Part shown: positions 1 to 64,000 of the stretch, piece by piece
How positions within the stretch are numbered: the stretch's first letter is position 1
How the letters are laid out: the number at the start of each line of letters is the position of its first letter
Source: an uncultured Candidatus Saccharibacteria bacterium
Lineage (GTDB): Bacteria > Patescibacteriota > Saccharimonadia > Saccharimonadales > JAGQNK01
Assembly (NCBI GenBank): GCA_964636355.1
Contig: CAZWRG010000006.1
Span: 660 to 64,659 of the forward strand
Reading direction: 5' to 3'
DNA length: 64,000 nt
Translations under genes and position numbers: made by a program
Notes under the pieces: model-generated
What the model saw: the letters and a program-made list of their open reading frames with translations, nothing else
What the model was told of the DNA's origin: nothing
Database searches by the model: none

Positions 1-204
1 ATCCCAACCATGCTCAGTCATGTCAGCTTGCATGCCAGTGGCGATATTGTGATCAACGACTCGAATCATCTCGGTTTTAGCTCCTAACGATTCAGCCAGC
101 CTGGCAGCTGATTTCATGAGCCCTTCGGTGTGACTGGTTTCCGGTGATTTCTTAAGCGTGCCATTAAAAAACAAAACTGAAGTATCTGAAAAATTCGAAG
201 GCAT
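1..204 (-). CDS. Flavodoxin-fold NAD(P)H-dependent FMN reductase-like protein, N-terminal 68 codons only (gene runs off left edge)
   Basis: Own translation from ATG at 204: MPSNFSDTSVLFFNGTLKKSPETSHTEGLMKSAARLAESLGAKTEMIRVVDHNIATGMQADMTEHGWD, open to base 1. The LFFNGTLKKSP..S.T pattern is typical of the FMN_red family. Absent from the ORF track because it is truncated. Confidence 0.45.
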   Translation of the reverse strand, partial: MPSNFSDTSVLFFNGTLKKSPETSHTEGLMKSAARLAESLGAKTEMIRVVDHNIATGMQADMTEHGWD

Positions 205-491
205 AATTAATCCTTTATCGATATTGGTTTTTTTGTTCAGACCCCATTTTTGGCGCTTGCGGCGCTTTGCCGGCTTTGTTGTTCTGCTTTGGATTGTGCT
301 TAGAGTATTTATCGGCTTTGTGCTTGTTCATAACGCCTCCCTAGATAGTTACTAAATATCGTTAGTGATGTAAATCAAGTTTAGCGTGCCGCCACCAAAG
401 AGGATGTCAAATTTGTTACAAACCGTTTTCCTTTTTAGCATTGTTTGTTGGATCTATTTTTATAACAAGTTTTTAAGGTATAATTCAGTGA

Positions 492-1067
492 ATGAAAACT
501 GTATACTTCGCCACCTCAAACCCAGATAAAATACAAATTGCATATGCTGTGTGCGCCGATGTCAATATAGACGTAAAGCCGGTCTCGCTTGAAATTGACG
601 AAATTCAGGGTGAGGATCCTGAGGTGATTGTTCGTGATAAGGCAAGCCGTGCCTTCGAGCAGCTAAATATGCCCGTGGTGGTTAGTGATGATACCTGGGA
701 CATACCTGCACTCAAAGGCTTCCCTGGCGCCTACATGAAATCAATAAATTACTGGTTTAGGCCAGAAGATTTCTTGAGGCTTATGAATGGCGTCGAAGAC
801 AGGCGCATAACACTTCATCAGTACTTAGCCTATACGGACGGCAATGTGACAGAAGTTTTCAAAAATGATATTCCGGGTCAAATAATTCATGAAGCACGCG
901 GTAAGAACGAAAAATCGCCAAATATGATGGTTATAGCCCTAGACTCAGATAACGGCAAAACTATCGCTGAGGTTTTGGAACAAGGTGAAGAGGCTGTAAT
1001 TGCTCGCTACAAGAACGGACCCGACGCCTGGCACGAGTTTGCCGATTGGTATAAAAATATTCAGTAG
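492..1067 (+). CDS. Non-canonical purine NTP pyrophosphatase (Ham1/RdgB/ITPase family)
   Basis: 191 aa. FATSNPDK near the N-terminus, EIQGEDPE, and DDTWDIPALKGFPGAY resemble Ham1 family motifs. Confidence 0.7.
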   Translation: MKTVYFATSNPDKIQIAYAVCADVNIDVKPVSLEIDEIQGEDPEVIVRDKASRAFEQLNMPVVVSDDTWDIPALKGFPGAYMKSINYWFRPEDFLRLMNGVEDRRITLHQYLAYTDGNVTEVFKNDIPGQIIHEARGKNEKSPNMMVIALDSDNGKTIAEVLEQGEEAVIARYKNGPDAWHEFADWYKNIQ

Positions 1068-1275
1068 CGTAAATGCTTACTGGATTCTTTTCAGAATAAA
1101 TGCGTGCCCCTGCCCACCTCTAACGGACATACTTCACAACTCATTATGAAGAGGCTGCGATTCAAGGCCGTCCGCTATAGTGTTGGCTGCTTAAAAGCTC
1201 GCAAAATTCAGTGGTTAGCCTTTTTAATCAATTTGCATCAGGCGATTACTCTGGTTGATGCAATCTATTAATTCC

Positions 1276-1644
1276 TTAGTTTTTTTCGAATACTTTGTGA
1301 AAATGGCCTGCAGCATCTTTTGCTCCTTCTTCTAGGGCAGAAAGTCCTGACTCGACTGTTGCTTGGGCGGCCAAGAGACGGCTTTGTGATGGATCAGATG
1401 GATTTACTGTAATATTATGTAACAGAGCCAGATTCCCAACTACTACCGCTTCAGCTGACTCCCGGGTACTCCAAGTTTCGCTAACCTCCCCGCCAACATA
1501 AATTGGAACCCTGTCTAACAGATCCGCTCTGTCTAATAGGCGCAAGCCAACTCTTGCACGAGCAGCTTCATCATTTGTTATGCTGTATTTTTCGGTAATA
1601 TTGATCCGATCAACATTGTTTATTATTAAACCTTTAAATTCCAT
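1276..1644 (-). CDS. Hypothetical protein (122 aa)
   Basis: ORF 1276..1668. The ATG at 1644 is preceded by AGGAG (attaggagaatgtATG). No family recognised. Confidence 0.5.
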   Translation of the reverse strand: MEFKGLIINNVDRINITEKYSITNDEAARARVGLRLLDRADLLDRVPIYVGGEVSETWSTRESAEAVVVGNLALLHNITVNPSDPSQSRLLAAQATVESGLSALEEGAKDAAGHFHKVFEKN

Positions 1645-1740
1645 ACATTCTCCTAATATGATTTCCAATTATTATCACGAAAATGACTCTTAAGCAAGCA
1701 TGAGCTAAATAGTTTAAATAAATTATTGCTTGAACACACA

Positions 1741-1772
1741 AAAAGGTCAGAACTGTGAAAATGGTTCTGACC
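1741..1772 (-). terminator. Rho-independent terminator downstream of the DUF1697 gene
   Basis: GGTCAGAAC (1745-1753) pairs with GTTCTGACC (1764-1772). It is followed by TTTTT on the minus strand. Confidence 0.6.
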
Positions 1773-1789
1773 TTACCTACTTGGGCTTA

Positions 1790-1819
1790 GCTCACCACGA
1801 TCAGAGGAAGTTATAACTG
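1790..1819. repeat. Module-boundary repeat, copy A core
   Basis: GCTCACCACGATCAGAGGAAGTTATAACTG. Near-identical core in copies B and C. Contains the palindrome AGTTATAACT. Confidence 0.7.
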
Positions 1820-1881
1820 TTATCAAGATGGACTTAGCCACAAATTAGTGACCTTGGCCTGTTCGTATTGAGGCGAAACGA

Positions 1882-2415
1882 TTATGAATCTAAGCGCTCC
1901 TGGATCTTTCTGACAGTGTTACAGTTACGAACGGTCATATTGCGGTATAGGTCGGTGCCTACTATCTTCATCATCCCACTCTTTGTTACATTTTTTCTAT
2001 CAACTTTCCAAACTAGAGCACCGTGCACATACTTTACTTCATCAATTCCGGGTTTTATTGTGAGTTGTTCAATGACTGATTCGTCATGATATTTATCCCA
2101 AAGAAACATCACATCACATTTCATCTCGCTGCCGTTGGTCCATTTGATCGGTATTGAACGGACTATTGCATCAATATTTTCTTTATTCCTGAGCAGGACT
2201 TTTATATCCAGGCCAAATTCATTATTTATAAGCTGTTCAAGTTTCGTAGTAAGGTTTGCTTCAGAGTCATTTGAAGTAAAAAATATATTTCCACTATTGA
2301 TATAGGTCGAAACTTCATTGAAGCCAGCTTTGCTCATAGCGACTATGAGCTGTTTCATGTCAATTTTATTATTACCGCCAACATTTACTCCTCTAAGTAA
2401 CGCAACGTATTTCAT
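1882..2415 (-). CDS. DUF1697 family protein
   Basis: 177 aa. The N-terminal MKYVALLRGVNVGGNNKIDMKQL is the hallmark DUF1697 start. Confidence 0.75.
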   Translation of the reverse strand: MKYVALLRGVNVGGNNKIDMKQLIVAMSKAGFNEVSTYINSGNIFFTSNDSEANLTTKLEQLINNEFGLDIKVLLRNKENIDAIVRSIPIKWTNGSEMKCDVMFLWDKYHDESVIEQLTIKPGIDEVKYVHGALVWKVDRKNVTKSGMMKIVGTDLYRNMTVRNCNTVRKIQERLDS

Positions 2416-2431
2416 GTCTATATCATATCCT

Positions 2432-2460
2432 AAAACAAAAACAGAGGCAGAATATCTCTG
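2432..2460 (-). terminator. Rho-independent terminator-like hairpin
   Basis: CAGAG (2442-2446) pairs with CTCTG (2456-2460). TTTTTGTTTT follows on the minus strand. It sits next to repeat copy B. Confidence 0.45.
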
Positions 2461-2481
2461 TTAATATTGGTTCTAACCTTG

Positions 2482-2510
2482 GCTCGCAACGCTAGAGGGA
2501 GTTATAGCTG
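2482..2510. repeat. Module-boundary repeat, copy B core
   Basis: GCTCGCAACGCTAGAGGGAGTTATAGCTG. Preceded by GGTTCTAACC-TTGG, which is homologous to the copy A/D terminator arm plus CTTGG. Confidence 0.65.
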
Positions 2511-2572
2511 CGATAAAGAAAGACAGGCACCAAGGTGAGTAAGTTGCACAGTATTGACTAAAGTTAAAGAAT

Positions 2573-2923
2573 ATGCTATATATGTTAAATATGAGCATAC
2601 AAAAAGCTATTAGAGATATTGATGAAGGTGTTCGTGCTCGATTTTTAGACGGTAATCCCGTGGAGCTGCATCTTCGAGGACATCATCCTGATTTTGAAGT
2701 CGAAGAAACCCGCTACGGGCTTAGTTTTTCGATACTTGAAAGAAGTTCGATTAATCTTGTAGGTAGTTACTCTGTCAGAAATATCGTTACTATCGACGAT
2801 CCTGTGGTTATTTATGATGGCGCCCATTACTACAGTAATGACATTTTCGGCTCTTTCGTCAGTACTAAGACACTAAATCGTATTTCTTCAGAGCTTGGTC
2901 TTCCTTATACTTTTTCTCGATAA
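2573..2923 (+). CDS. Hypothetical protein (116 aa), the only plus-strand gene in the module array
   Basis: Longest ORF in this interval. Copy B could supply a -35 TTGGCT / -10 TATAGC promoter 60 nt upstream. No family recognised. Confidence 0.4.
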   Translation: MLYMLNMSIQKAIRDIDEGVRARFLDGNPVELHLRGHHPDFEVEETRYGLSFSILERSSINLVGSYSVRNIVTIDDPVVIYDGAHYYSNDIFGSFVSTKTLNRISSELGLPYTFSR

Positions 2924-3043
2924 TTATGGATCAATGGCATTATAAGCGTTGTCAATTGGCTTGCTCGGTCAAGACTTTCTGAAATTTTAAGCAACCTAAT
3001 GCAAGCCACCGATAATCTCATTAGCTGTCTTTATAGTCTTTAT

Positions 3044-3073
3044 CACTCACAACGATAGAGGAAGTTATAACCG
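3044..3073. repeat. Module-boundary repeat, copy C core
   Basis: CACTCACAACGATAGAGGAAGTTATAACCG. Starts 15 nt beyond the stop of the DUF1761 gene. Confidence 0.7.
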
Positions 3074-3087
3074 CAACAAAACAGGAT

Positions 3088-3513
3088 TTAGCTAAGCAAG
3101 CCTATCGTTAGACCTATTAAAGCAAACTCTACAACCACCCAAGTAGTATCAATCCACATTAACTTAAACGGACGTAATGCAAACGCGTACAAAACTATTA
3201 GCTGTGAAGCGGCTAGTCCAGCACCTATAACTGCACCGTCAAATAACCCATCAAACCATCCTTGAGTATCTGTGAGAATAACATTGAGCATAAACGCTCC
3301 AAATACGCTTGCCACAAGAACTATAGGCAAAATACGACTCATGTATGCCTTTTCAATATCTTTAGCCTTCACCCCGACGGCTTCCATCCAAGCCTTTCCT
3401 GCAAGACTGTTGCTGTACCAAACGAAACTCCACACCATACTAACGACAGCCGAGACCCCCACAGCTAGCCAGTTCACATTGCTCAACATTGCTGATAAAT
3501 CCATTTTTGCCAC
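3088..3513 (-). CDS. DUF1761 family membrane protein
   Basis: 141 aa with about 4 TM segments. NWLAVGVSAVVSMVWSFVWYSNSLAGKAWMEAVG matches the DUF1761 N-terminal pattern. Confidence 0.65.
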   Translation of the reverse strand: MAKMDLSAMLSNVNWLAVGVSAVVSMVWSFVWYSNSLAGKAWMEAVGVKAKDIEKAYMSRILPIVLVASVFGAFMLNVILTDTQGWFDGLFDGAVIGAGLAASQLIVLYAFALRPFKLMWIDTTWVVVEFALIGLTIGLLS

Positions 3514-3569
3514 TCCTACTTATTGAGCTAATTATCTCATAAAAAAGTTCCTACTCAACTCTGGGTATA

Positions 3570-3600
3570 TAAAAAATCAGAACCGAATTAACAGTTCTGA
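3570..3600 (-). terminator. Rho-independent terminator downstream of the 3709..4161 gene
   Basis: TCAGAAC (3577-3583) pairs with GTTCTGA (3594-3600). TTTTTT follows on the minus strand. The stem sequence is homologous to the 1741-1772 terminator. Confidence 0.6.
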
Positions 3601-3613
3601 CTTCGTCTAGTAC

Positions 3614-3628
3614 GGCTTGGCTCACATT
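3614..3628. repeat. Module-boundary repeat, copy D (left part only, degenerate)
   Basis: GGCTTGGCTCACATT matches the CTTGGCT..GCTCAC part of copies A and B. The GAGGAAGTTATAAC part is lost. Confidence 0.45.
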
Positions 3629-3708
3629 GGCAGACGCATTGCGAACAGCAAGCGTAGATTACGATGATTACAAGCTGAAATTTATCAAAGAAGTGTTGAT
3701 ATAAGACA

Positions 3709-4161
3709 TTAGACTGTTAGTAGTCTAGATGGTTCGATGTCTAGGTCTCTAAGTTCTTCTGGTACTTCTGCTGAAGCATGAAGCATTAGAGCATTTTTAT
3801 CTATAGTGCCAACAAAATATCCCATTAGAATTCTAGGTCCAAATTGGGGCATCCTCGATGCACCTGTATTATCTAGGAACATGTGTCCGTCATCGCTAAA
3901 TTGACCCATTGCGTCATCAATCTCTCCACTATTATCTGGTGCATACATAGTGAAGTCTACATGCCATCGGTCTTCTGAAATTTGTTCTGCTGACCTAATT
4001 CCAGCTGGAGACTCAACTGCATAATCTGGTGCCCCTGGAGGAAGCATGATTCTTATAGTGTACAAACCTAAACGCTGTAGTCGTTGTGGTTCAACCCTAA
4101 GTATCTTATCTGCCTCGTATACCTGCTCAGGAAGTGCTCTAACATATCGTTCTTTGCTCAT
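3709..4161 (-). CDS. Hypothetical protein (150 aa)
   Basis: ORF with a leaderless-type promoter: GACAAT at 4174-4169, then 7 nt, then ATG at 4161. No family recognised. Confidence 0.5.
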   Translation of the reverse strand: MSKERYVRALPEQVYEADKILRVEPQRLQRLGLYTIRIMLPPGAPDYAVESPAGIRSAEQISEDRWHVDFTMYAPDNSGEIDDAMGQFSDDGHMFLDNTGASRMPQFGPRILMGYFVGTIDKNALMLHASAEVPEELRDLDIEPSRLLTV

Positions 4162-4269
4162 TGGTAGTATTGTCTAGAAAATTCATAACCTTTGCAAGCA
4201 TAAGGATTAACAGAGACACGAATTCGAAAGCTAGATTTGGGTTATTAAATATAACAGATGTAAAATTCA

Positions 4270-4340
4270 TGGCTCCGGCGACTGGATTCGAACCAAGCGT
4301 TTCTACCACCTGATTTTTAGGCTCGCTTTACTTTAGCTTA
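4270..4340 (-). pseudogene. tRNA 3' remnant (T-arm plus acceptor 3' strand plus CCA), no 5' half
   Basis: Minus-sense ...GCGAGCCTAAAAATCAGGTGGTAGAAACGCTTGGTTCGAATCCAGTCGCCGGAGCCA. It has a TTCGAAT T-loop and a CCA end. No matching 5' acceptor (TCCGGCG) and no canonical anticodon loop. Confidence 0.5.
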
Positions 4341-4362
4341 CATCCGTTGATTGTCAAACTGA

Positions 4363-5403
4363 TTATTGAATTACTCGAACTTTTTTAAAGTTTTTACCGC
4401 TCAATCCGTCAATCTGCACATCTTCAAAGCTAAACTTAGTTTTTTCCAGTTGGCTTGGCGAAAGTATGACTTGTCTATAGCTATCAGCTTTAGGTTGTAG
4501 TACACCAACACCTACCCAGAACTTCATAATTGAACTTTTAGTTGTACCGACTGAAATCGTAGTGCCAGACGGTAGTGGTTGCGTGAACGCCATAACCTTT
4601 TCTGGCCTTCCTTTGTGATAACCAGGCTCCGCTTTAGTAGCCATATAGGCATTATGCAAGTGAAAGACTTTCTCTTGCCATTTATGGTCTTTTAACTGTT
4701 CGTCAGTCGCTTTAGTATTAAGCTCAACCATAGCTCTTTGAGCGTCATTAAGTTCAGGCAAGCCACCAGGCGTTTCTGCTGTTAGTTTTTCTAAGTTTGC
4801 TTGTAATGACTTATCAAAGGCTTCTTCTGACGAGAACTGACCGCCGACGGTTGTTATTGTCATTTTTAGGTTGCTAGGCTGGTACGACTTTAGAAAATCT
4901 ATGAGTGATTGGTAGCTGTCTATGTAAGCCCGAATGTCCGACATCGGTATGTTGTCTAGGCGGTTAATAATGTAGTCGTCAACAAAGAAATCAAACCATA
5001 CACCTGGCTCGTAAATCTCGCAAACAGGCTTTACCCAGTTTGAATAGTACATAAGTGAAAAAAGCTCTGCCCAATCAGTTTCAGGAGCTTCTTCTAGTCG
5101 CCATAGTTTATATGCGCCGTGTAGAAACGTTACATTAATCGGTTCGTTATTTTCGACATTAAGCTGGATGGCCTTCCTGACACTTTTTTGCAAGTCTTCA
5201 TTCGCTGAATACTTACGGAACTTTTTGGACATCAAAGCCTTAAAAATAGCTTCCACCAACTCATCGGTATTATCGGGCTTCTTTAATCCGGTCGGCTGTT
5301 TCAGTTCTTTAAGTTTTGTCTGTATATATTCTTGTGCTGTCATAATAATTTGGAGATGCGAGGCAGACATTAACCTGCCGTATGTAGCTTTGCAAGCTAC
5401 CAC
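4363..5403 (-). CDS. Hypothetical protein (up to 346 aa, start uncertain)
   Basis: Long ORF. In-frame starts at 5403 (GTG), 5370 and 5343 (MTAQEYIQ...). A TACAATCTGTTACAAT promoter-like element lies upstream. No family recognised with confidence. Confidence 0.6.
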   Translation of the reverse strand: MVACKATYGRLMSASHLQIIMTAQEYIQTKLKELKQPTGLKKPDNTDELVEAIFKALMSKKFRKYSANEDLQKSVRKAIQLNVENNEPINVTFLHGAYKLWRLEEAPETDWAELFSLMYYSNWVKPVCEIYEPGVWFDFFVDDYIINRLDNIPMSDIRAYIDSYQSLIDFLKSYQPSNLKMTITTVGGQFSSEEAFDKSLQANLEKLTAETPGGLPELNDAQRAMVELNTKATDEQLKDHKWQEKVFHLHNAYMATKAEPGYHKGRPEKVMAFTQPLPSGTTISVGTTKSSIMKFWVGVGVLQPKADSYRQVILSPSQLEKTKFSFEDVQIDGLSGKNFKKVRVIQ

Positions 5404-5583
5404 CTATTCTCGGTCATCGCATCGATAATATTGTAACAGATTGTAGGCAGTAGGTCGGTCTAAGAACCCAGTCAGTTTTTCGCCTGCTCAGTCGCTATAA
5501 GGCTGACAGGTCAGTTTCGGAACCAGATTACAGAGGCAAGTTGACTAATCACGATCGTTTTACCGGTTCCAACCGATTCAGAA

Positions 5584-5610
5584 GGTATAGGAACTGGACT
5601 CGAACCCTCC
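5584..5610 (-). pseudogene. Degenerate tRNA T-arm remnant
   Basis: Minus-sense GGAGGGTTCGAGTCCAGTTCCTATACC. It shares GGTTCGARTCCAGT with the 4270 remnant. T-stem pairing is broken. Confidence 0.35.
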
Positions 5611-5641
5611 AACAGGGGTAAATATGCAAGAAGTAAACTCC

Positions 5642-5675
5642 AAAATAAAGAAAGACCGGTCTAGGACACCGGTCT
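5642..5675 (-). terminator. Rho-independent terminator after tRNA-Asn-like copy (i)
   Basis: AGACCGGT (5653-5660) pairs with ACCGGTCT (5668-5675). TTCTTTATTTT follows on the minus strand. Confidence 0.55.
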
Positions 5676-5695
5676 ACCTCTGTTAGTGCTTGATC

Positions 5696-5779
5696 TGGCT
5701 CGGGAGGCCGGAATACTAGGGTATAATCCGCCCGTCTGCGAGCTATAGCTCGCGGGGGATTAGCGAACTCGGCAACCTT
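5696..5779 (-). pseudogene. tRNA-Asn 3' half copy (i), with a roughly 50-nt insertion in the T-loop
   Basis: Minus-sense AAGGTTGCCGAGTTCG[insert containing the GCGAGCTATAGCTCGC hairpin]TCCGGCCTCCCGAGCCA. The last 17 nt are identical to the tRNA-Asn 3' end. AGGTTGCCG matches its variable loop and T-stem. Confidence 0.6.
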
Positions 5780-5833
5780 ACATCGACTAAAATCGCTGTG
5801 GTTGCCTAGGTCCAAGCTCGACACCGGAAGCAA

Positions 5834-5860
5834 GAAAAAACGAGTCCAAAAGGACCCGTC
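5834..5860 (-). terminator. Rho-independent terminator after tRNA-Asn-like copy (ii)
   Basis: ACGAGTCC (5840-5847) pairs with GGACCCGT (5852-5859), with one G-U pair. TTTTTT follows on the minus strand. Confidence 0.55.
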
Positions 5861-5866
5861 TTTTCC

Positions 5867-5884
5867 TGGCTCGGGAGGCCGGAC
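5867..5884 (-). repeat. 18-nt exact copy (ii) of the tRNA-Asn 3' end
   Basis: TGGCTCGGGAGGCCGGAC equals 6057-6074. The preceding roughly 115 nt (to 6001) are hairpin-rich and begin with TCGGGAT, which resembles the tRNA 5' acceptor TCGGGAG. Confidence 0.7.
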
Positions 5885-6013
5885 AGCGGGTTTCACCCTT
5901 TTCCGCTTGCTTGAAAAGAAAATACCTTTGGTGCTTTCTTTTCTTCACTTCGCTTCACCGAACCGCTTTTGCCGAGGCAAAAGTTCCGGTTCGCATCCCG
6001 ATTCTTACGAATC

Positions 6014-6050
6014 AAAAGAAAAACGTCCAAACCTATAAGGCCTGGACGTT
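6014..6050 (-). terminator. Rho-independent terminator after tRNA-Asn
   Basis: AACGTCCA (6022-6029) pairs with TGGACGTT (6043-6050). TTTTTCTTTT follows on the minus strand. Confidence 0.6.
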
Positions 6051-6056
6051 ATTCTT

Positions 6057-6131
6057 TGGCTCGGGAGGCCGGACTCGAACCGGCAACCTCGAAGTTAACA
6101 GCTTCTTGCTCCACCATTGAGCTACTCCCGA
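6057..6131 (-). tRNA. tRNA-Asn (anticodon GTT), CCA encoded
   Basis: Minus-sense TCGGGAGTAGCTCAATGGTGGAGCAAGAAGCTGTTAACTTCGAGGTTGCCGGTTCGAGTCCGGCCTCCCGAGCCA. Cloverleaf folds by hand. Anticodon loop is CTGTTAA. U1-A72 as in E. coli tRNA-Asn. Confidence 0.9.
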
Positions 6132-6308
6132 ATATCTATTGTAAAAATATAAATGTACTTTACGGTAGTAGCCATGGTGTCGCAAGATTGCTCCACTCTT
6201 ACCTATTAAAAGCTACTCCCGAATATATAATCTAAAATTTGAATGTGCTTGAGAGTAGTCATGGTTGAGCAAGATTGCTCCACTCTTACCTATTAAAAGC
6301 TACTCCGA
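6132..6308 (-). repeat. Two tandem ~88-bp units, each an AT-rich promoter-like spacer plus a tRNA-Asn 5' part copy
   Basis: GCAAGATTGCTCCACTCTTACCTATTAAAAGCTACTCC(C)GA occurs at 6183-6222 and 6269-6308. It keeps the acceptor 5' strand and D-stem (TTGCTCCAC) of tRNA-Asn, with an enlarged D-loop. Confidence 0.7.
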
Positions 6309-6317
6309 ATATAATTG

Positions 6318-6352
6318 AGTTAGAAAGTTAGAAAGTTAGAAAGTTAGAAAGT
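6318..6352. repeat. Microsatellite (AGTTAGAA) x4
   Basis: Direct reading: agttagaaagttagaaagttagaaagttagaaagt. Confidence 0.9.
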
Positions 6353-6488
6353 GTTTTCTGTGTGCTTTGGCGCTTTGGCTTGCGACAACTGCTGAATTAT
6401 ACCTAACAGAGACAGAACTGGCAATACCATGTGAAGGTTTTGTGTTGAGCGGTCTCTATGCTGCTTTCTCTACGAAAGAGATTCGTTC

Positions 6489-6683
6489 TTAGTGATCTTC
6501 AAGCGTGTCAGTATGTTCATTGGATTTTTCTAAAGCAGGAGAAACAACCTCGATGATTTGATCTATTTTTTCAGTTGTTTTCTCATGCAGACCCTCTAGT
6601 CTACGAACACTGTCCTGTAATTGCTTTTGCCCTTTGTGTAGGGCTGACAATGTCTTTAGTGTGGCATCTTCGAAATCATTCAT
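6489..6683 (-). CDS. Hypothetical small coiled-coil protein (64 aa) coupled to smpB
   Basis: Its ATG overlaps the smpB stop (ATGA at 6680-6683). Acidic, heptad-like sequence. No family recognised. Confidence 0.45.
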   Translation of the reverse strand: MNDFEDATLKTLSALHKGQKQLQDSVRRLEGLHEKTTEKIDQIIEVVSPALEKSNEHTDTLEDH

Positions 6684-7150
6684 GAGTATGTTTTAATGCG
6701 GTCGGTTTCGCGTTGTTGGTCTTTTTTCTTGAGGGTTTGGCGCTTGTCGTATTGTTTTTTCCCGCGTCCAGCCGAGATGCGAAGTTTTATGTAGCGGCCG
6801 CCGGTTAGAATTTCTAGCGGTACAATTGTCTTTCCCTGTTGTTTGGCAGCGATAAGCTCATCGATTTCTTTTCTTTTGGCCAGCAGTTTACGTGACCTGG
6901 TTTGTTGCTCTTCAGGAATTTTAGCCGAATTATCTCCGGTAATAGTGGCGTTTAGCAGCCATAACTCGCCGTCCTTTACAGTGACATATGCGCCGCGAAT
7001 GTGACCATGACCGCGCCGCAGAGATTTGGTTTCAGCTCCAGTCAGCTCAATGCCCACGATCAAACCATCACCTAGCTCATAATCATGTCTGGCGCGGCGG
7101 TTAGATATTTTTTTGGTTTGATTTGGCTTCTTTGCCTTTTTCTTGGCCAT
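6680..7150 (-). CDS. smpB: SsrA-binding protein SmpB
   Basis: 156 aa. NRRARHDYEL, GIELTGAETKSLR and a basic C-terminal tail are typical of SmpB. Confidence 0.9.
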   Translation of the reverse strand: MAKKKAKKPNQTKKISNRRARHDYELGDGLIVGIELTGAETKSLRRGHGHIRGAYVTVKDGELWLLNATITGDNSAKIPEEQQTRSRKLLAKRKEIDELIAAKQQGKTIVPLEILTGGRYIKLRISAGRGKKQYDKRQTLKKKDQQRETDRIKTYS

Positions 7151-7274
7151 AATTGTTATATTTTACGCTATTTCCCCGCTATTGTATATGGACAAAAGAC
7201 AATAAGTATGGCGGAATAATTTTATATTGTGCTAACTGCAGCGTCGTTTGGGCAATGTCCGAATAAAGCACGGC

Positions 7275-8252
7275 TTAGCTATTTTTTATGGAATCTACAG
7301 CCGTTTCATAAACAGCGGCCTCATCTTTTTGACTCATAAAGTACCACCATTCGGCACCCCAGAGATCTATTGGGTAGAGCTTAGTGGATTTGGCTAGCTG
7401 GATGTTGGTTTTTAGCTGATGCTTGCTCATTGATTTGTTTTGTTCGGCCACAGGCATTTCCCAGATGTTCTTTGGGCCCCATGGTTCAGCTTGAAGTTCG
7501 TGAATAAAACTAGGTCGCTGCCAAAAAGTCTTTATCAGACCGGCCCGAAACCTATCTACCCAGGGTTTGTGAAACGACTTAGAGTAAACACCTTTATTAT
7601 GAACAATCTGATAAAACGAAAAACCAACGATGTCGGGAATTGGTTTTCTAAGCGGGATTCCCCAAGACGTGCTGGTGGTCATGATCACCGGTCGAGTCGG
7701 GTCTAATCTTTTCACTAATTCAAATTCTTTTCGTAATCTGGCGCGGTCGACCTCGCTGCGTTTACCAAAAGACTCTAATAAAGCTTCGTTTTCTAGCTGC
7801 CAACTAATAATTGCTGGCTGATTTTTATACCTAGTGACAACAGTTTCAATATATTTAACCAAAGCGGCGGTGCGGCCTTCTTTTGGCAACTCCCAGGCCC
7901 AATCGGGCCAGTGATTTTCGGGCCAGCGCGGTTGGCGGGCGCCCAAGCACAAAGTAATTACTCCGCCGGATTTACTGATTTGATCGATTTGTTTGTCTAG
8001 TTCTAGGAAATCATAATTGCCTGGCGAAATTTCATGCTCGTCCCAATAGCTCATTAGCCGAAAACGTCGCCACCCCTTATCTAAAAGCCACGCAAGTGTT
8101 TCATCGGGCGAGATTTTAAAATTTCGGCACTGTTTAAGCGAGAAACTAACTCCCCATTTCCCGGGATCAATCACTGGTATTTTTGGTATTTTTGCTTGGC
8201 GGTTTCCCATAACTGCGGCGCGTTTCGCTTCTCTTTCATGTAGTACCACCAT
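7275..8252 (-). CDS. TIM-barrel glycoside hydrolase-like protein (clan GH-A; GH5/GH35/GH42-like), start uncertain
   Basis: WQLENE (acid/base-like NE) and HELQAEPWG (nucleophile-like E). Paralog of 8171..9292. An ATG at 8252 would overlap the upstream gene by 82 nt. An alternative ATG lies at 8210. Confidence 0.55.
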   Translation of the reverse strand: MVVLHEREAKRAAVMGNRQAKIPKIPVIDPGKWGVSFSLKQCRNFKISPDETLAWLLDKGWRRFRLMSYWDEHEISPGNYDFLELDKQIDQISKSGGVITLCLGARQPRWPENHWPDWAWELPKEGRTAALVKYIETVVTRYKNQPAIISWQLENEALLESFGKRSEVDRARLRKEFELVKRLDPTRPVIMTTSTSWGIPLRKPIPDIVGFSFYQIVHNKGVYSKSFHKPWVDRFRAGLIKTFWQRPSFIHELQAEPWGPKNIWEMPVAEQNKSMSKHQLKTNIQLAKSTKLYPIDLWGAEWWYFMSQKDEAAVYETAVDSIKNS

Positions 8253-9292
8253 TCTACACCCCAGAGGTCGATTTTTTTCATGCCAGTTGCTACGCCATAC
8301 TCAAAACGATGCGCCAAACGCTCAGGATTCATTGATTTGTAATGTTCTTCAATCGGGGCGCTTCGCATATCATAGCCATCTGGTAGCCAAGATTCGGCCT
8401 GAAGTTCATGAGCAAACACATCTCGGCCGCGAGTAGCCTCTGTCCAGCCAGCTCGAAAGGCGTAATACCAAGCCGGGATGGGGTATTCAAAATAGCGCTT
8501 AGTGATGCTTTTGTCCCAGACACGTTTATAGATGGAAATCGCCCATTCATCAGGGGTCGGCTCGTAAATCGGCGTACCGATGGCGTTGTTGCTCATGCTG
8601 ATAACCACTGGAGTGTCATGATCCAGGCTTTTTACTAAGTTAAATTCATCAACCAGCCGCTGACGAGTAAAGTCCGGACACTCGCCAAAAACTTTTAGAA
8701 AATACTCATTTTCCAGTTGGTAGCTTTCCAGCGCCGGATGATCACGATAACGCTCAACAGTGGCTTTAATGTAATCATTCAGCAGCGGCGACCACTGCTT
8801 CATCTCCATAGATTCGGCCCAGGTTGGCATATGACACTCCGGCCAACGCGGTTGACGCAGCCCTAGCGCCAGGCTGACTTTGACGTTATTTTGAGCGGCC
8901 TTTTCCATTTGCCAGTCCAAAAACGAGAAGTCATATTGACCTTTGGTTTTTTCGCCTTCTTTCCAGTAACTGACCAAGCGAAGGCGTTTTATGCCGAGGT
9001 CGTTTATCATGGCATCCAGCGTTTCTTCCGGGTCTAGACCAAAACCGGCTGCATAGTTAGGGATAAAAGTTGCGCCTAGTTGAACCGGAGTGTTGCGATG
9101 CTTGAAAAAATACCATTGGGCTATGGCATACATGCCGCCAACCGAAAACACGACCATCACCAAAAGTGCAATCACTGTTTTTTGCCACCAACCCGCTCGC
9201 CACCAGCCTTTGATTTTTTTACGGGCGCGGTTGAGTAATTGCCCTGGTGTCAACATCCGGCGATTTAGTCTTTTAGAGGTTTTTTTTGGCAT
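8171..9292 (-). CDS. Membrane-anchored TIM-barrel glycoside hydrolase-like protein (clan GH-A)
   Basis: 373 aa with an N-terminal TM helix. YQLENEYF and HELQAESW motifs. Paralog of the downstream gene. Confidence 0.55.
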   Translation of the reverse strand: MPKKTSKRLNRRMLTPGQLLNRARKKIKGWWRAGWWQKTVIALLVMVVFSVGGMYAIAQWYFFKHRNTPVQLGATFIPNYAAGFGLDPEETLDAMINDLGIKRLRLVSYWKEGEKTKGQYDFSFLDWQMEKAAQNNVKVSLALGLRQPRWPECHMPTWAESMEMKQWSPLLNDYIKATVERYRDHPALESYQLENEYFLKVFGECPDFTRQRLVDEFNLVKSLDHDTPVVISMSNNAIGTPIYEPTPDEWAISIYKRVWDKSITKRYFEYPIPAWYYAFRAGWTEATRGRDVFAHELQAESWLPDGYDMRSAPIEEHYKSMNPERLAHRFEYGVATGMKKIDLWGVEWWYYMKEKRNAPQLWETAKQKYQKYQ

Positions 9293-9311
9293 TCTCTGAT
9301 AGGATTAGTTG

Positions 9312-10151
9312 ATGAAACACAAAATTAGCTTAAGCATTATTATACCTGTTTTTAACGAAGAAAACCACATCACCCGTTGCCTCACGGCTATCAATAAACA
9401 AACCGTTAAGCCCGATGAAGTAATTGTGGTTGATAATAACTCAACCGACAAAACGGTGGAATTAGCCCGCAAATTTCCTTTTGTAAAAGTTATAACCGAG
9501 CCAAAACAAGGCGTCTTAAATGCTCGAAACAGCGGCTTTAAGGCTGCAAAATCCGAAATCATAGGCCGGATTGATGCCGATACTGAGCTGATCCCGGAGT
9601 GGGTGGCTGAGGTGCTCAGGATTTTTGAAGACCAGCGAACCATGGCCGCCACCGGCCCGGTTTATTGGTACGATATGCCGCTTAAGGAAAAAAATTATTT
9701 CGCGGAACATGCTTTTAAGGGGCTGCTTTATAAATATGACAAAGAATATCCTTTTTTGTTTGGCTCAAACATGGCGATTAGAAAATCAGTCTGGGAGGAT
9801 TTAAAAGACGAGCTTTGCGACCGGAAAGACATGCATGAAGACATGGATTTGGCGGTTCATATGTATCAAAAAGGGCTGCATATTGCTTACGACCCAGCGA
9901 TGCGAGCCGGCGCGTCTTCACGCCGGGCTGATAGCGGTCCGGAAGACTTCTTTAAATATAACGAGATGATGAAAAACACTTTCTATAATCACGATATGAA
10001 TCCGGTTGGCGCTAAGGTTGCGATTGCGGCTTATACGCTCGGTTACGTGATGTTGTTTCCGATCAGACGAGCTTATGATGATAAATCTCAAAAATGGACT
10101 ATTAAAAATTTAATTCGCGGCAATAAGCCTCGAAAAAACCCCATGCACTGA
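9312..10151 (+). CDS. Glycosyltransferase family 2
   Basis: LSIIIPVFNEE..VVDNNSTDKT..RIDADT motifs. ATG at 9312 follows AGGA. The track starts 3 nt earlier at a TTG. Confidence 0.8.
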   Translation: MKHKISLSIIIPVFNEENHITRCLTAINKQTVKPDEVIVVDNNSTDKTVELARKFPFVKVITEPKQGVLNARNSGFKAAKSEIIGRIDADTELIPEWVAEVLRIFEDQRTMAATGPVYWYDMPLKEKNYFAEHAFKGLLYKYDKEYPFLFGSNMAIRKSVWEDLKDELCDRKDMHEDMDLAVHMYQKGLHIAYDPAMRAGASSRRADSGPEDFFKYNEMMKNTFYNHDMNPVGAKVAIAAYTLGYVMLFPIRRAYDDKSQKWTIKNLIRGNKPRKNPMH

Positions 10152-10161
10152 TTTAGCGGGT

Positions 10162-10275
10162 GGACGTTAGATGATAGATATTAGACCATGGATTTTGCGG
10201 CAATACGTGCAGTGGGCCTAAGGCTCAGTGGACAAAGTTAACCATCCAGTATCTAATTTCCAACATCTATCGTCC
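10162..10275. repeat. Long imperfect inverted repeat between convergent gene ends
   Basis: GGACGTTAGATG (10162-10173) pairs with CATCTATCGTCC (10264-10275) at 11 of 12 positions. ATTAGA (10180-10185) pairs with TCTAAT (10252-10257). Confidence 0.5.
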
Positions 10276-10287
10276 ATTGTCTATCTT

Positions 10288-10860
10288 CTATTCAGGGTTG
10301 GAGGTGTAGCCGCCGAAATCATTTTTACTTGGGCTGCACTCGCTCCATAAACCGCGGTTTTGTTCCCTGGCCTGCTTTTGTAAATTCCTAAACTCCTCGG
10401 ATTTAGTAAACGGAAAGCTGGTGTAGGCAAAGCCGTAGCCGTTTTTAATTATCTCGGCCTGGACTAAACGGCCGTCTGGTAAATAGACATGTCTAAGCAA
10501 GCGATTATAGCGATCACGATTGCTATTTAGCGGATCTGCCTCGAGTCGCACACTTTGATTGCCGATTAATTGCTTAGTAAATTCACTAGCTGCCTGTCCA
10601 AAACATTGCACCGGTTTGCGGGGATCTTGAGTCTCCGGTGTATCAACGCCAATCATTCTGACCCGCTCATTTTTACCGTTCATATCAACTGTTATGGTGT
10701 CGCCGTCTTCAAAACTGGCCACCTTGAAATATCCCGGAGTTTGCACCGGCCCGAGCTGCTCGGGTGGTCGTAAGTTATTCAGCAAATAGCCACCTAAAAT
10801 TAGAGCCAAGCCAACTATTAAATTGAATAATTTTTTCTGATTTCGCTTTGTAAGCTTCAC
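10288..10860 (-). CDS. Thermonuclease (staphylococcal nuclease-like) with N-terminal TM anchor
   Basis: RVRMIGVDTPET..CFGQAASEF..RYNRLLRHVY match the SNase fold motifs. GTG start. Confidence 0.8.
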   Translation of the reverse strand: MKLTKRNQKKLFNLIVGLALILGGYLLNNLRPPEQLGPVQTPGYFKVASFEDGDTITVDMNGKNERVRMIGVDTPETQDPRKPVQCFGQAASEFTKQLIGNQSVRLEADPLNSNRDRYNRLLRHVYLPDGRLVQAEIIKNGYGFAYTSFPFTKSEEFRNLQKQAREQNRGLWSECSPSKNDFGGYTSNPE

Positions 10861-10879
10861 ACACTTACTTTAGCATTAG

Positions 10880-11539
10880 TCATTTTTTAGCGGGAACTAC
10901 TTCGACCAGTCGTGGCATCAGTCTGGCTAATAGCCCCAAGGATATGCGCGGGCCTTCGCCTATAACATCGGCTCCATGATACAGCCGATCTCCTGAATTT
11001 TTTGGGCTAAAGAGAAACATTAAATCACCCTGTTTGGTGGTTAGATCATATGCTCTGCCATGATCTTCGACAAAAAATTCAGCTTCACCCAAAAGGCTGA
11101 CCACGCAACTTACATTGTCGGATAGCGTTGAACCGGCGTCTTTGTGCCTGGATACCTCACCATCAAATGGGGCATGGTTTATGGTGAAGCTGGGGGCATT
11201 AGCGGTCGTCGATATAATGTCGCCAAACTTGGTTTTTGTCAGAAGAGCTTGATACATCGTCCTGGTTATGGCTGGAGCGTATTCATTTAAAGCAGCTTTA
11301 GCCTCGGCGCTATTCCCTGCTAACATAGGCGCAACATTAATAAATCCCGAGTCCAGTCCATCAGGCGCAACAGCGTGTTTGGTTGTGACCCGCGAAATAT
11401 GCATGTACTCAGTTAAGGGGTGTTTGACGTCACCGATAATCCAAGCGGCTTCATTAGCGGCCTCTTGCATTTGTTCAGCGTCAAAACGGCCTGGCAAGTG
11501 CTCAATAAAGGGGTGAATTTCTGCATTAATACGTGACAT
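10880..11539 (-). CDS. Probable Fe(II)/2-oxoglutarate dioxygenase superfamily protein
   Basis: HKD...YHG...RISLG gives the HxD...H...RxS spacing typical of the 2OG-Fe(II) oxygenase facial triad. Confidence 0.4.
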   Translation of the reverse strand: MSRINAEIHPFIEHLPGRFDAEQMQEAANEAAWIIGDVKHPLTEYMHISRVTTKHAVAPDGLDSGFINVAPMLAGNSAEAKAALNEYAPAITRTMYQALLTKTKFGDIISTTANAPSFTINHAPFDGEVSRHKDAGSTLSDNVSCVVSLLGEAEFFVEDHGRAYDLTTKQGDLMFLFSPKNSGDRLYHGADVIGEGPRISLGLLARLMPRLVEVVPAKK

Positions 11540-11588
11540 AACAAGGTCAAACTATATCACGAACAAGCTAAATAATCAACATTATTAT

Positions 11589-12167
11589 TTAAAAATCGAT
11601 GCCTTTATTGGCTAGGAATTTGTCATCAAAGTGGTGTTTTATTTTGGTCATATTTGTAGCGATGTCGGTGTATTTTATAAATTCTTTTGGAAAATCGCGG
11701 CCGGTTAGGCACAGGCTGGTGTTTGCCGCTCGTTTTTTGAACAAAGTTTCCAGTTGGTCATTGGACAATAGCCCATCATGGACGGCATTATTGATTTCAT
11801 CGCAGATGACCAGATCGTATTTGCCACTAGAGACGCATTCCAGTGCTTGTTCATAGGTTTCTTGAGCGGCTTCTTGATGCTGCTGTGGTGTAACATGGTG
11901 TTCGCTAAGCTCGCCGGCGTTATAAAAGCCCTTGCCGCCCTTGTAGAAAAATAATGAATCCTCATAAATCGGCATAATGTCGCGGATAAAAACATGCTCA
12001 CCGACGCCCCAATATTTTATAAATTGGATAAAGGCCACTTTCCAGCGATTGCCCAGCGCCCGAGCTAACAAACCCACCGCAGCGCTGGTTTTACCCTTGC
12101 CTTCGCCGGTATAGACAATCACCACTGAATCTTTGGTTTTATAATCCTCAAAAGCCATAACTGACAT
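11589..12167 (-). CDS. Cob(I)yrinic acid a,c-diamide adenosyltransferase-like P-loop protein (CobO/BtuR family)
   Basis: VYTGEGKGKTSAAVGLLARALG, FIQFIK, DLVICDEIN and CLTGR are typical of the family. A TATAAT at 12171-12166 suggests a leaderless start at the second ATG (12158). Confidence 0.7.
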   Translation of the reverse strand: MSVMAFEDYKTKDSVVIVYTGEGKGKTSAAVGLLARALGNRWKVAFIQFIKYWGVGEHVFIRDIMPIYEDSLFFYKGGKGFYNAGELSEHHVTPQQHQEAAQETYEQALECVSSGKYDLVICDEINNAVHDGLLSNDQLETLFKKRAANTSLCLTGRDFPKEFIKYTDIATNMTKIKHHFDDKFLANKGIDF

Positions 12168-12209
12168 TATATGTAACCAGACCGCAAAGTCACAACTTGA
12201 TTACATATA

Positions 12210-12872
12210 TTACCAACCGGATAGGTCGATAACCTTTGACATAGGGCCGCCGGATTGCTTTTTGGGGCGCACAGCACTTGCTAGACCTTGAAGCTCTTTT
12301 GTGAGGTTTTCCAGCCCTAATTGGCAGTTTTCGGCGGTCCATAGAGTGGCTGCAAGATGAGCCAATTGGACTTCTTTTTTAAGCGGGAAAAGTTTTTTGA
12401 GCTTAGTTGTGATGACCAGGGGTGTTCGATCGCTGATTGGATCTAAATCGGCAGCAATTATCTCCATGTTGGATTCGATGGTTATATGATTAGCGGAGGA
12501 AATTTCTTTGTGATAGCTTTGAGAATTACCAAGGTTTCGCTGGATGTAGCGAGCAGTTGGTAGCAGCGACCCAAGATTAAGATCATCAATAGTGAAGCCT
12601 GGAATCGGCACTACCCTAGTGTAGTTATCAAAAACAAATGCGACTAGCTCAGTGGTTTTTTCATCCTCGGACTTTTGCTTGTCCAGCAGTATAGCGTGAA
12701 CGGCGGACTCATCAATTTCAATTGCACTGAGTTCAATAGCTTGACTATCATCGGCCAGAATATTAAAAGAAGGCCGTTTTTGGCCTTCTATAATATTTGT
12801 TTCGAGTGAAGCTACGGGCACCGGATCACCGGGACTGATTTCTGGGGCGTAATTGTTGCTCGGATGGTTCAT
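12210..12872 (-). CDS. Hypothetical protein (220 aa)
   Basis: Long ORF in an operon-like minus-strand run. No family recognised. Confidence 0.5.
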   Translation of the reverse strand: MNHPSNNYAPEISPGDPVPVASLETNIIEGQKRPSFNILADDSQAIELSAIEIDESAVHAILLDKQKSEDEKTTELVAFVFDNYTRVVPIPGFTIDDLNLGSLLPTARYIQRNLGNSQSYHKEISSANHITIESNMEIIAADLDPISDRTPLVITTKLKKLFPLKKEVQLAHLAATLWTAENCQLGLENLTKELQGLASAVRPKKQSGGPMSKVIDLSGW

Positions 12873-12927
12873 AGTTGCCTTTCCTCGCTTTAAATTATAC
12901 CGCCATCGATGTTTTGAGGCAATAAAA

Positions 12928-13182
12928 CTAGACTAATTTATTGGCTTTGAAGGCTTTGTCCAGGGCGGGTTTGTCAAAACCAACAATAATAGTGCCGGCT
13001 ACATCGGTAATTGGCACGCCCATTTGACCGGATTTCATGACCGCTTCGGCGCCTGATTCTGGATCTTGTTCGACATCTTTTTCGGTGTATTTAATGCCCA
13101 GATCGTCCATGTAACTTTTGGCGGTTTTACAAAAACCACACCAGGTGGTGGTGTAGATTGTGACTTGTGGCTTATCAGCCAT
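12928..13182 (-). CDS. Glutaredoxin/NrdH-like thioredoxin-fold protein
   Basis: 84 aa. VTIYTTTWCGFCKTAK contains a CxxC motif. AAGGAG RBS. Confidence 0.75.
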   Translation of the reverse strand: MADKPQVTIYTTTWCGFCKTAKSYMDDLGIKYTEKDVEQDPESGAEAVMKSGQMGVPITDVAGTIIVGFDKPALDKAFKANKLV

Positions 13183-13334
13183 GATTGCTCCTTGTTCAGA
13201 TTATTCTTAAAACTGGCCAAACTACCAGCTGTCTTATTAGCATAACATTTTTGAGGGGCGATTGGCTAATTGCTCAAACCGTAAGCTTAAAACTGTTGTA
13301 ACGGGCTATTCTATCTGTTATACTTTTTAAAAGT

Positions 13335-13691
13335 ATGGTTAAGACTATATCGGGGAAACGTCAGGTTCGAGCTGCCAAGATTGAGAGTGATCCAGTTGCT
13401 GATCAACTCGTGGCTGCTAACGCCAAAAATATTCTAATCGGAAACATTGTGACTATGGGTTTTCGATTGGGAATTATGGTTTTGGTGCCGATTTTTGCTG
13501 GTGTTCAGCTCGATAAACGATTTGATTCAGCGCCGTCGCTAACTTTGGCGGCTTTTTTTATTGCAATTTTTGGGTCTAGTCTGCTAATTTACAAGACGTA
13601 TGCAGAAATGGCGGCACAAACCGCAGAGTCTGACAAAGTGAAAACTAAAACTCGAAGATTGAAAAGACTTAAGAGGAGCAAGAATGCATAG
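13335..13691 (+). CDS. AtpZ/AtpI-like small membrane protein of the ATP synthase operon
   Basis: 118 aa with two TM helices and GVQLDKRF between them. First gene of the atp operon. -35 TTGTAA / -10 TATACT upstream. Confidence 0.55.
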   Translation: MVKTISGKRQVRAAKIESDPVADQLVAANAKNILIGNIVTMGFRLGIMVLVPIFAGVQLDKRFDSAPSLTLAAFFIAIFGSSLLIYKTYAEMAAQTAESDKVKTKTRRLKRLKRSKNA

Positions 13692-14505
13692 ATTATTTCA
13701 GTTGTTCGCAGCCACCGAAGAAGGCGGCCCAGCAATTCACATCACGCCTGGTGAATTGTTCAAAATTGGTGAATTTGGAGTTACCAACTCGATGTTCTAC
13801 GGTGTTATTTCATCGATTTTGATTCTTGCTCTGATGATTTGGGTGGCCCGTAAAATTAGTATTAATCCAAAGCGCGGTTTCATCCAATTCGTAGAAATTG
13901 GCACTGATTTTATCATCGGCACTATTGAAAACTCGATGGGTTCACGCAAAAAAGCCATCCAGTACGCGCCATTTTTTGCGACGGCGTTTTTCTTTGTGAT
14001 GTTCACCAACTGGCTGGGCTTGATGCCAGGGGTTGGCGAAGCGCTGACTTATAATGAGCAGCCGGTTTTCAGACCGTTCACTGCTGATCTAAACGGTACG
14101 CTGGCGGCGTCTATCATTATGATGATTTTAGTCCAGATTTTTACTATTAAAGAGGTCGGCGGGATTGGCTATCTGAGGCATTTCTTTGCGGGCAGCCTTA
14201 AAAATCCAGCGACTTACCTGCTGGGAATTTTTGAAATGTTTTCGGAACTTACCAGAATCGGAAGTTTGGCGCTTAGGTTGTTCCTAAACGTCGCCATCGG
14301 TGAAACTATTCTAGTAATTTTTGCTTATTTGGGAAGCTTCGTAGCCCCAATTACGACGCTGCCTATTCTGATCCTGGAGCTGTTTGTTGGAGCTCTCCAG
14401 GCTTATATTTTCACTATGCTTATTATCATGTACCTATCGGCGGCTATCAAGCACGACCACGAACACGAGCAATCGCTCGAGCACGTGGTTGCGCATGAGA
14501 CATAA
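13684..14505 (+). CDS. atpB: F0F1 ATP synthase subunit a
   Basis: 273 aa, polytopic. LALRLFLNVAIGE contains the conserved Arg helix. Confidence 0.9.
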   Translation: MHRLFQLFAATEEGGPAIHITPGELFKIGEFGVTNSMFYGVISSILILALMIWVARKISINPKRGFIQFVEIGTDFIIGTIENSMGSRKKAIQYAPFFATAFFFVMFTNWLGLMPGVGEALTYNEQPVFRPFTADLNGTLAASIIMMILVQIFTIKEVGGIGYLRHFFAGSLKNPATYLLGIFEMFSELTRIGSLALRLFLNVAIGETILVIFAYLGSFVAPITTLPILILELFVGALQAYIFTMLIIMYLSAAIKHDHEHEQSLEHVVAHET

Positions 14506-14567
14506 CGGCCATCGGGTAAGTTAATAAGACGTACTTTTGTAAAAATAATTTAAGGAGTAATAATAAA

Positions 14568-14774
14568 ATGGAACTAGACGTACTTGCTAAAGGTATCATG
14601 ATGAGTTTTGGTATGCTTGGCCCAGCTATTGGAATTGGTCTGATTGGTTCATCTTTCATGAATGCCGTTGGTCGCAACCCAGAAGCTGCCAAATACTTTG
14701 GTCAGGTTTTCGTTATCATCGCGATTGTCGAATTGATGGCGCTACTTGTATTCGCTTCCCTATTCATCATTTAA
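14568..14774 (+). CDS. atpE: F0F1 ATP synthase subunit c
   Basis: 68-aa hairpin protein. GRNPEA loop and IVELMAL carboxylate helix. Confidence 0.9.
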   Translation: MELDVLAKGIMMSFGMLGPAIGIGLIGSSFMNAVGRNPEAAKYFGQVFVIIAIVELMALLVFASLFII

Positions 14775-14794
14775 TCACGGAGAAATATTAAATA

Positions 14795-15319
14795 ATGCCA
14801 ACAATGTATTTTGCAGCTACAGAAGCAGCCGAAAGCGGTATTTTGGGGTTCAACCCTCAAGTTCTGATTTTTCAGATTATCACTTTTGTGTTGGTTTTTG
14901 CGTTGCTGAAAAAATTCGCTATCGATAAGATTGTGGCGATTCTTGATAAGCGCCATCAGGTTATCGAAGACGGCGTGCGGTTGGGTCGCAAGCTAGAGCG
15001 CGAGCGTGATCAAATGGATAAAGAACTTGCCAAACTGACCCGCGAGGCTCGTCATGAAGCTGATCGAATCATCGCCAATGCCCACAAAGAATCACGTGAA
15101 GTATTGCGCGAGGCTGAAAAAGCTGCTCGCCGCAAAACCGATGCTATGATTTCAGACGCTGAGGCCCGGATTCACGAAGACACCGAAGCAGCCAAACGCA
15201 AACTCGAAAAAGACATCGTTAGCCTTGTTTCAGAGGCTACTGAGGCCATCGTTGGGGAAAAGGTCGATCCCAAAAAAGATGCCGAAATTATTAAGAATAT
15301 AATCCAGAAGCGGAAGTAG
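14795..15319 (+). CDS. atpF: F0F1 ATP synthase subunit b
   Basis: N-terminal TM helix followed by a long charged coiled coil. Position within the operon. Confidence 0.85.
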   Translation: MPTMYFAATEAAESGILGFNPQVLIFQIITFVLVFALLKKFAIDKIVAILDKRHQVIEDGVRLGRKLERERDQMDKELAKLTREARHEADRIIANAHKESREVLREAEKAARRKTDAMISDAEARIHEDTEAAKRKLEKDIVSLVSEATEAIVGEKVDPKKDAEIIKNIIQKRK

Positions 15320-15328
15320 TCATTTACT

Positions 15329-15730
15329 ATGATATCTCGGCGTGATCTGGCAGAAATTATTGGTGAAAAAACTCTAAAGACCACCAACACTGAAAAGTTA
15401 GCTCAGCAAATCGCGGCTTTTCTGCTTGAAACACGCAAAACAACTGACCTGGAATCTTTGATTCGCGATGTTATGGAATATCGAGCCGACCATGGAATTG
15501 TCGAAGCAACTGCGGTCAGCGCTCACCAGCTTGACGACAAAGCAATTTCCCAGATCAAACAGATCTTACTCAAGGAGCATCCCAAGGCAAAAAAGGTCCG
15601 GCTGAACATTAAAATCGACAAATCGGTTGTTGGCGGTTTACGAATCGAGCTAGCCAATGAGCAGCTAAACTTAACCGTCCGAGATAAATTAGATGACTTT
15701 AAGCGCTTAACAGCACAGATAAAGGATTAA
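15329..15730 (+). CDS. atpH: F0F1 ATP synthase subunit delta (short form, 133 aa)
   Basis: C-terminal [28 protein letters not shown] matches the OSCP/delta C-terminus. Position within the operon. Confidence 0.7.
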
Positions 15731-15731
15731 C

Positions 15732-17303
15732 ATGGAAAACATATCTATTAAAGAATTATCAGATGACATTCGCTCAGCGATTAACCAGCTGAAATCCAGC
15801 TCTCAGATTGAAAACGTTGGTATCGTCACCCGGGTTGGTGACGGCGTGGCTTGGATTTATGGCTTGAGCCAGTGTGGTTTCAGCGAAATGATTGAGATTG
15901 AATCAACCGATGGCGTGGCAATCACCGCCTTTGCTTTGAACCTTGGTGAGGATGGAATCGGTGCTGTGCTGCTAGGTGATGACACGCTAGTGAAAGCTGG
16001 CGCAACTGCTAAATTAACCGGCAAGGTTTTGGAAGTGCCAGTTGGGCCAGAGCTTGTTGGGCGAGTTGTCAATCCGCTGGGTCAGCCACTCGATGGTAAA
16101 GGCGCTATCAAAACCAGTCTAACGGCTAGGGTTGAGCAGCCGGCGCCAGGTGTTTTGGACCGAAAAAGTGTCCACGAACCGCTGATGACTGGTATTGCGG
16201 CGATTGATTCCATGGTGCCCATTGGTCGCGGTCAGCGGGAGCTTTTGATTGGCGATCGTCAAACTGGTAAAACTGCTGTGGCGGTTGACACGATGATTAA
16301 CCAGCATCGTCAGCAAACCGGTGTTATCAATATTTACGTCGCCGTTGGGCAGAAGCTCAGCAAAATTGCTCGTTTGGTTGAAAGGCTGAAGCGCGAAGGC
16401 GTTATGGATCAAACAATTGTGATTGCCACTTCAGCAGCTGATCCAGCCAGCATGCAATATCTGGCACCATATGCTGGCGCGGCAATGGGTGAATATTTCC
16501 GCGACAACAAACAGCACGCGTTGATTATTTATGACGATCTTTCCAAGCACGCGGCGGCATATCGTCAAATGTCGCTACTACTTCGCCGCCCACCAGGCCG
16601 CGAAGCTTACCCGGGCGATGTTTTCTACTTGCATTCGAGGTTACTAGAACGCGCTGCTAAACTGTCTGATGAACTAGGCGGCGGAAGCTTAACTGCCCTG
16701 CCGATTATTGAGACCCAGGCCGGGGACATCAGTGCCTATATCCCAACTAACGTAATTTCTATTACCGATGGTCAGATTTTCTTTGAAACTAACCTGTTTT
16801 ACCAGGGTATTCGTCCGGCGATTTCGGTTGGTCTGTCGGTTTCTCGTGTTGGTGGTTCAGCCCAAACTAAGGCAATTAAGAGCGTGTCGAAGGGTCTGCG
16901 TGTTGACCTGGCGCAGTTCCGTGAACTTGCTGCTTTTAGCCAATTCTCTACTGATCTGGATGCCGATACCCGTCAACGAATCGAGCGCGGTCAAAGACTC
17001 ACCGAGCTTCTAAAACAGCCGCAATACAGCCCACTGGCTATCTGGGAAATGTATTCAGTTCTGTATGCAGCGACTGAAGGTGCGTTTGATAAAGTTCCGC
17101 TTGAGAAGATTAAAACCGCTGAGGCTAACCTGCTTCGTGAACTAAAAAACGAGAGCAAAGAAGTTCTAAAGGCCCTAAAAGACGGTGCCGAACCAGATGA
17201 CAAGATCAAGAAAACCATCCTGGACACAGCCAATAAAGTAGCTAAGAGCTACATTCCACACGAAGAAACAAATAAGTCTGAAAGTAAGAAAGTTAAAAAG
17301 TAG
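15732..17303 (+). CDS. atpA: F0F1 ATP synthase subunit alpha
   Basis: GDRQTGKT Walker [32 protein letters not shown]. Confidence 0.95.
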
Positions 17304-17375
17304 AAAGCAATAATGAGTCAAGAGTTAAGAGCCAATAGTCAGGATCACGGAGGCATGAGACTTATCGTAGTATTC

Positions 17376-17403
17376 ATGTCTCATGTCTCATGTCTCATGT
17401 CTC
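17376..17403. repeat. Tandem heptamer (ATGTCTC) x4 in the atpA-atpG spacer
   Basis: Direct reading. The upstream CATGAGAC (17354-17361) is complementary to GTCTCATG in three alternative registers. Confidence 0.9.
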
Positions 17404-17421
17404 TGCGACAGGAGGTCACTC

Positions 17422-18290
17422 GTGGCTAATACGATTACTTTAAAGCGGCGGATTGGATCTGTTAAAAATACCAAACAGATCACTAAAGCGATGGAGCTTG
17501 TGGCGGCTAGTAAGATGCGCCGGGCTCAAGAATTCGCGCAGCGCTCCAGGCATTATCGGATTGCAGCTTATTCCCTGTTGACTCGATTGAGTCGAATTAC
17601 AGAAGTTGATGACCATCCGCTATTTACCAAACGGCCTGTCAAGCGGCGATTGTACGTGGTAGTTACCAGCAATCAGGGTTTGGCCGGACCTTATGACTCT
17701 AATATCATTAAGCTGATGACTCGTTCAATTAAGGCAGATCGGGACAGCAAAATTGCTTCAAATGTAATTGTGATCGGTAAAAAAGGTGCTAATTTCCTGA
17801 GAAATATTGAGGGCGTCAATTTGATCGGTGTTTATACCGACATTAGCGATCAGCCAACCGCCAATGAACTTCGGCCACTGCTCAATACAATTACAGAGCA
17901 ATATGGCGACGGCGAAGTTGATGAGGTTAAATTAATCTACACCGAGTTTAAATCAAATCTGGTGCAAATTGCTTCTTCGCTGCAGGTTTTGCCGGCTAGT
18001 TTTGAGGAAACCGAGGAAGACATGAGCGACATCGGCAACGTTGCCTTTGAGCCGTCACCGCAAGCTGTTTTAGATAATGTGGCTATGCGTTTGATTGAAG
18101 TTCAGATTTGGCAGGCAATCTTAGAAAGCTTTGCCTCGGAGCATTCAATGCGCATGATGGCCATGAAAAACGCCACCGATAACGCATCAGACCTGATAGA
18201 TGATTTAACATTGGCATTTAATACCGCTCGCCAGGCGGCAATCACCCAGGAACTTGCTGAAATAACCGGCGGCGTGGAGGCATTATCATC

Positions 18291-18294
<4 letters not shown>
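17422..18294 (+). CDS. atpG: F0F1 ATP synthase subunit gamma
   Basis: A GTG at 17422 lies 7 nt after AGGAGG and gives VANTITLKRRIGSVKNTKQITKAMELVAASK, a typical gamma N-terminus. The track ORF starts upstream inside the heptamer repeat. Confidence 0.9.
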
Positions 18295-19974
<1,680 letters not shown>

Positions 19975-19975
<1 letters not shown>

Positions 19976-20334
19976 TGGCTGTAGAGATTGAGCCAAACAT
20001 TGAACATGCTGCGTTGTTTGATCGAACAGCTGAGCAACGCCAAAGGCACACCGAGTTGGTTCTCGAAATGCGCGCAAATTATCCTGATATTGGGATCACT
20101 GTAGTTTCACACCTGGCTGATCTTCGGATGGAAAGGGATTTTTATGAATGGTTAGATCGGGAGGCTGATACCAGAGCAGGTTTATATGGAGCATCAGACA
20201 GCCAGCCTTTTACTGAAGAATTTGATCAGCAGCGAGAAATTGCGATGGCTGTTATTCGTGATGAGATTCAGGAGTTGCATGAGTCATTGGGGTTTCCAAT
20301 GCTGGAATTGAGAGGACCAAAAGCTGATGTTTAG
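19975..20334 (+). CDS. Orphan acidic protein (119 aa) inserted between atpD and atpC
   Basis: TAATG overlap with the atpD stop and an 8-nt overlap with the atpC start. No family recognised. Confidence 0.55.
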
Positions 20335-20758
20335 ATTGCAATTAGTTACGCTTAGTGGCACTAAATACGACGATGATGTTTATGAAGTGCTGCTACCCAC
20401 GATGGACGGCGAGATTGGGGTTTTGCCCGGCCACATGCCATTAGTTAGCGTGGCGCAGCATGGGATTATCAAGATTCGCAAGAATGCTGGCGATCCTGAT
20501 GATTTTAGGGAATATTATGCTGTTAGCGGCGGTGTGATTGAGGTTGATCAAGATACTAACACTCTGTCTGTTTTGGTAGACGAAGCCGACGACTCCGAAG
20601 AAATCAACGAAACTGAGGCCAAAGAAGCCTTTGAGCTGGCTCAAAAAATGAAAGCCGAAGCCAAAGACCAGGTCAGCCTGGAGCATGCTCAAAATCTAAT
20701 TGACCGCCAGGCTGTTCGCCTGCAAGTTGCCGGCCTCAAGCGCCGCACCAAGCGCTAA
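20327..20758 (+). CDS. atpC: F0F1 ATP synthase subunit epsilon
   Basis: LQLVTLSG...GEIGVLPGHMPLV...SGGVIEV followed by a C-terminal helical hairpin. Confidence 0.9.
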   Translation: MFRLQLVTLSGTKYDDDVYEVLLPTMDGEIGVLPGHMPLVSVAQHGIIKIRKNAGDPDDFREYYAVSGGVIEVDQDTNTLSVLVDEADDSEEINETEAKEAFELAQKMKAEAKDQVSLEHAQNLIDRQAVRLQVAGLKRRTKR

Positions 20759-20956
20759 ATCATAAAACTCTTGCCAAGAATCAAAGTGTGCCTTAAGATA
20801 ACACACTGGATAAATTGATGAAAAAATTATTATCTGATCAAACATTTTTAATAGCTCGTAAGGCGGACATTTGCTGATGCGCCTGGCTTGTCACAATAAA
20901 ATTACGATTTTAAAATATACCCTTAGCATTACCCTTTTAAATGCCAACAAACACAG

Positions 20957-20987
20957 TAGCCTCTTCTTAAATAAGAGGCTATTTTTA
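20957..20987 (+). terminator. Strong rho-independent terminator 200 nt after atpC
   Basis: TAGCCTCTT (20957-20965) pairs with AAGAGGCTA (20973-20981), followed by TTTTT. Confidence 0.75.
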
Positions 20988-21086
20988 TATATCAAAAATT
21001 ACGGCTTCTATTGATCCCTATAGCTCAAGTTCAACTCTTTTGAGCGAAATCAGATAATTATTAATTAATAAGGATCAGTATTTTTT

Positions 21087-22082
21087 ATGGAACGAAATCC
21101 GTTAGGAGACGGTATATTTATGGATTTAAGAGAGCAAGAAGCAAGACAGCCAGAATTTCATGTAACCAGGCTGGTCGATGGTTTGGGTTATGGAGAAGGC
21201 TCAATATCAACTCGCGAGCGAAGTGATGTAACCGCCCAAGATATTGCCGCCGCCGAAGCAGTTATTGAAAGCGAAGCTGTGCTGATTGATGTTGACAGAG
21301 ATAAAAACGGTCGGCCGATTGATGATGATGGTTGTGGTGACGGCCGCGGTGTCAAAGAAATTTGGGAAGGACTAACCCGGAGGCTCAGGTCATTAAATAG
21401 GGCTAAAGTCTTTGGTGCTGGTGTAGCGATGGCGGCGGCTGATGAAATTGGCTCTGGCCAGGCCACCGGCAGATCACTAAAATCAGTCTTTCTGGGCGCT
21501 ATTAACAACCTAAAGCGCCATGGTTTGAATTTTGGCGGGCATACGGATGATCATGCTCATGGTGAAAGTTGCGGCTGCGGAGCAATCGACAAAGCTCCCC
21601 AGATTGTAGATAACGCCCTAAAATACGAAACCCAAATTCGAGGTTCAATCAGCACTCTTGGCGTTGATGATACTGGCTTGGACGAGATTTTTGGAAACTA
21701 TAGAGAATTCAATCAAGCTCAGCCATCAAACGAACCATACAGTGGGTCGGAAGTTATGGCTGCAATCGTTGGTGAAAACCGAGTTACCAAGCAGCTTGAA
21801 GGAGAACACAAAGAATATTTCATTATTTTGAATATGGTAGCCGGCAAAACAGTCAATCAACAAGCAATCCGCGAAGCTACAGGTGGTGAGATCCAGGCTT
21901 TTGCAGTTGATGTTTGGCGACTTAAGGAAATAGCTGCCGAGCTTCACCCTAATGATCCTGCGGCGCAGCAACAGGCCTTCCTGTCTAAATTAGTCTATAC
22001 ACTGTCTGTTGGTGCAACTCTGACCAAGGGCGATTTACCGGTTTATGTTATTCAGCCAACCGAAGCCCTGGTTGCCGCTTAA
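21087..22082 (+). CDS. Hypothetical protein with Cys/His metal-site-like motifs
   Basis: 331 aa. GCGDGR and HTDDHAHGESCGCGAIDK. The CxDxR plus H..C-G pattern loosely recalls beta/zeta carbonic anhydrase zinc sites. Not assignable by eye. Confidence 0.5.
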   Translation: MERNPLGDGIFMDLREQEARQPEFHVTRLVDGLGYGEGSISTRERSDVTAQDIAAAEAVIESEAVLIDVDRDKNGRPIDDDGCGDGRGVKEIWEGLTRRLRSLNRAKVFGAGVAMAAADEIGSGQATGRSLKSVFLGAINNLKRHGLNFGGHTDDHAHGESCGCGAIDKAPQIVDNALKYETQIRGSISTLGVDDTGLDEIFGNYREFNQAQPSNEPYSGSEVMAAIVGENRVTKQLEGEHKEYFIILNMVAGKTVNQQAIREATGGEIQAFAVDVWRLKEIAAELHPNDPAAQQQAFLSKLVYTLSVGATLTKGDLPVYVIQPTEALVAA

Positions 22083-22102
22083 AACATTCCAAAATATTAG
22101 TT

Positions 22103-22133
22103 AACCCGGCAATAAAAAACTGCCGGGTTTATC
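22103..22133 (+). terminator. Terminator-like hairpin after the 21087..22082 gene
   Basis: AACCCGGCA (22103-22111) pairs with TGCCGGGTT (22121-22129), followed by TTTATCT. Confidence 0.55.
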
Positions 22134-22252
22134 TAAAAATGCAAATTTATTTTGCTGGGCTGATGATAAGTATTTACGTCTTGGCAGAACTCTTTTAGCT
22201 TGACTCGAAATGACATTATCAAAATTTATAATTAACGTACAATAGATTATGC

Positions 22253-23524
22253 ATGAATGTTTATTATCGAGACCCAATTGTCTATCGGCGCCGTCAAAAA
22301 AGGCCCAAAAACAAATACAAAAAACGAGCTAAGCGAATAGTTCTATTTCTGGTTTTATTATTGATCGGTGCTATTTATCTGGGGTTTAAAAGCGAGGTGC
22401 CGGATGGCGAGGCTAAAATAAATCCAAAACTTATCGATCAATCCAGCGGTATAAATGTGGAGTGGCCCAGCAAAGGCCAAGCGGCAATTGGTACGGTGGA
22501 GGGCGGTCTGTTGGCTAGCTCTGACGCCGATGAGCAGCCGCGGCCCATTGCCAGTCTGGCTAAGGTTATAACAGCTCTGGCGGTTTTGGAAAAAGCTCCG
22601 CTTGAGCCCGGACAGCCGGGAATTTCCATTATTTTTGACGATCAGGATGAGGCTAATTATCACGAATATTTATCAAAACTCGGCACAGTTACGGCAGTGA
22701 CGGCTGGCCACACAATGAGTCAGTATCAAGCCTTGCAGGCGATGCTGCTGCCTTCTTCAAATAATATGAGTGATTCGTTGGTTAGGCGGATTTTTGGGTC
22801 GGTTGAGGAGTACGCAAAGTATGCTAATGACATGCTTGACCGCTATGGGCTTTATAAAACCTGGGTTGACGACGCCAGTGGGTTCTCGCCAAAAACCGTG
22901 AGTACGCCTTCTGAAATGATAATTATTGGCCAAAAGGCGCTTGAAAATCCGGTAATTGCCGAAATTGTAGCTCAAAAGGAAGCTGAAATCCCGTTGGCGG
23001 GAGTCGTTCCAAATTACAATCGGCTGATCCGAGTAGAAAACGTCACCGGGATAAAGCCTGGCAACACAGATGAGGCTGGTTGGTGTTTGCTGTTTTCGGC
23101 AAAATATCAGATAGAAGACAATCAAGAAGTTACTGTTCTGGGGGTGGTTTTGGGTCAGGACAACCCCGATGAATTGTTTGTAGCGTCGCAGAATTTGCTA
23201 AATAGTGCTCGGTTGGATTTAAAGCAGGTTGAAGTGGTGCGCGGCGGCGAGGTCGTGGGCACTTTCGTCACTCCTTGGGGTGATGAATCGGCGTTAATCG
23301 CCCAAGAGAGTTTATGGACTTATAGTTGGCGCGGCAACGTCCCGGCGCCGGAAGTGTTGTTTAGTGATCAAAATGCGCCGCTGGCCGCTAATCAAACCAT
23401 CGGCACAATGCACTTGGGCAGAGACTCAAACAAGGGTGTTCCGGTGGTTTTAGGTAAGGACATCAAGCGACCTTCCCTGCTCTGGCGCCTTAAAAACAGC
23501 CTGGCTTTGTCTAGTATATTTTAA
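22253..23524 (+). CDS. Serine-type D-Ala-D-Ala carboxypeptidase (peptidase S11, PBP5/6-like), membrane anchored
   Basis: SLAK (SxxK), PSSNN (SxN) and KPGNT (KTG-like). N-terminal TM helix. Confidence 0.8.
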   Translation: MNVYYRDPIVYRRRQKRPKNKYKKRAKRIVLFLVLLLIGAIYLGFKSEVPDGEAKINPKLIDQSSGINVEWPSKGQAAIGTVEGGLLASSDADEQPRPIASLAKVITALAVLEKAPLEPGQPGISIIFDDQDEANYHEYLSKLGTVTAVTAGHTMSQYQALQAMLLPSSNNMSDSLVRRIFGSVEEYAKYANDMLDRYGLYKTWVDDASGFSPKTVSTPSEMIIIGQKALENPVIAEIVAQKEAEIPLAGVVPNYNRLIRVENVTGIKPGNTDEAGWCLLFSAKYQIEDNQEVTVLGVVLGQDNPDELFVASQNLLNSARLDLKQVEVVRGGEVVGTFVTPWGDESALIAQESLWTYSWRGNVPAPEVLFSDQNAPLAANQTIGTMHLGRDSNKGVPVVLGKDIKRPSLLWRLKNSLALSSIF

Positions 23525-23563
23525 AAAATTGTTTAAATCAGCTGTTCGCTACCCAGACGAGGC

Positions 23564-26500
23564 TTAACTGGACAACAGATCTTCTTCAAACTTATTTATT
23601 CCCTCTATGGTCGGCTCATAACTAGATATATTAGGCAGATCCAGCGACTTTATGCGCCTATAAACCGCCTCGGCAATTTTTTCAATTCGTTCTAGCTCGC
23701 TACTTGTGAAGTTATAATCTAAATAGAGGTGATCGGCGGACTCAGCATCTAGTTGAATAATGCAGGCTTCAACATTTTTGTTGGCGTAAGTTTTTTGTTG
23801 ACGAATAAGTAGAATGTAAAAACCTAGCTGCAAACGATGTCGCCACTGCTTGAGTATTATTTCTTGAGATCGAGATTTTGGATCGGTTATCGGTCGGCCA
23901 GTCTTATAATCGACAATCTTGATGGTGTTGTCATCTATTAGATCAATTCGATCAATTTTTCCATACAGGCTCAATCCATTAGCAGTGGTTGCCGAAAAGC
24001 TCTGCTCGGATTTACTGGTCGGATCAAATTTGAGGTTAATTTGCTCGCTAAAAAGTTTATCCAGCTGTGAATAGGCTCGTCCACTTAAACGATTAATGGC
24101 GGTGCTGGTTAAGCCTTCGTTGCTGATGTTGAAATCATACAGTCGTTTTATAGCAGCTAGATCAAAAGCCTGGTTGGTGGTCTGAATTTGGGCCAGTTCC
24201 ATTGCGGCGTGCATGGCGTTGCCGTGAGCCAGTATTTCTGACGCTGGAGCCGGAAATCTCATCAAACAATCTTCAACAAAAGTCGCCATTCCTTGTCGGC
24301 TTAAATCCAAAAATTGAGTTAAATGAGTGGCGTTTAAGCTGTAGTTATCGAGCCTGGGTTTTAGAATTTCAATCAAAGATTTGTCTTTAGGGCGCGGCGG
24401 GATTAACTGAGCGGTTTCAATTTTTGCTAGTTCATTGGCGGCGCTGGGGCTATGTTCCTCAAAATCCATATTGGACAATTGTTCTGCAGGCAGGGTTTTT
24501 GTTTTGGTATCTAACTGACTAACGAAAGATACTTGCAGATTTTGCTTGGCACGGGTCATGGCAACGTACATTAATCTGGCATAATCAGCCGGAGTGTCTA
24601 AATTTATATGAAGCGGCAAACTAAGTGGTGTCGGATAGCGGGAGGCTTTTGGCTTCCAGTTGCCCTGATCGGTATCAATTATAAACACGTGATCAAACTC
24701 TAGACCTTTGGCTCCGTGGACAGTCATCAGTGTGACAGCACTTTCGTAATGTCCAACGCCGGGGCTAAACATAAATAGCTTATCGCTTGTGCCATCAATC
24801 ATATCAAGAAAATTGCTGAGCTTGACGTTGTCAGTTTGGGCGTACTGGCGGGCTAGCTCAAGCAACTGGCGGGTGGACTGAGCTTCAATAATTGTCTGTT
24901 CGTCAGTGATGTCTTTGTAAAGCTCATTATATAGCGATTTATTTGGTGCAAATTCTGTTGAAAGTAGTTGTTCAATAGTCACATTTAGTGGTTGGCTGGC
25001 AGCTATAGACACCAGGTCTTGAAGCCATATGGCAATGGATTTGGTAGCCGGGTTTTTGTGAGCTGTTTCAAACCAACCAGTTTGACGATTTACCGACAGC
25101 GCCAGTTGCCAAACCAGTAGTTGATCGAGGCCTAATGCTGGATGTCTTAACAGATTAGCCAGCAGATGGTTGACAGCCTGACGGTTGCCAATGATCAGAG
25201 CTTGAATCAAAGATAAGATATTAATAATTAGCTGATTGCTGCTGGTGGTCCTGACATCGATATTCTGTTCGTAATTTACGCTTAGCCCGCTGCTCACTAA
25301 ATAATTAGACAAATACGTTAAGCTTTTGTGCCCGCGGGCCAAAACAGCCACGCTATCACTGGGGTTCGCCTTTAGCAGCGACTTTATTTCTGAGCAGATT
25401 GCAATCGCTTGATCGGCTTCTGTGGAGTATGAATTATAGTGAACTTTAGTGTTGGTTGGCTCGTTTTTGGCAATGAGCTCGGGGTGAAAATTGGTGAATG
25501 GCGTGATGACTTGTTTGGCATTATCCAGGATTGCTTGTGAGCTGCGATAGTTGTCGGTAAGGTCAATTGTCGTAATCGAGTCTTTGTAATGCTCTTTAAA
25601 ATCAGTGGTGTTATCCAGCATTGCGCCGTTGAAGCCGTAAATTGTTTGGTTTGGGTCGCCCACAACCATGACGTTGGGTTTTTCGATATGAGGGTTATCA
25701 ACCAGTAGGTGCAGTAATTTGATTTGAGCCTCGTTGCTGTCCTGGAACTCATCCACCAGGAGGTAATGAATTGATTCTTGAATGTCCAGACACAGATCCT
25801 GATCACTCTCGAGGGCATTAATAACGCTAATTAACATGTCCGAGTAATCCAAATAGCCGCGCTTATAAAGCCTTGCCTGGTACTTTTCATAAACTTCGGT
25901 CAACGCCCGCCACCAAGCATTGGCTCGGTGCTCACGAACCATTCTTTTTTGGCCGTTTTCAGTGCTTAGCAGTTTGGCTTTTAATTTGCTGGTTTGAGTG
26001 GTTTTGCCGGTTGGCATGTCGGCCTCAACCGCCTCATTGACCAACCTGGCAAGACCAATAGCCAAATCGTTTGGCTGATTAATTGCTAGGCTTTCAAAAG
26101 ATGACACAATGTCTGGCAGCAATTTGTGGCGAAGATTTTTGGGAAATATTTCGATAACTTCTGCTTCAATCGATGCCAGATCTTGAGCATGTGTTTCAAT
26201 GGCTTTTTTTAGTTTTTCCGGCGAGAGACCAGCGTCCTTGGTTCGATTAATAGCTTCTAAAATATAGTTAAGATAATTGTATCGACCGTCAAACTTTGTC
26301 ACCAAAGGATTGTCATGCGGCAATTTGTCCAAAATACTGATAATTATTTCTTGAGCTGCGATGTCAGAAATTGGATTCAACTCAGCTCCCGCATAAAAAT
26401 GCTCTGGATGACTTGTGATAATGTCGGCTGCCAGTGAATGGAAAGTTTTGATGACTACGTGGTTGGCAGCTGGTCCGACCATCATTCGCAATCGCTCTCG

Positions 26501-26713
26501 CATGTTATTGGCGGCGTTAACTGTAAAAGTTAGACAAACAATATTAGCCGGGTCGGTGTCGGTTTTTTGCAGGATGTTTGCCACCCTGGCGCTAAGTAAT
26601 TGAGTTTTGCCAGTGCCCGGTCCGGCCAGCACCAGCAGCGGCCCATCAATCGTATCGACGGCTTGTTTTTGCCGCGGGTTAAGACGCTTGTATTCTCTAT
26701 CAAAACTCGACAT
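23564..26713 (-). CDS. UvrD/PcrA/AddA-type SF1 helicase with C-terminal PD-(D/E)xK (RecB-like) nuclease domain
   Basis: AGPGTGKTQ, LLVDEFQDSN, TVHGAKGLEFD and a C-terminal GKIDRIDL..IVDYKTG. ATG at 26713 lies 7 nt after TACAAT (leaderless type). The track begins at a TTG 18 nt upstream. Confidence 0.8.
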   Translation of the reverse strand: MSSFDREYKRLNPRQKQAVDTIDGPLLVLAGPGTGKTQLLSARVANILQKTDTDPANIVCLTFTVNAANNMRERLRMMVGPAANHVVIKTFHSLAADIITSHPEHFYAGAELNPISDIAAQEIIISILDKLPHDNPLVTKFDGRYNYLNYILEAINRTKDAGLSPEKLKKAIETHAQDLASIEAEVIEIFPKNLRHKLLPDIVSSFESLAINQPNDLAIGLARLVNEAVEADMPTGKTTQTSKLKAKLLSTENGQKRMVREHRANAWWRALTEVYEKYQARLYKRGYLDYSDMLISVINALESDQDLCLDIQESIHYLLVDEFQDSNEAQIKLLHLLVDNPHIEKPNVMVVGDPNQTIYGFNGAMLDNTTDFKEHYKDSITTIDLTDNYRSSQAILDNAKQVITPFTNFHPELIAKNEPTNTKVHYNSYSTEADQAIAICSEIKSLLKANPSDSVAVLARGHKSLTYLSNYLVSSGLSVNYEQNIDVRTTSSNQLIINILSLIQALIIGNRQAVNHLLANLLRHPALGLDQLLVWQLALSVNRQTGWFETAHKNPATKSIAIWLQDLVSIAASQPLNVTIEQLLSTEFAPNKSLYNELYKDITDEQTIIEAQSTRQLLELARQYAQTDNVKLSNFLDMIDGTSDKLFMFSPGVGHYESAVTLMTVHGAKGLEFDHVFIIDTDQGNWKPKASRYPTPLSLPLHINLDTPADYARLMYVAMTRAKQNLQVSFVSQLDTKTKTLPAEQLSNMDFEEHSPSAANELAKIETAQLIPPRPKDKSLIEILKPRLDNYSLNATHLTQFLDLSRQGMATFVEDCLMRFPAPASEILAHGNAMHAAMELAQIQTTNQAFDLAAIKRLYDFNISNEGLTSTAINRLSGRAYSQLDKLFSEQINLKFDPTSKSEQSFSATTANGLSLYGKIDRIDLIDDNTIKIVDYKTGRPITDPKSRSQEIILKQWRHRLQLGFYILLIRQQKTYANKNVEACIIQLDAESADHLYLDYNFTSSELERIEKIAEAVYRRIKSLDLPNISSYEPTIEGINKFEEDLLSS

Positions 26714-26807
26714 TAATAATATTGTAACCAAAATGACCGTTAAATGCTTGTCGGAAATTAACCGGCAGTATATGCTTTAGATATAAAACTTTTTAAGGAG
26801 TGAAAAA

Positions 26808-27323
26808 ATGGGGATACTTCGTCAAGCAGAAGACAAAATTGGCAACATCTTTAAAGATGCTCCGGCGCTTTCGCCAAACAGCAAAGAAACACTTGTTAAG
26901 GTTTGGCCATGGCTGGCGCTGATTTTTGGAATTTTACAGCTATCGGCAGCCTGGGGTTTGTGGCGTTTGGCACGCTGGACAAGTGTTTTTTCGGACTATG
27001 CTAACGAATTTTCTCGAATTTACACTGGCCGAACAGTTGGGCTTGAGGCTTCGGATAAGTTTTTGATTTATCTTGGAATTATAATTTTACTGGTAGATGC
27101 GATAATTTTGCTGATGGCTTTCCCAGAGCTTAAAAAACGAGCTCGCCGCGGTTGGGAACTTCTTTTCCTGGGTTCTTTAATTAACGTGGCTTATTCAGTG
27201 CTGACGATTTTTATCCACGGACGAGGTTTTGGAACATTCATATTTAGTCTGATAGGCTCAGTAATTGGGTTTTATCTGCTGTTTCAGGTTCGGGATAAAT
27301 ACAAACCTGTTAAGAAAAGCTAA
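26808..27323 (+). CDS. Hypothetical membrane protein (171 aa, about 4 TM)
   Basis: AAGGAG RBS and hydrophobic segments. No family recognised. Confidence 0.5.
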   Translation: MGILRQAEDKIGNIFKDAPALSPNSKETLVKVWPWLALIFGILQLSAAWGLWRLARWTSVFSDYANEFSRIYTGRTVGLEASDKFLIYLGIIILLVDAIILLMAFPELKKRARRGWELLFLGSLINVAYSVLTIFIHGRGFGTFIFSLIGSVIGFYLLFQVRDKYKPVKKS

Positions 27324-27340
27324 TCCCTGAATTAATTACA

Positions 27341-27367
27341 AAGAGCCGGATATGACCGGCTCTTTTA
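27341..27367 (+). terminator. Terminator shared by convergent transcripts
   Basis: AAGAGCCGG (27341-27349) pairs with CCGGCTCTT (27356-27364), followed by TTTAT. Confidence 0.65.
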
Positions 27368-27387
27368 TGTTTGGTAAGAAACAAATT

Positions 27388-27534
27388 TTAGACTAGTTGT
27401 CGCCTGAATTTTCGGAGTTCTTTGGTGTTTAGTTTTTCTGATTTCAGTTCGGTGGTGTCAAGTAAGTCTGTATCTTCAAAGGATTGTATGTCTTTTACGC
27501 TTGTTGGATTGTTTAAAATTTTAAACTTTTTCAC
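27388..27534 (-). CDS. Candidate small ORF (48 aa), below the ORF-track cutoff
   Basis: GTG at 27534 lies 5 nt after GAGGGGTAGGGA. Peptide (M)KKFKILNNPTSVKDIQSFEDTDLLDTTELKSEKLNTKELRKFRRQLV. It ends just before the 27341-27367 terminator. Confidence 0.3.
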   Translation of the reverse strand: MKKFKILNNPTSVKDIQSFEDTDLLDTTELKSEKLNTKELRKFRRQLV

Positions 27535-27673
27535 TTAATCCCTACCCCTCAAATTAAATTATTAATGTAAGTTAATCTTATGCCAGCCGATATTAATTAG
27601 CTGTGAATTATCTCACACTACAGGCACTATAATTTGTTGATTTATAGACTGCCTGAACCAATAAGAGTTGGGG

Positions 27674-28219
27674 TTATCGGTTTTTATGAGCAGCCGCTAA
27701 AAGCCCGGCAATAATGAAAAACACGACTCCGTAAAAACCAATGGCGCTGTATAGCTGGACCTTGTAGCCTTCGTTAAAATAATCGACAAAGTATTTAACC
27801 GAGGCCAAAGAATAAGCAGTGGTTGCAAGAGCCGCCGTGGCGTAAAGGTAGACCCTAGAATTTAAGACATTGATAGTCGCCAGCGGCACCGCAAATAGCG
27901 CAACTGCCAGGCTGGCCATACCCCTTTCAAAATAAACTAAAAATCCGGCCAAAATAATATCCATGATCACTAAGGCCCAAATACCGGCTCGCGTGATACT
28001 TGGGTTTTTGAAACTGCGGTTAATTGCCCAAACGGCAATAGTTAAAATCATCGCGCAAGCCGCAATCACCCACCTGTCCAAAATGGCTTCTGGCGGAACT
28101 AAATTTGCTGAATGATAAACCACAATACTAATAGCAAAAGCCAGAACATAGATAACATGAAGCTTAGCCACGCGATCGGTGTTGGGAGCTGGTTGTTTGC
28201 TAGTTTGCTTATTTGCCAT
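27674..28219 (-). CDS. Hypothetical polytopic membrane protein (181 aa)
   Basis: 5-6 hydrophobic helices. No family recognised. Confidence 0.5.
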   Translation of the reverse strand: MANKQTSKQPAPNTDRVAKLHVIYVLAFAISIVVYHSANLVPPEAILDRWVIAACAMILTIAVWAINRSFKNPSITRAGIWALVIMDIILAGFLVYFERGMASLAVALFAVPLATINVLNSRVYLYATAALATTAYSLASVKYFVDYFNEGYKVQLYSAIGFYGVVFFIIAGLLAAAHKNR

Positions 28220-28264
28220 ATGAGTTATTGAAGCATGACGCTTAGGCTTATGTCAAAGCGTTGG

Positions 28265-30637
28265 TCAGTCGCTCCCCAGATCAGAAACGTCCAGTGTAAC
28301 AGTAGCTCCCGACGATATTTGACCGCTAAGGATTCGATTTGCAACGGTATCTTCGACTCTTCGCTGAATAGTCCGGCGCATTGGCCGGGCTCCAAATTGC
28401 GGATCATAGCCCTCATCAACCAGCGCCAGAAGCGCGGCGTCGGTCAGATTTATTTGAATATTCTGATTGGCCAGATTTTTATTGACTGATTCCATCATCA
28501 GCAGCGCAACTTGCTTTAATTCATCTTGGCCAAGCGGCTTAAACAGCACGATTTCATCAAAACGGTTGATTAGCTCAGCCCGATAAGTACCGGCGCTAAT
28601 CAGGTTATTAATCAGCTGATCTTTAAAACCAGCATCCAGCTGGCCGGTATTGACTTGGTTTAGAATTTCGCTGGAACCAGCATTGGAAGTGGCAATAATG
28701 ATAGCATTTTGAAACGCTGCTGGCTTACCGCTTGTGTCAGTAAGCTGGCCTTCGTCAAGTAACTGCAAAAGCAAATTCAGGATACTTTCGTGAGCTTTTT
28801 CGATTTCATCAAGCAAAACAACAGAAAACGGCTGTTTACGAATTTTGAGCAGCAAACTGTCGGTTTCTGAGCCGGGATCGAGCAATCGACTGGCATCGCT
28901 GGCTTGTTGATATTCACTCATGTCCAGACGAATCATATTAGCCTCATCATCAAAAACCGTTGCGGCCAAAGATTTAGCCAGTTCGGTTTTACCGACTCCA
29001 GTCGGGCCTAGGAACAAAAAACTTCCGATAGGTCGGTTAGAGCTACCAACGCCGGCCCTCGACCGCCGCAGAGCACTGGACACAACTCTTACGGCATCGA
29101 TCTGATTAACCATCCGGCTATGTATTCTGTCTTCTAGTTGCAACAGGCTCTGGGCCTCCTGGGCTTGGGCAGCTGTGGCTTTGACGCCCAGCGTTTGCTC
29201 GATAGTTTTTTGGACACTTAAAGCGGTTATAACATTATTTTGAGCGTTAGCGGCAGATTGTTCCAGTAGCTTGATGGCCTTACCAGGAAAAGCCGAGTCC
29301 TGAATGTACTGCTCGCTTAAACGATAGGCCTCCTTAACGGCCTCAAAACTAACGATTTTTTTGGTTTGAAATTCAATATTTAAAGCGGCATCCTCGATAA
29401 TTTTAAGCGATTCTTCTTTGGATGGTTCTTGCATGACAACTGGATTCAACATTGAGGTCAGACCTGGGTTGGTTGTTTTTAGCCGCTGATAATCGGTGCT
29501 GCTAAAGGTTGTAATTAATTTTAATCGTCGGTTTTGAAGGATCGGCATCAAAATCCGCGACATATCGAAAGATCCTGTTCCCTCTTGGAAAAACAGCTGG
29601 GCGTCATCTAAGAATAAAATCATATTTCCAGCCCTAATTGCCTCGGCAAATAAATGAAGCATGATATTTTCGAGGTTGTGTTTATCCTCTGACAGGATGA
29701 CCGAAGCGTTTAAATTGACAATTTGATGATCTCTAAGTTTATTGCTGGCGCGATCTTCCAACAGCCTTTGCGCCAAAGCATAAACGGCTGAAGTCTTGCC
29801 TATTCCATAGTCGCCAACAATTGCAACGCTGCCAGTTTGATCGAGGCCATTAATAACCGCATCTATCACTTTACTGCGCGACATAAAATGAGAATTGCTG
29901 CGGCTTAATTGGATACTGCGACTAATATTGCTGCTGTAGCGCTCTAACATGGGCGTGAATCCAAACGCCCAATCCCGTCCAATGCCGCCAAAGTAAGGTT
30001 TTGGCATGTTTTGATAAGTCACAATTCTATCAAGCCAGGAATGAGCGGCTATAACATCCTCTTGTTTTATATTTCTAGCGGCTAATACTTCTAAAATTGC
30101 TGGCGAAGACAAAATTAAAGCTGACGTCAACGGACCAGCTCGGAGAGTTTGGCCAGCTGCTTGTTGAGGGTTTTGGATTTGCATGGCCATTTGCCAAATA
30201 TTATCTAAGTCATCAGGATTTTCACTCAGGGCATCAGCTACAAAATTTGGATCAATCAATAGCCGGTTGGTGATAAAAACTTCTTCCCAGTTGCCTGATA
30301 AAGATTGCCAGACGCTTCGCGGGGTGAGCGGCTGCTTAAGCTTGGCCAAAACAGATTGGTCAAGAACATCATCAATCGATTTTACAGATTTATTTGGCGG
30401 TAGTTTAGTAAGCTCGGTCTTATACCAAATGGCCCACATCGCACAAACAATGGCCAAACCTAGCAGCACATAACCAAACGAAACACCGGTAATTAACAGA
30501 TATGCGCCGCCTAGCAACAGAGCTGCGCCAAATAGTTTGGTTAGCAAAAAGCCAAACCGCTTCATACGAAGAGCCAATCGGGCCTTGCGGCTGCGGGTGC
30601 TTTTTAGGTTGGGGGGCAAAAGCTGGTTGTTCATCAC
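28265..30637 (-). CDS. Membrane-anchored ClpA/ClpB-like double AAA+ ATPase
   Basis: Two N-terminal TM helices. NBD1 has GDYGIGKT but ILFLDDAQ in place of the DE Walker B. NBD2 is canonical (GPTGVGKTE, VVLLDEIEKAH, GARPMRR). No ClpB middle domain is evident. Confidence 0.75.
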   Translation of the reverse strand: MMNNQLLPPNLKSTRSRKARLALRMKRFGFLLTKLFGAALLLGGAYLLITGVSFGYVLLGLAIVCAMWAIWYKTELTKLPPNKSVKSIDDVLDQSVLAKLKQPLTPRSVWQSLSGNWEEVFITNRLLIDPNFVADALSENPDDLDNIWQMAMQIQNPQQAAGQTLRAGPLTSALILSSPAILEVLAARNIKQEDVIAAHSWLDRIVTYQNMPKPYFGGIGRDWAFGFTPMLERYSSNISRSIQLSRSNSHFMSRSKVIDAVINGLDQTGSVAIVGDYGIGKTSAVYALAQRLLEDRASNKLRDHQIVNLNASVILSEDKHNLENIMLHLFAEAIRAGNMILFLDDAQLFFQEGTGSFDMSRILMPILQNRRLKLITTFSSTDYQRLKTTNPGLTSMLNPVVMQEPSKEESLKIIEDAALNIEFQTKKIVSFEAVKEAYRLSEQYIQDSAFPGKAIKLLEQSAANAQNNVITALSVQKTIEQTLGVKATAAQAQEAQSLLQLEDRIHSRMVNQIDAVRVVSSALRRSRAGVGSSNRPIGSFLFLGPTGVGKTELAKSLAATVFDDEANMIRLDMSEYQQASDASRLLDPGSETDSLLLKIRKQPFSVVLLDEIEKAHESILNLLLQLLDEGQLTDTSGKPAAFQNAIIIATSNAGSSEILNQVNTGQLDAGFKDQLINNLISAGTYRAELINRFDEIVLFKPLGQDELKQVALLMMESVNKNLANQNIQINLTDAALLALVDEGYDPQFGARPMRRTIQRRVEDTVANRILSGQISSGATVTLDVSDLGSD

Positions 30638-30996
30638 ATGAGGCCTTTTACAATTAATCCAATTGATAAAATCGGCACAAATGGCCAGGCCAGAACAATT
30701 AAAACTCCTAAAATAAAGCTTCCGCTGACTAAAACTAAAGCCAAACTAAGAACGATTAATCGACTAAAAAACCCCACCGTTCTAGAAATTAAATTATCAA
30801 TCGCGCCGCGAATCCGATCGTCTAATGTCCGACCGCCAACTGACACAACTCTGCGCCAAGGAGAAAACAGTGTTTTAAGCAGCGTGACTGTCGAAAACGC
30901 ATGGGCTACGCTGGTGGTTCGGCTAATCACTCGCCTAGCAGCGGTTGCCCAACCTTGCACATACCACCAACGCAGCAGCTCAATAATCATGAGCAT
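30634..30996 (-). CDS. Small membrane protein translationally coupled to the AAA+ gene
   Basis: 4-nt overlap with the AAA+ start. 2-3 TM helices. TACAAT abuts the first ATG, so the leaderless start may be the ATG at 30990. Confidence 0.5.
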   Translation of the reverse strand: MLMIIELLRWWYVQGWATAARRVISRTTSVAHAFSTVTLLKTLFSPWRRVVSVGGRTLDDRIRGAIDNLISRTVGFFSRLIVLSLALVLVSGSFILGVLIVLAWPFVPILSIGLIVKGLM

Positions 30997-31116
30997 ATTG
31001 TATCAGTTAAGCAGCTGTTTAGTATAGAGTTGTCAAATATTTTTAAGACGATTGATAATGTAAGATGGATAATATAAATGTTTGTAAGGCAATTACTTTA
31101 GGCCATAGATAAGGGG

Positions 31117-31506
31117 GTGAATATAAATCAAAAAACAGCTCAAGAGCAAATAAGCGAGATTATTGATAACAGTCCTGGCTGGAAGAAAGATGTTTTATCG
31201 CGAATTCGTGAGGTTATTTTAACGGCCGATCCTAGAATCATTGAAGAAGTAAAATGGAAAACTGCCTCCAGGCCAGAAGGCCTGCCAGTTTGGTCGCACA
31301 ATGGAATAATTTGTATCGCCGAAACCTGGAAAGATAACATAAAACTGGTTTTCTTTAAGGGTGCTAAAATGTCTGACTCCAAAAAGTTGTTTAATGCGCG
31401 GTTAAAAAGTGCCACTGATCGGGCGATTGAGTTTCATGAAGGTGACAATCTAGACGAACAAGGACTAAAGGAATTGGTCAAACAAGCTATAGAGCTAAAT
31501 AACTAA
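31117..31506 (+). CDS. DUF1801 (YdhG-like) domain protein
   Basis: 129 aa. VKWKTA...WSHNGIICIAETWKDNIKLVFFKG pattern. GTG start after AAGGGGG. Confidence 0.55.
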   Translation: MNINQKTAQEQISEIIDNSPGWKKDVLSRIREVILTADPRIIEEVKWKTASRPEGLPVWSHNGIICIAETWKDNIKLVFFKGAKMSDSKKLFNARLKSATDRAIEFHEGDNLDEQGLKELVKQAIELNN

Positions 31507-31508
31507 AG

Positions 31509-31532
31509 TAAAACCCCGTCACGTTGACAGGG
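31509..31532 (-). terminator. Terminator after tRNA-Gln
   Basis: CCCTGTCA pairs with TGACGGGG (8 bp, one G-U) in minus sense, followed by TTTTAC. Confidence 0.55.
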
Positions 31533-31540
31533 TCTCACTT

Positions 31541-31615
31541 TGGCTAGGGCGGAGGGATTCGAACCCCCGAATGCCAGGACCAAAACCTGGTGCCTTACCA
31601 CTTGGCCACGCCCTA
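31541..31615 (-). tRNA. tRNA-Gln (anticodon TTG), CCA encoded
   Basis: Minus-sense TAGGGCGTGGCCAAGTGGTAAGGCACCAGGTTTTGGTCCTGGCATTCGGGGGTTCGAATCCCTCCGCCCTAGCCA. Cloverleaf folds by hand. Anticodon loop is TTTTGGT. Confidence 0.9.
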
Positions 31616-31852
31616 ATATTCTAGAAAGCTTTATAATGTACAAGAACGTCAGTAAATGTTTTGGCCCATGGCCAGGACTATAACAATTTGGTTGCCTTAC
31701 GCAACGGCCTGGTGCCTTACCACTTGGCGACGCCCTAATAATCAAGAAAGCTTTATAATGTACAAGAACGTCGATAGGATTTTGGTCCAGGACTACAACA
31801 ATTTGGTTGCCTTACGCAACGGCCTGGTGCCTTACCACTTGGCGACGCCCTA
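31616..31852 (-). repeat. Two tandem units (122 and 115 bp), each a promoter-like spacer plus a truncated tRNA-Gln copy
   Basis: Copies at 31672-31737 and 31787-31852 keep the acceptor 5' strand, D-arm and anticodon stem (28 of 29 nt identical). A 31-nt insert (CCGTTGCGTAAGGCAACCAAATTGTTRTAGT) replaces the anticodon loop. T-arm and 3' acceptor are absent. Confidence 0.75.
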
Positions 31853-31969
31853 ATAAACAGATAGATTTTACCTTAGATATGCCCACTAGACAACTCCCTG
31901 ACCAAACACACACTATTTAGATCAACCAAAATTGGTAATAAGCATAACTAAGTTATAATTAATTTAATA

Positions 31970-32845
31970 ATGCGTGTTATTCATCCCAGCCAATTTGAGA
32001 CAATAAAAAAGCCCAAAAAGCGCTTTAAAGTCAAAAATTTATTGATTGTGGGGGCGGCTGTCTTAATTTTGTTGGGGCTTTGGCAGATAATCCCCTTAGC
32101 TCAAAATGCTCGTGACAATAATGTTTCTGAAAACTCCAATAACCAGCCACAAAATTCAGCTGCAAATCAGCCCTCGGCTTCTAAGACTTTAAGAGTTTTT
32201 CAAGCTGAGCAGTTCAAGCACTTGGCGTTTAGCACTAAATATCCTAACACCGTCATGCTGGAGCGGCCGCCATCAATTACTGGCGTAGAGGCAGCTGATG
32301 AAATTATTCAGGAGTTGGCTGAATCGCGTGGCTATAAATTGTCCAATGTGCCGGTTTCGTCGATCACTAAAATTGATGAACCGCGGCTGGACAGTGATGA
32401 TTTGCTTCAGCCGTTGGCTGCCCGGTCTTGGTCAAAATTAAAATCAGCTGCCGAAAAAGACAATGTGCCACTCGCTCTGCTGTCGGCTTATCGTTCCATA
32501 AATTATCAACGCACGTTGTTTGTTGGCCGTTTGACGGCTCGCGGCGCCACCATCAGTAGTATTGTAAACCGGCGTTCTGACAACCATATTCTTGATACAT
32601 TGAAAATCACGGCTCCGCCCGGCTACTCCAGGCATCATAATGGCTACACGATTGATCTTTGGTGCGAGGATGGCTCTGGGCAGTTTGTCAGAAGCTCTTG
32701 TTATAAGTGGCTAAGTAATGATAATTACAAAATTGCCAAACAAAACAACTGGATTCCAAGCTATCCAGATGGCGTGGAGTTGCAGGGCCCGGAGCCGGAG
32801 CCTTGGGAGTATGTTTGGATGGATAGCAGTTTTTTGTATAACTAA
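31970..32845 (+). CDS. M15B (VanY-like) D-alanyl-D-alanine carboxypeptidase, membrane anchored
   Basis: SAYRSINYQ, GYSRHHNGYTIDL and the C-terminal EPWEY motif are typical of the VanY/M15 family. Confidence 0.75.
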   Translation: MRVIHPSQFETIKKPKKRFKVKNLLIVGAAVLILLGLWQIIPLAQNARDNNVSENSNNQPQNSAANQPSASKTLRVFQAEQFKHLAFSTKYPNTVMLERPPSITGVEAADEIIQELAESRGYKLSNVPVSSITKIDEPRLDSDDLLQPLAARSWSKLKSAAEKDNVPLALLSAYRSINYQRTLFVGRLTARGATISSIVNRRSDNHILDTLKITAPPGYSRHHNGYTIDLWCEDGSGQFVRSSCYKWLSNDNYKIAKQNNWIPSYPDGVELQGPEPEPWEYVWMDSSFLYN

Positions 32846-32918
32846 GCAGCAATTTTTATTTGATAAAAAGCTCAAGCTTGATTTATCTGTCATAGTTGCC
32901 TTAAAGTTAGGCTAAGTT

Positions 32919-33848
32919 ATGGCGAAGAAAAAAACATTAAAGGTTGATGATTTTATTGTGCCGCTGGAAATGAACGGTTTGCAGGGGCGAATGCTGCGTT
33001 TACCGCCGCCCAAAAAACACAACCGCGAAATACTATTTGTGTATGGTCATCATTCATCATTAGAGCGCTGGTGGGGCGTGGTTCAGGATTTAAATCAATA
33101 CGGCGCGGTCACGATGCCTGATTTGCCAGGCTTTGGCGGCATGGAAAGCTTGTATAAAATCGGTGAGAAACCAGATATTGACACTTTAGCTGATTATTTG
33201 GCGGCCTTTGTAAAGCTTCGCTACAAGCGCCGGCGGCTAACAATTGCCGGGCTTTCATTTGGGTTTGTGGTGGTCACCAGAATGCTTCAAAAATATCCGG
33301 ATATTGCTAAGCGCGTAGATATGTTGGTGAGTGTTGTTGGGTTTTCTCATCACGAAGATTTTAGCTTTAGTCCCAGCCGCAAGTTGGCTTATAAAACAGC
33401 TGCCAAATTATTCTCTTATCGTTTGCCGGCGCTGGTGTTTAGAAATGTGTTTCTGCACCCAGCGATTTTAAGAGCTGCCTACGCCAAGACTCGTAACGCC
33501 CGGGATAAATTCAAAGACACCGCTAAAGAAAGCTTCAATCAAGTGATGGATTTTGAGATTTATTTGTGGCATGCCAATGATGTTCGGACTCATATGTACA
33601 CCACCTGGGAGTTTTTGCGGGTCAATAATTGTAATAAACAGGTTGATTTGCCGGTCCACCATATTTCTGTCAGAGTCGATCGTTATTTTGACAATCACAT
33701 TGTCGAGCAGCACTTAAGAGTCATTTTTAATGATTTTCATGAATATAAATCCCGCATGGACGGACATGCTCCGAGCATAATTGCCGATAAAAAAACCGCC
33801 GCGCCGCTGTTCCCCAAAAAACTCCGCAAGATATTAGAATCCAATTAG
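32919..33848 (+). CDS. Alpha/beta hydrolase fold protein
   Basis: ILFVYGHHSS and GLSFGF (GxSxG nucleophile elbow). Confidence 0.6.
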   Translation: MAKKKTLKVDDFIVPLEMNGLQGRMLRLPPPKKHNREILFVYGHHSSLERWWGVVQDLNQYGAVTMPDLPGFGGMESLYKIGEKPDIDTLADYLAAFVKLRYKRRRLTIAGLSFGFVVVTRMLQKYPDIAKRVDMLVSVVGFSHHEDFSFSPSRKLAYKTAAKLFSYRLPALVFRNVFLHPAILRAAYAKTRNARDKFKDTAKESFNQVMDFEIYLWHANDVRTHMYTTWEFLRVNNCNKQVDLPVHHISVRVDRYFDNHIVEQHLRVIFNDFHEYKSRMDGHAPSIIADKKTAAPLFPKKLRKILESN

Positions 33849-33870
33849 TTTGGTATAATGTTTATCAATC

Positions 33871-34992
33871 ATGAAAATAGGACTGATTTGTCCATATAAC
33901 ATTGGACTGGGTGGTGGAGTGCAAGAATGCGTTAAAGCTACGCAAGCTGAGCTAATGCGCCGCGGTCATGATGTCCACATAATTACTCCGCTTTCTAAAG
34001 AAGCCAAAAATAATCCGCCAGCTAACACGATTTTAATTGGGACCGGCACCGATATTCGTTCGCCTTTCGCGACTACTGCTCAGGTTTCGGCGACATTTAA
34101 TACCGATGAAATTGCTGAGATTTTACAGACTGAGAAGTTTGATATTTTGCACTTTCATGAGCCATGGGTACCGATGTTGTCCCGCCAGCTGCTGGCCAAA
34201 AGCCAAAGTATTAATGTGGCGACTTTTCACGCTCGAATGCCTGATGGCATGATGACTAAAACAATCGAACGAGTAATCACTCCCTACACTAAATCAATCC
34301 TAAAATCTTTTGACGGCTTAACGGCTGTTTCCGACCCGGCGTCTCAATACGTAAAAAGTCTCACCTCCCAAAAGATTGAAATTATTCCAAATGGTATTGA
34401 TCTTGAAAAATATCGTCCTAATCGCTCAATCACCAATGGTGACAAAACCAGTATTTTATACATTGGCCGTTTAGAGAGACGCAAAGGGTTAAAATATTTG
34501 CTTGATGCCTTTGCAAGATTGGGCGATAAAAACTGCACATTAAAAATCGCTGGTAACGGCCCAGACCGCAAGAAGTTAGAAGCATATGTTAAGGATAAAA
34601 AAATAAATAACGTCGAGTTTTTGGGCTTTATTTCCGAGCAGCAAAAACTAAAACTTTTAAAAGAAGCCGATGTTTTTTGCTCGCCAGCTATTTACGGCGA
34701 GAGTTTTGGGATTGTTTTACTAGAGGCAATGGCCAGCGGCACACCAGTAGTGGCCGCCAACAATCCTGGCTACGTTTCAGTTATGGAGGGTCGCGGTTTG
34801 ATTTCGCTGGTCGATCCCAAAGACACCGCCCAGTTTGCTAGACGCCTCGCACTACTGCTCTATGATAAAGACCTAGCCAAACTGTGGCGAGCTTGGGCGC
34901 TTAAATACGTAACCAGATTTGATTACCGAAAAGTTGTTGATCAGTACGAAAATCTATATAAAAAATTGTTAAGCGAAAAATCAAAAACATGA
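33871..34992 (+). CDS. Glycosyltransferase family 4 (GT-B)
   Basis: YIGRLERRKG and GESFGIVLLEAMASGTPVV (E-x7-E region). Confidence 0.8.
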   Translation: MKIGLICPYNIGLGGGVQECVKATQAELMRRGHDVHIITPLSKEAKNNPPANTILIGTGTDIRSPFATTAQVSATFNTDEIAEILQTEKFDILHFHEPWVPMLSRQLLAKSQSINVATFHARMPDGMMTKTIERVITPYTKSILKSFDGLTAVSDPASQYVKSLTSQKIEIIPNGIDLEKYRPNRSITNGDKTSILYIGRLERRKGLKYLLDAFARLGDKNCTLKIAGNGPDRKKLEAYVKDKKINNVEFLGFISEQQKLKLLKEADVFCSPAIYGESFGIVLLEAMASGTPVVAANNPGYVSVMEGRGLISLVDPKDTAQFARRLALLLYDKDLAKLWRAWALKYVTRFDYRKVVDQYENLYKKLLSEKSKT

Positions 34993-36125
34993 AAATTGGC
35001 TTCGTGCTGGATGACAGTTTGGACAAAACTGACGGTGTCCAGCAGTACGTTTTAACGCTTGGTGAGTGGTTTAGCGCTCAGGGGCATGAAGTTCATTATT
35101 TAGTTGGTGACAGCAGGCGACGTGATATAAAAAACATCCATTCGCTGGCGAGAAATCTCAGAGTGCAGTTTAATCAAAACCGGATGTCGACTCCCCTGCC
35201 CGTCAGCCGCCGAAAAGTTAAGGCTTTGCTTGATAAGGAGCAGTTTGATGTTTTACATGTTCAGATGCCCTACAGCCCCTTCCTGGCGGCCAGGGTAATT
35301 TTATCGGCCAGTCCGTCGACAGCCGTGATTGGTACTTTCCACATTCTGCCGTTTTCCAAAATTGAATCTATGGCTACTAAATTATTAGCCCATTGGCTGT
35401 GGCGCTCAAGACGCCGTTTTGATCAAGTTTTTAGTGTTTCGCGGCCGGCCGCCGATTTTGCTAAAAGCCACTTTGGAGTAACCAGCCAGGTCTTACCTAA
35501 TGCAGTTGATGTTTCAAAGTTTAAAACCGTGAAGACTTTTAAGAAATACGCTGATGGCAAAATAAATATTGTTTATCTGGGAAGATTAGTTGAGCGAAAA
35601 GGTTGCATGCACCTATTAAAAGCGCTGGCGCTGCTTAATAAAAATCAGAGTCTTTTAAATGTGCGGGTGATAATTGCCGGTAAAGGCCCGCTGCTGGAGG
35701 AGCTTAAATCTTTCGCCAGTAAGCATCAGCTCAGTAAGGTGGTTGATTTCACTGGCTTTGTCAGCGAAGAAGAAAAGCCAAGACTACTAGCCAGCGCCAA
35801 TATTGCTGTGATGCCCAGCACTGGCGGTGAAAGCTTTGGGATTGTTTTAGTCGAGGCCATGGCCGCTGGTTCAGAAGTGGTTTTAGCCGGCGATAATATG
35901 GGCTACAGAACTGTTATGGACGGCCGTGAAAAGCAGTTAATCGACCCAAAAAATACTCAGCAGTTTGCGGAAAGGTTAAGTCACTTTATCTCTAGTGCCG
36001 CGGTTCGGCATCAAGCCAAAAAATGGCAGCTTGAAAGAATAAAGGATTTTGATGTTAGCTTAATAGGAGAGAGACTGTTAAAAAATTACACTAAAGTATT
36101 GAGAAATAAATCATCCGTGCGATAA
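34989..36125 (+). CDS. Glycosyltransferase family 4 (GT-B), tandem paralog
   Basis: 4-nt overlap with the upstream GT4. YLGRLVERKG and GESFGIVLVEAMAAGSEVV. Confidence 0.8.
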   Translation: MKIGFVLDDSLDKTDGVQQYVLTLGEWFSAQGHEVHYLVGDSRRRDIKNIHSLARNLRVQFNQNRMSTPLPVSRRKVKALLDKEQFDVLHVQMPYSPFLAARVILSASPSTAVIGTFHILPFSKIESMATKLLAHWLWRSRRRFDQVFSVSRPAADFAKSHFGVTSQVLPNAVDVSKFKTVKTFKKYADGKINIVYLGRLVERKGCMHLLKALALLNKNQSLLNVRVIIAGKGPLLEELKSFASKHQLSKVVDFTGFVSEEEKPRLLASANIAVMPSTGGESFGIVLVEAMAAGSEVVLAGDNMGYRTVMDGREKQLIDPKNTQQFAERLSHFISSAAVRHQAKKWQLERIKDFDVSLIGERLLKNYTKVLRNKSSVR

Positions 36126-36158
36126 TTAATAATAACAACCAACTAATGCGAGAAAAAT

Positions 36159-37274
36159 ATGCTCAACTGGTTTAAAAAAGACAAACCCAATCAAGTCGAA
36201 TTAACCGTATCCAACCAAACAGTTATCAGGGTTGTGCTGGTTGTTATTTTGTCATTTCTATTTCTGGCGGCAATTCGTCAGGCAGCCTATGCTTTATCAC
36301 TTATAGCTACGGCATTTTTTTTAGCACTAGCCCTTAACGGCCCTGTGCATTGGCTAGCCAGCCGGATGCCAGGCAGGATGCGAGGCAACCGAACTTTTGC
36401 AACCGGAATTTCCTTTTTGGCGATAGTTATAATTATTGGCGGCTTTATTGCCAGCATTGCACCGCCTTTGGTTCGACAAACCAGCAGCTTTATAAAAGCC
36501 GCGCCGGGGTTAGTTGAGGATGTGCGCAGCGAAGACAGCAGTTTGGGTCAGTTTGTACGGCGCAATGGTCTGGAAGATCAGGTTGATAAACTTTCCGGTG
36601 AGATTTCGGAAAGGCTGGGAAACATAGGCGGTACAGCATTTAACACCGCAACCCGGCTGGGTGGAAGTATTTTTGCAACTTTAACTGTGCTTGTTTTGAC
36701 TTTTATGATGTTGGCGGAAGGTCAACGGTGGCTTGGTTTATTTAAGAAACTAATCCCAGCAGATAGAGTGGATCATGTAGAAAGTCTGGCTCTAAAAATG
36801 TATGCCGTCGTGAGAGGTTATGTAAACGGCCAGGTTGTTTTGGCTGGTACGGCTGCGCTTTTGATTTTGGTGCCGTTGTTTATTTTGGACATCAGCTATC
36901 CGATCGCACTGATGGTGATTGTTTTTATAAGTGGTCTTATTCCGATGATTGGTCACTATTTTGGTGCTAGTATTGTAACTTTGGTGGCTTTGTTTTCCTC
37001 GCCAGTCGACGCATTGATCATTTTAGGTTATTACATTTTGTATCAACAAATTGAAAACTACGTCGTCCAGCCGACTGTTCAGTCTAATACCACTAATATG
37101 TCGCCGCTGCTTGTCTTTTGTTCGGTGATCATTGGTGTCAGCTTTGGCGGCCTGCTTGGTGGTTTGGTGGCAATCCCAGTCGCCGGCTGTCTGCGAGTGT
37201 TGCTACTTGACTACTTAAGCCAGCGAAAATATCTTGAAAACGGCTTACCAGTAAAAGCCAAAACATCAGACTAG
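36159..37274 (+). CDS. AI-2E family transporter (PerM/YhhT-like)
   Basis: 371 aa with 7-8 TM helices. The C-terminal QQIENYVVQPTV...GGLLGGLVAIPVAG pattern is typical of the AI-2E family. Confidence 0.75.
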   Translation: MLNWFKKDKPNQVELTVSNQTVIRVVLVVILSFLFLAAIRQAAYALSLIATAFFLALALNGPVHWLASRMPGRMRGNRTFATGISFLAIVIIIGGFIASIAPPLVRQTSSFIKAAPGLVEDVRSEDSSLGQFVRRNGLEDQVDKLSGEISERLGNIGGTAFNTATRLGGSIFATLTVLVLTFMMLAEGQRWLGLFKKLIPADRVDHVESLALKMYAVVRGYVNGQVVLAGTAALLILVPLFILDISYPIALMVIVFISGLIPMIGHYFGASIVTLVALFSSPVDALIILGYYILYQQIENYVVQPTVQSNTTNMSPLLVFCSVIIGVSFGGLLGGLVAIPVAGCLRVLLLDYLSQRKYLENGLPVKAKTSD

Positions 37275-37337
37275 CACCTTCATTGCTTTCACTGCCTCAC
37301 CCTCCCCTGGCTTTTATTAGTTTGGCGGTGGGGTTTG

Positions 37338-38717
37338 CTAGATACGATGCCAGATTTGCCCGAACTCGGTATCCCTTATGCCAATTCCCTGGACCTTTAG
37401 ACGATCTCGCAATTCATCAGATTTGGCCCAGTCCTTGTTGTCTCGGGCTTTTTGGCGGTCTGCCAGAATTCTCTTCTGATTGTCGGTAATATCACTTCCA
37501 ACGATTTCTAATCCGAGCAAGTTTTCAACTTCTGAAGCAAACTTAGCAATCGATTCCTTATTGGCTTGTAGCCCCTCTTTTTCAAATTCAGTGAAAAATA
37601 AATCTACCCCAGCAACCGCCGACGGTGTATCAAGATCGTTTTGTATATTACTCAGCAAGGACTCTATTTTAGGCTCAGCTTTCGACTCGGTTTGCCACGC
37701 AAGGTCTGCAATTGCCCGCCAGTTGTTTAACCGATTTTGGGCTGCTTCAAGGTTTTCCCAGGTAAAGTTCGATTGATTGCGGTAGTGCGACTGTAACACC
37801 ATCAGACGAAAGGCCAATGGGTCAAAGCCCCTTTCCTTAATGTCGCGGAGAGTAAAAAAATTCCCTAGGCTTTTGCTCATCTTTTTACCATCTACCAGCA
37901 AATGTTCGTTATGGACAAAGTATTTGGCGTACACGTCGCCTTTGCCGGCGGTACTTTGAGCGATTTCGTTTTCATGATGCGGGAAAATAAGGTCAATACC
38001 GCCGGTGTGAACATCGAATGGCTGCCCCAGGTTATTAACACTCATCACCGAACATTCAATATGCCACCCTGGGCGGCCCAGCAAATCTTTGCCACCGAGC
38101 TCAAACTCCCAGGCCGGCTCACCGGGCTTACGGGTCTTCCAGAGTGCAAAATCATGAACTGATTCTTTGTCGTACTCATCGTTATCGATTCTGGCTTCGC
38201 TGGTATTTTGATTGGTTAGTTCCAGGAGTTGTCCGTATTTCTTGCCACTAGCTCGATACTTTTCGATGCTGAAATAGACCCCATCGTCGGCAATATACGC
38301 AAAGCCTTCGTCAAACAAATCGGTGATCAACGCCCGAATACCCTCGATAGAATCAACCGCACTTACAAATTTTATATGATCAACACGGTTGCCAATTGCA
38401 ATCATGTCGTCCAAAAAGATTTGCTTATACTCGTTGGTTAGTTTTTGCAGAGCGATCTCTGGCGCGTCTTCCGGGTAGCGCTCCAGGCTGCGGCGGATGG
38501 TTTTATCATCAACATCAGTAAAATTCATGACGTGCCGGACATTGTAGCCGCTGGCCTTTACAGCTCGCCGCAAGGTATCGGCGTAAATAAAAGCGCTAAG
38601 ATTTCCAATGTGGATATGATCATAAACTGTCGGCCCACAAGAGTACATCCGTACATCGTTGGTGTCCAGCGGCTCAAAATCCTCAACTTTTCTGGTCAGT
38701 GTGTTATACAATTTCAT
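37338..38717 (-). CDS. cysS: Cysteine--tRNA ligase
   Basis: HIGNLS (HIGH) and KMSKSLGN (KMSKS). Class I architecture, 459 aa. Confidence 0.95.
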   Translation of the reverse strand: MKLYNTLTRKVEDFEPLDTNDVRMYSCGPTVYDHIHIGNLSAFIYADTLRRAVKASGYNVRHVMNFTDVDDKTIRRSLERYPEDAPEIALQKLTNEYKQIFLDDMIAIGNRVDHIKFVSAVDSIEGIRALITDLFDEGFAYIADDGVYFSIEKYRASGKKYGQLLELTNQNTSEARIDNDEYDKESVHDFALWKTRKPGEPAWEFELGGKDLLGRPGWHIECSVMSVNNLGQPFDVHTGGIDLIFPHHENEIAQSTAGKGDVYAKYFVHNEHLLVDGKKMSKSLGNFFTLRDIKERGFDPLAFRLMVLQSHYRNQSNFTWENLEAAQNRLNNWRAIADLAWQTESKAEPKIESLLSNIQNDLDTPSAVAGVDLFFTEFEKEGLQANKESIAKFASEVENLLGLEIVGSDITDNQKRILADRQKARDNKDWAKSDELRDRLKVQGIGIRDTEFGQIWHRI

Positions 38718-39205
38718 GATGTAAGCTCCTGTATCAGCTGTTTGATATCAATTTCGACCCTATAGTCTCTTATAAAAACGCCTTCTTTTAGTTCTGCATC
38801 GTTCATCCAGATTCTTTCAGGAATAGCTTTATACATGTAGCGAATCGATTCACCAAGGAAGCTGTCAGGAGATTGCTCAAAATGAGATCCCTTTTTGATT
38901 TTGCGTACGCGAAGTATTTCCTCAGGGTCAGTTACTTGCTCTACCTGAGCCTGGATATAAACCCCTTCACCATCACCCTCTGGCACAGTCGAGTCGTATA
39001 TAACGATAAATACCCTCTTGTTGTGTGTAACGTTTATGGAATGTTGATTTTGTTTATCAGAGACCCAGTAGATATTTAAATTTTCATCATAATCGTGCGC
39101 TACTGGACTATTCCAGGGTTTTCCTTCTGGGGTAACCGTCGCAAGAGTTGCGTACTTAATAGTTTGTATGATTTCAAGAGCTCGCTTTTGATGATATTTA
39201 CTCAT
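38714..39205 (-). CDS. Pyridoxamine 5'-phosphate oxidase family protein
   Basis: YATLATVTPEGKPWNSPV...IYWVS pattern of the PNPOx-like split barrel. Confidence 0.6.
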   Translation of the reverse strand: MSKYHQKRALEIIQTIKYATLATVTPEGKPWNSPVAHDYDENLNIYWVSDKQNQHSINVTHNKRVFIVIYDSTVPEGDGEGVYIQAQVEQVTDPEEILRVRKIKKGSHFEQSPDSFLGESIRYMYKAIPERIWMNDAELKEGVFIRDYRVEIDIKQLIQELTS

Positions 39206-39723
39206 AGTACATCCTTTGCTGCACGTAGTATTGCTAAGTCACGTTTTTGGATAAACTTGCCTTCTGTATTATCTGGCTCATCTTGTTGCAATAGGTCAAT
39301 AGCTGCATCAAGATTTTTGACCTTTACCTGAACCATTCCTTCGGCTATTTCTTTTTCTCCCAGTGACGACTCTACCTGCTCACCAACTTGTCTGGCGACA
39401 TAGCAGAAAGACGTTTGCGCCAGACCGCCATCTTCGTATGTGTGATATTCAATAACCTGCCCCAATTCGGCAATTATTTCTGCTTGGCAGCCCACTTCTT
39501 CCAATAGTTCACGCTTTAGGGCTTGTCGACTGCCTTCGCCCTCATCAATGCCGCCGCCTGGCAGTTTATGATGACCGTGTTTGGTGACGTTGAGCAAGTA
39601 GACAGTATTGTCTTGGCCCAAGACAACTGCTCGAGCTGCTTCACGTTTTCGAAACCCAGCCGTATCAACCACCGGGCTGTCCGGTGTGATATCTTGCTGC
39701 GTAAGGGTGAGTATTGTCTTCAT
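39202..39723 (-). CDS. NUDIX hydrolase
   Basis: Nudix box GGGIDEGEGSRQALKRELLEEVGC. Confidence 0.8.
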   Translation of the reverse strand: MKTILTLTQQDITPDSPVVDTAGFRKREAARAVVLGQDNTVYLLNVTKHGHHKLPGGGIDEGEGSRQALKRELLEEVGCQAEIIAELGQVIEYHTYEDGGLAQTSFCYVARQVGEQVESSLGEKEIAEGMVQVKVKNLDAAIDLLQQDEPDNTEGKFIQKRDLAILRAAKDVL

Positions 39724-40301
39724 TATTTGGCTCCTTCGAGCTTGCCTTTATATAAACCAATATTTAGCAATACCGAACAGATGAATTGACGTACCGGAAC
39801 TATCCAAACTACGGCGGCTGTGGAGTTTATTGTCAGAAGCAAAAAGAACGAAGCAAGTAAGTTCAGCTGCCATGGCAATAACGATTCTAGGTCAGGTCGT
39901 TTGAATGATTTTATAATGAGCGGCATAAAAGCTATCAAATTAACAGCGTTTAAAACATATAAGTTCAGAGCTGCATCTTTAGTGCCTGCCCATAATAGGC
40001 AGCCCAGAAGCGCACCGACAAAACCTATTTTATCCGGAAGTTCTAAATAAAACTTATGACGCTTTAAGGCCAGAGCGCAAACAGCAATCGATGAAGCTGT
40101 ACCGACGATCGCGAAAGGTAAAACCGCCCATACATGCTCTACTATAAGGGATGCTAGCTGAGAAATGTTGATAAGCGTAAATATTAGAAAGGTTGCTATG
40201 CTTGGCAGTACTTTGTGTCTCGCAACATCCAGTACATACCAGCTACCGCTGATGGCAAAAATTATGCCAGCAATCAACCCAGAAACTTCGTGCAGGTTCA
40301 C
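39723..40301 (-). CDS. Hypothetical polytopic membrane protein (192 aa)
   Basis: Six hydrophobic segments. Start and stop are coupled to neighbouring genes. Confidence 0.5.
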   Translation of the reverse strand: MNLHEVSGLIAGIIFAISGSWYVLDVARHKVLPSIATFLIFTLINISQLASLIVEHVWAVLPFAIVGTASSIAVCALALKRHKFYLELPDKIGFVGALLGCLLWAGTKDAALNLYVLNAVNLIAFMPLIIKSFKRPDLESLLPWQLNLLASFFLLLTINSTAAVVWIVPVRQFICSVLLNIGLYKGKLEGAK

Positions 40302-41284
40302 CCTAGTAGCTCCTGGGTTTTGTTGATTATTTCAGCTTTTAGATGAGTCAATGATTTTCCGTCTATAATTTTAAAACCAGCGGCGTATTTGTGGCCGCCG
40401 CCGCCAAAATGCTCGGCCAGCTTGCCGGCAATAGGCGCTGCTGTGTTGCAGCGAATACCAGCCGTGATACGGCCATCATTGTAGTGTTTTATAGATATTG
40501 AAACGATCACCGCTTCAATTTGTAAGTGCTCAAATTGTATCAGGGCATTTGGATTATACAGCGGACTGTACTCCATGATTTCTTCGTGCGGGATATCGAC
40601 CATCGCCAGCTTACCATCAAGGTGCAGCTCGGTGCGCTTGATGAGCGCGGCCTTATAGCGAAAAATGTCAGGATGCATCTTTGATTCTTGGCGGCGTTTT
40701 TCTTCTAATTTTGGTCTGTCGACCCCAAGTTCAAGCAACTCAGCCATGACGTGATAGGTTTCGACGCTCGCTAAATCATTAGACAATCCCTGGGTGTCAC
40801 CCAGGATACTGGCCATGATAAATTCTCCAGAGATTTTGTCTATCGGCCAGCCTAAATCTTTAGAGATTTTGTAAATCAGCTCACCGGTGGAAGAAACCTT
40901 AGTGTCTGTCAGGTTTACACTTGCAAATGGAATTAGATTATTAACTTCGGCGTGGTGATCCAGTACAATACACGGTTTGCTGGCCAGCCAGCCCTGCTTG
41001 CCAGAGTCAGCCAGCTTTTCAAATAATGTAATGGTGCTGGCGTCTACCACTATACTTAGATCAAAACTACTCGGAAGTTCCGGGCTAACTCTGTCCCAAC
41101 CAGCAAGATATTTCAGATAATCTGGAATATCGACACCACAGTAAAGATAAACTTCTTTGCCATATTCGCTTAAAATCTGCTCAAGAGCCAGGGCCGAACC
41201 CAGACTGTCGGCATCTGGATTATCAGCCTGCAACACAACTATTTTTTGGGCAGCTGCAACTAGCCGTTTAATTTTGTCATTCAT
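40298..41284 (-). CDS. DHH/DHHA1 phosphoesterase (NrnA-like oligoribonuclease/pAp phosphatase)
   Basis: DNPDADSLGS, VLDHH and GGGHKYAAGF motifs. Leaderless-type promoter: TATACT, then 7 nt, then ATG. Confidence 0.75.
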   Translation of the reverse strand: MNDKIKRLVAAAQKIVVLQADNPDADSLGSALALEQILSEYGKEVYLYCGVDIPDYLKYLAGWDRVSPELPSSFDLSIVVDASTITLFEKLADSGKQGWLASKPCIVLDHHAEVNNLIPFASVNLTDTKVSSTGELIYKISKDLGWPIDKISGEFIMASILGDTQGLSNDLASVETYHVMAELLELGVDRPKLEEKRRQESKMHPDIFRYKAALIKRTELHLDGKLAMVDIPHEEIMEYSPLYNPNALIQFEHLQIEAVIVSISIKHYNDGRITAGIRCNTAAPIAGKLAEHFGGGGHKYAAGFKIIDGKSLTHLKAEIINKTQELLG

Positions 41285-41366
41285 TGAATAAAGTATAACA
41301 GACTACAAACATTGACACAAAGATAAACCCATGCTATATTATGATATTTAAGAGTGTGGTAAGAAT

Positions 41367-41630
41367 ATGGCAAGCGAATACGAGAAACAATCATTTTTAA
41401 GACCTTATGAAGGTGAGTTGGAGCCGACGTCGGAGCGCGGTGAATTGATTGGTGCCGCTGCCCTATCAGGTGCGTATGCCTCTATTGTGGCTGCTGCCAC
41501 AGGCGAAATTACAGAGAAAATCGGTTTTATAGACAGTTTTCCTGGCGGAGTCATTGCTAAGTTTTCTGGATTTTTAGCATTATGCGGTGCTGGGGCAATT
41601 GCCAGCAGCAAGTTTGCTGACAGGTTATAA
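41367..41630 (+). CDS. Hypothetical small G/A-rich protein (87 aa)
   Basis: Only plausible ORF in the nrnA-recR gap. An overlapping minus-strand ORF, 41405..41659, is the alternative. Confidence 0.3.
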   Translation: MASEYEKQSFLRPYEGELEPTSERGELIGAAALSGAYASIVAAATGEITEKIGFIDSFPGGVIAKFSGFLALCGAGAIASSKFADRL

Positions 41631-42230
41631 GGTGGTGCGGCCTTCGAGGGCCCGGCCAAGCGTTATTTGATCAGCATATTCCAGATCAACTCCAACTGGT
41701 AAACCTCGTGCTAGGCGTGAAATTTTGACCTTTCGGTCGCCAATTTGCTGCTGTATATAAAGCGCTGTTGATTCGCCTTCTACACTGGCATTGGTGGCCA
41801 AGATAACTTCCCCAACCTTGTCATCGTCAATGCGCTTAATAAGCTCAGCTATATGCAGCTGCTCTGGTCCGACGCTATCAATCGGCGACACTAACCCACC
41901 TAACACGTGATAAGTGCCCTTAAATTGTGAAGTTTTTTCCAGGGCTAAAATATCAAATGGCTCGGCAACCACGGCCACTAGTTGTTTGTCACGTTTTGGG
42001 TCAGTATACAGCGGTGAAAGTTCCTGCCCGGCCTCAACAAGCGCAAAAGTTTTTTTGCAATAACTGATAGCGCTGTGCAGCTTGGTTAATTTTTCAGCCA
42101 TTTGTTGGGCGGTAACTGGATTTGCTTTAAGCAGAAAATAAGCGTATCTTTCGGCAGTGCGCGAGCCAACACCCGGCAACGAACCAAGCGATTCGATTAA
42201 TTCAGTTAGCGCTGATGGCAAAATATTCAT
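41625..42230 (-). CDS. recR: Recombination protein RecR (lacks the usual Cys4 zinc finger)
   Basis: N-terminal HhH LPGVGSRTAERYAY and Toprim EVILATNASVEGESTALY. The zinc-finger region reads ISYCKKTFALVEAGQELSPLY, with one Cys only. Confidence 0.9.
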   Translation of the reverse strand: MNILPSALTELIESLGSLPGVGSRTAERYAYFLLKANPVTAQQMAEKLTKLHSAISYCKKTFALVEAGQELSPLYTDPKRDKQLVAVVAEPFDILALEKTSQFKGTYHVLGGLVSPIDSVGPEQLHIAELIKRIDDDKVGEVILATNASVEGESTALYIQQQIGDRKVKISRLARGLPVGVDLEYADQITLGRALEGRTTL

Positions 42231-42345
42231 AACTTATATTTATTAAAACTTCTCATCCCAGCTTTTACTGCAGTTTTATCACTTACTTAAATGACAAACT
42301 GCAAAGTATTTAGTAAAACATGAAGGAATAATCAAATCGAGAGTT

Positions 42346-42639
42346 TTACATTCCTAGATCGCCAAGTGCGCCCATGAAAGGCTGCATCTTTTCAGCGGCA
42401 ATTTTTTGGCTCTGTTGAATGGCGTCTTTGACGGCGTCTTCTACCCAACGCTCCAGTTGATGAATGTCATCAAGATCAACCATTTCTGGATCGATATGGA
42501 TTTTTTTAATTTTTTGCTCACCGCTAATTTCTACCCGAACAGCGCCGTCACCTTGCTCTGAAGTGATGACCATTTTTTGCAGTTCTTTTTGCAATTTCTT
42601 TACCTGAAGCAGCATTTTAGCTTGATCGAATCTTCCCAT
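42346..42639 (-). CDS. YbaB/EbfC family nucleoid-associated protein
   Basis: 97 aa. MLLQVKKLQKELQ...GDGAVRVEISGEQKI pattern. Sits beside recR as usual. Confidence 0.85.
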   Translation of the reverse strand: MGRFDQAKMLLQVKKLQKELQKMVITSEQGDGAVRVEISGEQKIKKIHIDPEMVDLDDIHQLERWVEDAVKDAIQQSQKIAAEKMQPFMGALGDLGM

Positions 42640-42748
42640 TTATAACTCCTTTAAATTATTACGAGGCAGTCAAAGTTTGCTTTTCGCTAAAACAATAAAT
42701 CTAAGAACCCTCGTTAATCCAATATATTGTAACAGATTATAGGATATA

Positions 42749-43933
42749 TTAATCAATTACGTGGACAAAAACTTCTTTAGTTTCTGGCGTATTGGGCCAG
42801 GCTATAAAATATTGATTAAATGAAAATACTACAGATAAAACAACCGCAGCGGTCATCATGACAAGGCCCGTACCGCGGGCAAATGGGTTTCTTGGAAAAA
42901 CCGTGAACCACTGTTGGAGCATCAAGGCGATGCCGCCAGTGGCAATCAAATATACAAATGGCAATAACAAGCTGATATTAACCGGGCCGCCTAGAGCAAT
43001 TAAAAATGCGCCCATTGCAAAGACTAAAACAATCGACCAGGTTCTATCGAGTTTTCGTTTGAAAAAATAAGCGTAAGTGCCGATGACAAACATAATCGAA
43101 GTAAACCAGCTAATCAGCGGCAGCGTTCCCAGCCAGAATTCATAGCCTTCTGGGTTTATGATAAATAACTGCAGTGGCAGTCTGCCCAGATTTTTTATAA
43201 ACTCCAACGGGGTTGGTAGTTCGTGGGGGAGGCCTAGAAAGGCCCAGCCCAGCTCAGGATTATTGACAATGCTCCACGCCAGCGGAAAAATCGCTACAAT
43301 TATAACCAACGATATGGCGATTTGCGGTAATAGCTTTTGGCGTTTAAAGACGCCCATCACCCACTTGAATCGCCAGATAAAAAGCGCCGCTATAAACCAA
43401 ATCAGTCCTGGTATGTATAAAAGAGTTAACACGGCGAGCGTGCCGGCTATGGTCGGTAACGCCCGCGGTCCAGATTTTTGTAACCAAATAATGCAGGCGA
43501 AAGCAACAAACAGCAGACTAAAATTTATAGCATCTGTTCCGCTGCGAGCGACACTTAAAAACCAGCTTGATGAAATAAATAGAGCGGCTCCTAAGATAGC
43601 TATTCGCCTGGTGTGCCAGTTGGCCAGAACATAATACATGGCAGCAGCGACCACAAGGCCTAACAAAGCACTGGCGCTTCTTAGGGCGACTATTGGGCTA
43701 AAACCTGCCTCCAGACCAAGATATTGCAAGGCTTTTTGCGGAAGTCCTAGAGGATTTTCAGCAATTAGCTTAAAACTGGATGTGCTTTCCAGTTGGCTAA
43801 TCTCATTATTGCTCACGCCCGGCAATAAACTATCAATTCTAAAGAATAAAATCGAACCTAAAACTATCAGCAAAACAGCGCCGCTAGCCAACATTGGCCA
43901 ATTAACTGATAACCATTTCCACGCCCTATTCAT
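42749..43933 (-). CDS. Polytopic membrane protein, possibly a GT-C type (PMT/ArnT-like) glycosyltransferase
   Basis: 394 aa with about 11 TM segments. The family assignment is tentative. Confidence 0.45.
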   Translation of the reverse strand: MNRAWKWLSVNWPMLASGAVLLIVLGSILFFRIDSLLPGVSNNEISQLESTSSFKLIAENPLGLPQKALQYLGLEAGFSPIVALRSASALLGLVVAAAMYYVLANWHTRRIAILGAALFISSSWFLSVARSGTDAINFSLLFVAFACIIWLQKSGPRALPTIAGTLAVLTLLYIPGLIWFIAALFIWRFKWVMGVFKRQKLLPQIAISLVIIVAIFPLAWSIVNNPELGWAFLGLPHELPTPLEFIKNLGRLPLQLFIINPEGYEFWLGTLPLISWFTSIMFVIGTYAYFFKRKLDRTWSIVLVFAMGAFLIALGGPVNISLLLPFVYLIATGGIALMLQQWFTVFPRNPFARGTGLVMMTAAVVLSVVFSFNQYFIAWPNTPETKEVFVHVID

Positions 43934-44001
43934 ACTTAAATTAAGTATAGCATTATAAATAAATCAAAAGACATAAGTTGTGATTTTGCTAATAAATGGC
44001 C

Positions 44002-45357
44002 TTAGTCAAACGGGGTGGTGTGTTTGTTGTCCAGGCTTCGGAAGCGTTGTTTTTCTTTGTCAAAGTACAGTTCAACGCCGCCGGTGGGTCCGTTTCGATG
44101 TTTTTTGATGAAGATGTCAGTGATGTTGCGCCGATCAGTTTCCGGGTTGTAATAGTCTTCGCGGTAAATAAAGGCCACCACGTCGGCGTCTTGTTCGATT
44201 GAGCCTGACTCCCTTAGGTCGGATAGCTGTGGAATTTGCGGGCTGCGGCTTTCAACCGATCGGCTTAGCTGAGACAGGGCCACCAGCGGGACATTTAGCT
44301 CGCGGGCGATTCCCTTAAGGCCGCGTGAAATTTCAGAAATTTCTTGGACCCGGTTGCCATCGGAGCCAAACTTTGCACCGCCGCTCATCAGCTGCAGATA
44401 GTCAACAATAATCAGGCCGAGCGGCCGTTGGTGAGCTTCACGGCGGGCTTTGGTTCTAAGGTCGCTAACAGTGATGCCCGGCGTGTCGTCGATATAAATT
44501 TGAGCCTCCGATAGTGAGCCCATTGCTTGACCGATTTTTTCAAAATCAGCATCGGTTAGGTTGCCGGTTCTAAGCGCCCAGGCATCAACACCGGATTCCA
44601 TGGACAGCATACGGTCAACCAGTTGCTCTTTACTCATTTCAAGGCTAAAAATCAGAACTGGCTGCTCAGATTTTAAGCCAACGTTATGAGCTAGATTAAG
44701 CGAAAATGCTGTTTTACCCATTGACGGACGAGCCGCTAAAATAAATAAATCGGAACGCTGCAGCCCGGCCAAGATGTTATCCAAATCCTTAAAACCAGTT
44801 GGTACGCCGCGAATTTTACCCTTATCTTTGTGCAGTTCGTCGAGTCGATCAAAACTGTCGCCTAAAATCGTCTCGATGCTAGAAATGTCTTGCTTGATAT
44901 GTTTTTGGCTGACATCAAACAATCGAGCCTCAGCTTCTTCGATAAGCTCCTGAAGCCCGTGAGCTTCATCGTAACCAAGCCCAACGATGTCTTGAGAGGC
45001 TTTGATCAGTCGCCGGCGCATTGCTTTTTGAGCGACGATATCGGCATATTGCTCGACATGAGCGGCCGTGGGAACAAAATTTGTCAGTTCGGTTAAATAT
45101 GCCGAACCGCCAACCATCTCCAGCAGTCCCGAGGCTTTTAACTGATTAGACAGCGTCAACACATCTATCGGACTGTGTTTTTCATACAGTTGCAAAACGG
45201 CCTCAAAAATTCGTTTGTGACGATCATCATAAAAATCATCAGGGCTCAGGCTATCGGCGATTTTTACAATCGCATCAGTATCAATCAAAATCGCGCCGAG
45301 TAATGATGCTTCAGCGTCAAGATTCTGAGGTGGTATTTTTGCCTGTGACTCCGCCAT
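44002..45357 (-). CDS. dnaB: Replicative DNA helicase DnaB
   Basis: PPQNLDAEASLLGAIL, ARPSMGKTAF, SLEMS and RESGSIEQDADVV. Confidence 0.95.
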   Translation of the reverse strand: MAESQAKIPPQNLDAEASLLGAILIDTDAIVKIADSLSPDDFYDDRHKRIFEAVLQLYEKHSPIDVLTLSNQLKASGLLEMVGGSAYLTELTNFVPTAAHVEQYADIVAQKAMRRRLIKASQDIVGLGYDEAHGLQELIEEAEARLFDVSQKHIKQDISSIETILGDSFDRLDELHKDKGKIRGVPTGFKDLDNILAGLQRSDLFILAARPSMGKTAFSLNLAHNVGLKSEQPVLIFSLEMSKEQLVDRMLSMESGVDAWALRTGNLTDADFEKIGQAMGSLSEAQIYIDDTPGITVSDLRTKARREAHQRPLGLIIVDYLQLMSGGAKFGSDGNRVQEISEISRGLKGIARELNVPLVALSQLSRSVESRSPQIPQLSDLRESGSIEQDADVVAFIYREDYYNPETDRRNITDIFIKKHRNGPTGGVELYFDKEKQRFRSLDNKHTTPFD

Positions 45358-45363
45358 TGTCTA

Positions 45364-46860
45364 TTACTCTAGCACTTCAGCGCCACCGAAGATATTGCTT
45401 ATGGTATCAATTGGACTTTGAGCGTCTGATTTTCCGGCTGCCGGTTGATCTTCTGACTGCTTAGCGGCGTCAACTACACAGACTATTTCCGGCGAAAGAC
45501 CAGTTTCACTCAAGATAATTTCACTTAGTATTTTTTTATTACGGGCATCATTTAACTTTTTTTGATGAAACGGAAAATTAAATGATAATGTCAATTTATC
45601 AGTTTCAAACAGCGGCGAAGCCATCCTGGCGATACCATATAAAGTGTTATGTTTTTGCTTGAGTGCTAAAAGAACAGTTTGCCAGGAATTTTCATCCAGC
45701 GGCCCGCTATTGTCAGTTGGTTGTTTGGTTGGTTCTTTTGGAATATTTTGCTGCTTGGGCTGATAATTTGATGATTGATCCTTTGAAGAAGTCTCAGCTT
45801 CAGCTTCTGTTTCAACAGTTTTTTCGATGTCGGCTGGTTTATATGTTTGATTATTTTCCGGTTTTTTAACAGATACAATATTTGGTTTGGTTGTAGGCTG
45901 AGCAGCCAGCGCATAATCAATTAACACAATTTCCAGCAACGATTGCGGATCATGAGAGGCCGGAACTTCAATTAGACGTTCGAGTAATTTAAGCGTTTTG
46001 TCGGCCGACGAAGTATCGGCTGAATTTAATAATTTATCCCTAAATTTATCTGCTAATTGCCTGGCGATATTAGGCGGCTGAAGCCCCTGCTCTTGCAGCT
46101 CGGACAGCAAATTTACAATCTCGGCGGCTTTAGCAGATTCCGCAGCTTTAATAAGCTCGTCAATTACCGCTTGCGGCGCAATTCCAAGCATTTGCTGAAC
46201 GCTGTCAGCATCTACTTTATCTCTAGAATTGCTGACTTGATCAAGCATTGAAATACTGTCACGCAGCGATCCGCCGCCGTGTTTGGCGATCAATTCCAGA
46301 GCCTCATCAGTGATCGAAATTTTTTCCTGTTTGGCAATTTTTGATAGATGACTAGCAACCTCTTTTAAGGATGCCGGCTTGAACGAAAAGCGTTGAGTGC
46401 GGCTAATGATAGTTTCCGGCAATTTATGCGCTTCAGTGGTCGCCAGAATAAAAATTACGTGTTTTGGCGGCTCTTCAAGGGTTTTTAAAAGCGCGTTGAA
46501 GGCCTCTTTGGTGAGCATATGAACTTCATCAATAATATACACTTTGTATTTAGCCATGGTCGGAGCATTGTGAACGCGGTCGCGCAGAGTCCGGATTTCA
46601 TCAATTCGGCGATTACTGGCGGCATCAATTTCAATAATATCCAGATGGTTGGTGTCATCTTCGTAAGGAAGTTTGTTGACCTCGTGGGCTAAAATACGGG
46701 CAATGCTGGTCTTGCCCGTCCCCCGCGGACCAGTAAATAAATAGGCGTGACCAATTTTTCCAGACTGAAGAGCATTCGATAGCGAAGTCGTAATATGCTG
46801 CTGCCCAACTATTTCAGACAACTTTTTAGACCGGTATTTCCGATACAGTGCTTTTCCCAT
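45364..46860 (-). CDS. dnaX: DNA polymerase III subunit gamma/tau
   Basis: ALYRKYRS..F.EIVGQ, GPRGTGKTS, IIDEVHMLT and SRTQRF. ATG at 46860 chosen (MGKALYRKYR). The track ORF extends 63 nt upstream. Confidence 0.9.
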   Translation of the reverse strand: MGKALYRKYRSKKLSEIVGQQHITTSLSNALQSGKIGHAYLFTGPRGTGKTSIARILAHEVNKLPYEDDTNHLDIIEIDAASNRRIDEIRTLRDRVHNAPTMAKYKVYIIDEVHMLTKEAFNALLKTLEEPPKHVIFILATTEAHKLPETIISRTQRFSFKPASLKEVASHLSKIAKQEKISITDEALELIAKHGGGSLRDSISMLDQVSNSRDKVDADSVQQMLGIAPQAVIDELIKAAESAKAAEIVNLLSELQEQGLQPPNIARQLADKFRDKLLNSADTSSADKTLKLLERLIEVPASHDPQSLLEIVLIDYALAAQPTTKPNIVSVKKPENNQTYKPADIEKTVETEAEAETSSKDQSSNYQPKQQNIPKEPTKQPTDNSGPLDENSWQTVLLALKQKHNTLYGIARMASPLFETDKLTLSFNFPFHQKKLNDARNKKILSEIILSETGLSPEIVCVVDAAKQSEDQPAAGKSDAQSPIDTISNIFGGAEVLE

Positions 46861-46926
46861 AGTTGTTTTATTATAACCCGCAGCCAATTTTTGGTCTGCT
46901 GTAGAAATGACACAATTAAACAATTG

Positions 46927-47568
46927 CTAAGCGGCTTCTTGATAGTGTTCGGCTTGTTCGGTGGGCCGTTGTTTCCAGATATCTCGACAGCTTAAAGCGC
47001 CTAAACCAACAGCTGCAATGGTTGACGCTGCGCCGCCAATTATTAAGGCTTCATGCAATTGACCTGACTCACTGGCGCTAGCTGCCAGGTTCAAAACCAT
47101 CGAACCCATTCTGGCCGCCATGCCGATTGTACCGGCTTTGCCAACCTCAGGATCACCGCCTTTTTGAGTTACATAAATTGTGGTGCTGGCTGTAGCTGCT
47201 TCGGTGGCTAATATTGGTCCGGCTTGTTCAATGGGCATATAGCCGCCGACAACCGCGCCGGTAAAAACAGAAGCTGCAAAAATTTTATCCATTACCGGAT
47301 CGAGTTTTCGGCCAACAGTGCTAGGGATTGCTCTGATGGTTCTTTGAAACTTTGGCCAGCGAGAAGTTGCTTGGATTAAAGAGCCTTCCATGTCACTTGC
47401 CGCCAGCCCGCCGGCCGCTACAACCGCAGCTGAAGGGTCGATGTTATTGGTGGCCAGCATGGCACCTAACACCACGCCTCCAGCGCCGCGGGCGACTGAG
47501 ATTGCATTAGGAGAGGTTAATAGTTCACCCTGTTCTTCGCCGGATGATTTAAATGATTTAAATCCCAT
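46927..47568 (-). CDS. Hypothetical G/A-rich membrane protein with a weak CDP-alcohol phosphatidyltransferase-like motif
   Basis: DMEGSLIQATSR...GRKLDPVMDKIF loosely resembles D-x2-DG-x2-AR...G-x3-D-x3-D. Assignment is tentative. Confidence 0.35.
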   Translation of the reverse strand: MGFKSFKSSGEEQGELLTSPNAISVARGAGGVVLGAMLATNNIDPSAAVVAAGGLAASDMEGSLIQATSRWPKFQRTIRAIPSTVGRKLDPVMDKIFAASVFTGAVVGGYMPIEQAGPILATEAATASTTIYVTQKGGDPEVGKAGTIGMAARMGSMVLNLAASASESGQLHEALIIGGAASTIAAVGLGALSCRDIWKQRPTEQAEHYQEAA

Positions 47569-47607
47569 TATTGGGATAAATTATAGCATGAAATGAGAAT
47601 TTATCAA

Positions 47608-48120
47608 TTAAAGCGCGGCTTCTAAAGCTGCCCATTCGACGTTGCTGTCGTCTTCTGGAATGTTGACACTGACCTGATCGCCCGGCTTGGCTTTAAAGTA
47701 AGTTACGCTGGCAAGAAGAACTCGAAGATCTTTGCCGTTAACATTAACAAAATAATGACCGTTTTCTTGATTTAAGACTCCAACCACCTGTTTTCTTGGG
47801 ATTGGACCGATTTGCTTGTACATAAACGCGCCGTCATCAGCGATTGTAAGCTTCAAAATGTCACCCTGGACGAGTTTGGATTTGCTAGCGTAGTTAGCTG
47901 GCACTGGATAGGTTTTGCCATCCGATCCGACCATGTTTTGGCCATCAAAAACACCCTCGATAACTTTACCGAGGTTATCCTCAGTGAGCGAGGTTTGGGC
48001 GACTGATGTGTCTTCGCCAACAAGGCTAATTAGCAGCTCTTTGGCTGCCGCAAGACTTGTCTCTGATTCGGCAATCAGTGCCTTTAGTCTTTTGATTTGT
48101 TTATCTGGTACTTCCGCCAT
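47608..48120 (-). CDS. Hypothetical protein (170 aa)
   Basis: Clean ORF. N-terminal coiled coil followed by a beta-rich C-terminus. No family recognised. Confidence 0.5.
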   Translation of the reverse strand: MAEVPDKQIKRLKALIAESETSLAAAKELLISLVGEDTSVAQTSLTEDNLGKVIEGVFDGQNMVGSDGKTYPVPANYASKSKLVQGDILKLTIADDGAFMYKQIGPIPRKQVVGVLNQENGHYFVNVNGKDLRVLLASVTYFKAKPGDQVSVNIPEDDSNVEWAALEAAL

Positions 48121-48221
48121 CTCTATGGTCTCTCTAGTAAGTGTTTATGTTCAACTGCACTTACAGCTAACCGTATCATGATTAGCCGTCAAATGTCAAA
48201 GAATCTGAACAAATCTGTGGA

Positions 48222-48258
48222 TAAAACAAAGAATCGCCCCTGAAAAGAGACGATTCTT
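48222..48258 (-). terminator. Rho-independent terminator after rplL
   Basis: AAGAATCG (48229-48236) pairs with CGATTCTT (48251-48258). TTTGTTTT follows on the minus strand. Confidence 0.65.
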
Positions 48259-48276
48259 CCGAGTTTATTAAGCCAA

Positions 48277-48654
48277 TTAAGCTAGTTCGACTGTAGCGCC
48301 AGCTTCTTCTAAAGCTTTCTTAGCGTTCTCAGCGTCTTCTTTCTTAGCTTTTTCTAGAACTGGCTTTGGTGCGCCGTCTACAACAGCTTTTGCCTCGCCA
48401 AGTCCAAGACCAGTCAAGTCTTTGACAGCCTTAATAACAGCAACTTTCTGAGCACCGGCGTCTTTTAGGATAACGTCGTATTCACTCTTTTCGTCAGCGG
48501 CTGGAGCGTCGCCAGCAGCAGCTGGGCCAGCAACTACAGCAGCGGCTGCAGCTGGTTCAATGCCGTATTCATCTTTTAGGATGGTTTTTAGTTCGTTTAC
48601 TTCTAGAACTGTAAGTTTAGTCAGCTCTTCGGCTAGTTTCTTTACATCTGCCAT
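48277..48654 (-). CDS. rplL: 50S ribosomal protein L7/L12
   Basis: Alanine-rich hinge and C-terminal [24 protein letters not shown]. Confidence 0.95.
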
Positions 48655-48765
48655 GTTATTTCTCCTTAGAATATTTAGTTAAAAGTTGATAAAGTTGAAA
48701 GTTCAAAAGTTTTAGCTGTAATAACTTATACTTTTTACTTTCTAACTTTTCACTCGTCTTGCGTC

Positions 48766-49290
48766 TTAGGCTGCGGCTTTAGCTTCTACGCCGTCAAGAA
48801 GTGCGTGCAAGTTGCCGGAAAGACCACTTGTTACATCGTTGACAGGTGAAAGCAATGTTGCAACCACTGAAGCGATGAGCTCATTCTTGCTTGGAAGCGC
48901 GGATAGAGCTTTCATTTCTTCAGCGCTGACAAACTTGCCTTCAGCGCTAATGCCACCAACAAACTGAATGGTTGGTTGGTCTTTAGCGAATTCTGCCAAG
49001 ACTTTGGCGGGTGCTACTTCGTCTTGGTTGTTGAATGCGTAGAGCAACATGCCGTTTAGCGCGCTGGTGTCGGCGCTCTTCAGGGTGTCGTTGCCTTGAA
49101 TGGCCTTGATGACCAATCGGTTTTTGACAACCTTTAAAACAGTGCCGTTGTCGCGTCCGCTGCGGCGCAGTGATTGCATCGCTTTTACAGGAGTACCCTG
49201 ATAAGCGGCCACAACAGTCATTTTTGAGTCGGCAAGCAAGCTGCTTACTTCATCGATGACTGCTTGTTTCTTGTCTTTAGTTAGTGCCAT
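48766..49290 (-). CDS. rplJ: 50S ribosomal protein L10
   Basis: 174 aa. KKQAVIDEV...VAAYQG...M..LR pattern. Lies upstream of rplL. Confidence 0.9.
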   Translation of the reverse strand: MALTKDKKQAVIDEVSSLLADSKMTVVAAYQGTPVKAMQSLRRSGRDNGTVLKVVKNRLVIKAIQGNDTLKSADTSALNGMLLYAFNNQDEVAPAKVLAEFAKDQPTIQFVGGISAEGKFVSAEEMKALSALPSKNELIASVVATLLSPVNDVTSGLSGNLHALLDGVEAKAAA

Positions 49291-49494
49291 TTATTGCCCT
49301 TCTTAAGAAATTTGAATTTCAATATCGACCTTATTGAAATTTTATCAATAAAAATTGACCTCCGTTACCAAAGGTCAATATGTGCTCACAAAACGTAAAA
49401 TGTATTGATCTAGCACCTCGGCGACACAATTAAGGATTACTCCAGTCGCTGTCTTTGGTAACAGATGGGAGTTTAGCAAACATTACGGCTAATG
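49291..49494 (-). promoter_or_regulatory. rplJ leader with terminator/antiterminator architecture (L10-leader-like)
   Basis: Terminator TTGACCT/AGGTCAA (49355-49378) followed by TTTTT on the minus strand. Its loop GTTACCAAA (49364-49372) is complementary to TTTGGTAAC (49454-49462) upstream. Confidence 0.5.
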
Positions 49495-49680
49495 TCAATC
49501 GGAGTATATCTCTTCTTGCTCAAAACATGCAGGGGCTGGTGGCTGGGAGCCATCTAATTCCATAGCGGTATTAGCTGATGTAGTCTCTAATCGATCCTGG
49601 GCTATTTCAAGCGCCAATTCGTTAGGTCTTTCAATGCGGCAACTTGGCCTCATTGGCTGACCTTCTGGTGTCCTGATCAT
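49495..49680 (-). CDS. Orphan small protein (61 aa)
   Basis: ATGA overlap with the upstream ORF 49677..50093. No family recognised. Confidence 0.35.
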   Translation of the reverse strand: MIRTPEGQPMRPSCRIERPNELALEIAQDRLETTSANTAMELDGSQPPAPACFEQEEIYSD

Positions 49681-50093
49681 GTCAATAACTCCTGTTGATA
49701 TTCTAATTTAATTTCTTCAGGCAAAATTATTTTACCCAGCACAAAACCTTCCTCAGCTTGACGGATATAGTTGAGCCCACTAACAGGTTCAACTTTGAAT
49801 GCAGACCTAACCACAAACGAAACAGCCTCCGACGGAGTTATGAGTTGGCTTGAATGAAGCGGCCTTACATCAGCCGTATTGTGGTTAGCCAGCCTTAACC
49901 GAAGCCACGGTTTATTGATATGCTGATTTGACTGGCGTGGGTACCAAACTTTCCAGTATGAAAATGGTTTAGCCAGGGGTTGCTCTGTGAGCTGCTGATC
50001 ATTAGTTCCCTGCTCAAAAAGCTCCCACATGGCGTCTCTATCGCTCGCTTCGTAAGATATTGTTGGTGGTGTATCGATTAGCTGCTTAGTCAT
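49677..50093 (-). CDS. Orphan protein (138 aa)
   Basis: Clean ORF in the orphan island. No SD. The ATG lies 6 nt after the terminator U-run. Confidence 0.45.
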   Translation of the reverse strand: MTKQLIDTPPTISYEASDRDAMWELFEQGTNDQQLTEQPLAKPFSYWKVWYPRQSNQHINKPWLRLRLANHNTADVRPLHSSQLITPSEAVSFVVRSAFKVEPVSGLNYIRQAEEGFVLGKIILPEEIKLEYQQELLT

Positions 50094-50098
50094 AGTAT

Positions 50099-50123
50099 TA
50101 AAAAAGACCCGGTTGGCGGGTCT
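50099..50123 (-). terminator. Internal terminator/attenuator within the orphan island
   Basis: AGACCCG (50105-50111) pairs with CGGGTCT (50117-50123). TTTTTT follows on the minus strand. Confidence 0.55.
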
Positions 50124-50149
50124 TTCAGAGATTACTTTACAAATATGTC

Positions 50150-50206
50150 TCAGTCCCGCTGGTGGCGAGTTTCAATAATCTTAATAATAATTGAAGTTAG
50201 AGACAT
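50150..50206 (-). CDS. Candidate micro-ORF (18 aa, MSLTSIIIKIIETRHQRD)
   Basis: AAAGGAGGA lies 9 nt upstream of the ATG at 50206. The stop is about 25 nt before the 50099-50123 terminator. Confidence 0.25.
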   Translation of the reverse strand: MSLTSIIIKIIETRHQRD

Positions 50207-50236
50207 GGTTCTATAATCCTCCTTTAGCGATGTTTG

Positions 50237-50467
50237 TCAAGTGTTTTTTGGGTCACATAGAAGCTCAGAGGTTATTACAACTTCTTTCTGGACCTCTGGC
50301 TGTGATGTATTGCTTTCTGGCGTGCCTATTTGGTCAGTACCGCGGGCGTGGCGAATAACTTCGCCGCCTGATTTTAGTCGTGAGATCTCTGCTCTGGACG
50401 CTCTCCAGGATTCATCGGATATTCCGTCTGGGCGGCTGATGCCAGTTGGTAATGGTTCAAATTCCAT
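50237..50467 (-). CDS. Orphan small protein (76 aa)
   Basis: Starts MEFE.. and contains AEISRL, like its upstream neighbour (MEFD.., AEISRH). This suggests weak paralogy. Confidence 0.4.
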   Translation of the reverse strand: MEFEPLPTGISRPDGISDESWRASRAEISRLKSGGEVIRHARGTDQIGTPESNTSQPEVQKEVVITSELLCDPKNT

Positions 50468-50493
50468 CGTTAATACTCCTTTGTTAATTTAAA

Positions 50494-50742
50494 TTAAGCT
50501 GGCAGGTTAGCCCGAAAATCATCTGTGCGGTGTCTTGATATCTCGGCAGCCTCTGACTGGCTTCCATGACTTACAGATTGTGTAACCTCCTCACCACTCA
50601 TTGACTCAACTATTGCTACTTCAGCAGCCTTACGTGATGTGGCTGATCCGAATAGCGGAACAGCTCGATCAAATCTAACTACATCTGGCGGCTGGACGCC
50701 ACCATCCTTATGACCATTAATCCCATAATCATCAAATTCCAT
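50494..50742 (-). CDS. Orphan small protein (82 aa)
   Basis: AAGAGGAGAG RBS 4 nt upstream of the ATG. First gene behind the structured leader. Confidence 0.4.
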   Translation of the reverse strand: MEFDDYGINGHKDGGVQPPDVVRFDRAVPLFGSATSRKAAEVAIVESMSGEEVTQSVSHGSQSEAAEISRHRTDDFRANLPA

Positions 50743-50890
50743 AAAACTCTCCTCTTAAGTTAAATAAAGACCTCTTGAAGAAGCCTGATTTTGGGGCTGT
50801 GCTAAAGCGATTTACGCTCAGGCTTCAACCATGATGAAGCACAGCCCTGTAAGGCTGAGGAGGAGTTGCTTCATCAAAAAAGTTTTCATG
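50743..50890 (-). promoter_or_regulatory. Structured 5' leader with anti-SD and mutually exclusive helices
   Basis: P1 is 50833-50841/50867-50875, with an inner hairpin at 50842-50846/50853-50857. P2 is 50780-50788/50818-50826. A 9-nt alternative pairing joins 50794-50802 to 50839-50847. CUCCUC in the P1 internal loop is complementary to the GAGGAG SD. Confidence 0.4.
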
Positions 50891-50896
50891 ACAATT

Positions 50897-50947
50897 AAGA
50901 TAGACTATTTTTATTGACTTGACAAGAACTTTTTTGACGAGTAAAGT
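50897..50947. promoter_or_regulatory. Back-to-back divergent sigma70-like promoters sharing one -35 region
   Basis: Plus strand: TTGACA (50919-50924), 17 nt, TAAAGT (50942-50947). Minus strand: TTGTCA (50925-50920), 17 nt, TATCTT (50902-50897). Confidence 0.45.
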
Positions 50948-50953
50948 CTATGT

Positions 50954-51129
50954 TCGTGAGATCATTATTCCAGATTATTACTATCAAGCACCTCTGCCGT
51001 CCATACGGTTTCGTGTTTGTGATGGCAAAATAACTCTGGAATCCGAGTCTTCACACCAATAAATTAAATCGAGAAACATCAAAAAACCGGATTCCAAAAC
51101 AAGGAAGCCGGTTTTTTTAAGGAAAAATT
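50954..51129 (+). promoter_or_regulatory. Riboswitch-like leader (P1 / antiterminator / terminator) upstream of 51130..51567
   Basis: P1 is ATTCCAGA (50967-50974) with TCTGGAAT (51035-51042). The antiterminator is GGAATCCG (51038-51045) with CGGATTCC (51088-51095). The terminator spans 51085-51118 and ends in TTTTTTT, just before the RBS. Confidence 0.45.
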
Positions 51130-51567
51130 ATGTCTGTAGAAGCAATCGAAGGTTTAACTAGTAGTGATCTCAGCGGCGTTGAGCTGGCTATAGCGCGTGA
51201 AGATTTCTGCTGCGCGGTTAGATCTGGCGCTACATTAGAACACAAAGAAAGAGCACTTGATGAGTTTGTTAAGGCGCTTGGCGGAGCCTTCTTTGGCCAA
51301 ACAAGGATTGTGGAGGTTGAAACTGTCGATAGAGCGGCGGAATTGTTAGAAGTTCAGCTTGGTTGTTTGGCAACTGCCGGTAGTTTGTCTTCGGCCGCTG
51401 AAAGTACCCCAGGTCAAATACCTGAATTTAATCTCGAATTAATTTCAGAACATATTGAAGCTAACATGAGCTTAGGTGCGACGTTGCCAGCATCTGTTGA
51501 TCTTGCGGTTCGCAACATTGCCGAGCCTTATATCTATACCCCAGATACATCAACAGCTGCAGTTTAA
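51130..51567 (+). CDS. Orphan acidic protein (145 aa)
   Basis: AAGGAAAAATT-ATG RBS. Only long ORF in this interval. Convergent with tmk-thyX. Confidence 0.45.
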   Translation: MSVEAIEGLTSSDLSGVELAIAREDFCCAVRSGATLEHKERALDEFVKALGGAFFGQTRIVEVETVDRAAELLEVQLGCLATAGSLSSAAESTPGQIPEFNLELISEHIEANMSLGATLPASVDLAVRNIAEPYIYTPDTSTAAV

Positions 51568-51568
51568 T

Positions 51569-53917
51569 CTAAGATTTTTTGTCGAGTTGTTGGAGCTTAA
51601 ACTGAGTGGCCCGCTCGGCCGCCAAACGGGTTAGCTCCGGATCTTCGCCCTGGTTGACAAACTTCATGGCTTCTCCGAGCATCGGGTGAACCTCAGATAG
51701 TTTTTTATGCATTTCAAGCACTAGTTTTCGATATCCTGGATGGCCTTGAGGGCTGGTTCTAAGCTCATGAAGATGAAACGCCGCGCGGGCATTGTATGTG
51801 ACTTTCCAGCGCATTCGGTGGCCAAGCAAGGTGGCGTACTGAGCTTCGTACTCGTAACCGCGTGATTGAAGCTTGGAATAGAGCTCGGCTGATACATCAA
51901 AGCATTTTTCAAACAGATCTGATAAACCGGCTTCTTCTACCAAATCGGGAATTTCATAGCCATATCTTGGGGTTAGAGCTTGCCATTCCAGATCGTCAAC
52001 CATTCTATGCCGTTGCAGGTCACGGAAAATTCCATAATCACAAATTAAGTCCCAGCTGTAATGGGCGATTTCCAGTGCTCGGCCCGGGCGATGACGGCGA
52101 TTTAATCTTTCGCCGATATAAGCTTGGAAAACCTCTTGTTTTTGCTTGATTGGCCAGTCGGACACCTCATTTTGAATCTCTTGAAGCGACAAATTACTGG
52201 ATTCATAAAGCATGTGCGGAACCAGGTCGAGTTCGTTTCGCGGCCAAACATTCCTAAGAGCCACAGCCGTCTGATCAGTGCTGTGAATATCTGGTAAATA
52301 TTTTTCAGTTAGTTTTTTGATCTGTTGTTTAGTGTTTGCCAGATAGGCAGTCGTCGCGCCGCCGCGGTCTGGCTTGTCAGCTCTTTCTAGGAAGGTTGGA
52401 ATAATCTTCCGGGCTTCGGCAAGCAACGCATCGCCAGTTTGCTGTGCCTCCAGACTTTCGCTGGCTCTCAGCCGCATAATCATGCTTTCGAGCGCTTGAC
52501 CGCTGGCAAAAATACCAACCGTAGATTTTGTCGCCACTGGCAAGACCGGTCGTATAGCATCACAAGCCTGAGCTCTAATAGCACTTCGCCAAGCACCGTC
52601 TTGTTCTGATTTAGGAGTTGAAGAGTTGCTAGTTAGATAGGCCGTAAGCTCATGAACCATCGCTGAATAGCCCTCAAAAATTGTGTCCATGGCGTGGTTG
52701 TAGAGTTTTGTAGTAGGAGCATCAAAGTTCTTGGGCGTGAAATATTTATATTTCCCGGACTCGTCTTTTTGATCAAAATAAATATAGCGAGTTGATTGTT
52801 CCAAATAGGAAGCCAGCCGCCCCCATTCAAGTTGTTTGGTGAGCAAATTGCTGGCGTTTTCAACCACCAAATGCTGTCCAACCAATTGCTGTACTGAATC
52901 ATCGCCGTAAGCAGTAATTACTCTTTGCAGCAAACCTTCGTCCTTGCCGGCTGAAGCAGCAAATTCATCCAGGATAGTGATTCTCATGTCATCACCGCGC
53001 CGGCTAAGGCGAGCCATGGCTGCAGCGATTGTAAGAGTGCTCATTTTATCTGTAAAAGCATAAACATCGTTGTCTGAATTTGTGACTGCGGCGTCTAGGA
53101 ATGCATTGCCCTCGTCAGTTATTTCCCAGCCCTCGTCAGTTTTTTTAACAAATGGATTTGTTGTATCACGCTTCACAAAGTTTCCTTTCTGGGGCTGGTC
53201 TTTAGTATTGATCTTGGGCAGTAGTGGCTGCAGCGATTTCCATAAATGATCAGAAATTTGCTCGATACTCATTAACTTTTTATCACGAACACAATCAATT
53301 CGCATGAAATCTTTTGGGAATAATTGACACAAATCATCATAAACTTCGACTGATTTTTTGAGGTGATTAAGGTCTGCTTCGTGAATATCACGCTTTTTAT
53401 CGGTGTAGCTGCGCGCATCTTTTTGATCGACCAGCTGTTGAGCAATCTCGGCCGGCACCCGTAGAACAATGCTTTTATCTGGCCGGGGGATTTTAAGCAT
53501 TTCAAACTCTAAATTATCAAGCCAAATAAAATACCCGCGGCGTTCTTCTGGATGATTAAACTTTGTTCCCTGATGGGCCATGTTTGAGCCAGTAAATCGA
53601 TTGGCCAAAACAACTTTACCTGCCTCCAATGCTTGCCGGATTTTAGGCGCTGCTTCAAATCTATCAAGCGCGTAAAAAAGAGATCCGGTATACGGCCCAA
53701 CCTCATCGGCAGTTCCGTATTTGCCATTTAAATATTGTTTTACAAAATAGCTTGAGTCATTTTCGTATTGCGGAAAGTCAAAAAGCTCAACCTCATGACC
53801 GGCGTCAACTAGCCTCTCGGCCAATTTTTGAAACTGAGTTCCCTTGCCGGACCCATCAGTGCCTTCTATGACAATAAATGCTCCCTGTTTGGGCTGCGAT
53901 TTCTTGCGACCGATCAT
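51569..53917 (-). CDS. Fusion protein: thymidylate kinase (N-terminal) plus tandem ThyX-like FAD-dependent thymidylate synthase domains
   Basis: FIVIEGTDGSGKGTQ P-loop in residues 1 to about 215. A first ThyX-like half has a degenerate motif (WGRLASYLEQSTRY). A second half has the canonical RHRM...TPRY. Confidence 0.8.
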   Translation of the reverse strand: MIGRKKSQPKQGAFIVIEGTDGSGKGTQFQKLAERLVDAGHEVELFDFPQYENDSSYFVKQYLNGKYGTADEVGPYTGSLFYALDRFEAAPKIRQALEAGKVVLANRFTGSNMAHQGTKFNHPEERRGYFIWLDNLEFEMLKIPRPDKSIVLRVPAEIAQQLVDQKDARSYTDKKRDIHEADLNHLKKSVEVYDDLCQLFPKDFMRIDCVRDKKLMSIEQISDHLWKSLQPLLPKINTKDQPQKGNFVKRDTTNPFVKKTDEGWEITDEGNAFLDAAVTNSDNDVYAFTDKMSTLTIAAAMARLSRRGDDMRITILDEFAASAGKDEGLLQRVITAYGDDSVQQLVGQHLVVENASNLLTKQLEWGRLASYLEQSTRYIYFDQKDESGKYKYFTPKNFDAPTTKLYNHAMDTIFEGYSAMVHELTAYLTSNSSTPKSEQDGAWRSAIRAQACDAIRPVLPVATKSTVGIFASGQALESMIMRLRASESLEAQQTGDALLAEARKIIPTFLERADKPDRGGATTAYLANTKQQIKKLTEKYLPDIHSTDQTAVALRNVWPRNELDLVPHMLYESSNLSLQEIQNEVSDWPIKQKQEVFQAYIGERLNRRHRPGRALEIAHYSWDLICDYGIFRDLQRHRMVDDLEWQALTPRYGYEIPDLVEEAGLSDLFEKCFDVSAELYSKLQSRGYEYEAQYATLLGHRMRWKVTYNARAAFHLHELRTSPQGHPGYRKLVLEMHKKLSEVHPMLGEAMKFVNQGEDPELTRLAAERATQFKLQQLDKKS

Positions 53918-54627
53918 AACGCTTTTAAACCTTTAATTTCCTCAGGGAGCCGACGGCTGTCTTTGTAGGCTTTGGGCAGCATTTGGTCGGGCGTCCAGTT
54001 TTTAATAAGTTCATCCAGGTCAGTGCCGGATTGATATTTACCGCTAAAACCTTGATCGCGACCAGCGCCGTAGTTGCCATCAACTTCGCCGGTTTCATGA
54101 AAAATTATCTGAGCGATTCGTTCGCCGACTGGCAACAACACCGTTTCATGCTCATTTAAATTGTAAATTTCGAGCGTTAGGCGGTTAATGTAACCTGGAT
54201 CAATCCAACCGGCGTCAAAACAGACAGCTACGCCATTTCTTCCCCAACTGGAGCGAGATTTTACCTCTGCAGCGCCGGGCGGTTTAATGCCAAAAAATTC
54301 ATGGGTATGGGCCAGGATGCGCTCGCCTGGCTTTAATGGAATTACTGGGTGATCTTCGGGGATGCCTTCGAGTAACTGAACGCCATTTGCATCGCACCAT
54401 TCTTTGTGCGGTACAGCAGTGTGAACCTCTGCAAAATAGCGGTCAACATCTGCTTTTGAAAAAGGGTTGTAAACATAACCGCGGTTGGCTTGCCCAGTTC
54501 GGTAAAAATAATGACCCAAGGTGACGTCCAAACTGGCGTGGCTGACTTGTTTTGGATAAAACGGTCGGCAAACAATGTGCTCTTCTTTTAGCGCATTGAG
54601 TATTTGAGTGTTGCTGTAAACTCCCAC
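53914..54627 (-). CDS. dcd: dCTP deaminase (dUTPase superfamily)
   Basis: SHASLDVTLG and AGWIDPGYINRLTLEIYN motifs. 4-nt overlap with the tmk-thyX start. Confidence 0.8.
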   Translation of the reverse strand: MGVYSNTQILNALKEEHIVCRPFYPKQVSHASLDVTLGHYFYRTGQANRGYVYNPFSKADVDRYFAEVHTAVPHKEWCDANGVQLLEGIPEDHPVIPLKPGERILAHTHEFFGIKPPGAAEVKSRSSWGRNGVAVCFDAGWIDPGYINRLTLEIYNLNEHETVLLPVGERIAQIIFHETGEVDGNYGAGRDQGFSGKYQSGTDLDELIKNWTPDQMLPKAYKDSRRLPEEIKGLKAL

Positions 54628-54712
54628 GATTTTCCCTCTCTTGTTTTAATACATTGTACGGGGCTGCAAGACAGTTATGCAAGCATAAGCACAAAATTAC
54701 AACTATATGTTG

Positions 54713-55141
54713 TTAGCGGGTAAATAATAAGAATGGTTTTCGGGAGTAAACAATTAGTTTTTTGCGTTTGCCGTCGGTTTTTATTAAGTGAGTGTGCTGA
54801 TGCGTGATGGTCTTGGTGACTGATTGTGGCGGTCTGGCATAAACACTGTAGCCCCGCTCCTCATATTTGCCGATGTAATCCAAAAACTCTTTAGCGGCCG
54901 CGACCGGGAGCTTACTGATGCTATCGATGTGATCTTTGGGTACTAGCATGACTTGGTGCTGAACCGCCTGTTCGTCCCAATATGAATAGTGAAAACGATT
55001 AGTAATAATTTTGAAATACTGGCCTTCTTCGATAAACTCGTCGTGTCCAGGAGTGATTTTGCAGAAATTACAAACGTCCGATGGCTGACGCTTTTTTAAT
55101 TTCCGGTATTGTTTTTCTTCTCTGCGTTTTCTGGTCGTCAT
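54713..55141 (-). CDS. HIT family protein
   Basis: Histidine triad HQHTHLI. ATG at 55141 lies 6 nt after TATAAT (leaderless type). The longer track ORF would overlap rplA and its terminator. Confidence 0.7.
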   Translation of the reverse strand: MTTRKRREEKQYRKLKKRQPSDVCNFCKITPGHDEFIEEGQYFKIITNRFHYSYWDEQAVQHQVMLVPKDHIDSISKLPVAAAKEFLDYIGKYEERGYSVYARPPQSVTKTITHQHTHLIKTDGKRKKLIVYSRKPFLLFTR

Positions 55142-55167
55142 TTTTATATTATACGCCCCTTTGCAAT

Positions 55168-55205
55168 TAAAAAAGCAGCCCTTAGAGGGTAATCTAAGGG
55201 CTGCT
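55168..55205 (-). terminator. Strong rho-independent terminator after rplA
   Basis: A 12-bp stem, AGCAGCCCTTAG (55174-55185) with CTAAGGGCTGCT (55194-55205). TTTTTT follows on the minus strand. Confidence 0.8.
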
Positions 55206-55211
55206 TTATAT

Positions 55212-56204
55212 TTAGTTTGCTTCGCTGGTGTCGATGGTGATGCTTGGTCCCATGGTGGTGGTTGCAAAAATCGATTTTACATAAGCACCCTTAACAGAAG
55301 CCGGCTTGTTGGCCTTAACGCTGGCAAGTAAGGTCTTGGCGTTTTGAGTGAGTTTATCAGCGCCAAAACTAACTTTACCGATTCCGACGTGAATGATTCC
55401 GGTGCTGTCAACGCGGTATTCTACACGGCCTGCTTTAGCTTCGCTCACAGCCTTGGTGACGTCATTAGAAACAGTGCCGCTCTTTGGATTTGGCATCAGT
55501 CCTTTTGGTCCCAATACACGGGCGTATTTCCCAAGCTTTGGCATCATAGCCGGTGTAGCGATCAAGACATCAAAATCAATTGTGCCTTTGTCGAGTTGCT
55601 GCAGGAATTCATCACTGGCTGCAATATCGGCTCCAGCTTTTTTAGCTTTTGTAACGTCCTCGTTGTCTGCAAAAACAGCCACTCGAACGGTTTTTCCAGT
55701 GCCAGCTGGCAGTACGATTGTGTCGCGGATGTTTTGATCAGCGTGACGCGGATCGACTCCCAGGCGGATGTGCAGCTCAACAGTTGCGTCAAATTTTGAA
55801 GGACTGGTTTTAGCAGCTAGCTCTAATGCTTGAGATAGATTATAAGCCTTATCTTTTTCGATTTGTTCAGCTAGTTTACGGTAATTCTTGCCTTTTCGCT
55901 CAAAAACGCTGCGTGGTGGATTTTGCTTTTGCTTAGGCTTGTCGTCTTTTGTATCCTCTGCTTTGGCAGCTTTGCGCTCTTCTTTGGCCTGTTTTTCTTC
56001 GGCTTCAGCCATTGCTTTGGCACTCCGCTTGCCAGCCTTCGCAAGTGGCTTGTCGGCCACAGCCTCTTGGTCTTGACTGGTCACTGGAGACTGGTCACTG
56101 GAGACTGCTGAAATTGCTTGTTCAATTTCAGCAATCGTATTCTTTTCTGATACGTCCAGGCCAAGTTTCTTAGCCTCTTCTAATAATTCTGCTTTCTTTG
56201 CCAT
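55212..56204 (-). CDS. rplA: 50S ribosomal protein L1 with a roughly 100-aa N-terminal extension
   Basis: The canonical L1 body starts near GKNYRKLAEQI... (FDATVELHIRLGVDPRHADQ, GPKGLMPNPK). The extension is a helix-extended-helix-like ELLEEAKKLGLDVSEKNTIAEIEQAI followed by a K/A/E-rich tract. Confidence 0.9.
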   Translation of the reverse strand: MAKKAELLEEAKKLGLDVSEKNTIAEIEQAISAVSSDQSPVTSQDQEAVADKPLAKAGKRSAKAMAEAEEKQAKEERKAAKAEDTKDDKPKQKQNPPRSVFERKGKNYRKLAEQIEKDKAYNLSQALELAAKTSPSKFDATVELHIRLGVDPRHADQNIRDTIVLPAGTGKTVRVAVFADNEDVTKAKKAGADIAASDEFLQQLDKGTIDFDVLIATPAMMPKLGKYARVLGPKGLMPNPKSGTVSNDVTKAVSEAKAGRVEYRVDSTGIIHVGIGKVSFGADKLTQNAKTLLASVKANKPASVKGAYVKSIFATTTMGPSITIDTSEAN

Positions 56205-56258
56205 TTTATGACTCCTTCTGTGGTGCTAACGGGTTTTAACCCTCCCACAATTTATAAT

Positions 56259-56468
56259 TTATTCTACTAAATCTGTTATTGAAGCTGATGATTCTTCAAG
56301 TGCACGCTGGCTGTCTTCGAGCCTCTGTACTGCAGCATTGTATTCAGGATCTGACTCAATCTCTCCAACAAGCTTTCCGCTAAGTTGTCTTTCGGTTGCC
56401 TCAACGCCCTTAGTGATCATATTAGCTCGAGCATCCCAAACATCATCAAATAGCTTAATACGTTCCAT
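56259..56468 (-). CDS. Orphan small acidic coiled-coil protein (69 aa) inside the rplK-rplA operon
   Basis: The ATG lies 3 nt after the upstream stop, and the GAGGAG of the upstream C-terminus serves as SD. No family recognised. Confidence 0.45.
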   Translation of the reverse strand: MERIKLFDDVWDARANMITKGVEATERQLSGKLVGEIESDPEYNAAVQRLEDSQRALEESSASITDLVE

Positions 56469-56471
56469 CTT

Positions 56472-56681
56472 TTACTCCTCTACCGCAAGATCGTGTAGTT
56501 CGCCCTGCGTCAACTCAACACTATCTAAAGGAGTAGACTTTGCGAGAGTTTCTAGCTGCATTGCGCGGCGTAAACCTGCAAACGTTTCTGGGTTTAAGGG
56601 TTGTTCACCTACGACCACTTTAACTACCCTCGTAGCTTCATTGTCAGAAAGATGAATCCCAGGATAAGGTTTGTGCTCCAT
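56472..56681 (-). CDS. Orphan small protein (69 aa) inside the rplK-rplA operon
   Basis: The ATG lies 1 nt after the rplK stop (TAAgATG). No family recognised. Confidence 0.45.
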   Translation of the reverse strand: MEHKPYPGIHLSDNEATRVVKVVVGEQPLNPETFAGLRRAMQLETLAKSTPLDSVELTQGELHDLAVEE

Positions 56682-56682
56682 C

Positions 56683-57111
56683 TTACCCCTCGATTTCTAC
56701 ACCCATGCTGCGGGCGGTACCGGCGACCATCTTTTTGACGGCTGGAATATCATCAGTGTTCATATCATTTGCCTTGGTTTCGGCAATTTCTGTCAGCTGG
56801 GCATCGCTTAATTTTTTACTTATTTTTTCAGTGTTTGGCTTGCCGGAACCTTTTTGAATACCCAGAGCCTTGCGGATCAGATCATCAGTTGGCGTACCAA
56901 CAACGCGCCAGCTCATGCTGCGGTCATCATAAATTGTAATGTGTACGGTTAGATCTTGACCCATGCGATCACTGGTCTCGGAGTTGAACGGTTGGATAAA
57001 ATCCATCATGTTCACACCGTACTGACCGAGGGTGCTACCAACTGGTGGCGCTGCACTGGCTTGACCACCTTTAATTTTCATTTTTAGATTTGCTTTGACG
57101 ACTTTCGCCAT
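56683..57111 (-). CDS. rplK: 50S ribosomal protein L11
   Basis: KMKIKGGQASAAPPVGSTLGQYGVNMMDF is the classical L11 N-terminal domain. Confidence 0.95.
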   Translation of the reverse strand: MAKVVKANLKMKIKGGQASAAPPVGSTLGQYGVNMMDFIQPFNSETSDRMGQDLTVHITIYDDRSMSWRVVGTPTDDLIRKALGIQKGSGKPNTEKISKKLSDAQLTEIAETKANDMNTDDIPAVKKMVAGTARSMGVEIEG

Positions 57112-57324
57112 AATTTCTCCTTGTTGCGCGTAGCTATTTTGAGAGCGGTAATTTGCGCTTATTGCCAGGACATTTCTCTGTCGTATGAGATATACGCCGC
57201 CGAAATGGATGCCTCACAATAATCACAAATTACCCTCGGCTCAAAATATCTACTTAACTTTGGTGTAGTTATGTTAGAAGCAAATTAACTACAATCGTGC
57301 GTAACTTATAGATTGTACTACAGA
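57112..57324 (-). promoter_or_regulatory. Structured rplK leader (candidate L1/L11 autoregulatory site) with TACAAT promoter
   Basis: A roughly 20-bp long-range helix pairs 57135-57155 with 57226-57248 and encloses about 70 nt. A -10-like TACAAT lies near 57310. Confidence 0.35.
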
Positions 57325-57552
57325 TTACCCCTGTTGTCCAGAAATTGTTTGATCAACTTGGCAGTCTGGGTTTCTGGGGTCATCTAGTGGTAAGAACTTG
57401 CCAATTATTTTCATTTGCTGAGAAAGATCCCAGTAAGTACTCATTTGTTCACTTTTCAGAGCAAAATGTGCCAGTGCTCTTGTGTCCTCGAAATATGCTG
57501 ATGCTGCAGCCGTGTCAGTGGGATCTTGAAGAAAGCGCTCCTTATAAGACAT
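57325..57552 (-). CDS. Orphan small protein (75 aa) between nusG and rplK
   Basis: Starts 16 nt after the nusG stop, behind AAGGAAA. No family recognised. Confidence 0.45.
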   Translation of the reverse strand: MSYKERFLQDPTDTAAASAYFEDTRALAHFALKSEQMSTYWDLSQQMKIIGKFLPLDDPRNPDCQVDQTISGQQG

Positions 57553-57568
57553 ACTGTTGCATATTTCC

Positions 57569-58111
57569 TTAAACTCTTTTTACTTGAAGGCTGTCAAGTT
57601 CAACTGGAGTTTCACGGCCGAACATGTTAACTAGCACTTTTAGTTTGCCTTTTTGGGCGTCAATCTCATTGATTGTGCCATCAAAACCCTTGAATGGTCC
57701 GTCGGTAATGTTTACTACTTCGCCGATATTAAAGTCAATCTTGTGCTTTGGCTCCTCACGGCCCATGCGCTTCATGATTTTTTCCATTTCCTCATCTGAA
57801 ACTGGGGTTGGTTCGGTGCCAGAGCCGACAAAACCAGTAACCGAAGGGGTGTTTCGGACAATATACCAAGCGTCTTCGCCCATCTTCATTTGAACTAGCA
57901 CATAACCTTGGAAAATGCGCTTTTCAACAACTTTTCGTTTGCCGTTTTTGACCTCGATCATTTTTTCTTTTGGCACTAGTACCTGAAAAATCTTGTCTTT
58001 CATATCAAGGCTCTCGGCCCTTTGACGAATACTTTCGGCAACCTTTTCTTCGTAGCCGCTATAAGTGTGAATGGCATACCACTGTTGCTTGGAATCGTAA
58101 TTTTTGCTCAT
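57569..58111 (-). CDS. nusG: Transcription termination/antitermination factor NusG
   Basis: WYAIHTYSGYEEKV (NGN) and GEVVNITDGPFKGFDGTI (KOW). Confidence 0.95.
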   Translation of the reverse strand: MSKNYDSKQQWYAIHTYSGYEEKVAESIRQRAESLDMKDKIFQVLVPKEKMIEVKNGKRKVVEKRIFQGYVLVQMKMGEDAWYIVRNTPSVTGFVGSGTEPTPVSDEEMEKIMKRMGREEPKHKIDFNIGEVVNITDGPFKGFDGTINEIDAQKGKLKVLVNMFGRETPVELDSLQVKRV

Positions 58112-58141
58112 TAATAATTTCTCCTAAATATTTATTGTGTC

Positions 58142-58570
58142 TTAGCTTAATAATAGTCTTTGGAAGATTTTATCCAGGCCGTAATCCAGTATGGCCACCA
58201 GTCCTGAAAAGATGATGGCAAAAACGAACACTGCAATAGTTAGCTTGGTGGTCTCTTTGGCGTTCGGCCAAGTAACCTGCCGCACCTCACGCCAGCTGTT
58301 GATGAAATAGTTGATGCCAAAAACTTTAACCAATATGCGGCCAATTAGCCGTGCCAGGCGAGTTTTAAACGGAAGCAGCAAAAAACTAAACGGCTTAAGA
58401 AGTTTGCCTAAAAATATTAGAGACTTCTTAAAAGGCTTGGCGGCTGTACTAGCGCCACGTTTTATGCGTCTGGGCGACGATGTTTTAGCCTCCGAGGCTT
58501 TGGCGGCTTGTTGCCGGACGGTTTCTGGTTTTTTTATGACTCGGCGTTTTTTGCCTGTTGATTCTGCCAC
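58142..58570 (-). CDS. secE: Preprotein translocase subunit SecE with a long basic N-terminal extension
   Basis: The C-terminal SWREVRQVTWPNAKETTKLTIAVFVFAIIFSGLVAILDYGL is the SecE core. GTG at 58570 lies 6 nt after AGGAGA. The track TTG start lies inside a terminator U-run. Confidence 0.8.
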   Translation of the reverse strand: MAESTGKKRRVIKKPETVRQQAAKASEAKTSSPRRIKRGASTAAKPFKKSLIFLGKLLKPFSFLLLPFKTRLARLIGRILVKVFGINYFINSWREVRQVTWPNAKETTKLTIAVFVFAIIFSGLVAILDYGLDKIFQRLLLS

Positions 58571-58597
58571 CTTCTGTTCTCCTGTTATAAATCCTTC

Positions 58598-58627
58598 ATA
58601 AAACAAAAAACTACCATAATGGTAGTT
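58598..58627 (-). terminator. Promoter-proximal intrinsic terminator-like hairpin in the secE-nusG 5' UTR (possible attenuator)
   Basis: AACTACC (58609-58615) pairs with GGTAGTT (58621-58627). TTTTTGTTTT follows on the minus strand. It lies about 15 nt downstream of the TTGCAA-18-TATTAT promoter (58670-58641). Confidence 0.4.
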
Positions 58628-58722
58628 CCTGAACGTGTCAATAATACCACAGAGAATGATCTTGTTGCAAGGTTTGAAAAATTTAAAACAAATTACCTTA
58701 GTTTATGTTAATATCCAGTTAA

Positions 58723-60219
58723 ATGCTTGTGGCAATATTAATTACCTCGCTAGTTATAGAATTCTTGATTATTCTTATTCCGAAAGCCTGGAAATATAGA
58801 GGTTATTTGGTTGCTGCTCCGCTAATTGGCAGTTGTTTTGGGTTGGCGTCTTTGATTGCGCTTCATCCAAGTTGGTGGTTGGTGTTTGCACTACTGGTTT
58901 TAGTTTTTAGAGTTATAAATTATTTGCGAATGGCTAAAGGCCGGATTCATCAAAAGCATTTAAGACGAGCGTCGCTTCGGACTTCAACTTCTCTGGCCGT
59001 TTTGCAGTTAATTTCGATTATTCCGATTTGGGTTAATATGCCAAATGCTGATCAGTTTGTGATTGGTCTTATTGTCTCGCAGTTGGTTTTTGCACTTAGC
59101 GCCTTTATTTTAACGATGCGTAGCATTCAGAAAACCACTCATGAATCTAAACTTAAAAATTATTCCGATAAAGAGTTGCCCACCGTAACCGTGGCCATTC
59201 CGGCTCGAAATGAAACCAAAGATCTGGAGGAATGTTTGCGGTCGGTGCTGGCGAATCCATACCCGAAGCTCGAAATTTTGGTTTTAGACGATTGTTCGCA
59301 GGACAAAACTGCGGAGGTTATTAAATCTTTTGCTCACCAGGGAGTTCGGTTTATAAAAGGCGCTGAGCCTAGCGACCGGTGGTTGGCCAAAAATTTAGCC
59401 TACGACCGACTGGCTGACGAGGCTAATGGCGAACTAATTTTATTCTGCGGCGTTGATGTTCGGTTTGGGCCAGATGCCATTAGGGCGTTGGTGACCACCA
59501 TGTTGGAGCGAAACAAAAAAATGATTAGCGTCCTGCCGCGTCGGTTGACTAGCCGAATTACCGATGTGTTTGTGCAGCCGCTAAGATATTGGTGGGAGCT
59601 GACGCCGCCGCGCCGATATTTTAATCGTCCGCCGGTGCTCAGCACTTGCTGGTTGATTGATCGAAAAACTTTGCTTGGTCTCGGTGGTTTTGACGCCGTT
59701 AGTCGCTCGGTTCTGCCGGAAGGTTATTTTGCCCGCGAAATCATCAAAAGTGACGGCTATACTTTTATCCGGGCCGATGATATTTTGGACGTTCAAACTC
59801 GCAAATCTCTGGGCGCTCAACGCGACACAGCCATTCGGATGCGTTATCCGCAAATTAAAAAGCGATTAGAGTTAGCGCTTTTGATCACTGCTGGCGAAAT
59901 TCTGCTGATGCTTTTGCCGTTTGCGGTAGCCATTTCAGGTTTACTTGTCGGTTTTGGAGCAGTTCAGATAGCGGCTTTAATCAGCTGTATTTTATTGTCG
60001 CTGACCCACGTTATGATTGTCCAAATCAGCAATCCAGCCAATGTTCTAGCGGCTGGATTTAGCTTTCCGTTCGCCGTTATAATTGAGCTAATCCTAAGTT
60101 ATACTTCACTATTTCGATATGAATTTTCAACTGTCGAGTGGCGCGGACGCAATATTTGCATTCCAGTGATGAGGGTTATTTCAGCTAAAGAAATGACTCT
60201 GGCTGAAAAAGCCAACTAA
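58723..60219 (+). CDS. Membrane-embedded glycosyltransferase family 2
   Basis: N- and C-terminal TM bundles flank TVAIPARNE...VLDDCSQDKT...CGVDVRF. Confidence 0.75.
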   Translation: MLVAILITSLVIEFLIILIPKAWKYRGYLVAAPLIGSCFGLASLIALHPSWWLVFALLVLVFRVINYLRMAKGRIHQKHLRRASLRTSTSLAVLQLISIIPIWVNMPNADQFVIGLIVSQLVFALSAFILTMRSIQKTTHESKLKNYSDKELPTVTVAIPARNETKDLEECLRSVLANPYPKLEILVLDDCSQDKTAEVIKSFAHQGVRFIKGAEPSDRWLAKNLAYDRLADEANGELILFCGVDVRFGPDAIRALVTTMLERNKKMISVLPRRLTSRITDVFVQPLRYWWELTPPRRYFNRPPVLSTCWLIDRKTLLGLGGFDAVSRSVLPEGYFAREIIKSDGYTFIRADDILDVQTRKSLGAQRDTAIRMRYPQIKKRLELALLITAGEILLMLLPFAVAISGLLVGFGAVQIAALISCILLSLTHVMIVQISNPANVLAAGFSFPFAVIIELILSYTSLFRYEFSTVEWRGRNICIPVMRVISAKEMTLAEKAN

Positions 60220-60222
60220 ACT

Positions 60223-61344
60223 TTATTCGCGGTAGTTTGGGATATAAATCGTAAAAGTTGAACCTTTGTTAATTTCACTTTTTAAATCAATTTCTGCCTT
60301 GATTAGTCTTGCAAGTTTGTTGGTAACGTATAAGCCAAGTCCAGTGCCGCTGTGCTCGCGTGTTCTGTAATCCTCGGAGCGATAAAACTTTTCAAAAACT
60401 TTTTCGCGGTCGGTTTTGCTTATGCCAATTCCGGTGTCAGTAACGTAAAATTCAACGCCGTCGGCTTTCGGTCTGGCGCCAATTACAACGTGACCTTTTT
60501 CGGTGTATTTGATGGCGTTAGTGATGAAATTTTGCAAGATTTCTTTAACATACAGCTTGCACGATAAAAGCATTTCAAGCGACGAATTTAGCTCGGTCTT
60601 CAGCTCCAGGCCTTTGGTTTCGGCCTCGGTTTTGTAAATTGTGCTGAGTTCGCTTAAAAGCTTGTGAACATTTATTGACTCGACATCAACTGCTAGCGTG
60701 CCCCTTTCGGCTCTCGATAAGGTCGACAGATCGTTGATCATCCCGGACAAAAAATTAATCTGATCATGGGCGGTTTTGAGGGCTTCTTCAACTGGCTTAT
60801 TGTTGAGGCCTGACCGTTCAAACAAAAACTGAGCGTTTGAAATATTACCCTCGGCAATGGTGATTGGAGTTCGCAGTTCATGGCTGACGACACTTATAAA
60901 TTCATCGCGTTCTTCTTCCAGTGATTTTTCTCTGGTGATGTCACGAATTAAGATCACATACCCCTTAGCGCCCTTCTGTCCATAGCCCAAACGAACTGGC
61001 GCGATACTGATGTACAGGCTGATTGTCTCGCCGTCTGGATAAAGCAGCTTCCATTCTCGGGACGCCAAAGAGGTTTTGGTGCCGGCAACGAGATTTTTGA
61101 TATTTATCGGCTGCTTGTCTTTATCAATCAGTTTTAAAACCGAATTTAAATCGCGGCCATGAAGTGAGGTATTAACGTCAAGAATATTCAAAGCTGCGCC
61201 GTTATTCACTATAATTTTAAAATTTTGATCAACCGCAATGACACCGTCGCCCATGCTGTTAATTAGGCTGTTTAATCTTTCTCTTTCCAGTTTTACGGAT
61301 TTGGCAGAGGCAACAAGCGGTAAATGAGGCCGTTTTGGTTTCAT
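60223..61344 (-). CDS. Cytoplasmic PAS-domain sensor histidine kinase (no response regulator adjacent)
   Basis: PAS-like N-terminus, H-box FISVVSHELRTPIT, and N/G boxes (TDTGIGIS, GTGLGLYV). Confidence 0.85.
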   Translation of the reverse strand: MKPKRPHLPLVASAKSVKLERERLNSLINSMGDGVIAVDQNFKIIVNNGAALNILDVNTSLHGRDLNSVLKLIDKDKQPINIKNLVAGTKTSLASREWKLLYPDGETISLYISIAPVRLGYGQKGAKGYVILIRDITREKSLEEERDEFISVVSHELRTPITIAEGNISNAQFLFERSGLNNKPVEEALKTAHDQINFLSGMINDLSTLSRAERGTLAVDVESINVHKLLSELSTIYKTEAETKGLELKTELNSSLEMLLSCKLYVKEILQNFITNAIKYTEKGHVVIGARPKADGVEFYVTDTGIGISKTDREKVFEKFYRSEDYRTREHSGTGLGLYVTNKLARLIKAEIDLKSEINKGSTFTIYIPNYRE

Positions 61345-61368
61345 GAAACTTATTATAGCTTATGCTTG

Positions 61369-62076
61369 TCAGAACGATATAAGAATTGGCTGGTAAGCTT
61401 TTATTTCTTGGCGAATTTGCTTCAAATTTGGGACGTACCTGGCAAGCTCATCCCAGAAAACCTTGCCGTGAGCCATAATTTTGGTGTGAACAAGTTCATG
61501 TAAAATCACGTAATCAATTAAATGCCAAGGCAGTTGCATCAAATAACAATTAAGCGCAATTTCCTGACGGCTCGAACAGCTGCCCCAGCGGCTTTTTAGC
61601 TGCTTTATTTCAAGTTTTGAGTAATTAAAGCCATGTTTGGCGGCCAGCTGATCTGTTCGTTTAGGTAAAAGCAGATTGGCTTGTTGTTTGAGGGCTCGAA
61701 TGGCGGCGGCTTTAGCTACCTTTTGAACTTCTTGATTCGCAGGGTCCAAGCCAAGCGGATGAGTAACTCTGATTTCACCGTGTTGAACGATTCTTGCCGA
61801 GGCTTGCTTGATGTTGGCAGTCGGCACAAAAGCCAAGCGATGAGCTTTGCCAATCCGCTCGTTATTTTTAAGCGGCTGGGGGATGGTTCGCTTTGACAAT
61901 ACCCAATCTTTTTTGGACATCGCAAATTCAATAGCCGCTGAATACGGCAACCAAAATGGCATACTGACTCTGATCTCGCCGGCTGAATTCAGGCTCAGTC
62001 GCATTGTCTTAGCGCCGCGACGTTTATAAAGATTAAGTGTTCCAAGGTCAGTTACTTCGACCCGCTTAACAGCCAT
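61369..62076 (-). CDS. YgjP-like (DUF45/M48-like) metal-dependent hydrolase
   Basis: RWGSCS and the HExxH-type ILHELVHTKIMAHG are typical of the YgjP family. Confidence 0.7.
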   Translation of the reverse strand: MAVKRVEVTDLGTLNLYKRRGAKTMRLSLNSAGEIRVSMPFWLPYSAAIEFAMSKKDWVLSKRTIPQPLKNNERIGKAHRLAFVPTANIKQASARIVQHGEIRVTHPLGLDPANQEVQKVAKAAAIRALKQQANLLLPKRTDQLAAKHGFNYSKLEIKQLKSRWGSCSSRQEIALNCYLMQLPWHLIDYVILHELVHTKIMAHGKVFWDELARYVPNLKQIRQEIKAYQPILISF

Positions 62077-62092
62077 TAATAACCCCGTAAAT

Positions 62093-62758
62093 TTAACGAA
62101 TCATGATATTTCGTCGGGCTTCATCAACTCGACCAGCCAGACGATTCGGTATCAGATTAACAAGACCTGGCTTAACCACTTTATTTGCAGCCGCATCCGG
62201 GTTTATCAGGCCTTGCTCATAAAGCTTCTTAATGATTGCGCCGCGTTGGGTTTGATAGGTGTGTTTGCCGCTAATCACCATGTAATCTTCGGTCGGTTCA
62301 GGATTTTGCATTTTCGAAATTTCTTGTTGAAACTTGGCTTTGTTTAGTGGCTCAGAGTATTTATCATCGGCACGACGGCGGTCTCTTTTCTGGTTGCGGA
62401 CAAACGCGCTATCAATATCGACTTGCAGCCAAATCATGGCTACTTCTGCTTTTGATTTGCGTGCCAGCTCGCGCAGTCGTCGTCTTTGGCTAAGCCGCGC
62501 AGCATTGATGTCATAAGCTACGCTGACGCCGGCCGATAAAAATTCTTCGCTCATGTAATCCATCAAGTGGTTTACAACTTCATTTTCTTGATTATCGTAC
62601 CTGGGGCTTTCAAAAAGCTCATATCTGATTCTGTCGCCTTGGACATGAGCGGCATGAATGTCTTCGCACAATTGACGGGCCAGAAAAGTTTTGCCGGCGC
62701 CCGGAAAGCCGTAAAGCATAATCAAAGTCGGTTTGTTGAGTTCCAGCTTGTTCATCAT
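62093..62758 (-). CDS. P-loop kinase-like ATP-binding protein (AAA_33/zeta-like fold)
   Basis: LYGFPGAGKTFLARQL Walker A. 221 aa. Confidence 0.55.
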   Translation of the reverse strand: MMNKLELNKPTLIMLYGFPGAGKTFLARQLCEDIHAAHVQGDRIRYELFESPRYDNQENEVVNHLMDYMSEEFLSAGVSVAYDINAARLSQRRRLRELARKSKAEVAMIWLQVDIDSAFVRNQKRDRRRADDKYSEPLNKAKFQQEISKMQNPEPTEDYMVISGKHTYQTQRGAIIKKLYEQGLINPDAAANKVVKPGLVNLIPNRLAGRVDEARRNIMIR

Positions 62759-62810
62759 TATAAATTATAACAATTCTTTAGTATTTTCAAACAGTGAACT
62801 GCTGGTGAAG

Positions 62811-63251
62811 CTACAACCGCGCAACAGCCTCAATATATAGCGGCAGGGTTAGCGGTATCGCAGCGTAAGGAAATAGATTCATAAGGCTACCTGGGTCAAA
62901 TTCTTCATCATGATGCTTTGGCGTGTGTGTCTCAAAAACCAAAGACGGTAATAGGCCATCGTTTTCTAAGCTGGACTGCGGATAAACTATTGTTCTAAAA
63001 ACCGGATTAACACCGTAAAAACTATTATAATCAACCGCAATGTCACCACAAATATCGTCAGGTTCATTTAGACCAGCGGTTGCCTCCAGGGAGGAGGCGT
63101 AGCAAACGTAGCTGCCGAATAATCGTTGGATTTCGTTGTCAATCGCCTTTTCCTGAACGTCAGTTATATCCCGAGCCTCTTCGCCATATAAATCAAAGAT
63201 TTGAATATATGTTTCGGCAAGCTCGGCTAATCGGTCGGTTTCAATAATCAT
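62811..63251 (-). CDS. Hypothetical acidic protein (146 aa)
   Basis: Clean ORF. No family recognised. Confidence 0.45.
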   Translation of the reverse strand: MIIETDRLAELAETYIQIFDLYGEEARDITDVQEKAIDNEIQRLFGSYVCYASSLEATAGLNEPDDICGDIAVDYNSFYGVNPVFRTIVYPQSSLENDGLLPSLVFETHTPKHHDEEFDPGSLMNLFPYAAIPLTLPLYIEAVARL

Positions 63252-63266
63252 AATGGTTGTCTGATT

Positions 63267-64000
63267 TTATTCGTATCGCAAGGCTTCAATTGGATTTAAT
63301 CGACTGGCGCGTCTAGCTGGCAAGGTTGAGGCCAGAAAAGCTATCGTCATCACCAGTAAAATTATGCCAATCATCGGGCCAGCCGGAAAGGCAAACAGCT
63401 CTAGGCCATCAAAATCTTTTAATATTGTTTCGGAAGCTAAGTTGCTGCCAAAGCGACCAATAAGGTTAGCAGCTCCCAGGGCAATAAGGCCGCTCCAAAG
63501 ACCAATAAATATTGCTTCTAGGCTAAATAACATGAAAATTTTATTCTTGCTCATGCCCAGCGCTTTCATCAGGCCAATTTCTCTGGTTCGCTCCTGAACG
63601 GCCATAAATAATGTATTAACTATTCCAAAAGAAGCGGCGGCTAGAGCGATGGCCGCAAAAATATTAAGAAAAGTTGTGATGCCATTAATGATGGTGTTGA
63701 CCATGCCCAGCTGATCATCAAGCGTGCTGGCGGTGAGCTCGGCATCAGACAGTTGGTTTTTGATGTCCTGTAACTCCTCGTCAGAGATGTTGACATCATA
63801 TTTTGCGATGGCTGCCGGAAATTGATCTTTTTGAAGCTGAGGCAAACCTTCACTGGACCGATTATATGCATCACGCGCCAATGCAATACTGATATTCATG
63901 GCGTTACCCTGGATAAAGGTTTTTTGCTGAACACCGACAACCTTGACTGGCAGCCTGAAGATTTCGCCGCGGCTGTTCTTGAAAGCCAGCTCAACTGTTT
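63267..64000 (-). CDS. ABC transporter permease, FtsX/MacB-like (C-terminal part; gene continues past right edge)
   Basis: The C-terminal three-TM FtsX domain (REIGLMKALGMSKNKIF...IEALRYE). My translation stays open in frame upstream of the ATG at 63899 (..FRLPVKVVGVQQKTFIQGNA-MNIS..). Confidence 0.75.
   Translation of the reverse strand, partial: TVELAFKNSRGEIFRLPVKVVGVQQKTFIQGNAMNISIALARDAYNRSSEGLPQLQKDQFPAAIAKYDVNISDEELQDIKNQLSDAELTASTLDDQLGMVNTIINGITTFLNIFAAIALAAASFGIVNTLFMAVQERTREIGLMKALGMSKNKIFMLFSLEAIFIGLWSGLIALGAANLIGRFGSNLASETILKDFDGLELFAFPAGPMIGIILLVMTIAFLASTLPARRASRLNPIEALRYE

Follow-up and report, generated by a model that had tools for sequence, protein, structure and literature searches.

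In the leu, ilvGMEDA, ilvBN and trp attenuators of enterobacteria, the position of the ribosome on the leader picks the antiterminator or the terminator. A closer likeness to the locus analyzed here is offered by the attenuator of Corynebacterium glutamicum ilvBNC, which encodes the 15-aa leader peptide IlvL (MTIIRLVVVTARRLP; PMC11857589, citing Morbach 2000 and Narunsky 2023). As described there, the leader is translated with no ribosome-binding site from a transcript whose first nucleotide lies 1 nt ahead of the start codon, and the attenuator works through three hairpins (PMC11857589). The locus described below lies in a 64-kb window, the whole stretch of DNA that was analyzed, from a Saccharimonadales (CPR) genome, and occupies the gap between the thymidylate genes and rplJ. 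We consider it likely that this block is a native, lineage-conserved locus with three ribosome-mediated leader-peptide transcription attenuators and replaced cargo. Leucine and isoleucine supply would apparently be sensed by two of the three switches, and the best reading by analogy is that of ilvBNC-type attenuators sensing branched-chain amino acids whose cargo has been replaced. The attenuators would here govern small, fast-evolving proteins rather than the amino-acid enzymes governed in relatives.

The gene order nusG-rplKA, dcd-tmk:thyX, gap, L10 leader-rplJL is the norm in this lineage (80 of 80 fetched relatives), and dcd, tmk-thyX and a variable gap of 0.6 to 7.3 kb part rplKA from rplJL in all 69 relatives with both ends readable. 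An earlier interpretation based on the letters of the window and its open reading frames, hereafter the sequence-only reading, had seen a self-contained island splitting the two ribosomal protein gene pairs and had suggested looking for its absence from relatives with contiguous rplKAJL. The separation is instead the normal state, with a contiguous site in none of the 69 relative loci, where no gap falls below 626 bp. The same reading placed the block correctly between the dTTP genes and the rplJ leader: the tmk-thyX fusion, dcd, rplA, rplK, nusG and the L10 leader were all identified as its context. The thyX-rplJ gap measures 2.28 kb in the window against a median of 2.1 kb among relatives and contains three modules of one design, a skeleton that most relatives keep at this position.

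Relatives vary in the genes that the gap contains, which would suit the insertion, between rplKA and rplJL, of an accessory or mobile module such as a toxin-antitoxin system, a genetic switch or a defence system. So would the small paired genes, with a stop/start overlap in o138/o61, and the lack of recognizable families that had been noted for the five larger ORFs and is borne out by Pfam, PHROGs and PADLOC, in which nothing matched at E ≤ 1 except for two or three insignificant PHROG matches; a search of 5.8 billion proteins likewise returned essentially no homologs. We nevertheless regard an insertion of this kind as highly improbable, because gap and regulatory skeleton alike are conserved here across the order, the GC content (0.40–0.47) resembles that of the flanks, the codon usage of the ORFs is native and matches the rest of the window, and the same slots hold housekeeping amino-acid enzymes in relatives. 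No direct or inverted repeats flank the block, no phage or plasmid DNA similarity was found for it, it neither contains nor adjoins an integrase or tRNA gene (the closest tRNA gene lies ~18 kb off), and none of its proteins matched a toxin, antitoxin or defence family in PADLOC, Pfam or PHROGs. Of the regulated accessory module envisaged by the sequence-only reading, the regulated unit thus stands, whereas the toxin-antitoxin, defence or accessory island is at odds with the native composition and the lack of a PADLOC match.

The argument for a native attenuator locus begins with the layout shared by the modules: a sigma-70 promoter, a leader ORF (18–25 codons in the window) with an antiterminator arm at its stop codon, a T-run terminator and a cargo gene (Table 1). 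Counted over the window and 80 relatives, module 1 is present in 55 loci (54 of the 80 related genomes, always downstream of thyX on the thyX/rplJ strand), module 2 in 27 (26 of them in related genomes) and module 3 in 31 (30 in related genomes). Promoter-like sites are not above chance on the window alone (6, against 7.4 ± 2.9 in shuffles); the promoters are credible because they are conserved across species, with the hexamers that had been proposed on both strands. In all three modules, an intrinsic terminator separates the leader ORF from the first cargo gene (−7.5, −13.4 and −13.5 kcal/mol in the window for modules 1, 2 and 3, each followed by a T-run), and the cargo genes start right after the T-run, without a separate promoter. 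The start codon lies 6–8 nt past the −10 element in the modules of the window and 6–9 nt past it in nearly all copies, a distance that leaves no room for a Shine-Dalgarno sequence. The transcript would start at or next to the leader start codon, and the leader mRNAs are therefore predicted to be leaderless.

Table 1. Features of the block and its low-coordinate edge (window coordinates; minus-strand details are given in the direction of reading).
Feature	Coordinates	Strand	Details
Module 1 promoter	50897..50925	−	−35 TTGTCA 50925-50920; 17-nt spacer; −10 TATCTT 50902-50897
Leader ORF 1	50818..50889	−	Putatively leaderless; MKTFLMKQLLLSLTGLCFIMVEA, then stop; 23 aa; CTC CTC CTC (three successive Leu codons) 50865-50857; stop TGA 50820-50818, inside arm A
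Stem P1	50794..50847	−	GGGCTGTGCT 50847-50838 paired with AGCACAGCCC 50803-50794
Arm A (antiterminator)	50828-50818	−	TTGAAGCCTGA; enclosed by P1 along with a small hairpin
Arm B	50788-50780	−	TCAGGCTTC; complementary to arm A
Module 1 terminator	50759..50786	−	Hairpin 50786-50768; T-rich tail 50767-50759
o82	50494..50742	−	First cargo gene of module 1; Shine-Dalgarno GAGGAG; codon score 0.219
o76	50237..50467	−	Second cargo gene of module 1; Shine-Dalgarno AAGGAG; codon score 0.177; orphan
Module 2 promoter	50213..50240	−	−35 TTGACA 50240-50235; −10 GATTAT 50218-50213
Leader ORF 2 (the "18 aa" ORF)	50150..50206	−	Putatively leaderless; MSLTSIIIKIIETRHQRD, then stop; 18 aa
Module 2 terminator (internal terminator)	50100..50122	−	GACCCG-CCAAC-CGGGTC + T6; stem 50122-50106; T-run 50105-50100
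o138	49677..50093	−	Module 2 cargo; no Shine-Dalgarno sequence; codon score 0.158
o61	49495..49680	−	Overlaps o138 by ATGA; codon score 0.141; orphan; stop TGA 49497-49495 in the −35 of the rplJ promoter
rplJ promoter	49498-49470	−	Low-coordinate edge of the block
L10 leader	49340-49476	−	Rfam RF00557; 59.7 bits (threshold 44); upstream of rplJ
Module 3 promoter	50919..50947	+	−35 TTGACA 50919-50924; −10 TAAAGT 50942-50947
Leader ORF 3	50956..51033	+	(M)RSLFQIITIKHLCRPYGFVFVMAK, then stop; 25 aa; GTG start 8 nt past −10; small conserved hairpin 50996-51009
Arm A'	51037-51045	+	TGGAATCCG
Module 3 terminator	51087..51118	+	B' CCGGATTCC 51087-51095; C' GGAAGCCGG 51103-51111; T7 51112-51118
o145	51130..51567	+	Module 3 cargo; convergent with tmk-thyX; codon score 0.220

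Module 1 is marked by leucine. Across 46 homologous leader peptides, Leu makes up 21.7% of residues against a background of 10.6%, the Leu codons change synonymously while other residues vary, and in one clade runs of Ile/Val replace Leu. A strict promoter pattern was matched in 34 of 57 copies, mostly the higher-scoring ones, with the start codon mostly 6–10 nt past −10, and a strict 27-nt pattern of the module was matched in 114 metagenome contigs with the same neighbours. Covariation is seen in the alternative pairings. Stem P1 is 93.8% paired over the 57 copies, with compensatory changes in 6 of 10 pairs, and for A:B the paired share is 89%, with covariation in 6 pairs and values reached by none of 500 shuffles. 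Taken together, P1 and A:B are 91.5% paired, against 27–43% in slid controls, with double changes in 12 of 20 pairs, values again reached by 0 of 500 shuffles. The competing B:C hairpin has −6 kcal/mol or stronger in 50 of the 57 copies and is followed by a T-run in nearly all; the terminator of the window is weaker than most, and its T-run is interrupted. The median A:B duplex (−19 kcal/mol) is much stronger than the median terminator (−9.5 kcal/mol), so that the untranslated state may read through. Further complementarity is offered by GAAGC, which occurs upstream in 28 of 57 copies, and by GCTTC, present in 46 of the 57, and the exact folding pathway of the module is uncertain as a result.

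Between genomes with ~70% identity in their Tmk-ThyX proteins, the primary sequence of module 1 is up to 94% identical over 52 nt. Conservation this high, an arrangement compatible with a pseudoknot and the protein-binding L10 leader next door might indicate a riboswitch or protein-binding leader, in which the RNA folds, especially P1 + A:B, bind a metabolite or a protein and the ORFs are incidental. Such a reading is very unlikely, given that the start codon sits at a set distance from −10 and the frame stays open through variable sequence in all three modules, and that Leu and Ile are enriched at the codon level. The module RNAs, moreover, matched no Rfam family, leader families included, even at E ≤ 10. 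Under the attenuator reading, the high conservation would follow from a double constraint, coding plus two alternative pairings.

Module 2 is built around isoleucine, which occupies 5 of the 6 positions of the run IIIKII in the window and 19.6% of residues in 26 homologous leader peptides (background, 7.1%). The codons swap among ATT, ATC and ATA while other residues vary, and the run is the sole part kept in peptides of 13–20 aa. All 26 aligned copies agree, at fixed spacing, in the ATG, in the −35 hexamer TTGACA and in the A and T within −10. The internal terminator predicted by the sequence-only reading is real and parts two sub-units of the minus-strand arm, even though a consensus promoter/terminator scan of the window did not list it; it is kept in 26 relatives despite changing sequence. 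Adjoining the leader stop codon, the segment GCGGGAC is complementary to the 5' arm of the terminator (−13 kcal/mol in the window), a candidate antiterminator that in relatives was judged by eye.

Module 3, on the opposite strand, has a promoter that is kept in 28 aligned relatives, with TGACA and TA...T invariant. A':B' reaches 83% pairing, 6 of its pairs covary, and no shuffle of 500 reached the observed value for 4 of 5 measures; the terminator, which like that of module 2 is kept in the alignment, is 77% paired across copies. The peptide (consensus ..IIAKHICRxYGFVLVMAK) is hydrophobic and conserved as a sequence, not as a codon run, and shows no enrichment of Ile+Leu+Val (26% against a background of 24%). 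The peptide sequence of module 1 (..GLCFSMVEA) is likewise conserved and hydrophobic. Together with a promoter and terminator for each ORF, and with known leader peptides that act in trans, such as peTrpL (PMC7298713), these features would accord with functional small peptides (membrane, type I toxin-like or signalling) followed by plain terminators, although nascent-chain sensors would fit too. Several observations make this quite unlikely. Where the peptides are conserved, their RNA is also paired (in P1, in arm A and in the hairpin within leader ORF 3), the three-way covariation of A, B and C would be needless for a plain terminator, and the cargo genes follow directly after the T-run, with their own Shine-Dalgarno sequence. 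Module-2 peptides retain only the Ile run, and the Ile/Val run of module 1 is kept in the clade in which the frame relative to P1 differs.

The stop codon lies 8–23 nt past the first nucleotide of arm A in 45 of 46 module-1 copies and 4–10 nt ahead of A' in 28 of 29 module-3 copies; these positions fit masking of the arm by the ribosome and support the attenuator reading. Smooth translation of the leader would bring the ribosome to the stop codon, where it would cover A, leaving B to pair with C and transcription to terminate before the cargo. When the amino acid is scarce, the ribosome would stall early at the codon run, A would be free to pair with B, no terminator would form and the cargo would be transcribed. 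We infer both the stalling and its dependence on amino acids from the sequence. Module 1 (Leu-Leu-Leu) would accordingly sense leucine, or Ile/Val in one clade, and control o82-o76; module 2 (IIIKII) would sense isoleucine and control o138-o61; and module 3 would apply the same RNA logic to o145.

The modules resemble the C. glutamicum ilvBNC attenuator, as described in the source cited above, in their short Ile/Val/Leu-rich peptides (for example, MTRTVIIVKVIISSA and MSLTSIIIKIIETRHQRD), in translation without a ribosome-binding site from a transcript beginning at the start codon (here predicted), and in alternating antiterminator and terminator hairpins, with a 5' helix that can cover the start region. 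They differ in belonging to CPR bacteria rather than Actinobacteria, with no sequence or Rfam relationship detected, in numbering three per locus, of which two diverge from −35 elements that overlap, and in cargo: as that source describes it, the ilvBNC attenuator controls branched-chain amino-acid genes, whereas the cargo in the window consists of orphan small proteins. With enterobacterial attenuators, whose mechanism is textbook knowledge, they share regulatory codon runs, the placement of the stop codon and a T-run terminator before the first structural gene (cf. PMC1183508). Enterobacterial leaders, however, have a Shine-Dalgarno-dependent start and a 1:2/2:3/3:4 segment logic, whereas the leaders here are predicted to lack a 5' untranslated region, and module 1 adds the long-range stem P1 around the antiterminator arm, in a pseudoknot-like topology.

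The cargo in relatives belongs to branched-chain amino-acid metabolism. There, the modules precede ilvA, ridA and a leuA-like gene, whose products are, respectively, a threonine ammonia-lyase of the biosynthetic type (TIGR01124, 704 bits), RidA and a protein with a catalytic domain of the LeuA family; leuA-type synthase, ilvA and ridA genes lie behind modules 1 and 2, with ilvA or ridA-ilvA directly after module 2 in two genomes (L059 and L065), and a branched-chain aminotransferase gene adjoins the modules. The view that the layout differs from housekeeping genes finds no support in relatives, in which the same skeleton drives such genes, a situation close to the conserved position with housekeeping homologs that the sequence-only reading itself had named as evidence against it. 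Two points count against the attenuator reading. Saccharibacteria are commonly regarded as amino-acid auxotrophs. In the window, no branched-chain amino-acid pathway gene was found anywhere in the 64 kb, block cargo included, and the classical logic of sensing an amino acid in order to make it is thus not applicable here.

The ORFs of the block (61, 138, 76, 82, 145 and 18 aa) are present as they had been listed, but the 82- and 76-aa proteins, described as weak paralogs, gave no BLASTP alignment even at E ≤ 100. With a weak profile match (E = 0.26) over the C-terminal 60 aa, which end in ...DDFRANLPA, o82 may belong, as a divergent member, to the small ORF1 family, whose proteins end in [FW]xAN[LM][IP][AP] and for which no annotation was found. 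For o138, a single distant homolog was found, P0005 (library search, E = 1.6e-4; 30% pairwise identity, E = 3e-13), which is encoded in the matching slot, between module 2 and the L10 leader with rplJ. The NCBI annotation gives o138 in a 117-aa form starting from M22. o145 returned only itself from the 5.8-billion-protein search, and an iterative local HMM search ties it to genes downstream of module 3 in five relatives (L001, L002, L013, L046 and L051); judged by these matches, it belongs to a family that occupies this position and evolves fast.

No homologs of o82, o76 and o61 were found, for o76 even among syntenic ORFs, confidence is very low in the single-sequence AlphaFold models (pLDDT 35 and 43), o138 is without a Shine-Dalgarno sequence and the module-1 terminator of the window is degenerate. 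The five larger ORFs might on these grounds be decayed remnants, or chance ORFs that followed the loss of ilvA/leuA-type cargo, and the attenuators relics. We think this unlikely, because all five are coding in their own frame only (0.14–0.22 against an off-frame 95th percentile of −0.08), strong Shine-Dalgarno sequences precede o82 and o76, and o138 and o145 have same-slot homologs in other genomes. The window, furthermore, bears no sequence trace of IlvA, RidA, LeuA or IlvE, and relatives that retain ilvA also carry small ORFs in the cargo slots. Replaced cargo under working attenuators remains our preferred reading.

Both arms of the block open with structured leaders, as had been proposed, and diverge from promoters whose −35 hexamers overlap by 5 bp (TTGACAA/TTGTCAA). 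This back-to-back arrangement of modules 1 and 3 recurs in 22 other genomes (23 loci with the window), with the start codons 68–70 nt apart in 12 of the 23. From the shared 5 bp and the conservation of the layout, it is reasonable to infer that RNA polymerase would load at one promoter at a time, excluding the other. The best-described bidirectional promoters have −10 regions that overlap by sequence symmetry, with starts ~18 bp apart. As in those, opposite-strand promoters share DNA here and interference between polymerases would be expected; unlike in those, it is the −35 hexamers that overlap, and the two start codons lie 68–70 nt apart. The block is bounded on its low-coordinate side by the rplJ promoter and the L10 leader. 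Like the leaders of the modules, the L10 leader is structured and lies 5' of its genes in this intergenic region; it regulates rplJL and, being located downstream of the block, stands outside the three modules as an element of its own.

The block under study fills the gap between thyX and rplJ in a Saccharimonadales genome (Candidatus Saccharibacteria, CPR). In every relative, rplA is parted from rplJ by dcd and tmk-thyX and then by this further gap, which spans 626 to 7300 bp (median 2102 bp; 69 loci with both ends) and measures 2279 bp in the window; the adjoining Tmk-ThyX fusion is matched at 66% to 78% identity in 80 Saccharimonadales assemblies. The five larger ORFs and the 18-codon ORF drawn in a sequence-only reading are all present, and the five, described there as lacking a recognizable family, indeed have none in Pfam, PHROG, or PADLOC. 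Their codon usage is native in their own frame only (scores of 0.14 to 0.22; native genes 0.26 ± 0.10, off-frame 95th percentile −0.08), and the GC content of the block (0.40 to 0.47) matches the surroundings. We rejected the explanation of the block as an insertion, and with it any mobile-element character: the gap is present in relatives, GC and codons are native, no direct or inverted repeats bounding the block were found, and comparison with phage and plasmid records gave no similarity. The search for a tRNA gene near the block was likewise negative. Thus, of the regulated accessory island first proposed, the regulated module stands and the island does not, since the block is native and its architecture lineage-conserved.

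Coordinates and sequences of the gene neighborhood and of the three regulatory modules in the window
Feature	Position	Strand	Remarks
nusG	57569-58111	-	
rplK	56683-57111	-	
rplA	55212-56204	-	
184-aa ORF	54713-55267	-	between rplA and dcd
dcd	53914-54627	-	Pfam
tmk-thyX	51569-53917	-	Pfam; 782-aa fusion; block under study next
Module-3 terminator	51087-51118	+	CCGGATTCC / GGAAGCCGG + T7; o145 next
Module-3 arm A'	51037-51045	+	TGGAATCCG
Module-3 leader ORF	GTG 50956; stop 51031-51033	+	(M)RSLFQIITIKHLCRPYGFVFVMAK; 25 codons; GTG 8 nt past -10
Module-3 -35	50919-50924	+	perfect TTGACA; 5-bp overlap with module-1 -35; -10 TAAAGT follows
Module-1 leader ORF	50889-50818	-	MKTFLMKQLLLSLTGLCFIMVEA
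Module-1 stem P1			10 bp; GGGCTGTGCT / AGCACAGCCC
Module-1 segment A			TTGAAGCCTGA; contains or adjoins stop codon
Module-1 segment B			TCAGGCTTCAA
Module-1 segment C			GAAGCCTGA, then T-run
Module-2 -35	50240-50235	-	TTGACA
Module-2 -10	50218-50213	-	GATTAT
Module-2 leader ORF	ATG 50206; stop 50152-50150	-	MSLTSIIIKIIETRHQRD; ATG six nt past -10
L10 leader	49340-49476	-	Rfam RF00557, 59.7 bits
rplJ	48766-49290	-	
rplL	48277-48654	-	

The conserved part of the block is its noncoding skeleton. A tblastn comparison of the five ORFs with the 80 relatives returned nothing except one weak match of o145 (ORFs are named by their length in amino acids), and blastn found a segment of approximately 120 nt (window ~50748-50869, minus strand) in most of the same 80 relatives, with up to 94% identity over 52 nt. 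Iterated nhmmer searches resolved this segment, module 1, into 57 copies at 55 loci (the window and 54 of the 80 relatives), every copy lying on the strand of thyX and rplJ. Together with modules 2 and 3, each again composed of a promoter, a short leader ORF, an antiterminator arm, a terminator, and a cargo gene, it is found in 17 loci, the window counted. Judged from their sequences, the three modules appear to bear every hallmark of ribosome-mediated transcription attenuation, and we consider attenuation the probable explanation of the block.

Module 1 opens with a promoter (-35 TTGTCA/TTGACA, spacer of 16 to 18 nt, -10 of the form TAnnnT), and in most copies matching the strict promoter pattern (34 of 57) the ATG lies 6 to 10 nt past the -10, leaving no room for a Shine-Dalgarno sequence. 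The leader ORF, 26 codons on average, runs into three mutually complementary segments, A, B, and C; the A:B antiterminator and the B:C hairpin are mutually exclusive, B:C with its T-run constitutes an intrinsic terminator, and the next gene, preceded by a Shine-Dalgarno sequence, comes directly afterwards. The 57 copies were aligned with MAFFT, and covariation was assessed against 500 column shuffles and against structures slid by 1 to 3 columns. Stem P1 and A:B are 91.5% paired, with changes on both sides in 12 of 20 pairs; none of the 500 shuffles reached these measures, and the slid structures pair at 27% to 43% only. The B:C hairpin reaches −6 kcal/mol or lower in 50 of 57 copies (median −9.5 kcal/mol), nearly all followed by a T-run, and the A:B duplex is much stronger (median −19.4 kcal/mol). 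Segments A, B, and C change jointly between genomes, for example, as GAAGCCG / CGGCTTC / GAAGCCG or GAAGTCTGA / TCAGACTTC / GAAGTCT.

The module-1 leader peptides contain 21.7% leucine against a background of 10.6%, with a run of leucine codons just 5' of P1 in which CTC, CTT, CTA, and CTG replace one another synonymously. One clade carries isoleucine and valine in place of the leucine run (IIILGL, VIIVLSL); another has its reading frame shifted relative to P1 and still keeps an LVLVIIV run. In 45 of 46 copies, arm A begins 8 to 23 nt before the stop codon, so that a terminating ribosome would cover this arm. P1 itself may act as a pause hairpin or belong to a pseudoknotted antiterminator. About half of the copies carry additional GAAGC and GCTTC segments; a strict five-segment fold incorporating them was discarded because its logic came out inconsistent. 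Two other identities for module 1 were also set aside: a stand-alone small RNA gene (6S or SRP RNA), given the lack of an Rfam match and the conserved ORF inside, and a lipoprotein signal peptide, given that the residues before the cysteine misfit a lipobox. Across the block, Rfam at permissive thresholds yielded the L10 leader as the sole significant match. Two further copies were noted in unusual positions, downstream of rplL, before a 216-aa ORF (L056, 16312-16440; L numbers denote loci of the related genomes), and, in the frame-shifted form, after a leuA-like gene (L066, 16460-16561); evidently, duplication or local relocation of module 1 is possible in this neighborhood.

The first and second small ORFs of the relatives are separated by a constant spacer of approximately 140 to 195 nt, which holds a second unit of the module-1 design, located at 50240-50094 in the window. 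This module 2 unites two elements that the sequence-only reading had listed separately, the 18-codon ORF and an internal terminator, the latter being real (stem 50122-50106, T-run 50105-50100, −13.4 kcal/mol). nhmmer recovered module 2 in 26 related genome loci and in the metagenome contig L081; in the alignment, the spacing is fixed and no copy departs from TTGACA, from the A and T of the -10, or from the ATG. The peptides share little beyond an isoleucine run (MTLTNSIIIKIIAAPDTRVR, MTRTVIIVKVIISSA, MAQTTIIKIIRDSV, MGKQIIIDIITNRTSG, MAQNIIINAIIIIETPITERV), and isoleucine amounts to 19.6% against a background of 7.1%, with ATT, ATC, and ATA interchanging. Judged by eye, GCGGGAC by the stop codon in the window can pair with the 5' arm of the terminator (−13 kcal/mol), and the very 5' end (AUGNCUC) is complementary to a segment with UGAG located at the stop codon, a pairing for which a few compensatory changes can be seen.

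Module 3, found by nhmmer in 30 related genome loci and always opposite thyX, has the corresponding elements A', B', and C': pairing reaches 83% for A':B', where six pairs covary, and 77% for the terminator, and the stop codon precedes A' by 4 to 10 nt in 28 of 29 copies. Its peptide is conserved as a sequence (..IIAKHICRxYGFVLVMAK) and is not enriched in isoleucine, leucine, and valine (26% versus 24%). Module 3 therefore follows the same RNA logic, with an unclear signal.

The four promoter hexamers assigned to the two diverging arms are present in the window. Promoter-like sites are not more frequent in this sequence than in shuffles (6 versus 7.4 ± 2.9), and the credibility of the promoters therefore rests on cross-genome comparison. 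A head-to-head arrangement of modules 1 and 3 occurs in 23 loci, the window among them, and in 12 of these the start codons are 68 to 70 nt apart, as expected for two promoter-to-start units of 36 to 37 nt with 5 bp common to their -35 boxes. The module-1 -35 reads TTGTCAA in approximately 25 relatives, the reverse complement of a perfect TTGACAA. That RNA polymerase bound at one promoter would exclude binding at the other is a reasonable inference from the shared -35. In three loci (L046, 11588-11944; L047; L051), module 3 is back to back with module 2 rather than module 1, with start codons approximately 81 to 89 nt apart and a 407-aa gene after module 2.

Under the attenuation model, a ribosome translating the leader to its stop codon would mask arm A, B:C would form, and transcription would end; a ribosome stalled at the leucine run of module 1 or the isoleucine run of module 2 would leave A free to capture B, and with A:B formed, transcription would run on into the cargo. 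Leader-peptide attenuation is a classical mechanism, so the block does not represent a new type of system. Its novelty seems to lie in the clustering of three attenuator units at a single conserved locus in a CPR lineage, the divergence of two of them from overlapping -35 boxes, the apparently leaderless nature of all three, and the combination of regulators conserved throughout an order with an exchanged cargo, which here consists entirely of orphan proteins. The closest experimentally studied system is the ilvBNC attenuator of Corynebacterium glutamicum. According to PMC11857589, which cites Morbach et al. 2000 and Narunsky et al. 2023, its transcript starts one nucleotide before the start codon, its 15-aa leader, MTIIRLVVVTARRLP, is translated in the absence of a ribosome-binding site, and its hairpins are an anti-antiterminator, an antiterminator, and a terminator; PMC3890552 covers leader peptides of leuA, ilvB, and trpE. 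Among the papers searched on Saccharibacteria leader peptides and attenuation, none described these elements.

The recurrent cargo or neighboring genes of the relatives were identified by clustering of gap ORFs, Pfam, and NCBIfam. They include the biosynthetic threonine ammonia-lyase IlvA in 13 loci (TIGR01124, 704 bits versus a cut-off of 411), RidA in 8, a 390- to 427-aa protein consisting of the LeuA-family catalytic domain alone in 8, directly after module 1 (a ninth, L035, has a more divergent HMGL-like ORF there), a branched-chain aminotransferase passing NF005146 in 5, and an M20 peptidase in 10. Directly behind module 2 lie ilvA in L059 and ridA-ilvA in L065. Metagenome contigs served as an independent sample: a scan with a strict 27-nt module-1 pattern retrieved 114 of them, which carry tmk-thyX (56), rplJ (30), IlvA (16), RidA (18), and LeuA-type genes (10) as neighbors; module 2 is present in 16 contigs and module 3 in 13. 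These 114 contigs encode no homolog of the five ORFs of the window. Conversely, tblastn with IlvA, RidA, LeuA-type, IlvE, and M20 proteins found nothing in the 64-kb window, and the idea of decayed enzyme genes was rejected on this basis.

For o145, behind module 3, the only protein found among 5.8 billion was itself; a local iterative profile search grouped it with the genes that follow module 3 in L001, L002, L013, L046, and L051, a group with the motifs G.EL..ARE.. and ..PRAFT.TLLD. The second-module protein o138 likewise found only itself in a word-indexed search of the protein database, and a full HMMER scan of 1.84 billion representatives identified P0005 (144 aa, E 1.6e-4) as the one credible relative; aligned pairwise, the two proteins share 30% identity over 111 aa (E 3e-13). 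Along the P0005 contig come, in order, the tail of a module-1 terminator, ORFs of 155 and 74 aa (the second of the type of ORF1, the family of first genes behind module 1), module 2, P0005, the rplJ promoter, the L10 leader, and rplJ, and the o138 family therefore sits in the isoleucine-attenuator slot. The homology begins at approximately residue 14, favoring the long form of o138 over the 117-aa NCBI call. Two top matches of o138, P0003 and P0004, were treated as spurious, being giant repetitive proteins aligned over 9 to 10 short stretches, and are probably artefacts of repeats and composition; these proteins are approximately 2,000 aa long, with tandem repeats of approximately 90 aa. AlphaFold, run on single sequences, gave no usable model of either o138 (pLDDT 35) or o145 (pLDDT 43).

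The C-terminal 60 residues of o82 align with the loose ORF1 family (..PY[AS]GTEG.., ending in [FW]xAN[LM][IP][AP]; o82 ends in DDFRANLPA), at E = 0.26 only against the family profile, which in a large protein search drew 7 matches, all unannotated. The paralogy suggested for o82 and o76 was not borne out, BLASTP giving no alignment even at E ≤ 100, and o76 and o61 remain orphans, with no homologs found. The C-terminal conservation of the small ORFs is partly a nucleotide effect of promoter conservation, because their TGA stop is often the TGA of the next TTGACA: o61 stops inside the -35 of the rplJ promoter (GAT TGA CA, 49498-49493), and many ORF1 genes stop inside the module-2 -35. Sites of this form (..T TGA CA) were noted in the window (49493-49498 and 50235-50240) and in many other loci, among them L039, L030, L014, L073, and L081 (720-725).

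The window itself shows no cargo in the metabolism of the sensed amino acid, a mismatch that leaves the mechanistic reading unweakened and is the most interesting point. The organism is epibiotic and generally regarded as unable to make its own amino acids. Our best guess is that the five cargo proteins are a response to leucine or isoleucine starvation. More tentatively, and with doubt on our part, the leucine and isoleucine attenuators may have been kept and re-purposed from biosynthesis to small, fast-diversifying starvation-response proteins (o82, o76, o138, o61, o145, and their counterparts in relatives), with the divergent arms mutually exclusive through their shared -35. On this reading, the proteins could secure amino acids by targeting the host cell or the uptake machinery. 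If so, the locus would be a compact "amino-acid hunger" control center in which the regulators are more conserved than what they regulate. If the attenuation model holds, the modules would be the first amino-acid-sensing cis-regulators described in Saccharibacteria, and the model names a gene set whose expression should rise as charging of Leu-tRNA or Ile-tRNA falls. The modules raise the question of how these host-dependent bacteria sense starvation, which is testable because some Saccharibacteria can now be cultivated with their hosts. Their evolution is also unusual, the modules being conserved order-wide and the cargo swapped from ilvA, ridA, and leuA-type enzymes to orphan proteins; for annotation, standard gene calling misses three short genes per genome.

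Several neighboring genes have features of their own. The tmk-thyX fusion is kept in all 80 Saccharimonadales relatives, each time after dcd, and comprises Pfam Thymidylate_kin (residues 17-210) and Thy1, in two stretches from approximately residue 294. The 184-aa ORF (54713-55267, minus strand) belongs to no Pfam or NCBIfam family and, as drawn, shares 56 nt with the 3' end of rplA, so that its true start is probably later; it is present in only approximately 12 of the 80 relatives, and this second gap, from rplA to dcd, is therefore also variable. Ribosomal protein L1 (55212-56204, minus strand) has an N-terminal extension of approximately 100 aa rich in lysine, alanine, and glutamate, the rplA_bact model covering residues 104-328 only. 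Directly after rplL, in the usual place of rpoB, lies a 170-aa protein (47608-48120, minus strand) whose sole family match is a sub-threshold Pfam 5_nucleotid_C (E 0.0024) and which is 76% to 88% identical in nearly all relatives, a conservation exceeding that of RplJ.

What the first reader, a model, noticed from the sequence alone, without database searches (positions are those of the whole stretch)
50954..51129. Riboswitch-like leader: P1 helix, overlapping antiterminator and terminator ahead of an orphan gene
Downstream of the plus-strand promoter, an 8-bp P1 helix pairs ATTCCAGA (50967-50974) with TCTGGAAT (51035-51042). It closes a ~60-nt element containing a GCCGUC/GAUGGC helix with an AUACG-GUUU-CGUGU hairpin and a 21-nt asymmetric loop. 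The 3' strand of P1 overlaps GGAATCCG (51038-51045). That sequence is perfectly complementary to the 5' arm of the terminator (CGGATTCC, 51088-95). The terminator spans 51085-51118 and ends in U7, 4 nt before the RBS of 51130..51567. P1 and the antiterminator are therefore mutually exclusive, which is the canonical OFF-switch layout. I do not recognise the core as any known riboswitch class.
Basis: seen in the sequence. Interest (0 to 1): 0.6.

Follow-up and report, generated by a model that had tools for sequence, protein, structure and literature searches.

The report
Leader-peptide transcription attenuator in Saccharibacteria

Summary
P1, the antiterminator, the U7 terminator and the promoter all sit at the stated coordinates. 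The leader folds far better than shuffles (z = -6.0). It matches no Rfam family.

The window comes from a Saccharibacteria (TM7) genome. Homologous leaders occur once per locus in about 32 related genomes. They always lie between a thyX-tmk fusion gene and rplJ, ahead of a fast-evolving orphan gene. The antiterminator (2:3), terminator (3:4) and P1 (1:2) pairings all covary.

The riboswitch reading is not supported. The invariant positions are a GTG/ATG 6-10 nt after the -10 box, an in-frame stop codon abutting region 2, and the cores of regions 2 and 3. Every member carries a leaderless 23-32-codon sORF. In the window it is 50956-51033 and encodes MRSLFQIITIKHLCRPYGFVFVMAK. This is the trp-type layout: a ribosome at the stop codon masks the antiterminator, and a lagging ribosome frees it.

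Back to back on the other strand is a second leaderless attenuator. Its leader peptide is Leu-rich, and in 8 relatives it precedes a leuA-like gene.

The signal sensed by the plus-strand leader is unknown, and nothing has been tested experimentally. Verdict: a new variant of a known kind, of moderate interest.

The parts
50919..50947 (+). Sigma-70-type promoter of the plus-strand leader. The -35 box TTGACA is at 50919-24 and the -10 box TAAAGT at 50942-47.
   Evidence: Promoter scan, 10 of 12 matches. TTGACAAg-N16/17-TAnAnT is conserved in all aligned members.
50956..51033 (+). Leaderless leader-peptide sORF. It starts at GTG 50956, 9 nt after the -10 box, has 25 codons (MRSLFQIITIKHLCRPYGFVFVMAK) and stops at TAA 51031-33.
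   Evidence: An sORF of 23-32 codons is present at this position in 23/23 members, 7/7 out-of-sample members and L204. The start-to-region-2 distance takes every value from 78 to 87 nt, yet the stop next to region 2 is in frame in 21/23. The substitution-based coding signal is weak.
50967..50974 (+). It lies inside sORF codons 4-7. The extended 5' strand of the hairpin runs 50956-50979.
   Evidence: I13. Cognate 1:2 duplexes are stronger than non-cognate ones, -15.4 vs -11.3 kcal/mol, 0/20000 permutations. The column-wise test on a MAFFT-only alignment was inconclusive.
50996..51009 (+). Apical hairpin GCCGU-CCAU-ACGGU inside the sORF. It may act as an RNA polymerase pause hairpin.
   Evidence: MFE fold. 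76% paired, with 10 double-change cells vs 3.7 +/- 1.4 in shuffles.
51035..51045 (+). Region 2 (UCUGGAAUCCG). It is the 3' strand of P1 and also the 5' strand of the antiterminator. It begins 1 nt after the sORF stop codon.
   Evidence: (I12, I13).
51047..51054 (+). GUCUUCAC, which pairs with the 5'-terminal GUGAGAU (start codon and following bases) and closes the long hairpin.
   Evidence: MFE fold. The first base of the start codon covaries with its partner (GC 13, GU 6, AU 3, UA 1), and all three ATG starts sit opposite U.
51055..51080 (+). A-rich, unstructured spacer between region 2 and the terminator.
   Evidence: Unpaired in the MFE fold. Variable in sequence and length across members.
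51081..51118 (+). Intrinsic terminator. Region 3 is the 5' arm, with core CCGGAUUCC at 51087-95. Region 4 is GGAAGCCGG at 51103-11. The U7 tract is 51112-18.
   Evidence: I1. Conserved with covariation: terminator helix 80.7% paired with 7 pairs changed on both sides. Cognate arms pair at -16.5 vs -11.5 kcal/mol.
51119..51567 (+). Regulated gene: Shine-Dalgarno AAGGAA at 51119-24 and the 145-aa ORF at 51130..51567. It is a fast-evolving, predicted helical protein of unknown function.
   Evidence: Its homolog P0005 in L204 is preceded by the same leader.
50761..50925 (-). Twin attenuator on the other strand.
- Promoter: -35 TTGTCA 50925-50920 and -10 TATCTT 50902-50897.
- Leaderless sORF 50889-50818 (MKTFLMKQLLLSLTGLCFIMVEA*).
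- The stop codon lies inside GAAGCCUGA (50826-18), which pairs with the terminator 5' arm UCAGGCUUC (50788-80).
- Terminator 50786-50768 plus a U-rich tail to 50761.
- Then the RBS and ORF82 (50742..50494).

Best explanation
The element is a ribosome-mediated (leader-peptide) transcription attenuator of the trp/leu type. It is built on a leaderless small ORF and controls read-through into the orphan gene 51130..51567.

Proposed mechanism:
1. Transcription starts about 7-9 nt after the -10 box, at or next to GUG 50956. The mRNA therefore begins with the start codon of a 25-codon sORF.
2. The sORF contains region 1 (50967-74) and ends at UAA 51031-33, one nucleotide before region 2 (51035-45).
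3. If translation keeps pace with RNA polymerase, the ribosome reaches the stop codon and covers region 2. Region 3 then pairs with region 4, the terminator forms, and transcription stops at U7 (51112-18).
4. If the ribosome lags or stalls within the first half of the sORF, it melts the region 1:2 hairpin and leaves region 2 free. Region 2 captures region 3 before region 4 is made. The terminator cannot form, and polymerase reads into the Shine-Dalgarno sequence and ORF145.
5. With no ribosome at all, the window's RNA folds into the long 1:2 hairpin plus the terminator, which is the OFF state.

Status of each element:
- Shown computationally: conservation and covariation of 1:2, 2:3 and 3:4; the conserved promoter; the conserved in-frame sORF; and its stop placed against region 2.
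- Inferred: the leaderless start, translation of the sORF, and the kinetic competition.
- Unknown: the physiological signal. The candidates are general translation or aminoacyl-tRNA supply, with Ile and Cys codons over-represented, or an arrest-type action of the conserved C-terminal peptide CRxYGFVLIMAK.
For: Family and context:
- The leader occurs once per locus in 32 solid members, always in the same orientation between thyX-tmk and rplJ. There is one copy in the 64-kb window.

Pairings:
- Antiterminator 2:3. RNAalifold picks it unprompted on a sequence-only alignment. On A3 it is 82.5% paired with 17 double-change cells vs 7.7 +/- 2.3, 0/500. On the CM alignment A6, where this helix was not modelled, it is 81.4% paired vs 73.5 +/- 1.2, with 26 double-change cells vs 9.5 +/- 2.5, 0/500, and slid registers reach at most 52%.
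- Cognate versus non-cognate duplex energies: 1:2 z = -7.3, 2:3 z = -7.4, 3:4 z = -8.1, each 0/20000 permutations. The 1:4 control is not significant.
- The whole terminated-state structure has 115 double-change cells vs 61 +/- 6.4, 0/500.

sORF:
- It is present in 23/23 members, 7/7 out-of-sample members and L204, with GTG/ATG 6-10 nt after the -10 box.
- The start-to-region-2 distance spans all residues mod 3 (78-87 nt). Even so, 22 of 25 stop triplets within 10 nt upstream of region 2 are in frame 0, and frame 0 never has an earlier stop.
- Entropy by codon position is 1.23/1.12/1.40.

Constrained folding of the nascent transcript (region 4 not yet made):
- With a ribosome at codon 9, 2:3 forms in 29/30 members.
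- With a ribosome at the stop codon, 2:3 is absent in 26/30.

Context:
- The back-to-back element on the other strand is a clear Leu-leader attenuator. Leu sits at 5 conserved codons with synonymous variation.
- In 8 relatives the next gene is a 2-isopropylmalate-synthase-like gene (NF002086, E = 1.8e-72).
- The 387-nt intergenic region has 1 change between two strains that differ by 1.9% overall.

Precedents:
- Leaderless leader peptides are known (PMC4007540; 10.1101/834739).
- A riboswitch candidate was re-read as a uORF attenuator by the same in-frame start/stop criterion (PMC10272879).
Against: - There is no run of codons for a single amino acid, unlike classic attenuators. Enrichments are modest: Cys about 9x but usually a single codon, and Ile 1.8x.
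- The substitution-based coding signal is weak. On the nucleotide alignment, frame 0 is not better than frame +1 in synonymous fraction, 0.181 vs 0.199. Frame +2 is also free of stops in 13/23 members.
- Peptide conservation is entangled with RNA helices. For example, C-R-x-Y-G overlaps the GCCG/CGG hairpin, so it cannot be credited to the peptide alone.
- The leaderless GUG start rests only on a predicted promoter. The start codon is itself base-paired in the folded RNA.
- At full-length equilibrium the terminator remains the MFE in 25/30 members even when region 1 is masked, so the switch has to be kinetic.
- In 21/30 members the nascent transcript pairs 2:3 even without a ribosome. The 'no translation = OFF' branch therefore holds for the window but not for the whole family.
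- The regulated gene is not biosynthetic, so no obvious logic links a particular amino acid to it.
- There is no experimental evidence of any kind.
Confidence: 0.7

Rival explanations
1. It is a metabolite-binding riboswitch of a new class. The long hairpin (50956-51054) would be an aptamer whose ligand-bound form stabilises P1, frees region 3 and lets the terminator form. The sORF would be incidental.
For: - The OFF-switch topology is real and covaries.
- The hairpin has conserved internal loops and an apical hairpin kept by compensatory change.
- The substitution-based coding signal is weak.
- Much of the peptide conservation could be a by-product of the helices.
Against: - No Rfam match, even at E <= 10.
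- The invariant positions are the start codon, the stop codon and the cores of regions 2 and 3, not unpaired junction nucleotides.
- The interior of the hairpin differs greatly between members in sequence and length.
- An incidental ORF would not stay in frame while the start-to-region-2 distance takes all values mod 3.
- It would not start at the predicted +1 in every member either.
- The neighbouring twin element is a leader-peptide attenuator.
Confidence: 0.1
2. It is an independent small gene. The promoter-to-terminator unit (about 165 nt) would encode a 25-aa hydrophobic or basic micropeptide, or a trans-acting sRNA, and would end at a constitutive terminator. ORF145 would be expressed only by leak-through or from another start. 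This includes the idea of a type I toxin-like peptide.
For: - The unit is compact, with its own strong promoter and a strong terminator.
- The peptide has a conserved C-terminal motif and is depleted in Asp and Glu.
- Attenuator-derived RNAs and leader peptides can act in trans (PMC7298713, PMC7968998).
Against: - A constitutive terminator needs no upstream segment that covaries with its 5' arm. The 2:3 covariation and the stop codon abutting region 2 point to regulated termination.
- In most members the downstream gene's Shine-Dalgarno sequence follows within a few nucleotides of the U tract, with no separate promoter.
- No antisense or complementary partner RNA was seen.
- The fixed chromosomal position across an order-level clade is unlike toxin-antitoxin loci.
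Confidence: 0.1
3. It is a protein- or tRNA-dependent antitermination leader. A trans factor would bind the hairpin or region 2 and decide between the antiterminator and the terminator. Candidates are the product of the downstream gene, a ribosomal protein as in the nearby L10 leader, or an uncharged tRNA.
For: - The three-helix switch is compatible with any effector.
- An L10 leader (RF00557) lies 1.5 kb away, which shows that such leaders are used in this genome.
Against: - There is no T-box or other Rfam match, and no specifier or T-box sequence.
- The downstream genes belong to at least two unrelated, fast-evolving families while the leader is conserved. This argues against autoregulation by the product.
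- This idea does not explain the conserved in-frame sORF.
Confidence: 0.07

Closest known systems
Classical leader-peptide transcription attenuators of amino-acid operons (E. coli trpL, leuL, hisL, ilvL; Yanofsky model)
   Same: - An sORF in the leader.
- Regions 1-4 with mutually exclusive 1:2, 2:3 and 3:4 pairings.
- Region 1 lies inside the sORF.
- The stop codon is placed so that a terminating ribosome masks region 2.
- An intrinsic terminator with a U tract sits just before the structural gene.
   Different: - The sORF has no Shine-Dalgarno sequence and appears to start at the 5' end of the transcript (GUG).
- There is no run of regulatory codons for one amino acid.
- The regulated gene is a fast-evolving orphan, not a biosynthetic operon.
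- There is no sequence similarity to these leaders and no Rfam leader family match.
Leaderless leader peptides: the 14 predicted in Deinococcus deserti (PMC4007540) and the cysteine-responsive leaderless sORFs of mycobacteria (bioRxiv 10.1101/834739)
   Same: - The transcript begins with AUG or GUG of a short ORF.
- Translation of that ORF is proposed, and in mycobacteria shown, to attenuate the downstream genes.
   Different: - Those peptides are rich in the cognate amino acid (for example poly-Cys) and precede tRNA-synthetase or biosynthesis genes.
- The peptide here usually has a single Cys and a conserved C-terminal motif.
- The start codon is itself paired at the base of the 1:2 hairpin.
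- The phylum differs (Patescibacteria/CPR).
ilvB-II motif of Corynebacterium (PMC10272879)
   Same: [quoted passage not shown]
   Different: The ilvB-II peptide is enriched in branched-chain amino acids and sits before ilvBNC. Here the target is an orphan gene and Ile enrichment is only 1.8x.
Ribosome-mediated, antibiotic- or translation-stress-responsive attenuators (B. subtilis bmrCD leader, PMC4191407; mef/mel, PMC4335068)
   Same: The leader peptide has no amino-acid-specific codon run. Any slowing of the ribosome on the sORF favours the antiterminator and induces the downstream gene.
   Different: Those control resistance transporters and have Shine-Dalgarno-led sORFs. Nothing links ORF145 to drug resistance.
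Transcriptional OFF riboswitches with a terminator expression platform
   Same: The 3' strand of P1 overlaps an antiterminator strand that competes with an intrinsic terminator.
   Different: There is no conserved ligand-pocket core and no match to any Rfam class. The 'aptamer' is an open reading frame.

Membership tests
Ribosome-mediated (leader-peptide) transcription attenuator | A short ORF in the leader, with start and in-frame stop conserved across homologs | tested here: met
   The sORF is present in 23/23 members, 7/7 out-of-sample members and L204. Of 25 stop triplets next to region 2, 22 are in frame although the start-to-region-2 distance varies over 78-87 nt.
Ribosome-mediated (leader-peptide) transcription attenuator | An intrinsic terminator between the sORF and the structural gene | tested here: met
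   A hairpin followed by U5-9 in all members. It is 80.7% paired with 7 pairs changed on both sides.
Ribosome-mediated (leader-peptide) transcription attenuator | An antiterminator (2:3) mutually exclusive with the terminator and supported by covariation | tested here: met
   (0/500 shuffles; slid registers much lower). One search gives z = -7.4.
Ribosome-mediated (leader-peptide) transcription attenuator | Region 1 lies inside the sORF and pairs with region 2 (anti-antiterminator or pause hairpin) | tested here: met
   The per-genome duplex test gives z = -7.3, 0/20000. The CM alignment supports it (alignment fitted to the structure). The column-wise test on a MAFFT-only alignment was inconclusive, because the register of region 1 in the sORF varies.
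Ribosome-mediated (leader-peptide) transcription attenuator | The stop codon is positioned so that a terminating ribosome covers region 2 | tested here: met
   The stop lies -2 to +6 nt from region 2 in 21/23 members. With a ribosome footprint at the stop codon, 2:3 is absent in 26/30 members.
Ribosome-mediated (leader-peptide) transcription attenuator | A run of regulatory codons cognate to the controlled pathway | tested here: not met
   No run is present. Cys is 9x enriched (about one codon per peptide), Ile 1.8x, Met 2.3x and His 2.1x. The controlled gene has no known pathway. This feature defines the amino-acid subclass, not ribosome-mediated attenuators in general; compare bmrCD (PMC4191407).
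Ribosome-mediated (leader-peptide) transcription attenuator | The sORF is translated, and termination depends on its translation | not testable with these tools
   This needs ribosome profiling or toeprinting, Term-seq and reporter mutagenesis.
Metabolite-binding riboswitch | Match to a described riboswitch class | tested here: not met
   Rfam 15 at the gathering threshold on the whole window, and at E <= 10 on 50700-51300, returned no riboswitch family.
Metabolite-binding riboswitch | Highly conserved unpaired nucleotides in junctions or loops that form a ligand pocket | tested here: not met
   The invariant and near-invariant columns are the start codon, the stop codon, the region 2 GGA, the region 3 UCC and the U tract. 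The hairpin interior is variable in sequence and length.
Metabolite-binding riboswitch | An expression platform with competing terminator and antiterminator | tested here: met
Metabolite-binding riboswitch | Direct, specific ligand binding by the RNA | not testable with these tools
   This needs in-line probing, ITC or SHAPE with candidate ligands.
Type I toxin-antitoxin locus | A small hydrophobic toxin ORF plus an antisense or divergently encoded complementary RNA | tested here: not met
   No extended complementarity was found between the two divergent transcripts or elsewhere in 50700-51200. The peptide carries charged K, H and R residues in the middle. The chromosomal position is fixed in 32 genomes.

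The most novel reading that the evidence does not exclude
The conserved C-terminal half of the leader peptide (…AKH[IV]CRxYGFVL[IV]MAK*) could be a nascent-chain sensor, an arrest peptide of the TnaC/SpeFL kind. It would stall the ribosome in response to a small molecule, possibly derived from the host. A parasitic Saccharibacterium would then use a leaderless arrest peptide to switch on a fast-evolving gene that may be involved in host interaction. My evidence does not exclude this. The peptide motif is conserved, Asp and Glu are almost absent, and no codon run explains the sensing. However, the same nucleotides are also constrained by RNA helices.
Probability: 0.1. Interest if true: 0.75.

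Novelty: new variant of a known kind. Interest (0 to 1): 0.45.

Why it matters
Saccharibacteria and other CPR/Patescibacteria are ultra-small epibionts with reduced genomes. Almost nothing is known about how they regulate genes. I found no report of leader-peptide attenuation in this group.

If the model is right, these organisms keep two back-to-back leaderless attenuators that share one near-palindromic -35 box:
- One is a Leu-sensing leader that precedes a leuA-like gene in some lineages.
- The other is the present leader, which gates a rapidly evolving orphan gene in response to the state of translation.

That would give a directly testable handle on how a parasite that imports its amino acids senses starvation. 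It would also define a family of conserved cis-regulatory RNAs for annotating CPR genomes. Finally, it is a reminder that riboswitch-like leaders should be checked for in-frame sORFs before they are called new riboswitch classes.

Tried and rejected
1. Known RNA families. Rfam at the gathering threshold and at E <= 10 found nothing relevant for either strand. ARAGORN found no tmRNA or tRNA here. I had considered tmRNA, RNase P, 6S and SRP RNA because of the conserved 5' piece plus a terminator. They were rejected on these results and on the structure.

2. Collecting orthologous leaders through ORF145. The indexed protein search found only the protein itself. I used the neighbouring thyX-tmk fusion instead.

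3. Function of ORF145.
- Pfam and NCBIfam gave nothing.
- Single-sequence AlphaFold gave pLDDT 42.7, too poor for a fold search.
- The exhaustive HMMER search gave two weak true homologs and a weak resemblance of residues 59-102 to LysM repeats. I kept the LysM resemblance only as a lead.

4. leuA remnant. tblastn of LeuA-like proteins against the window found none.

5. Metagenome pattern scan. The pattern was TTGGARTCC-N30-60-CCGGAYTCCAA. It is nearly palindromic and mostly hit an unrelated 72-nt inverted repeat. Only L178 was a true member.

6. Column-wise covariation of P1 on MAFFT-only alignments. RNAalifold found no pairs and the pair count was inconclusive. The per-genome duplex test and a CM alignment were used instead.

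7. Equilibrium folding with region 1 masked. The terminator stayed in 25/30 members, so the switch cannot be thermodynamic. The nascent-transcript test was the informative one.

8. RNAcode-like synonymous/BLOSUM frame tests on the plus sORF. They favoured frame 0 on a peptide-guided alignment, which is biased. They did not favour it on the nucleotide alignment. I treat them as inconclusive.

9. Type I toxin-antitoxin and independent sRNA readings. Both were considered and ranked low; see the rival explanations.
Full report
**1. The observation**

- ATTCCAGA (50967-74) pairs perfectly with TCTGGAAT (51035-42).
- TGGAATCCG (51037-45) is perfectly complementary to CGGATTCCA (51088-96).
- The terminator arms are 51081-95 and 51103-17. 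They carry one A/G mismatch and are followed by U7 (51112-18).
- AAGGAA follows directly, and the ATG is at 51130.
- A TTGACA-17-TAAAGT promoter match lies at 50919-47.

The RNA 50954-51125 folds to -50.4 kcal/mol, against -30.2 +/- 3.4 for shuffles (z = -6.0). The MFE shows that P1 is the core of a roughly 100-nt irregular hairpin (50956-51054). An A-rich spacer and the terminator follow it. No Rfam family matches on either strand.

**2. Origin and homologs**

The neighbouring genes are rplL, rplJ with an L10 leader (RF00557), a thymidylate-kinase/ThyX fusion and a dCTP deaminase. The thyX-tmk fusion retrieved 80 loci, almost all labelled Saccharibacteria or Saccharimonadales, at 66-78% protein identity.

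The order thyX-tmk ... rplJ-rplL is conserved, but the genes in between are not. ORF145 (51130..51567) has no relative in the indexed 5.8-billion-protein search except itself. Even so, most loci carry a different ORF, convergent with thyX, at the same position.

Many of these ORFs are preceded by the same kind of terminator. Profile and covariance-model searches found the leader once per locus in 32 solid members, and once in the 64-kb window. One member, L204, was reached independently. It lies upstream of P0005, one of two weak true homologs of ORF145 found by exhaustive HMMER.

**3. The three alternative helices are conserved through compensatory change**

- Antiterminator 2:3.
  - On a sequence-only MAFFT alignment of 23 members, RNAalifold picked this helix by itself.
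  - Its nine pairs are 82.5% paired, with 17 double-change cells against 7.7 +/- 2.3 in shuffles (0/500). All slid registers score much lower.
  - On the CM alignment of 35 matches this helix was not part of the model. There it is 81.4% paired against 73.5 +/- 1.2, with 26 double-change cells against 9.5 +/- 2.5 (0/500).
- Cognate versus non-cognate partners. I compared the duplex energy of each genome's own partners with non-cognate partners.
  - 1:2 gives -15.4 vs -11.3 kcal/mol, 2:3 gives -15.6 vs -11.4, and 3:4 gives -16.5 vs -11.5.
  - Each is 0/20000 permutations. The 1:4 control is not significant.
- Terminated-state structure. The long hairpin plus terminator has 115 double-change cells against 61 +/- 6.4. 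That alignment was fitted to this structure.
- P1 on MAFFT-only alignments. A column-wise test was inconclusive, because the register of region 1 varies between members.
- Inner hairpin.

**4.

In all members, TTGACAAg-N16/17-TAnAnT is followed 6-10 nt later by GTG or ATG. From that codon an ORF of 23-32 codons runs through region 1. It stops -2 to +6 nt from region 2 in 21 of 23 members; the other two read through region 2. All 7 out-of-sample members and L204 show the same layout.

In the window the sORF is GTG 50956 to TAA 51031-33. It encodes MRSLFQIITIKHLCRPYGFVFVMAK. The family consensus is M[KN]x[LI]xQxxIIAKH[IV]CRxYGFVL[IV]MAK.

The strongest argument for translation uses landmarks from the nucleotide alignment.
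- The distance from the start codon to the region 2 anchor takes every value from 78 to 87 nt.
- Yet 22 of the 25 stop triplets within 10 nt upstream of region 2 are in frame with the start.
- Frame 0 never contains an earlier stop.

The start codon also covaries with a downstream partner: GUG with CAC, and AUG with CAU.

Substitution-based coding tests are weak. Entropy by codon position is 1.23/1.12/1.40. Frame 0 wins on a peptide-guided alignment, but not clearly on the nucleotide alignment. Peptide and helices constrain the same bases, for example C-R-x-Y-G and the GCCG/CGG hairpin. How far the peptide sequence itself matters therefore remains open.

**5. Mechanism**

The layout is the trp-type attenuator. 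Region 1 lies in the sORF, the stop codon abuts region 2, regions 3 and 4 form the terminator, and the structural gene's Shine-Dalgarno sequence comes immediately after.

I folded the nascent transcript up to the terminator loop, with region 4 not yet made.
- With a ribosome footprint at codon 9, 2:3 forms in 29/30 members.
- With a footprint at the stop codon, 2:3 is absent in 26/30.

At full-length equilibrium the terminator stays the MFE in 25/30 even with region 1 masked. The decision must therefore be kinetic, as it is in the classical systems. Without any ribosome, the window's RNA keeps region 2 in P1, which is the OFF state. In 21/30 members, however, 2:3 forms anyway. The robust, family-wide rule is that a ribosome at the stop codon causes termination.

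The signal is not identified. There is no single-amino-acid codon run. Cys is 9-fold over-represented (about one codon per peptide, at varying positions), Ile 1.8-fold, and Asp and Glu are nearly absent.

**6. Context that supports the reading**

The most widely conserved part of the intergenic region is 50780-50869. It reaches 80-94% nucleotide identity in more than 45 genomes. On the minus strand it is a second leaderless attenuator.
- Its promoter uses the reverse complement of the same near-palindromic -35 box (TTGTCA 50925-20; -10 TATCTT 50902-897).
- Its sORF is 50889-50818 (MKTFLMKQLLLSLTGLCFIMVEA). The consensus is ...LLL[G/S]LxGLCFSMVEA.
- Five Leu codons are conserved through synonymous CTC/CTA/CTT changes.
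- The stop codon lies inside GAAGCCUGA, which pairs with the 5' arm of the terminator.
- In 8 loci, including the window's closest relatives L005 and L006, the next gene resembles 2-isopropylmalate synthase, with the catalytic domain only (NF002086, E = 1.8e-72, below the curated cut-off).
- The window has no trace of that gene. It has ORF82 instead.

The locus is therefore a pair of divergent leader-peptide attenuators. Between two strains that differ by 1.9% overall, the 387-nt intergenic region has a single change.

**7. Comparison with what is known, and novelty**

Leader-peptide attenuation is textbook. Leaderless leader peptides have been predicted in Deinococcus deserti (PMC4007540) and studied in mycobacteria (10.1101/834739). 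A Corynebacterium riboswitch candidate was re-read as a uORF attenuator on the same in-frame start/stop criterion (PMC10272879).

I found no report for Saccharibacteria, and no Rfam family. The differences from the classical cases are:
- the leaderless GUG start, paired at the base of the hairpin;
- the lack of a regulatory codon run;
- a conserved peptide motif;
- the back-to-back twin arrangement with a shared -35 box;
- a fast-evolving orphan target.

I classify it as a new variant of a known kind. My confidence is 0.7 for the leader-peptide mechanism, and about 0.85 that it is a conditional terminator of some kind. Nothing here has been tested experimentally.

**8. Function of the regulated gene**

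The function of the regulated gene is unknown.
- Pfam and NCBIfam are empty for it and for 20 positional counterparts.
- The counterparts fall into at least two unrelated families.
- AlphaFold without an alignment is unusable, at pLDDT 42.7.
- Residues 59-102 resemble LysM repeats of two metagenomic proteins (36% identity over 44 residues). This is a lead only.

Noticed in passing
window 50761-50925 (minus strand): A second leaderless leader-peptide attenuator, more widely conserved than the finding itself (more than 45 genomes). Its sORF (50889-50818) has a conserved Leu run. Its stop codon lies inside a segment that pairs with the terminator's 5' arm. In 8 related loci it precedes a 2-isopropylmalate-synthase-like gene. 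It matches no Rfam family.
   Followed up: yes
window 50918-50926: The near-palindrome CTTGACAAG appears to serve as the -35 box for both divergent promoters: TTGACA on the plus strand and TTGTCA on the minus strand. It is conserved in the relatives.
   Followed up: partly
window 50494-50742 (minus strand, ORF82): ORF82 has no database family. The first ORFs after the minus-strand attenuator in many loci share a C-terminal signature..PY[AS]GTE.. then [FW]xAN[LM][IP][AP]-stop. Between two strains that differ by 1.9% overall, this ORF differs by about 12%. It looks like a rapidly diversifying small protein.
   Followed up: partly
L005, L006, L009, L040, L041, L069, L080, L083 (downstream of the minus-strand element): A LeuA-like gene of about 390 aa has only the catalytic domain and lacks the C-terminal regulatory domain. 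It occurs in Saccharibacteria, a group thought to lack amino-acid biosynthesis. It is absent from the window.
   Followed up: partly
window 49495-50467 (minus strand): Three further ORFs of 61, 138 and 76 aa lie between ORF82 and the L10 leader. They have no Pfam hit and no tblastn match in any of the 80 related loci.
   Followed up: no
window 49340-49476 (minus strand): Rfam L10_leader (RF00557, 59.7 bits) lies upstream of rplJ (48766..49290) and rplL.
   Followed up: no
window 51569-53917 (minus strand): A 782-aa fusion of thymidylate kinase (N-terminal) and a ThyX flavin-dependent thymidylate synthase with duplicated Thy1 matches. It is conserved across the 80 Saccharibacteria loci, and a dCTP-deaminase gene follows it.
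   Followed up: no
window 51130-51567, residues 59-102 of ORF145: A weak but repeated similarity to the LysM repeats of two metagenomic proteins (P0002, P0003; 36% identity over 44 residues). Pfam LysM itself does not hit ORF145.
   Followed up: partly
L059 8413-8504 and 12313-12411; L069 11086-11177 and 12460-12529: Two copies of the minus-strand Leu-type leader occur in one locus. In L059 the second copy lies after rplL, and the two copies precede different genes (123 aa and 216 aa).
   Followed up: no
L084, L086, L090, L096-L100, L113 and others (metagenomes Ga0105044-49, Ga0335394): An unrelated inverted repeat of about 72 nt, of the form TTGGARTCC...GGAYTCCAA, sometimes occurs several times per contig. 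It was picked up by the pattern scan. Its origin is unknown.
   Followed up: no
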